IMG/VR virus record: IMGVR_UViG_3300037129_000090 | Reading direction: 5' to 3' (one strand) | Length of the DNA: 13,060 nucleotides | From: a virus | Taxonomy: Duplodnaviria > Heunggongvirae > Uroviricota > Caudoviricetes | Shown here: in pieces, positions 1 to 13,060 of the stretch | Numbering within the stretch: position 1 is the first letter of the stretch | Layout of the letters: the number at the start of each line of letters is the position of its first letter | Position numbers and translations under genes: made by a program | Notes under the pieces: model-generated | What the model was told of the DNA's origin: nothing | Seen by the model: only the letters and a program-made list of their open reading frames with translations | Database searches by the model: none

Positions 1-1
1 G

Positions 2-850
2 GCTCTTATCACTCTGGATTTAAAAGGGGAGAGTATAGACTTAATGTCCTCAAGTAGGGAGAGGCTTCTCGATATTCACCAATCAAGTTTTAACAGAATA
101 ATAAAAACAATATTGGCAAACCCCAAAAGTATAGTAGACAAGGGGCATACACTAACAGTAGACAAATATTCAATGAGAGAGGCTCTTGAATTCAAAAAAG
201 AAATACAGAAAACAGAATCTTATGAAGTGTCGGAAGCTGTCGATTCTGCAATAAGGGCATTAGAGAGGGGCGATAAATCAGAATTGGATTACCTTTTAAA
301 TAAGGTTGAATCCTTAGACGAAAACGTCGCCGGAAGACTTAGGTTAATAGTCGGCGGGTTCTTTGTATCTGATATGGGATACAATTTTGTAGTATATCGA
401 GATGGGGAGAAAAAAGCAGCTATAGACCCGACATCTCCAAAAGCACAAACAATTTTACATGTTTGGAAGAGAGTAGTCGAACAGGTTATGAAGGATAACC
501 AAATAAATGAAAATGTAATAGTAGGTTTGACATTTTCACCATCAGCAGAAGCAAGTCACACTGCAACAAGAAATTTATTAGGTGAAACAGAACACCATAT
601 ATTAATAAATCCTACAGTAGTTGAAAAATATTCAGATGCGGTAGACTTGGGGTTCTTCCTACATGATAGGGCTTGCCATGAATTAGCACATATCAGGATT
701 GAAGACCACTATGAAAATTTCTGTCTCCTGTGGCTGAAATACATGAATGCAAGAAGCAAAGACAGCAAAAAATACATAAACATGTTCAGGAAAGCTAAAG
801 AAGAAATTAACCTTAAAATAAGGAATAGCGAAAAGAAACAGGCAAAATAA
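2..850 (+). CDS. 5'-truncated protein with C-terminal HExxH zinc-metallopeptidase-like domain (WLM/YgjP/SprT-like)
   Basis: The frame is open from base 2 (ALITLDLKGESIDL) into the tracked Met at 44, so the gene probably starts upstream. Motif HELAHIRIEDH (HExxH-x5-H) is followed by YENFCLLW. Confidence 0.65.
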   Translation, partial: ALITLDLKGESIDLMSSSRERLLDIHQSSFNRIIKTILANPKSIVDKGHTLTVDKYSMREALEFKKEIQKTESYEVSEAVDSAIRALERGDKSELDYLLNKVESLDENVAGRLRLIVGGFFVSDMGYNFVVYRDGEKKAAIDPTSPKAQTILHVWKRVVEQVMKDNQINENVIVGLTFSPSAEASHTATRNLLGETEHHILINPTVVEKYSDAVDLGFFLHDRACHELAHIRIEDHYENFCLLWLKYMNARSKDSKKYINMFRKAKEEINLKIRNSEKKQAK

Positions 851-885
851 AACTGTTTCTTAAATTTTTATAACAACAAGAACAA

Positions 886-903
886 AAAGCAAATACTTAA
901 ATA
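886..903 (+). promoter_or_regulatory. Putative BRE/TATA promoter heading the small-gene array
   Basis: AAAGCAAATA-CTTAAATA (886-903), a degenerate version of the AACCAATATA-CTTATATA promoters downstream. It follows a T-rich stretch after ORF1 and precedes an A/C-rich leader and AAAGGAGA RBS. Confidence 0.5.
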
Positions 904-967
904 CTAAAACGTACTTCAATATAATAACGCAAAACAAAACAAACAAACATAAAGGAGATAAAATAAT

Positions 968-1159
968 ATGGGTAAAACTTTTAAAGAAACGAGAGAATAC
1001 AACACAGAAGAGAACAAAGTAAGCAAAAAAAGCAAATACACTAGAAAAGAAAAAATAAGGTTTGCTCTTGATATGGGAGCAAAAGAACTAAAAATTATCG
1101 TAAATGGAAAACCTGTAGATTCTGAATATATCGGAAACAAGAACACTATTCACCAATAA
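968..1159 (+). CDS. Hypothetical basic protein, 63 aa
   Basis: AAAGGAGA RBS at 951-958; Lys-rich ORF. Confidence 0.75.
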   Translation: MGKTFKETREYNTEENKVSKKSKYTRKEKIRFALDMGAKELKIIVNGKPVDSEYIGNKNTIHQ

Positions 1160-1174
1160 ACAGGAGCGGTTGGC

Positions 1175-1744
1175 ATGGATACGATTAGACCAAATGCGAC
1201 GGAAGACGGAACAACAAACGGCTTAAATTGGCTTCACATCTCGAATATGGGGAGCATAGAGGAGATGTTTAGTAAAGTTGGTAATAATCAATATCTAGCA
1301 ATTGCCTTTTATCCTAGTGGGCTTGTAAGAATCGGAGTAAAGGAAAAAGGAAAAAGTATGGATTGCTCAGAATCTTTAGTAAGTGTGTTCATTACTAAAG
1401 AACAGGATTTAGAGGCTCGAATCAATGAAGCAATAGAAAACAGAACATACAGAACAGTAAAACAACTTAATGAAGCGATACAAGAAACAAAGGAATACGA
1501 AAGGAAATTAAAGCAGATAATAAAAATGTCATGTGTTGAATCTTATTATATCATCAATCTGCAAAAACATAAAAAAGTATTAACAGAGATAGATGAAATG
1601 GAAAAGTACGCAAATGAAAACAATACAACAATACACTTTATTTGTGATAGTGTTATGTTGGCTTTTGATACTGGTCATGGAAAGAAACAGATTAAAGAAC
1701 CAAAGATAAAACCAATAGCCTTATATATGACAAATACATTATAG
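1175..1744 (+). CDS. Hypothetical protein, 189 aa; C-terminal segment shared with ORF 9940..10215
   Basis: CAGGAG RBS; 17/34 ungapped identity with the 9940 protein over KVLTEIDEMEKYANENNTTIHFICDSVMLAFDTG. Confidence 0.85.
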   Translation: MDTIRPNATEDGTTNGLNWLHISNMGSIEEMFSKVGNNQYLAIAFYPSGLVRIGVKEKGKSMDCSESLVSVFITKEQDLEARINEAIENRTYRTVKQLNEAIQETKEYERKLKQIIKMSCVESYYIINLQKHKKVLTEIDEMEKYANENNTTIHFICDSVMLAFDTGHGKKQIKEPKIKPIALYMTNTL

Positions 1745-1779
1745 TGTATGCAGTAATGCGATTAACGGAGATGATACAC

Positions 1780-2058
1780 ATGGTAATGGTAAACGGCATT
1801 GAATTAAAGAATGTTAAAAGTGCAAGAGGACATGAAGGCGACGGCGTAACAGCTAACGTTTACATGAACGGAAAAAAGATAGGCACGATTGAAGATTGGG
1901 GCGACGGCGGCGGAATGAATGTAAGCATAGAAAAGCCCTTTGTTGATGAATTCGATAGAAAATACGAGGCATACGTTAAGAAGTACATGGACGACAAGGA
2001 AGCTGATGAAAACTTATTCTTTAATGAAATGCTAGAGCTTATTAGAATCGAGAAGTGA
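1780..2058 (+). CDS. Hypothetical mobile-element protein (GHEG...GKKIG...GDGG motif), 92 aa; possibly the N-terminal part of an interrupted gene
   Basis: GGAGATG RBS at 1767-1773 supports ATG 1780 rather than GTG 1744. It ends in TGA, after which the same frame stays open to 2808. Confidence 0.75.
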   Translation: MVMVNGIELKNVKSARGHEGDGVTANVYMNGKKIGTIEDWGDGGGMNVSIEKPFVDEFDRKYEAYVKKYMDDKEADENLFFNEMLELIRIEK

Positions 2059-2163
2059 TATAAAGATGCTCAGAAAAAAGTAAATGGTGCGCCTCTCTCT
2101 CTGATTGCCATATACGAACTGGAAAAAGTAAAAGGACTCGGTTCTTGGTTTGAATTAACAGCA

Positions 2164-2808
2164 ATGGCAACAACAGCAAACGGTAATGAGAGAAATTACA
2201 TTGAGAGAATGAAAATAAAAGACAGTAAGATAGACAAATGCAAGATATTTCCATCTCTCAAAGAGTTCATAATCAACACTGAGGGTAAGGAGAAGACCTT
2301 TGAAACAATAATCTATACAAAGGAAAAACCTGAGAAGGTTATCTTTAAGGGAACTACAGAAAACCACGACCCTGACCCTCTGCTCTTTAAAGAGTTGTAT
2401 AGAAGAGAGAAAAACAACATTCTTGGTGTTATTCATAATGTGCAAAAAGGTTACTACCTGCAAGTTACCATGCACTATAGTTACTCTGGTAGTATCTGTA
2501 ATATGAAGATAATAAGACAAGGTAAAACTGAAAAGAATATCAATAACCATATTTCAATGAACATAGGAATGAAAGGCGGTAAAACAAACGATGAGCTAAG
2601 AAAAATGACAATTGAACAGCTTGATTCAATCATTCTGCCTATCATAGAACCATACGACAAAAGAGTAAAGCTAGAAAATATGGTAGCTGTGAAAGTCTGC
2701 TGTCCCTTCTGTGATAAAGTACAGTATGTCAATGAATCAAAATTATTCAAAAAGGAAATATGCAGTTGTGGAAAAGAGATAGAACCAATATTTGATATGA
2801 TAGAATAA
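2164..2808 (+). CDS. Composite hypothetical protein with C-terminal zinc ribbon (CPFC...CSC); true start uncertain
   Basis: No RBS before ATG 2164; the frame is open back to 2059. The C-terminal 42 aa from Met at 2680 align with ORF 3121..3258. Confidence 0.7.
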   Translation: MATTANGNERNYIERMKIKDSKIDKCKIFPSLKEFIINTEGKEKTFETIIYTKEKPEKVIFKGTTENHDPDPLLFKELYRREKNNILGVIHNVQKGYYLQVTMHYSYSGSICNMKIIRQGKTEKNINNHISMNIGMKGGKTNDELRKMTIEQLDSIILPIIEPYDKRVKLENMVAVKVCCPFCDKVQYVNESKLFKKEICSCGKEIEPIFDMIE

Positions 2809-2843
2809 CAAGGATAAGGAAACAAACAAGGAGATGAAAAAAT

Positions 2844-3107
2844 ATGTTTAAAGAAATGTACTTAAAAAAGAGAGATGAAATTCTCTCAACCCTCAAAAAC
2901 ATCGAAAAAGGAAACTACATACAGATCGCCTTCTTTAAGGACAGGATCGAGTTTGAAACTTCAAAACAGGGATTCGCTAGACTTTGGGTTGATGCAGTTG
3001 TTTCCTGTAATGTCGGAGTACGTATGAGACCGAGAGAGATAAGGAGAATAACAGCAGATAAACTGGATGAAATAGTCTTCAAAATCCTGAAACCATACGA
3101 AAATTAA
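2844..3107 (+). CDS. Hypothetical protein, 87 aa
   Basis: AAGGAGATG RBS; compact spacing. Confidence 0.8.
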   Translation: MFKEMYLKKRDEILSTLKNIEKGNYIQIAFFKDRIEFETSKQGFARLWVDAVVSCNVGVRMRPREIRRITADKLDEIVFKILKPYEN

Positions 3108-3120
3108 GGAGATGGTAAGC

Positions 3121-3258
3121 ATGGGTAAGGTAAAGGTGGAATGTCCTGAGTGCGGCGCAATAGATAAAGTTGATGAATCGGAATTCTTCAATGATGTTAT
3201 CTGTAAAGAATGCGGCGGAACGATAAAACCTGAAAGAGATATGATAAAGAGCATGTGA
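3121..3258 (+). CDS. Zinc-ribbon micro-protein, 45 aa (not in ORF track)
   Basis: MGKVKVECPECGAIDKVDESEFFNDVICKECGGTIKPERDMIKSM; AAGGAGATGG RBS; CxxC-x16-CxxC. Confidence 0.85.
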   Translation: MGKVKVECPECGAIDKVDESEFFNDVICKECGGTIKPERDMIKSM

Positions 3259-3262
3259 GGGT

Positions 3263-3290
3263 AAGGAGAGCTTTATCATCTCCTTTATTT
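3263..3290 (+). terminator. Putative hairpin/terminator
   Basis: AAGGAGA (3263-3269) / TCTCCTT (3279-3285), a 7-bp stem with 9-nt loop, followed by TATTT. Confidence 0.4.
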
Positions 3291-3300
3291 TAAAAGGCGG

Positions 3301-3621
3301 GTGGCATTAATGAGAGGAAGTAGACGTATAGACCCTTCAAAGTTTCCTGAGCTAATCGAATATGCACAGAGCTTAGGATTCGGCTTAGAATTTCCAACAT
3401 GTGTAACTGATAACACGCACTTTTTAGCACTTGCAGATAAGACTTGTTGTATTTCTGTAGCATATGAGGACGAAATATTTGGTTGTAATCCTTACATTGA
3501 TGTGTATATCCATGTCTTAGGAAACGGTAAATGTAACATGGAACAGGCAAAAGCAACATATGAAGCTTTTCCATCAGCAATTAAGATATTAGAGAGATTT
3601 ATAAAAGAAGTAGAGGTGTAA
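3301..3621 (+). CDS. Hypothetical protein, 106 aa (start GTG 3301 or ATG 3310)
   Basis: ORF track; fits the gene tiling; weak RBS. Confidence 0.7.
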   Translation: MALMRGSRRIDPSKFPELIEYAQSLGFGLEFPTCVTDNTHFLALADKTCCISVAYEDEIFGCNPYIDVYIHVLGNGKCNMEQAKATYEAFPSAIKILERFIKEVEV

Positions 3622-3623
3622 CA

Positions 3624-3911
3624 ATGGGATACATAAAAAATAAAATAATTTACGCTGAAATGGCTAGAAGGAAAGTACAATTCCATAAAAATGAGGATTG
3701 GAGTACCATAAAGCTATGGGGTTTATTCTCATGGGGTGCGGTTTCCAGAATGATTAATGATGGTAGGCTTAAAACTCCTAGTACGTACACGCGGGAGAAT
3801 AGAACAGTTTGGGTTTATCCTACTGCGGAAGTTTACGAAAAGCATATCAAACCGCTCATTGAGAAGTACACTCTTGAAGAACTTACAACGATGTCTGGTT
3901 GGGATGATTAA
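3624..3911 (+). CDS. Hypothetical protein, 95 aa
   Basis: GAGGTG RBS overlapping the end of the previous gene. Confidence 0.8.
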   Translation: MGYIKNKIIYAEMARRKVQFHKNEDWSTIKLWGLFSWGAVSRMINDGRLKTPSTYTRENRTVWVYPTAEVYEKHIKPLIEKYTLEELTTMSGWDD

Positions 3912-3913
3912 GC

Positions 3914-4144
3914 ATGTTTGGGCTATCACCTGAATTCTGGCAGTTTTTCACTAACTATATCACAAGTCAAATTCTGACCTTCCTAATAGCTCTTGTATTA
4001 GGTGCTATAGTCGCAGGGATACTTGTGTGGCTTGGTATTCACGAACAGAATGAGAAGGAAGCAGAGAAGCTTGAGTTAGCACAGAGAGAAGAGGAAGATA
4101 AGAAGAGGATAGAAGCAGATAACGCAAGAAAACATAGGAGTTAA
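3914..4144 (+). CDS. Small membrane-anchored protein, 76 aa
   Basis: Hydrophobic helix ILTFLIALVLGAIVAGILVWLGI followed by a charged E/K-rich tail. Confidence 0.75.
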   Translation: MFGLSPEFWQFFTNYITSQILTFLIALVLGAIVAGILVWLGIHEQNEKEAEKLELAQREEEDKKRIEADNARKHRS

Positions 4145-4147
4145 AAC

Positions 4148-4330
4148 ATGACAATATTTGATGATTTAGTAACAGCACTGGACGAAACAAACGATATTCC
4201 AGTAGACAATGAGATGAACATTGTGAGAAGACTTGAAGCACTGTACGCAAGACTTGAACCAAAATATACAAGAGAACAGATAAACGCGGCTCTTATGTTT
4301 GCTAATGTCGCTGTCAAATTAGAGAAATAA
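4148..4330 (+). CDS. Hypothetical protein, 60 aa
   Basis: AGGAG RBS; 3-nt gap after the previous stop. Confidence 0.75.
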   Translation: MTIFDDLVTALDETNDIPVDNEMNIVRRLEALYARLEPKYTREQINAALMFANVAVKLEK

Positions 4331-4365
4331 AGAGGTTTTAAGTTCCCTTAGATTAAAGCAACAGC

Positions 4366-4405
4366 ATTATAACCAATCTATTTATATATGATTACTGCGT
4401 TATAG
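4366..4405 (+). promoter_or_regulatory. Archaeal-type promoter, class B copy 1
   Basis: ATTATAACCAAT-cta-TTTATATATG-N7-CGTTATAG; same blocks and spacing as 9722-9761. Confidence 0.75.
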
Positions 4406-4430
4406 GTATATGGCAAAGGAGATGATACTT

Positions 4431-4601
4431 ATGAGTGATAAACTAACACTGGAACTTAAAAAGGAATTCGGTACTATTGCAGAAATGATTGAATACCTTG
4501 AACGAATGACAGCAGACATTAAGAACGGTAAAATAGCGGAAACTCCGACATGGCAGATATATATAGCGGAAGCGGAAGATTCAGAATTCAATGAGAGATG
4601 A
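4431..4601 (+). CDS. Hypothetical protein, 56 aa
   Basis: AAAGGAGATGAT RBS supports ATG 4431 (track start 4410); ATGA overlap with the next gene. Confidence 0.75.
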   Translation: MSDKLTLELKKEFGTIAEMIEYLERMTADIKNGKIAETPTWQIYIAEAEDSEFNER

Positions 4602-4789
4602 TAAAGATGCTATTCAATTGTTGTGATGGGTGCGGTGCGCTGTATGCCTTGAAACACGCTTCAAGTAGAAATAGATACACTAAAGAAAATATAACAGAGC
4701 GATTTTATTACTGTCCGGTGTGTGGATGTTCAATAAGTCTTCTTAAACGAGAATCACAAGAAGAGTACGACGCAAACCCATTTATGTAA
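4598..4789 (+). CDS. Zinc-ribbon protein (CDGC...CPVC); start 4598 or 4607
   Basis: Two CxxC knuckles; ATGA coupling. Confidence 0.8.
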   Translation: MIKMLFNCCDGCGALYALKHASSRNRYTKENITERFYYCPVCGCSISLLKRESQEEYDANPFM

Positions 4790-4813
4790 ATCAGGGTAAG
4801 GAGATGATAATCA

Positions 4814-5404
4814 ATGGTTCAAAAAGCAATGGAAGTTTATAAGAGCTTCGAGGAATGGAGAGAAGAAAACGATGACGGTAATCAGTTTATTGTATATATG
4901 TTTGATGATGCTCAGATAGACATAACAGGGCTTGATTTCTGTTATCCTGCAAACATGGAAGCAGTAAGAAAAATGTTTCTTGCTCACGATGTCGTATTTA
5001 CAGAATCACCGGCTGAGTTTCAGGCTGAAATTATTGCGCTTCAAAAAGAGCTTAGGGTAGATACTTACTTTATGCAAGAGAGGTATCAAGACTTGTATAT
5101 AAAGGAGAGATATGAGCCTGTCTACAATTACATAGACAGAAACCTTGTTGAAAAAACAGTCAGTGAAAACTTCGATGTCCTTGTGCCGTATTTCGTAAAA
5201 GGTGAATCTTTCGTAATAAAGCCACTGATCAGCATGTTCAAATATTCTGATCTTATGCTTATGTATCTCAGTATCCTCAGAGTTCAGGGTAAGGTAAGCA
5301 ATGAGGAACTAAGGATATACGGCGACCTCACAGAGGACTTAATCTTTGACTATACCAGAGAGAAGCTTGTACCGAGGATTAAACAAATTCAACCGGAAGA
5401 GTAA
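4814..5404 (+). CDS. Hypothetical protein, 196 aa
   Basis: GGGTAAGGAGATGAT RBS; long ORF; no motif recognised. Confidence 0.85.
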   Translation: MVQKAMEVYKSFEEWREENDDGNQFIVYMFDDAQIDITGLDFCYPANMEAVRKMFLAHDVVFTESPAEFQAEIIALQKELRVDTYFMQERYQDLYIKERYEPVYNYIDRNLVEKTVSENFDVLVPYFVKGESFVIKPLISMFKYSDLMLMYLSILRVQGKVSNEELRIYGDLTEDLIFDYTREKLVPRIKQIQPEE

Positions 5405-5421
5405 ATAAGTGAGGTTTGACT

Positions 5422-5886
5422 ATGGAGGGTAATGAAGAGGGTAAGGAGAAGACAGAAGCGATAAACGATGCGGCGGCATTAATTAACTTCATGGAATACT
5501 GGAATGCAATATTGGAAGACCGTGAAGAAACATTCAAGAAAATTGACAGTCAAATGATTTCTCTTGAAAAACGCATGGAAGAGAAACGTATTAGAGAAAT
5601 TTGCGGAGACAGAAGCTATGAATTTATGCATATACGTATGCGCGAACACACACGCTTGCACTCGGTATGGAAAGACGACAGAAACGGTGAGAGTATCGTT
5701 ATTCATGGGATGTTTTCAGGAGACGAAGGCTTTATTATCCCACTTCAAACATTAAGCCGCCGCCCCGAACTGAACACAGATGCTTATCTGAAATTCTGGC
5801 AAAATCAGGTAGGTAAGCCGATGCATGAGATTAAGTTAATCCTCATTGGAATAAATCAAAAAGAGATAGTGAACGGAGATTATTAA
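5422..5886 (+). CDS. Hypothetical protein; C-terminal domain paralogous to ORF 6275..6550
   Basis: GTGAGGT RBS (ATG 5422 or TTG 5416); 17/40 ungapped identity around YLKFWQ with the 6275 protein. Confidence 0.85.
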   Translation: MEGNEEGKEKTEAINDAAALINFMEYWNAILEDREETFKKIDSQMISLEKRMEEKRIREICGDRSYEFMHIRMREHTRLHSVWKDDRNGESIVIHGMFSGDEGFIIPLQTLSRRPELNTDAYLKFWQNQVGKPMHEIKLILIGINQKEIVNGDY

Positions 5887-5888
5887 CT

Positions 5889-6278
5889 ATGGAAGAACCA
5901 CTTTTAAGAGAACTGATACAAGAGGGCTTAATGGATGAAGCTGAACAAAAATTACGTAATATCATTACAAAGATGGATATTGTAATTGATAGGCTCACTT
6001 GTGTTAAAAACATTCTTAACCTGAAAGTAGAGGATGTTGAACCAAATACTGAGATGTTTCGAGCTAAAACAAAGATAGGTGCAATAATAAGAACGCTGAC
6101 AAAAGAAGGGATAACAGAGAAGCAGAGACAATTATTCGATGATGCATTAGAGCTTGCAGAATCCGCCGAAAAACATACTAGGTGGATTAGAGAAGAGCTT
6201 GGAAATGACGAACCATGTAGGGCTGAAACTGATATACTAACTGTAATTCACATGTTACGGAATATGAAATACAGATGA
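5889..6278 (+). CDS. Hypothetical helical protein, 129 aa
   Basis: CGGAGA RBS; ATGA overlap with the next gene. Confidence 0.8.
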   Translation: MEEPLLRELIQEGLMDEAEQKLRNIITKMDIVIDRLTCVKNILNLKVEDVEPNTEMFRAKTKIGAIIRTLTKEGITEKQRQLFDDALELAESAEKHTRWIREELGNDEPCRAETDILTVIHMLRNMKYR

Positions 6279-6550
6279 GGACTGATACTATGACTAAACA
6301 CGGAAACTATAGGCTTACAGTGGTTGAACTTATCTATAATGAAAAAATGAACACTTACTCATTATGGGGAAGAATCGGCACTCTTAGAACAGGAGTAACA
6401 AAAATACGGTTACAGTCATTGAAACCTGAACAAGAAGCAAATAAAGAGAAGTATCTGCAATTCTGGCAGAAACGCATAGGGTTGAAAGAATGTGAGGTTG
6501 AACTGATTCACGCGGGGCTAAATCAAGAATGTGAAATAAGGAAAGCTTGA
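6275..6550 (+). CDS. Hypothetical protein, YLQFWQ-domain paralog (start 6275 or 6290)
   Basis: Paralogy with 5422..5886; gene tiling. Confidence 0.85.
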   Translation: MRTDTMTKHGNYRLTVVELIYNEKMNTYSLWGRIGTLRTGVTKIRLQSLKPEQEANKEKYLQFWQKRIGLKECEVELIHAGLNQECEIRKA

Positions 6551-6551
6551 T

Positions 6552-6716
6552 ATGGCAGAATTTATAGAATGTCCGGTAGGTTGTGGTTATCGTTGCTCAG
6601 GTTGTGCAATATGCGGCGCGCCCGCTAATCATTATAACTCAACATGCAAAGAGTGTATGGAATGCTTAGAAGCAACTCAAAAATTCTTTAAAATAATAAT
6701 GGAGGTAAACAAATGA
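6552..6716 (+). CDS. Cys-rich micro-protein, 54 aa, 8 Cys (not in ORF track)
   Basis: MAEFIECPVGCGYRCSGCAICGAPANHYNSTCKECMECLEATQKFFKIIMEVNK; starts 2 nt after the previous stop and ends in an ATGA overlap with 6713. Confidence 0.8.
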   Translation: MAEFIECPVGCGYRCSGCAICGAPANHYNSTCKECMECLEATQKFFKIIMEVNK

Positions 6717-6988
6717 AAGCAAATCTAATTTACAAAGGTGTTATCAATGGTGATTTCCGCTTTATGCCAATTGAAGTTGCCTGTAGGGATGATATTAAGG
6801 TCATTATGAGTACACTAATGATTTATAAGAATTCATCGCAACAGTGTCTTGATGTGACTTTAAGCGACTGTAATATGCCTATCCCTAGACATGACTGGTT
6901 TACGTCAGACGAAAACGAAGGAAGCACTGTATTTGAGCGATTTCAGGTATATGAGCTTGTTGGTGTCGATTTTTACGAAGACCAATAA
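6713..6988 (+). CDS. Hypothetical protein, tandem paralog A1, 91 aa
   Basis: GGAGGT RBS; 34/89 ungapped identity to 7072..7341. Confidence 0.9.
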   Translation: MKANLIYKGVINGDFRFMPIEVACRDDIKVIMSTLMIYKNSSQQCLDVTLSDCNMPIPRHDWFTSDENEGSTVFERFQVYELVGVDFYEDQ

Positions 6989-6989
6989 T

Positions 6990-7048
6990 TAACAAAACAA
7001 CAAACAATATACTTATATACATTGAAGTGCTAGTATTGTATAGAAGCA
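6990..7048 (+). repeat. 59-bp promoter cassette, copy 1 (class A)
   Basis: 57/59 identical to 7351-7409, with a 44-bp core (7005-7048) identical; contains CTTATATA and TATACA-N15-TGTATA. Confidence 0.95.
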
Positions 7049-7071
7049 TATTAAATAAGGAGATGATAGTC

Positions 7072-7341
7072 ATGTATGCTAAACTTATTTATTTAGGGAT
7101 GATAGATGGCACACTTGAATATAATACAATAAGGGTAGATTCCATAGATGATGTACGCATGATAATGAAATGCTTAGAAGATAGCACGACTCAAAATAGG
7201 AAGGAATTGAACGTACCTATGGAAGATAAAAATGAAAATATTCCATTAGTTAATTGGTTTTCAAAGGACATAAAGGAAGACGGCGAAACACTAACACGAT
7301 TCCAGATGTATAGACTTGTTGGTGTCGATTTAATTAAGTAA
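7072..7341 (+). CDS. Hypothetical protein, tandem paralog A2, 89 aa
   Basis: AAGGAGATGAT RBS at 7057-7067 and N-terminal alignment to A1 give start 7072, not 7027. Confidence 0.9.
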   Translation: MYAKLIYLGMIDGTLEYNTIRVDSIDDVRMIMKCLEDSTTQNRKELNVPMEDKNENIPLVNWFSKDIKEDGETLTRFQMYRLVGVDLIK

Positions 7342-7350
7342 AATGCAATA

Positions 7351-7409
7351 TAACAAAATAACAACCAATATACTTATATACATTGAAGTGCTAGTATTGT
7401 ATAGAAGCA
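7351..7409 (+). repeat. 59-bp promoter cassette, copy 2 (class A)
   Basis: Direct repeat of 6990-7048 at a 361-bp period; AACCAAT-ata-CTTATATA. Confidence 0.95.
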
Positions 7410-7433
7410 AAATAAAACAAGGAGATGAAAGTT

Positions 7434-7712
7434 ATGGCAAATGGTTTAAAGAAACAGATTCTTGATATACTCACAAATGGAAATATGACAGCAGATGAAC
7501 TTGTATCTAAAATCGCAGATACTTCAAATTCAACAACTCAGAGTAACGGTAATGGTAAAATCAGGCACAAACAACCTATCCACAAAGTAACCGGAATCGG
7601 TAGAATCAATAATGCCTGTAGGCATCTTGTTAAACAGGGTAAAATCACCATGACAAGGGAAGCTAAGGCTAAAGGCACTAACGTTTTCACATGCTCTTAT
7701 CAAAAAGTTTAA
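7434..7712 (+). CDS. Putative winged helix-turn-helix DNA-binding protein
   Basis: KQILDILTNGNMTADELVSKI ... RINNACRHLVKQGKI pattern of helices and wing, with a polar insertion; AAGGAGATG RBS supports ATG 7434. Confidence 0.6.
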   Translation: MANGLKKQILDILTNGNMTADELVSKIADTSNSTTQSNGNGKIRHKQPIHKVTGIGRINNACRHLVKQGKITMTREAKAKGTNVFTCSYQKV

Positions 7713-7724
7713 GGAGAGATAGTT

Positions 7725-8364
7725 ATGAGTAGAGAAGTTGTGTTTTTCTTTCGTAACGATGCAGAAGATGGTGGTAGAGATTGGATAAAATATCTCTCAG
7801 TCGGTGAAAGAGACATCGGCGCAGGACACGGTTTAAGTATCTGCGGTGCTTGTTTCATCGGAGAGAACTTAAAAGAGATTGACACGAAAACAGTTACTAC
7901 ATTCCTTAAGAAAAAGGAATTGAAGACTCTCTTTAATTATGAAATTGAAATGAGAGAGCTTGGATGGAACATAAAAGATGATTCTGTAAAGATGGCAAAG
8001 GCTACTGAACTCTTCAAAACCATCGAACCTATCATCGAAAAGCTCAAGTCAGAAGAGAATAAAAAATTCTTTGAGAATAAGATTCTTCCAGATGAAATGG
8101 AATATCTCAAGGATGAATTTAGTCTCTGATGAAGACCTTGAAACTATATTCAATGAATACTATCAGGAATATAGGGATAGAGCGGTCGTAAATTACGTCT
8201 ATGACAATGTTGAGGACTTGGGAAGATCGAGAGCAGAAGATTTTGGTGTTGTAGAAGAACACTATGAGCAGTATTTCGACTTTGAGGAATTCGGTAGCGA
8301 TTTGCTGAATGACGAGGAATACATTAAACTCAGCGACGGTAGGGTTGCGAGCGTATCCTATTGA
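7725..8364 (+). pseudogene. Single gene split by a frameshift at ~8124-8128; acidic ArdA-like C-terminal region
   Basis: The frame of 7725 ends ...DEFSL-TGA (8127-8129) and the +1 frame continues SDEDLETIFNEYY...YFDFEEFGSDL. The second part has no RBS or credible start. 23 of its last 78 aa are D/E. Confidence 0.7.
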
Positions 8365-8382
8365 GAGGGCTTGAATCCTCTC
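8363..8382 (+). terminator. Putative hairpin after the split gene
   Basis: GAGAGG (8363-8368) / CCTCTC (8377-8382), followed by TAATTTAATTT. Confidence 0.4.
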
Positions 8383-8409
8383 TAATTTAATTTAAGGAGA
8401 TGAAAGACG

Positions 8410-8580
8410 ATGGTCTTAACAAATGAAGAGGTCTTTAAAATCATCGGTGCAAAAATTATCAGTATTGAGCTTAATAATTCAGGTGACCGGATAGAAGAGA
8501 TTCACATAAAGACACGCAGCGGTGAGAATTTAATTATTATCGGCGGTGCTTGTGAGACCTTAGAAGTTCTGAGTAAATAA
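8410..8580 (+). CDS. Hypothetical protein, 56 aa (not in ORF track)
   Basis: MVLTNEEVFKIIGAKIISIELNNSGDRIEEIHIKTRSGENLIIIGGACETLEVLSK; AAGGAGATG RBS; fills the gap. Confidence 0.8.
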   Translation: MVLTNEEVFKIIGAKIISIELNNSGDRIEEIHIKTRSGENLIIIGGACETLEVLSK

Positions 8581-8593
8581 GGAGATGGGATAA

Positions 8594-8776
8594 ATGTTTA
8601 AAAATATACTACAAATGTTTAATAATCTCTTGAACAACATAAAACAGATTACTTCAAGCAAATGCGAATACGAGAAGACATGCACACACTATAGAGAGAA
8701 TTCACATAACTGCAATCACGAACCTGAGAACTGTGGAATATTCAAGAGAACTAAGAGAGGTTTAATAAAAAAATAA
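8594..8776 (+). CDS. Cys-motif micro-protein (CEYxxTCTHY...CxxEPxxC), 60 aa
   Basis: AAGGAGATGG RBS; motif shared with 8793..8918. Confidence 0.8.
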   Translation: MFKNILQMFNNLLNNIKQITSSKCEYEKTCTHYRENSHNCNHEPENCGIFKRTKRGLIKK

Positions 8777-8792
8777 TCAGGAGATGATAATA

Positions 8793-8918
8793 ATGGCTTG
8801 TGAATATAGATACACATGCACTTGCTATAAAACAGAAGCAGAAAAATGTAAGAATGACCCGCAGAAATGCGTAAAATACGTACAAATAATATTAAATCAT
8901 TGCGGAAAACAGTATTGA
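8793..8918 (+). CDS. Cys-motif micro-protein, 41 aa (not in ORF track)
   Basis: MACEYRYTCTCYKTEAEKCKNDPQKCVKYVQIILNHCGKQY; CAGGAGATGAT RBS. Confidence 0.8.
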   Translation: MACEYRYTCTCYKTEAEKCKNDPQKCVKYVQIILNHCGKQY

Positions 8919-8930
8919 GAGGTGGTAACT

Positions 8931-9113
8931 ATGAAACTTTCGGATGACACAATAACTGAGAGAGAAATGCTAAGTAAGAAATATAGAACACTAGCGGCTG
9001 AACTCATTGCATTTAATGACAAATGTAGGGCAGAGATGGAAACTATCGGAAACAGGCTAAGAGAAATTTCACAGATGGAGAGAGATAATAATGCAGGGAC
9101 AGGAGCAAGTTGA
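8931..9113 (+). CDS. Small coiled-coil-like protein, 60 aa
   Basis: GAGGTGG RBS supports ATG 8931. Confidence 0.7.
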   Translation: MKLSDDTITEREMLSKKYRTLAAELIAFNDKCRAEMETIGNRLREISQMERDNNAGTGAS

Positions 9114-9345
9114 ACTGTGTAAACAGATAATCACTGACCTTTATAATCTTGCAGCTATGAATGAGATGTTTGGAGCTTTGCGATTTATGACACCGGATGA
9201 AAAAGTACATGAAGCTCTTGATATACTGATATTCAATGGATACCTGATAGTAGACAGTGAATTCTATTTCAGGCTTACCGATAAAGGTGTCGGTGCTTAC
9301 CTGTTTGGATTCGAGAATGCAGAAAAGATATTTGAAAATCTTTAA
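9091..9345 (+). CDS. Putative winged-helix protein, 84 aa
   Basis: VHEALDILIFNGYL-x7-RLTDKG matches the recognition helix plus wing (L..GY/L...LTxKG) of wHTH domains. Confidence 0.55.
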   Translation: MQGQEQVELCKQIITDLYNLAAMNEMFGALRFMTPDEKVHEALDILIFNGYLIVDSEFYFRLTDKGVGAYLFGFENAEKIFENL

Positions 9346-9357
9346 TGGAGTGGTGAC

Positions 9358-9717
9358 ATGGGGATTAACTGGAAAAACGTTAAATCATTTCTTTATGAAT
9401 CCAAATTCATAATTTTATTGTATGTTATAGGAGATTGGGCGACTACAGCATACGCTTTACCTGTCGGCGCGGAATACAATTATGTACCCTCTTTAATTCT
9501 TGTTAGAGCAGGTATTTATGGCTTGCTAGTTGCGAAATTTGTGTTTGTTATATTACTTTATTGGGGTTACATTAATTGGGTCTCTAATAATAAACAGGTA
9601 ATATACTGGAAATTATTAAAGCATTTCATTGAAATTGTTGGTGTATTTTTAGTAACTAATAATCTAATGGTTATCATGTTTGGTAATAGCTTAATTCAAG
9701 TCATGGGACTTGTTTAA
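9358..9717 (+). CDS. Multi-pass membrane protein, DUF5658-like
   Basis: Three to four hydrophobic segments; GDWATTAYAL..GAEYN resembles the D-x-x-T-T...G-x-E-x-N signature I recall for DUF5658 (not searched). Confidence 0.55.
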   Translation: MGINWKNVKSFLYESKFIILLYVIGDWATTAYALPVGAEYNYVPSLILVRAGIYGLLVAKFVFVILLYWGYINWVSNNKQVIYWKLLKHFIEIVGVFLVTNNLMVIMFGNSLIQVMGLV

Positions 9718-9721
9718 CAAT

Positions 9722-9761
9722 ATTATAACCAATAGTTTTATATATGTATCTTACGTTATAG
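9722..9761 (+). promoter_or_regulatory. Archaeal-type promoter, class B copy 2
   Basis: ATTATAACCAAT-agt-TTTATATATG-N7-CGTTATAG; same blocks and spacing as 4366-4405. Confidence 0.75.
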
Positions 9762-9792
9762 TGTATGCTAGAATACAACGGAGGTTTAGCAT

Positions 9793-9924
9793 ATGGAGAT
9801 AATCAAAAAGATGGAAGAGCAACTAGATGGGACTTTTAAAGAAGTCGAACATAAAGTAGCAGAAACGAAGGAAGAGAAACACGAAATGCTTATGAGATGG
9901 AAAGAAAAGAACGGCTCGAAATAA
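9793..9924 (+). CDS. Charged micro-protein, 43 aa (not in ORF track)
   Basis: MEIIKKMEEQLDGTFKEVEHKVAETKEEKHEMLMRWKEKNGSK; CGGAGGT RBS; first gene after promoter B2. Confidence 0.75.
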   Translation: MEIIKKMEEQLDGTFKEVEHKVAETKEEKHEMLMRWKEKNGSK

Positions 9925-9939
9925 AGGAGATGATATAAA

Positions 9940-10215
9940 GTGCCTTGTACTAATTGTACTGATTGTAATTGTGTGAAAAACTCACAAGATGAACAGAAGA
10001 AACTTGCAGAAATTAAAGCAATGGAAACGCTTGCGAATCAGAACAATACAGAAATTCACTGGTTTGCAGATTTTGCTTACGTTTCGTTTAATACTGGCAT
10101 AGAAGACCCTGAGACAGATGAAGAGATGAAGATAGGTAAAATGATAAGGGATATGACGTTTGAGAGCTTACAGAGCTTCATAAGCGACTGTAAATTGGAG
10201 ATGGCTAGTAATTGA
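9940..10215 (+). CDS. Hypothetical protein with N-terminal CxxCxxCxC and a domain shared with 1175..1744
   Basis: AAGGAGATGAT RBS; GTG start; internal paralogy. Confidence 0.8.
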   Translation: MPCTNCTDCNCVKNSQDEQKKLAEIKAMETLANQNNTEIHWFADFAYVSFNTGIEDPETDEEMKIGKMIRDMTFESLQSFISDCKLEMASN

Positions 10216-10245
10216 ACGTTGACAAGAAATAAGGAGATGGTAAGT

Positions 10246-10758
10246 ATGGTAAAAGGTTTAAGATTCGATGAACTCAGCATAGAGGCTAAGGAGAGGGTTA
10301 AAGATACTTACAGATCAGAGCTTAACGATGCTCTTGATAGGAAGGTCTTAATTATCATTGGTGATAGGATGAAAGCTGAGGGCATTGGTAGCTTGGCAGA
10401 TATTAATTTCTCTCTCGATGAGTGCGAAGGTGACGGTATCGCCTTTTACGGTACTCTTGACATTGACGAATTCCTTAAAGGTCTCGGACTTACTAGGGAC
10501 AGTGTAAGGAATCCAATTAAAGAAGATGCCTACGTAACAATCGTTCCAGAAAAGAATACAATTTATCATAACAGAAACACTATGGTTATTCAATCAGGTG
10601 GTTGCCCTTGGGATTTAGTGGTAGTCATTAGAAACCACTTAATGAGGACAATCAAGGAGCTTGAAATTGAGTGCTATGAGATTGTGAACAATGAGGATAA
10701 GGTACTTAGAGAACTTGTTGACTGTTGCGAATTCGACGAAAACGGAGAAGAGATTTAA
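10246..10758 (+). CDS. Conserved-looking mobile-element hypothetical protein (FDELS.EAKE...EFDENGE type)
   Basis: AAGGAGATGG RBS supports ATG 10246. The terminal motifs resemble an uncharacterised phage/ICE family from memory; function unknown. Confidence 0.7.
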   Translation: MVKGLRFDELSIEAKERVKDTYRSELNDALDRKVLIIIGDRMKAEGIGSLADINFSLDECEGDGIAFYGTLDIDEFLKGLGLTRDSVRNPIKEDAYVTIVPEKNTIYHNRNTMVIQSGGCPWDLVVVIRNHLMRTIKELEIECYEIVNNEDKVLRELVDCCEFDENGEEI

Positions 10759-10772
10759 GGGGTAAGGTAGGT

Positions 10773-10961
10773 ATGGATAAGGTAATCACAGATAAAGCGA
10801 CTGAGGAAATACTCAAAAAAGTAAATGAGATGAGGCGCGATTTGGATTTAATCGAAGAGAACTCAGGCGACTTTAAGTATATCCAAATGATTTCCGATTG
10901 GCTTAAAGAAGAAAATGATAGCATAAAGCAATTTGCTAATACTATACTAAAATGGGATTAA
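10773..10961 (+). CDS. Hypothetical helical protein, 62 aa
   Basis: GGTAAGGTAGGT before ATG 10773; the tracked start at 10725 overlaps the previous gene. Confidence 0.7.
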   Translation: MDKVITDKATEEILKKVNEMRRDLDLIEENSGDFKYIQMISDWLKEENDSIKQFANTILKWD

Positions 10962-10987
10962 ATTCAGGATAAGGAGATGGGTAAAGG

Positions 10988-11386
10988 ATGATTGACCATA
11001 AAATTATAGTTCCAGAGTGTAAACGCATACTTGAGCTAATGAATACGATAACCAAAAAGACTACTAGGAAAGATATAAAGGAAATAGCAAATATCGTATC
11101 GGCTACCACAAGGGAATGGCTGTACGCTGATGCTACTTTGAGAATACAAATTGAATTTCTTTGTATCTCTCCGATTGGTGATAGGGAACACTTGTTAAAT
11201 ACGGTTGATTCTGTAAAAGCGCGATTGAATGAGCTAATCAGTGACCCTTCCGACTTCGGAAAATTGAGTTGGCAACCTAAGAAGGAAAGCAAACCTATCT
11301 CTCATGTTTTCACAAAATCAGAAAACGTTAAGATGTGGGAAGCACTGAAAGCAAAATACAGTCAAAATCTGGATGATTGGCTTTAA
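10988..11386 (+). CDS. Hypothetical protein, 132 aa
   Basis: AAGGAGATGG RBS. Confidence 0.8.
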   Translation: MIDHKIIVPECKRILELMNTITKKTTRKDIKEIANIVSATTREWLYADATLRIQIEFLCISPIGDREHLLNTVDSVKARLNELISDPSDFGKLSWQPKKESKPISHVFTKSENVKMWEALKAKYSQNLDDWL

Positions 11387-11399
11387 GGAGGTTAAAAGC

Positions 11400-11573
11400 A
11401 TGGCAACAGGTGAATGTCCGGTGTGTGGCACTGAAATAATAAATCAGTGTGGTATAGATGAGCTAATCGAATATTCTCTCAATGTTGAATATTGGGAAGA
11501 GAAAGCAGCTAAAATATGTGAAATAATCGCTAGAATGAGAAGCAGGGTAAGGAGAACAAGGAGAATGAGCTAA
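11400..11573 (+). CDS. Small protein with CPVCG knuckle; C-terminus possibly frameshifted
   Basis: AAGGAGGT RBS supports ATG 11400; the Arg-rich tail looks off-frame. Confidence 0.65.
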   Translation: MATGECPVCGTEIINQCGIDELIEYSLNVEYWEEKAAKICEIIARMRSRVRRTRRMS

Positions 11574-11695
11574 AAATATGGTACTTCGAGGGCATAAAGA
11601 TTCATAATAACTATCTCATGTTTGCAGAATTCGGTAGACAGAGATGTCTTGAAACATGAAGAGAGAATAAGTAAATTGGTAAGGAGATAAGAATT

Positions 11696-12214
11696 ATGGT
11701 TAAGATATGCGAACATTTAAGTTTGAATACTAAAACATGCTTGCTTGACTATAGGCGATGCAGGTATGTAATTGAAGGAAACACTGTTGAGATGTGTCAA
11801 TGTGAGCAAGCTAATCTATGGAAAAAGAATAAGGAAGCTCTTGAGCAATGGAGACAAGAACAAGCAAACAAGAAACTGATAACCGAAGATGATTACAAAA
11901 TCGAGATTAAGCGGCTCATCGCAACAAAAGTTCTTACATGGGATATGGAGAACGCGCAGGACTTACAGAGTATCGTAACTGATATACTGGATGTTAACGA
12001 TGAGGGAGACCTAGAGAGCTATGCTATTGATTTATTGGCTAGAATAATACCGCCGTCATTCGTAAATGTAAAGGAACTCAACAAAATGTTTAAAAATGAT
12101 TGTACTGGTATTATTGAAACCATATACGCAATTGATAAAAACCTTGAGTGCTATTATCTGGACGATGGTGAAATATACAACCTCAACGATGCAATAGATG
12201 AATTTAACAAATAA
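11696..12214 (+). CDS. Hypothetical protein with Cys-rich N-terminus, 172 aa
   Basis: GGTAAGGAGA RBS; five Cys in the first 36 aa. Confidence 0.85.
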   Translation: MVKICEHLSLNTKTCLLDYRRCRYVIEGNTVEMCQCEQANLWKKNKEALEQWRQEQANKKLITEDDYKIEIKRLIATKVLTWDMENAQDLQSIVTDILDVNDEGDLESYAIDLLARIIPPSFVNVKELNKMFKNDCTGIIETIYAIDKNLECYYLDDGEIYNLNDAIDEFNK

Positions 12215-12224
12215 GAGGTAAAAC

Positions 12225-12662
12225 ATGGCATGGAATAAATTTGGTACTAACACATACATAAATGATGCTAAGACAGTTATAATGGCTCAATCACTGGAAG
12301 ATTTACCTAAGCAACTTGCATTTTCCGGTAATTTAGAGAAGATCGGAGAGTTTGAGGTAATTTCAAAAGTAGAAGGTAAAGGCATTAATACAGAGCGATT
12401 AAAGAAACAATATGAAACTGTAAGCTCAAAAAAAGTAATGAGAATGACATCAAAGTTTGGGAATATATCTTATTTCGATGTTGATTTGATTATGCCGTTC
12501 ATCAATGATTTAGCTCTGCTTTATCTACCATATGCCGAAGAGAAAGATGGTGTTGAACTAGATGCGCCTCTAGTTATTGTAAATGAGGATGTAATTTACT
12601 TGGTACTTCCTTATAAAATAGATGAATTTATCGAAGACCCTACTCTGGATGGGTGGATTTAA
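12225..12662 (+). CDS. Hypothetical protein, 145 aa; weak resemblance to a sliding-clamp C-terminal domain
   Basis: GAGGT RBS; DAPLVI...YLVLPYK ending. The fold call is low confidence; the CDS itself is solid. Confidence 0.7.
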   Translation: MAWNKFGTNTYINDAKTVIMAQSLEDLPKQLAFSGNLEKIGEFEVISKVEGKGINTERLKKQYETVSSKKVMRMTSKFGNISYFDVDLIMPFINDLALLYLPYAEEKDGVELDAPLVIVNEDVIYLVLPYKIDEFIEDPTLDGWI

Positions 12663-12716
12663 AAGTATAGATAAAGTCATATACATTGTAAATATAATTA
12701 ACACGGAGGCAAATAA

Positions 12717-12986
12717 ATGATTAAATCAAGCGGTAGACATTTATCAGTAAATGGAAATAGTGTATCAGTTAGAGAGATACCTACATTTGAGTTTGAACAT
12801 TGGAAAGGCAACAATAGCGGGGCACTCACTAAACTGATTAAGAAAACAGATGATCCATTGATTGCATTCAAATCATTTATAGGGAGTAGAACTCAAAATC
12901 ATGATATGGTTAATGTATCCTCAAGTTATGAAAACTATGTAGACCCTATGTTTACAAAGGGTTGCGTAAAGCCACTATGTCTTTAG
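12717..12986 (+). CDS. Hypothetical protein, 89 aa
   Basis: CGGAGG RBS after an AT-rich spacer. Confidence 0.75.
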   Translation: MIKSSGRHLSVNGNSVSVREIPTFEFEHWKGNNSGALTKLIKKTDDPLIAFKSFIGSRTQNHDMVNVSSSYENYVDPMFTKGCVKPLCL

Positions 12987-13012
12987 CTTCGTGGATGTAA
13001 GCAACTCCAATA

Positions 13013-13037
13013 ATTTTATACCAAAATCATTATATAC
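13013..13037 (+). promoter_or_regulatory. Putative promoter for the next transcription unit
   Basis: TTATACCAAAATCA-TTATATAC: ACCAA lies at the same distance from TTATATA as in the class A and B promoters. Confidence 0.55.
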
Positions 13038-13060
13038 CAATAATACCTGTACTATATACT

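Follow-up and report, generated by a model that had tools for sequence, protein, structure and literature searches.

The small-gene array and its paralogous pairs

Thirty-eight proteins are encoded in the window, by which we mean the whole 13,060-nucleotide stretch of viral DNA analysed; genes are named by the position of their first base, and all features described below lie on the plus strand. The window probably represents one arm of a hypervariable region of small genes (ORFans) in a virus-like element of at least 77 kb with archaeal transcription signals, the element being a probable methanogen virus, and no capsid or terminase gene was seen in the ~40 kb read out of the 77-kb contig. Because independent Logan and JGI assemblies match the window DNA base for base at 100% (L003 has one mismatch), the array is not an assembly artefact. 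HATPase homologs occur on IMG/VR contigs; IMG/VR scans with gene 7072, the promoter motif or the single HATPase returned no close relative, ESM Atlas feature searches gave no usable match, and a plasmid search with gene 9358 gave none. No paired module described below was assigned to a Pfam or PHROGs family, except for weak, generic zinc-ribbon matches for 3121. Three relatives were informative, all of them partial contigs, and the first 35 nt of one (L158) were left out of the comparison as probable chimeric assembly sequence.

All 703 protein pairs in the window were compared by Smith-Waterman alignment, and the top pairs were assessed against 5000 composition-preserving shuffles using Bonferroni-corrected Gumbel p values. 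The five pairs that the original prediction had drawn from hand alignments proved to be real (p = 5e-14 to 0.01), with 0/5000 shuffles reaching the score of any of them. Genes 6713 and 7072 gave the strongest signal (p = 5e-14; 34/89 identities without gaps, the count given before), while the C-terminus of 1175 matched 9940 (p = 5e-6; 20/49 identities, previously 17/34), the C-terminus of 5422 matched 6275 (p = 1e-5; 18/42, previously 17/40), the C-terminus of 2164 matched 3121 (p = 1e-4; 20/43, previously 19/39 with one gap) and the Cys-rich 8594 and 8793 matched marginally (p = 0.01; 10/24). A sixth pair, missed by the original prediction, links residues 74-165 of 2164 to the whole of 2844 (p = 5e-9), and the next-best pairs among the 703 were not significant (p ≥ 0.2). 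A candidate link between the C-terminal half of 9940 and the 2844 family was rejected as weak and inconsistent (3, 88 and 1239 of 3000 shuffles). Paired copies are 27-47% identical in amino acid sequence and almost saturated at synonymous sites (pS 0.63-0.88); three of the six pairs are non-adjacent.

The high density of pairs that had been claimed was borne out: ranked against 70 control loci, of which 69 came from the surroundings of HATPase homologs and one from a relative, the window belongs to the top ~5%, an enrichment that is approximate because most controls are less dense in small genes (six are comparably dense, one of which exceeds the window). Using one crude pipeline, which misses both 2164 pairs, we counted four pairs from four different families in the window compared to a median of 0 and a mean of 0.77 per 13 kb in the controls, and the 3/70 controls above the window owed their counts to one or two expanded families.

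Promoter cassettes around genes 6713 and 7072

Gene 6713 (6713-6988), the resident copy, has an ortholog in L158 that is 79% identical; gene 7072 (7072-7341) is 38% identical to 6713, and the two share an identical 17-mer near their 3' ends. Promoter cassette P1 (6990-7071) lies between them. A second cassette, P2 (7351-7433), matches P1 perfectly over a 44-nt core and is followed by a wHTH-like gene (7434-7712). Cassettes of the same family occur at 4350-4433 and 9706-9795, and a TATA box plus ribosome-binding site (RBS) cassette at 1689-1782 coincides with the left synteny break relative to the relative L010. Six TATA cassettes lie on the plus strand; the motif, which precedes only some genes, was matched 7 times vs 0.3 expected. 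Sigma-70-like promoters were not enriched (42 sites vs 49.4 expected), and no terminator-like hairpin was detected at any cassette in a bacterial-style scan, whose reach excludes T-tract archaeal terminators.

P1 and P2 are identical at 56/60 positions, vs 28-41/60 for other cassette pairs. L158, which is ~85% identical at the nucleotide level, lacks exactly positions 6999-7359, a 361-bp unit comprising a cassette and gene 7072, and carries a single chimeric cassette that resembles P1 on the left and P2 on the right, although sequence could be hidden immediately upstream of its 6713 ortholog, where the scaffold has a gap of 100 N with a 55-nt overlap. Since P1 and P2 are near-identical while pS reaches 0.88 over the first 75 codons of the flanking genes 6713 and 7072, the cassette doubled long after the two genes diverged. 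No donor of 7072 was found. The predicted fold of 6713 resembles unnamed clusters of tailed viruses (Uroviricota; TM 0.61-0.63), and PDB fold searches with 6713 and family X (see below) returned only Z scores below 5, which are uninformative and do not argue for a new fold.

Fused and split genes

Gene 1175 (1175-1744) is a fusion specific to this strain, forming a cluster of one member: residues 1-113 are stand-alone in relatives, residues 118-167 correspond to a truncated 9940-like protein, and the tail reads through a promoter cassette. The intact stand-alone gene 9940 (9940-10215) has an ortholog in L158 that is 88% identical. At the fusion junction (1505-1528), a degenerate stop/Shine-Dalgarno (SD) signal precedes Met118, and this fossil SD is weak by itself (PWM rank 7 of 90 internal starts). 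The stand-alone versions P0193 (87% identical) and P0194 are 114-115 aa long and end at the junction in LRS or LRRL, which would back-translate to the element's SD. Judging from this layout, gene 1175 appears to be a read-through of two formerly separate neighbors, a 114-aa gene and a 9940-like gene. Fusion junctions do not stand out in an RBS PWM scan taken by itself (ranks 12/8404, 7/90 and 46/90); they were set by homolog boundaries instead.

A second fusion begins in a family X gene (1780-2282; 150-170 aa, no Pfam family, model pLDDT 85), which is cut by an in-frame TGA at 2056-2058. Because relatives have Arg at this position, a recent nonsense change is a simpler explanation than programmed TGA read-through. 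Gene 2164 (2164-2808), which has no RBS of its own, represents what in relatives is the 3' portion of a gene for a 342-345 aa protein, and consists of the family X tail, a former spacer and linker, a 2844-like part (2383-2658) and a 3121-like zinc ribbon (2680-2805). The intact fusion is encoded by three other sequences and is retained in a lineage 66% identical; INPHARED phages yielded no match to it. Exactly at the end of family X lies a fossil stop with an SD-like spacer (2280-2293), the 13-mer of which recurs after gene 3121 and again at 5437. The separate genes 2844 and 3121 (2844-3258) keep the order of their fused counterparts, and their 22-nt spacer corresponds to a 24-nt stretch in the fusion. 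In L155, a single fused 2844/3121 unit is followed by the hairpin that here stands after gene 3121 and lies just upstream of an SNF2 gene, whose counterpart in the present element sits on the other arm. The RBS score of gene 2164 is the poorest in the window, and the gene may go untranslated here. We read 2164 as a probable read-through of formerly separate neighboring genes that is cut here by the TGA. A resolvase fused to 2164 (P0002, on contig L011) was set aside as a probable chimeric assembly, as its 100% identity sets in suddenly at a short word common to both sequences.

The third fusion differs in kind. Gene 5422 (5422-5886), which is frameshifted in L158, shares its C-terminal ~42 aa (about 5737-5862) with the C-terminal module of gene 6275 (6275-6550; module at about 6404-6529), and attempts to extend the homology to the N-terminal halves failed. 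The original prediction had proposed domain shuffling, with a domain occurring once nearly alone and once fused to an unrelated partner; 5422/6275, alone among the three fusions, looks like one module with unrelated partners, whereas 1175 and 2164 are better described as read-throughs, the partner in 2164 being the end of gene 1780, which lies upstream.

The adjacent genes 8594 and 8793 (8594-8918), which share a 24-aa Cys motif, are both present in L158; a codon recount for 8793 gave 2 synonymous and 3 nonsynonymous changes. A candidate ArdA antirestriction-like gene (7725-8364), identified by its Pfam match, is split by a frameshift near 8120 and forms one 215-aa ORF in L158. Its 3' part scores 30.7 bits against the Pfam ArdA cut-off of 27, the intact L158 allele scores 22.4 bits, below the cut-off, and INPHARED phages gave no match for the allele. 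Alleles of other genes are very divergent between close relatives (5889, 37%; 9091, 48%). Gene 11373 is truncated, and a gene remnant at 10213-10225 indicates that one deletion runs inside a gene.

Gene turnover and its likely causes

Relative to L158 and L010 (~85% nucleotide identity), the window shows nine gene-level gains, losses or swaps, and the number of units differs between relatives for both 6713/7072 and 2844/3121 (two vs one). The suggestion that the region is active in the sense of fast turnover is supported by these differences. Of the nine breakpoints, two fall within promoter cassettes and six coincide with SD/start signals; in one of these six, the SD is repeated exactly, in direct orientation, around an inserted gene. 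Whole-gene pairwise dN/dS ranges from 0 to 0.52, and dS varies between 0.09 and 1.4 along the array in a mosaic pattern.

We consider it roughly two-thirds probable, as a joint figure that includes the nature of the element, that three ordinary processes produce the pairs. Whole genes would be gained and lost through recombination at short common sequences, namely the ~100-bp TATA+RBS cassette, a strong SD/start motif or homologous 3' ends, which would sometimes put a distant homolog beside a resident copy, as with 7072 next to 6713. Tightly packed neighbors would then fuse when a 1-2 nt indel leads to translation through the old stop and RBS (1175; X+2844-like+3121-like), and fused or intact genes would split again by nonsense or frameshift changes (family X and the ArdA-like gene in the window, and 5422 in a relative). 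Purifying selection would retain many of the products over long times. The direction of each gain, loss or fusion is our reconstruction, and a role of the array proteins as early host-interaction factors is a suggestion from context.

Whether cassette and SD sequences guide recombination, as we suggest, bears on the strongest alternative, that non-homologous recombination occurs at random sites and selection leaves expression signals as marks of survivors rather than targets. This alternative is a serious contender, though less likely than not, and for SD-bounded events it is compatible with our preferred explanation; it, too, predicts breakpoints at gene borders, and only 2/9 fall in a promoter cassette. 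The sequence common to the junction is only 7-15 nt at 6/9 breakpoints, one deletion lies inside a gene, and work on mycobacteriophages prefers a non-homologous route where boundary sequences are absent (PMC3029335). However, it leaves unexplained the chimeric single cassette of L158, the near-identity of P1 and P2, and the exact SD repeat around the inserted gene.

Two further readings are improbable. The first, that of the original prediction, attributes the array to modular domain shuffling under positive selection from host conflict. The 5422/6275 module, the ArdA-like gene within the array and the divergent alleles of 5889 and 9091 speak for it, and the ArdA-like gene makes host conflict plausible from context, but the other two fusions are neighbor read-throughs, 2164 may lack translation, and the dN/dS comparison revealed no positive selection, every whole-gene pairwise value being below 1. 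The second holds that inserted genes mostly drift and break, with fusions being neutral accidents. Although two genes are split here and one in L158, 11373 is truncated, and the strain-specific 1175 fusion has a promoter-derived tail, purifying selection acts on orthologs, among them the 2844-like and 3121-like portions of the fusion and the linker (dN/dS 0-0.27), and the fusion has been kept in the 66% identical lineage.

A gene accordion, in which one gene is transiently amplified in tandem and then collapses, is highly unlikely despite the tandem layout of 6713/7072 and 2164/2844/3121 and the variable unit number: near-identical tandem copies are absent, synonymous sites have almost saturated, half of the pairs are non-adjacent, and assemblies of the strain agree base for base with no copy-number difference, although contigs drop rare variants and rare amplified molecules can go unseen in short-read assemblies. 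Finally, chance similarity or assembly artefact is refuted for five of the six pairs and has practically no standing overall, since the marginal 8594/8793 match and one apparently chimeric fetched contig (L011) are outweighed by strong significance, identical independent assemblies and orthologs of both partners in relatives.

Gain and loss at start signals, with fusion and splitting by stop codons, is a process known from bacterial viruses and is not new; here its steps can be traced at base resolution through three close relatives. Hypervariable ORFan regions are where viruses acquire host-takeover and anti-defense genes, and single events are rarely reconstructable. The array also supplies a list of conserved, uncharacterized small proteins. 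More speculatively, and with the odds well against it, the promoter+RBS cassette and SD motif could be dedicated exchange sites of integrase-free gene capture in methanogen viruses: single genes would leave and re-enter as small circles, packed captured neighbors would yield new multi-domain proteins, some kept by selection, and the array would act as a nursery for archaeal host-takeover factors.

Integron gene-cassette arrays likewise consist of co-oriented small genes gained and lost one at a time; unlike integrons, the junctions here are expression signals, with no integrase among the genes called in ~40 kb of the 77-kb contig and no recurrent palindromic or attC-like site between window genes. 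Poxvirus gene accordions (K3L type) also feature tandem related genes in variable number, but their copies are near-identical and transient, whereas those in the window are old, divergent and fixed.

The closest parallels come from other virus groups. In the T4-type phages RB49 and phi1, PeSLs are promoter cassettes of ~100 bp that recur across a hyperplastic region rich in ORFans, with 10/14 differential ORFans adjoining a PeSL (Arbiol et al. 2010, PMC2839356). The window resembles this arrangement in its repeated ~100-bp cassettes within a variable ORFan-rich region and in having an ORFan flanked by a pair of cassettes in one genome where a relative has a single chimeric one (7072 vs L158, with its upstream scaffold gap). 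It differs in that the cassettes are archaeal-type (TATA box plus RBS), without sigma-70 enrichment or, in the bacterial-style scan, a stem-loop terminator, and only 2/9 breakpoints lie in one. In the Cluster I mycobacteriophage Island3, extra gene 68 matches the 3' end of upstream gene 67 in DNA and is missing from a relative, and recombination across ~50 bp was modeled under a boundary-sequence scheme (PMC3029335). Gene 7072 is similarly an extra gene with a 3' DNA match to its upstream neighbor and is missing from a relative, but homology between 6713 and 7072 spans both genes in full, and the common stretch runs on into a promoter. In the halovirus HGTV-1, repeated TATA-containing motifs precede genes in one part of the genome, and a PeSL-like shuffling role was proposed (reviewed in PMC3950731). 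HGTV-1 and, probably, the present element are archaeal viruses with such a motif in one genome part; the host group differs, and the motif precedes only some genes here. Whereas the role in HGTV-1 was suggested from resemblance, the only form in which we found the proposal for an archaeal virus, relatives of the window show a matching indel, which provides comparative support for cassette-guided shuffling in a probable methanogen virus.

Paralogous pairs in the array

The window carries 38 genes, all on the plus strand, most of them encoding fewer than 200 aa and having strong AGGAG-type RBSs, and its sequence is identical across independent assemblies. When the window proteins were aligned all-vs-all against 5000 shuffles, the five internal pairs of the original prediction all held (corrected p 5e-14, 5e-6, 1e-5, 1e-4, and 0.01), and a sixth emerged between residues 74-165 of gene 2164 (genes are named by start coordinate) and gene 2844 (corrected p 5e-9); the observation was correct, even understated. 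Using a uniform, crude pipeline, pair density was 4 per 13 kb in the window compared with a median of 0 and a mean of 0.77 in 70 control loci, and in each of the three controls exceeding the window the pairs came from expansion of one or two families. On the element's other arm, 2 significant pairs were found among 43 genes.

Since 5422, 6275, 8594, and 8793 all have counterparts in the close relative L158, both of these pairs are older than the split from it. The likeness between 5422 (frameshifted in L158 at a CA run) and 6275 is confined to ~42 C-terminal residues, with unrelated upstream parts; judged from sequence, this is the sole true shared-module case, and it would fit an old exchange within 3' ends. 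Genes 8594 and 8793 have in common a Cys motif of 24 aa whose significance is marginal. In a cluster look-up, the 41-aa protein at 8793-8918 falls among 389-aa Fic proteins to which it is unrelated; this is probably an artefact of the clustering.

Fused and split genes

Genes 1780 and 2164 form one protein of 342-345 aa in three other database sequences, with the window having TGA in place of Arg and the ATG at 2164 in place of Thr. Both splitting changes (2056-2058 and 2164-2166) are C-to-T at CpG (CGA to TGA and ACG to ATG, relative to the close relative L010), a possible hint of cytosine methylation. The first ~167 residues of the long protein are a widespread stand-alone family, X (1780..2282; 197 hits in all among 1.8 billion representatives searched), whose end coincides exactly with an out-of-frame stop plus SD-like 13-mer in the window; the same 13-mer follows g3121. 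The partner in 2164 once taken to be unrelated is, by this boundary, the tail of X. With residues 74-165 matching 2844 and the C-terminus matching 3121, 2164 carries counterparts of its two downstream neighbours in the same order. Because X ends at this fossil stop and 13-mer, and the 24-nt linker between the 2844-like and 3121-like parts approximates the 22-nt gap between the separate genes, the long protein appears to have been born of two read-throughs of neighbours.

Purifying selection acts on the fused parts (dN/dS 0-0.27). The RBS score of g2164 is the worst in the window, and g2164 may be silent in this strain. In the relative L155, a single fused unit is followed by a hairpin (here after 3121), a gene also in L010, and finally the SNF2 gene, whose place in this element is on the other arm; thus, unit number and position vary. 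The hairpin (3259-3290, 3' of g3121), conserved in L155, sequesters an SD-like motif. The protein database entry P0002 (L011:1528-2541), in which a resolvase is joined to g2164, most likely reflects a chimeric assembly.

Two stand-alone relatives of 1175 (P0193 and P0194, 114-115 aa; P0193 87% identical) match its residues 1 to 113 and end there, and Met118 starts its 9940-like part. Their final codons would back-translate to the element's SD, such that one extra base would join the frames. The 9940-like part stops after ~50 aa, and the frame continues through the promoter cassette at 1689-1744, where synteny with L010 breaks, a different gene lying upstream in L010. The 1175 fusion was found in this strain only.

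Gene turnover and the g7072 unit

Genes 6713 and 7072 align without gaps at 38% identity (pS 0.88 across the first 75 codons), yet near their 3' ends they carry the same 17-mer, and a TATA+RBS cassette comes after each (P1, 6990-7071; P2, 7351-7433). P1 and P2 match at 56/60 positions, compared with 28-41/60 for other cassette pairs. In L158 (~85% nt), the 6713 ortholog (79%) is followed by one cassette and a wHTH-like gene, and the stretch absent is exactly 6999-7359, with a scaffold gap just upstream in L158. The single L158 cassette resembles P1 at its left end and P2 at its right, and it departs from both at five positions of the core that P1 and P2 have in common. The same topology is seen in RB49 ORF192 vs phi1 (PMC2839356) and in Island3 gene 68 (PMC3029335). 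The simplest reading is that a distant homolog entered recently, or that the cassettes underwent recent conversion; a deletion in L158 is a possible alternative.

Nine gene-level differences distinguish the window from L158 and L010: two fall within promoter cassettes (1689; 6999-7359), six coincide with SD/start signals (3624, 4595, 6552, 8581, 11390, and 11696), and one is a deletion that left both gene ends (10213). The ArdA-like gene (7725-8364), a single 215-aa ORF in L158, carries a frameshift in this strain (near 8120, where about 2 nt are missing), and a hairpin follows it (8363-8383). g11373 (11373-11690) is truncated relative to its 114-aa L158 ortholog, the downstream "intergenic" DNA being its remnant. 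Since dS spans 0.09 to 1.4 and dN/dS 0 to 0.52 along the array, its ancestry appears mosaic and its selection purifying, with no whole-gene sign of positive selection in these ratios.

Element, probable host, and known kinds of shuffling

Upstream of the array on the 77,060-bp contig, a 514-aa HATPase gene (window 44-850; L001:7143-8687) combines a HATPase_c_3 domain and a C-terminal HExxH region in one protein; many viral contigs in the 100-400 kb range carry homologs at 25-48%, and a homolog at 43% identity is recorded from a Methanogenium MAG. Further upstream, a non-coding stretch of ~1.5 kb with CG-rich inverted repeats (L001:5590-7140) separates the array from a divergent small-gene array of >20 kb that includes the SNF2 helicase. 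L024, a distant relative, retains the helicase/gap/HATPase arrangement, with similar repeats in the same place (2606-3488), and has essentially no downstream small genes in common with the window.

Part of the SNF2 ATPase domain recurs as a stand-alone copy of 113-114 aa (L012:9255-9599; 43% to the helicase of the same element) upstream of the full helicase (L012:11026-13368); because L024 also has it (2265-2606), this partial paralog is old and retained. A second pair on that arm (L012:18996-19487 and L018:12800-13324) is ~32% identical, and the genes directly upstream show weak, non-significant likeness. Three or four ~190-aa paralogs, 40-63% identical, lie scattered in the vicinity of the HATPase gene in control loci L114:1790-12153 and L120:5992-9568.

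Sigma-70 sites show no enrichment (42 vs 49 expected), whereas the TATA-type cassette is (7 vs 0.3 expected), which points to a putative archaeal host. Recognisable cargo consists only of the ArdA-like gene, the wHTH-like gene, and zinc ribbons. Confident models were obtained for X (pLDDT 85) and g6713 (pLDDT 89, in one of five models on four sequences); neither model matched solved structures above Z 5, and that of g6713 resembles unnamed tailed-virus clusters (TM 0.61-0.63). Given their position beside an origin-like gap, under repeated promoters, and with an ArdA-like gene, the array products are most likely early host-interaction proteins, at slightly better than even odds.

The proposed gene accordion fails as a reading. 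Shuffling is real, but mostly whole genes move, with fusion and fission arising via read-through. The array works like boundary-sequence shuffling or the PeSLs, the repeated promoter cassettes of T4-type phages RB49 and phi1. However, it is not a PeSL, since its cassette lacks a sigma-70 promoter, no stem-loop was found in it, and cassettes hold a minority of the breakpoints. The process belongs to an already known kind of shuffling, of which this array is a new case.

Follow-up and report, generated by a model that had tools for sequence, protein, structure and literature searches.

Why should two intergenic segments be nearly identical when the paralogous genes in front of them have diverged so far? 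The question is raised by a locus of the uncultivated virus IMGVR_UViG_3300037129_000090, whose analysed stretch of 13,060 nt is called the window hereafter, all copy counts below referring to these ~13 kb. Between positions 6713 and 7712, three genes follow each other on the plus strand, namely gene A1 (6713–6988, an ORF of 91 aa), gene A2 (7072–7341, an ORF of 89 aa) and a gene encoding a 92-aa protein (7434–7712), and a repeat unit is found on the same strand behind A1 (P1, 6990–7055) and again behind A2 (P2, 7351–7416). The initial annotation had described this layout as A1, promoter, A2, promoter and a third, winged-helix gene, and had attributed the likeness of the two spacers to strong selection, to recent homogenisation or to a promoter acting as a mobile recombination cassette, in an archaeal analogue of the early-promoter cassettes of T4-type phages. 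The layout is borne out by our analysis, with a third gene that, judging from its orthologs, probably starts at the ATG at 7434 and not at 7425. Homologs of A1 led to three diverged contigs, L001 (9 kb), L002 (2.3 kb, from another sample) and L003 (1.7 kb), whose synonymous divergence from the window is typically in the range of pS 0.09–0.36 and which are used throughout for comparison.

The repeats are arranged head to tail with a period of 361 nt, a picture that would speak for an ordinary recent tandem duplication of a gene with its spacer, or for an assembly artefact. Seven independent contigs argue against the artefact, six of them (L005–L010, from six other samples) being 100% identical to the window across the A1/A2 region and the seventh (L004) differing by a single mismatch; since all of them reproduce the layout, the arrangement is real. 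The short-read Logan contigs L009 and L010 both start at position 7380, inside the P2 repeat, as is expected where repeats break assemblies. The recent duplication is contradicted by the genes themselves. The gapless alignment of A1 (6713–6985) and A2 (7072–7338) at about 38%, claimed in the initial annotation, was recovered by BLASTP with 34/87 identities (E 2e-20), the nucleotide identity of the two genes is 50%, and the synonymous sites are saturated (pS 0.79, with a dN of 0.65, Nei-Gojobori). Both paralogs are moreover present in L003, with the same divergence as in the window. Because of this saturation the A1/A2 duplication must be old, which excludes an ordinary recent duplication, and we give next to no credence to either form of this explanation.

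The two genes seem to stand alone. A1 has orthologs with 79% amino acid identity in L001 and L002 and 75% in L003; the ortholog of A2 in L003 has 80% amino acid identity (dS 0.29), and A2 is absent from L001 and L002. Among 5.8 billion proteins, no A2 homolog was found from the sources of L001 and L002 or from a third sample with the same gene layout. A profile search of 1.8 billion representatives recovered only the A1 and A2 clusters, and neither gene has a family in Pfam or PHROG. From these sequence searches, A1 and A2 form an orphan family of small viral proteins. The predicted structure of A1 (pLDDT 85) resembles unnamed small Uroviricota proteins of the ESM Atlas (TM 0.62–0.63), and comparison of A1 and A2 with solved structures gave no fold match, the best Z being 3.9 (A1, PDB).

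The third gene, a candidate winged-helix gene, encodes a protein whose match to the Pfam family MCM4_WHD stays under the threshold (E 6.8e-4; 20.1 bits, for a cutoff of 24.4) and covers residues 6–39 only. Its model (pLDDT 72) shows the order helix-helix-hairpin-helix-hairpin, its best fold matches are designed alpha/beta proteins (Z 7.2), and no winged-helix chain is among the matches listed from pdb, pdb_via_wide and afdb_clusters. It is followed on the plus strand by an ArdA-like antirestriction gene (7725–8364; PHROG 2059 anti-restriction, E 6.4e-7), which in the window is split into two pieces (7725–8129 and 8071–8364) by a 2-nt deletion near 8122, relative to L001, and which is a single 215-aa ORF in L001 and L002. 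The C-terminal piece matches Pfam ArdA (PF07275) with 30.7 bits, for a cutoff of 27.

As for the virus itself, blastn against GenBank phage records gave no match, and tRNA and Rfam scans of the window found nothing. The 30-nt core of the repeat and the 196-aa neighbour protein had no match in viral_contigs, the alignment of the A family had none in metagenome, viral or genome contigs, and a neighbouring 509-aa ATPase had none in genome_contigs; these collections evidently do not contain this virus group, and these blanks have no bearing on rarity. The 509-aa ATPase resembles tailed-virus proteins. We infer an archaeal host, partly from the promoter architecture described below, and the virus probably infects a methanogen.

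P1, assigned to the repeat family D5, comprises an upstream motif (7002–7008), a TATA-like box (7013–7019) and a core (7005–7048), and the same elements are found in P2 at 7363–7369, 7374–7380 and 7366–7409, respectively. The two units are 94% identical over 66 nt, and the match of 57/59 reported for a 59-bp unit by the initial annotation is confirmed. The core is an exact 44-mer present in both (7005–7048 and 7366–7409); the further copies of it that the annotation suggested looking for were not found in the window, where these two remain the only ones even when 3 mismatches are allowed (0 matches in 200 shuffles). The upstream motif and the box are more widely distributed. AACCAAT-N4-TTATATA occurs five times in the window, each time on the plus strand and before a gene start, where 0.01 copies are expected by chance, and five of the six TTATATA sequences of the window fall within it. 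The three members beyond P1 and P2 form a second subtype of this promoter family and are located on the plus strand at 1710–1727 (repeat family D2), at 4371–4388 (conserved in L001 at 127–144) and at 9727–9744 (conserved in L001 at 5525–5542).

In each member the TATA box lies 49–60 nt ahead of the ATG with a strong Shine-Dalgarno sequence in between, which for A2 is the AAGGAG at 7057–7062, upstream of the ATG at 7072–7074 on the plus strand; motifs of this AAGGAG type (repeat families D1, D3 and D4) precede most gene starts of the window. Archaeal promoters recognised by TBP and TFB contain an AT-rich TATA box of about 8 bp, with a transcription start about 25 nt downstream and a purine-rich BRE directly upstream of the box. 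The geometry of P1 and P2, which would leave a leader of ~20–30 nt containing the Shine-Dalgarno motif, looks like that of such a promoter with a short leader. With regard to the BRE, the conserved AACCAAT sits 4 nt upstream of the box and the bases directly before the box vary. A consensus scan of 6600–7800 found no sigma-70-like site in P1 or P2 (4 sites occur elsewhere, for 6.2 expected), and readings as a Bacteroidota-type or a sigma-70-type promoter were rejected, their spacing not fitting. No stable stem-loop is predicted in P1 or P2 (−4.7 and −3.3 kcal/mol, z −0.84 and −0.55 against shuffles). Both units presumably act as promoters. An oligo-T run in the 3′ end of A1 was considered as a terminator and set aside, as it is missing in A2 and in L002.

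The history of these promoters is best read from the relatives, in which three lineages display three architectures. In L001 and L002, A1 is followed by a single promoter and then by the gene of the 92-aa protein and an ArdA-like gene of full length, and the third sample shows the same layout. Relative to the window, exactly one 361-nt unit is missing, made up of A2 and one promoter, of which 7075–7435 (plus strand) is one possible register according to blastn and the junction alignment: L001 2632–3005 corresponds to window 6701–7074 and L001 2867–4168 to window 7296–8587, L002 being alike. On its 5′ side the single promoter of L001 and L002 is flanked by sequence like that of P1, and on its 3′ side by sequence like that of P2, as would be expected after a cross-over between the two. 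Just upstream, L001 has a scaffold gap filled with Ns, along with a duplicated start of A1, so that the topology of the missing unit rests on L002 and the third sample as well; to judge by its contig name (k141_...), L002 was probably assembled with a k of 141, which exceeds the length of the repeat. In L003, A1 is directly followed by the ribosome-binding site of A2, and a promoter of the P type follows A2, in which this single 1.7-kb contig ends. The 65 nt absent between the two genes (6989–7053) match the repeated unit almost perfectly in extent. Related genomes do show promoter-bounded units gained or lost, which the initial annotation had proposed to check, with A2 and a promoter absent from L001 and L002 and the promoter between A1 and A2 absent from L003. 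The same annotation had reasoned that invariant gene order and no other copies in relatives, together with a synonymous identity of A1 and A2 as high as that of the spacers, would indicate an ordinary recent duplication; the gene order varies, and the synonymous sites are saturated.

The promoters of the same genome are also more alike than those of different genomes. P1 and P2 differ at 2/59 positions, with no difference in the core, and each of them differs from the L002 promoter at 7/59; compared with the L003 promoter, they show 6–8 differences in the 39 sites available. At six sites P1 and P2 agree and L002 differs, although, with only three diverged lineages to polarise most of them, all of these could be changes on the L002 branch. 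At site 7001 a C is found in P1 and P2, against a T in L002, in L003 and in the remaining three members of the family; from this distribution the C is a shared derived state of the window copies. If the two copies had evolved independently since the lineage of L002 split off, at least 5 differences would be expected in the core from the comparison with L002, and the probability of finding none is ~0.007 (Poisson). A divergence dating from the gene duplication itself would have left them much less alike. The promoter copies therefore cluster by genome and not by position, which argues for a recent homogenisation or re-copying, and by these sequence comparisons recent copying or homogenisation fits best, better than selection alone. 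One site behaves otherwise: at 6998, P1 and L002 share a C, and P2 and L003 share a T, a distribution by position and not by genome, which may mean that both promoters are old and that mainly their core was homogenised. In concerted evolution by gene conversion, dispersed or tandem paralogous copies within a genome become more alike than the orthologs of different genomes. The P copies resemble this process, being paralogous, alike within a genome and flanked by old sequence; they depart from its usual form by a very short tract (44–59 nt) and by being promoters in a virus genome.

Traces of exchange may reach beyond the promoters. The identical 17-mer that the initial annotation located near both 3′ ends is present as described (6956–6972 and 7315–7331, plus strand); it encodes LVGVD in A1 and is embedded in a 35-nt stretch with 83% identity between A1 and A2. 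Where A1 and A2 have the same residue, the same codon is used for 4/19 of the residues in codons 1–60 and for 11/12 after codon 60 (Fisher p 1.7e-4), and this gradient is weaker in L003 (5/17 against 5/8), where the A1 and A2 copies of the 17-mer match at 13/17 positions. These data hint that sequence exchange at times extended into the 3′ ends of both genes, not in one unbroken conversion tract, since between the 17-mer and the promoter unit come 17–19 nucleotides that do not match and that include an indel. A role of the 17-mer as an upstream activator site was also considered and is unlikely: in L003, the A2 copy, which has the promoter downstream, differs from the 17-mer of the window at 3/17 positions, one of the changes being non-synonymous.

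Two other explanations deserve to be weighed against a recent transfer. P1 and P2 could have remained alike by selection only, since an ancient duplication of gene and promoter together, every position being needed, for example as a shared operator. An imperfect dyad does exist at 7012–7046 and again at 7373–7407, with 10-nt arms (7012–7021 and 7037–7046 in P1) that are complementary at 9/10 positions around a 15-nt spacer; it reaches from the TATA box as far as the predicted start region, which is also near where the identity of the two units ends, without continuing into the 5′ leader. In addition, the P sequences change more slowly between lineages than synonymous sites do (7/59 against pS 0.22–0.36), and the distribution of site 6998 by position is in agreement with two promoters maintained separately. 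The sequence is nevertheless not frozen, as 12–20% of it varies between the promoters of the three lineages. The right arm of the dyad is changed in L002, leaving 7/10 complementary positions, so that its conservation as an operator is weak. Members of the promoter family outside the pair share only 28–42 of 60 positions, roughly half, and promoter function alone would thus not need the near-identity of P1 and P2 (57/60). The same explanation would attribute the differences between lineages to co-evolution of the operator with a regulator, such as the 92-aa protein; the same six changes would then have to be fixed twice, and the Pfam match below the cutoff together with the lack of a winged-helix fold match leaves the regulatory role of this protein without support. 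Selection as the sole cause appears to us improbable, though it keeps some weight.

The absence from L003 of 65 nt that coincide almost exactly with the extent of the P1/P2 similarity is, on the other hand, what would be seen if an autonomous or semi-autonomous cassette of ~65 nt, alone or as a gene-bearing circle, had inserted between A1 and A2 in an ancestor of the window. A further related promoter copy in L001 (8699–8782), in a region that has no counterpart in the window, points in the same direction, and the mini-circles of the PeSL cassettes of T4-type phages offer a precedent (PMC2839356). Against such an insertion, a deletion in L003, or a cross-over at the ribosome-binding site between L002-type and L003-type parents, would give the same picture, and the window contains only two copies of the P1/P2 subtype in 13 kb. 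Terminal repeats, a target-site duplication and an associated recombinase are all missing, and nothing here shows the promoter cassette to be mobile by itself or to leave as an excised circle. We regard such an insertion as doubtful. The same low expectation applies to a broader proposal, in which the ~65-nt unit would be a discrete movable cassette of methanogen viruses that, together with ribosome-binding-site homology, lets ORFans leave as circles and be traded between co-infecting viruses; if true, it would amount to a recombinase-free gene-cassette system in archaeal viruses. Among the three options of the initial annotation, it is recent homogenisation that the counts favour (2/59 against 7/59); the mobile cassette was unsupported or overstated.

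We therefore return to recent transfer, and propose, with a probability of about 0.6, that A1 and A2 are old tandem paralogs and that P1 and P2 are TATA-type promoters recently transferred onto each other and used as cross-over points. P1 and P2 would be two direct copies of an archaeal-type promoter with a TATA box, belonging to a family whose five members would break up this block of small genes on one strand, ORFans and genes for host takeover, into short transcription units. A2 would be expressed from P1, and the 92-aa protein as well as the ArdA-like gene from P2. That the promoters are nearly identical would result from a recent transfer of sequence between P1 and P2, by gene conversion or re-copying, and would not date back to the gene duplication. 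Their 44–59 nt of homology would provide a cross-over point, at which recombination of P1 with P2 removes, or in the reverse direction inserts, the 361-nt unit of A2 and a promoter and leaves one chimeric promoter, as found in L001 and L002. How the recombination took place, and in which direction each event went, is deduced from the arrangements compared here.

To what extent such promoters shape the region can be estimated from the comparison with L001, in which the window shows ~8 gene-sized insertions, deletions or replacements within 7.4 kb. Only about one in eight of these differences, namely the A2 unit, is promoter-bounded, so that by this count promoters, the P pair included, are not what mainly shuffles genes in this region. 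At least four of the other differences, the extra genes of L001, show junctions in or adjoining (A)AGGAGATGRTA, the ribosome-binding-site and start motif that precedes most genes. A1 itself is a mosaic between the window and L002, with a pS of 0.79 in codons 1–30 and of 0.36 in codons 31–91. As far as these alignments go, the region is a block of ORFans rich in recombination, where short conserved motifs between genes can all act as junctions, the P1/P2 pair being the longest homology among such motifs.

The closest known counterparts are the PeSL cassettes of the T4-type phages RB49 and phi1, which consist of a sigma-70 promoter and a stem-loop terminator and flank ORFans (Arbiol et al. 2010, PMC2839356; Comeau et al. 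2014, PMC4122927). In RB49, ORF192 lies between two PeSLs, and in phi1 a single chimeric PeSL takes its place; PeSL mini-circles have been detected (PMC2839356). The present locus is similar in several respects. The promoter units are repeated between the stop codon of an ORFan and the next Shine-Dalgarno sequence and start, in a hyperplastic, variable early region rich in ORFans, where the genes next to P1 and P2 have no family and many genes differ between the window and L001. One genome has an ORFan (A2) between two cassettes where a relative has only one, chimeric cassette, and recombination between cassettes is the cause proposed for PeSLs as for P1 and P2. On this comparative evidence the promoters behave like PeSL cassettes in being substrates of recombination. 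There are also clear differences. P1 and P2 are of the TATA-box type and not of the sigma-70 type, and they possess no stable stem-loop or terminator part; since both sigma-70 boxes and a stable stem-loop are lacking, they are not PeSLs. Two copies of the subtype and five of the family are present in 13 kb, against ~50 PeSLs per genome, and cassette-bounded genes account for ~1/8 of the differences here, against 10/14 of the differential genes of RB49 and phi1. By its sequence features, then, the locus works like a PeSL pair without being one. The proposed archaeal analogue of early-promoter cassettes stands as regards topology, which is the same, and falls as regards the composition of the units and a general shuffling role.

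A second counterpart is an archaeal one. In HGTV-1, a haloarchaeal myovirus, a conserved motif with a TATA box and an inverted repeat precedes most left-arm ORFs (Sencilo et al. 2013, as summarised in PMC3950731), and according to the same summary this motif has already been likened to PeSLs in both regulation and shuffling. The tailed-virus context in archaea and the TATA-like box with an inverted repeat upstream of small ORFs are thus common to both cases, in a haloarchaeal host there and a presumed methanogen here. As far as PMC3950731 relates it, the HGTV-1 proposal was made by resemblance alone, whereas in the present case relatives have lost a unit bounded by cassettes and retain a chimeric one, and the copies group by genome.

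Taken together, our results partly support the interpretation given in the initial annotation: a recent homogenisation and the loss of a promoter-bounded unit are supported, but neither self-mobility nor a general role in shuffling is. The locus does not reveal a new kind of system, the process being already known from T4-type phages. To our knowledge, little has been established about early-gene control and accessory-gene trading in methanogen viruses, and we know of no mapped promoters for this virus group. The locus is a compact, testable case in this respect and defines a promoter family for the group. Most gene-sized swaps in this region use the ribosome-binding-site motif instead of the promoter. 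The PeSL idea, developed for T4-type phages, would be widened to include a promoter with a TATA box, and this by comparison of relatives, where for HGTV-1 only a resemblance is reported in PMC3950731. Finally, the three natural architectures would present a promoter repeat that serves as a cross-over site and is kept uniform within a genome.

Beyond the near-identical repeats P1 and P2, which follow the paralogs A1 and A2 respectively, copies of a second promoter subtype are found in the window at positions 1689-1744, where the copy overlaps the 3' end of the gene at 1175-1744, at 4350-4405 and at 9706-9761. This subtype has the motif AACCAAT-N4-TTATATA in common with P1 and P2, and carries a conserved TTATAG at its end. 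The GTG at 1744, listed as a gene start, is probably wrong, the likelier start being the ATG at 1780, which has its own Shine-Dalgarno motif; similarly, the ATG at 4431 is a likelier start than position 4410. In L001, a relative contig in which a single promoter follows A1, a further promoter (8699-8782) shows 72-74% similarity to P1/P2, and its 17-nt upstream part is identical to that of the L001 promoter behind A1. The L001 segment containing it (8102-9000) has no counterpart in the window.

Two assembly features were observed around these genes. Just 5' of A1, L001 carries an N-filled scaffold gap together with a duplicated A1 start (2530-2630); this arrangement is a scaffolding artefact, and L002, from the same lineage, is therefore preferable for the junction. 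L009 and L010, independent short-read contigs, both begin at window position 7380, within P2, which fits assembly breaks due to the 44-nt repeat.

Relative to L001/L002, where it is one 215-aa ORF, the ArdA-like antirestriction gene (7725-8364) has lost 2 nt near 8122 and is thereby split into a pair of ORFs that overlap. Sequencing error was ruled out as the source of the split, since it is seen in every 100%-identical contig from other samples. The split gene could be a pseudogene, encode a two-piece protein or contain a frameshift site.

In codons 1-30 of A1 (6713-6802), the proportion of synonymous differences (pS) is 0.79 between the window and L002 and 0.56 between the window and L003, a 1.7-kb relative contig, L002 and L003 being mutually close (0.22). 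For codons 31-91, the closest pair among the three is the window and L002. Because the nearest pair switches within the gene, these sequences point to A1 being a mosaic formed by intragenic recombination.

Directly 5' of A1, a Cys-rich 54-aa ORF (6552-6716), zinc-ribbon-like with several CxxC pairs, is present in the window and L003 and absent from L002, and is a further single-gene presence/absence difference. Extra small genes occur in L001 at 352-579, 4169-4369, 6011-6288 and 7576-7832 (opposite window positions 4595, 8582, 10215 and 11400, respectively), each with its junction in or beside the Shine-Dalgarno/start motif (A)AGGAGATGRTA, which stands before most genes. In this part of the genome, swaps of gene size seem usually to cross over at ribosome-binding-site homology.
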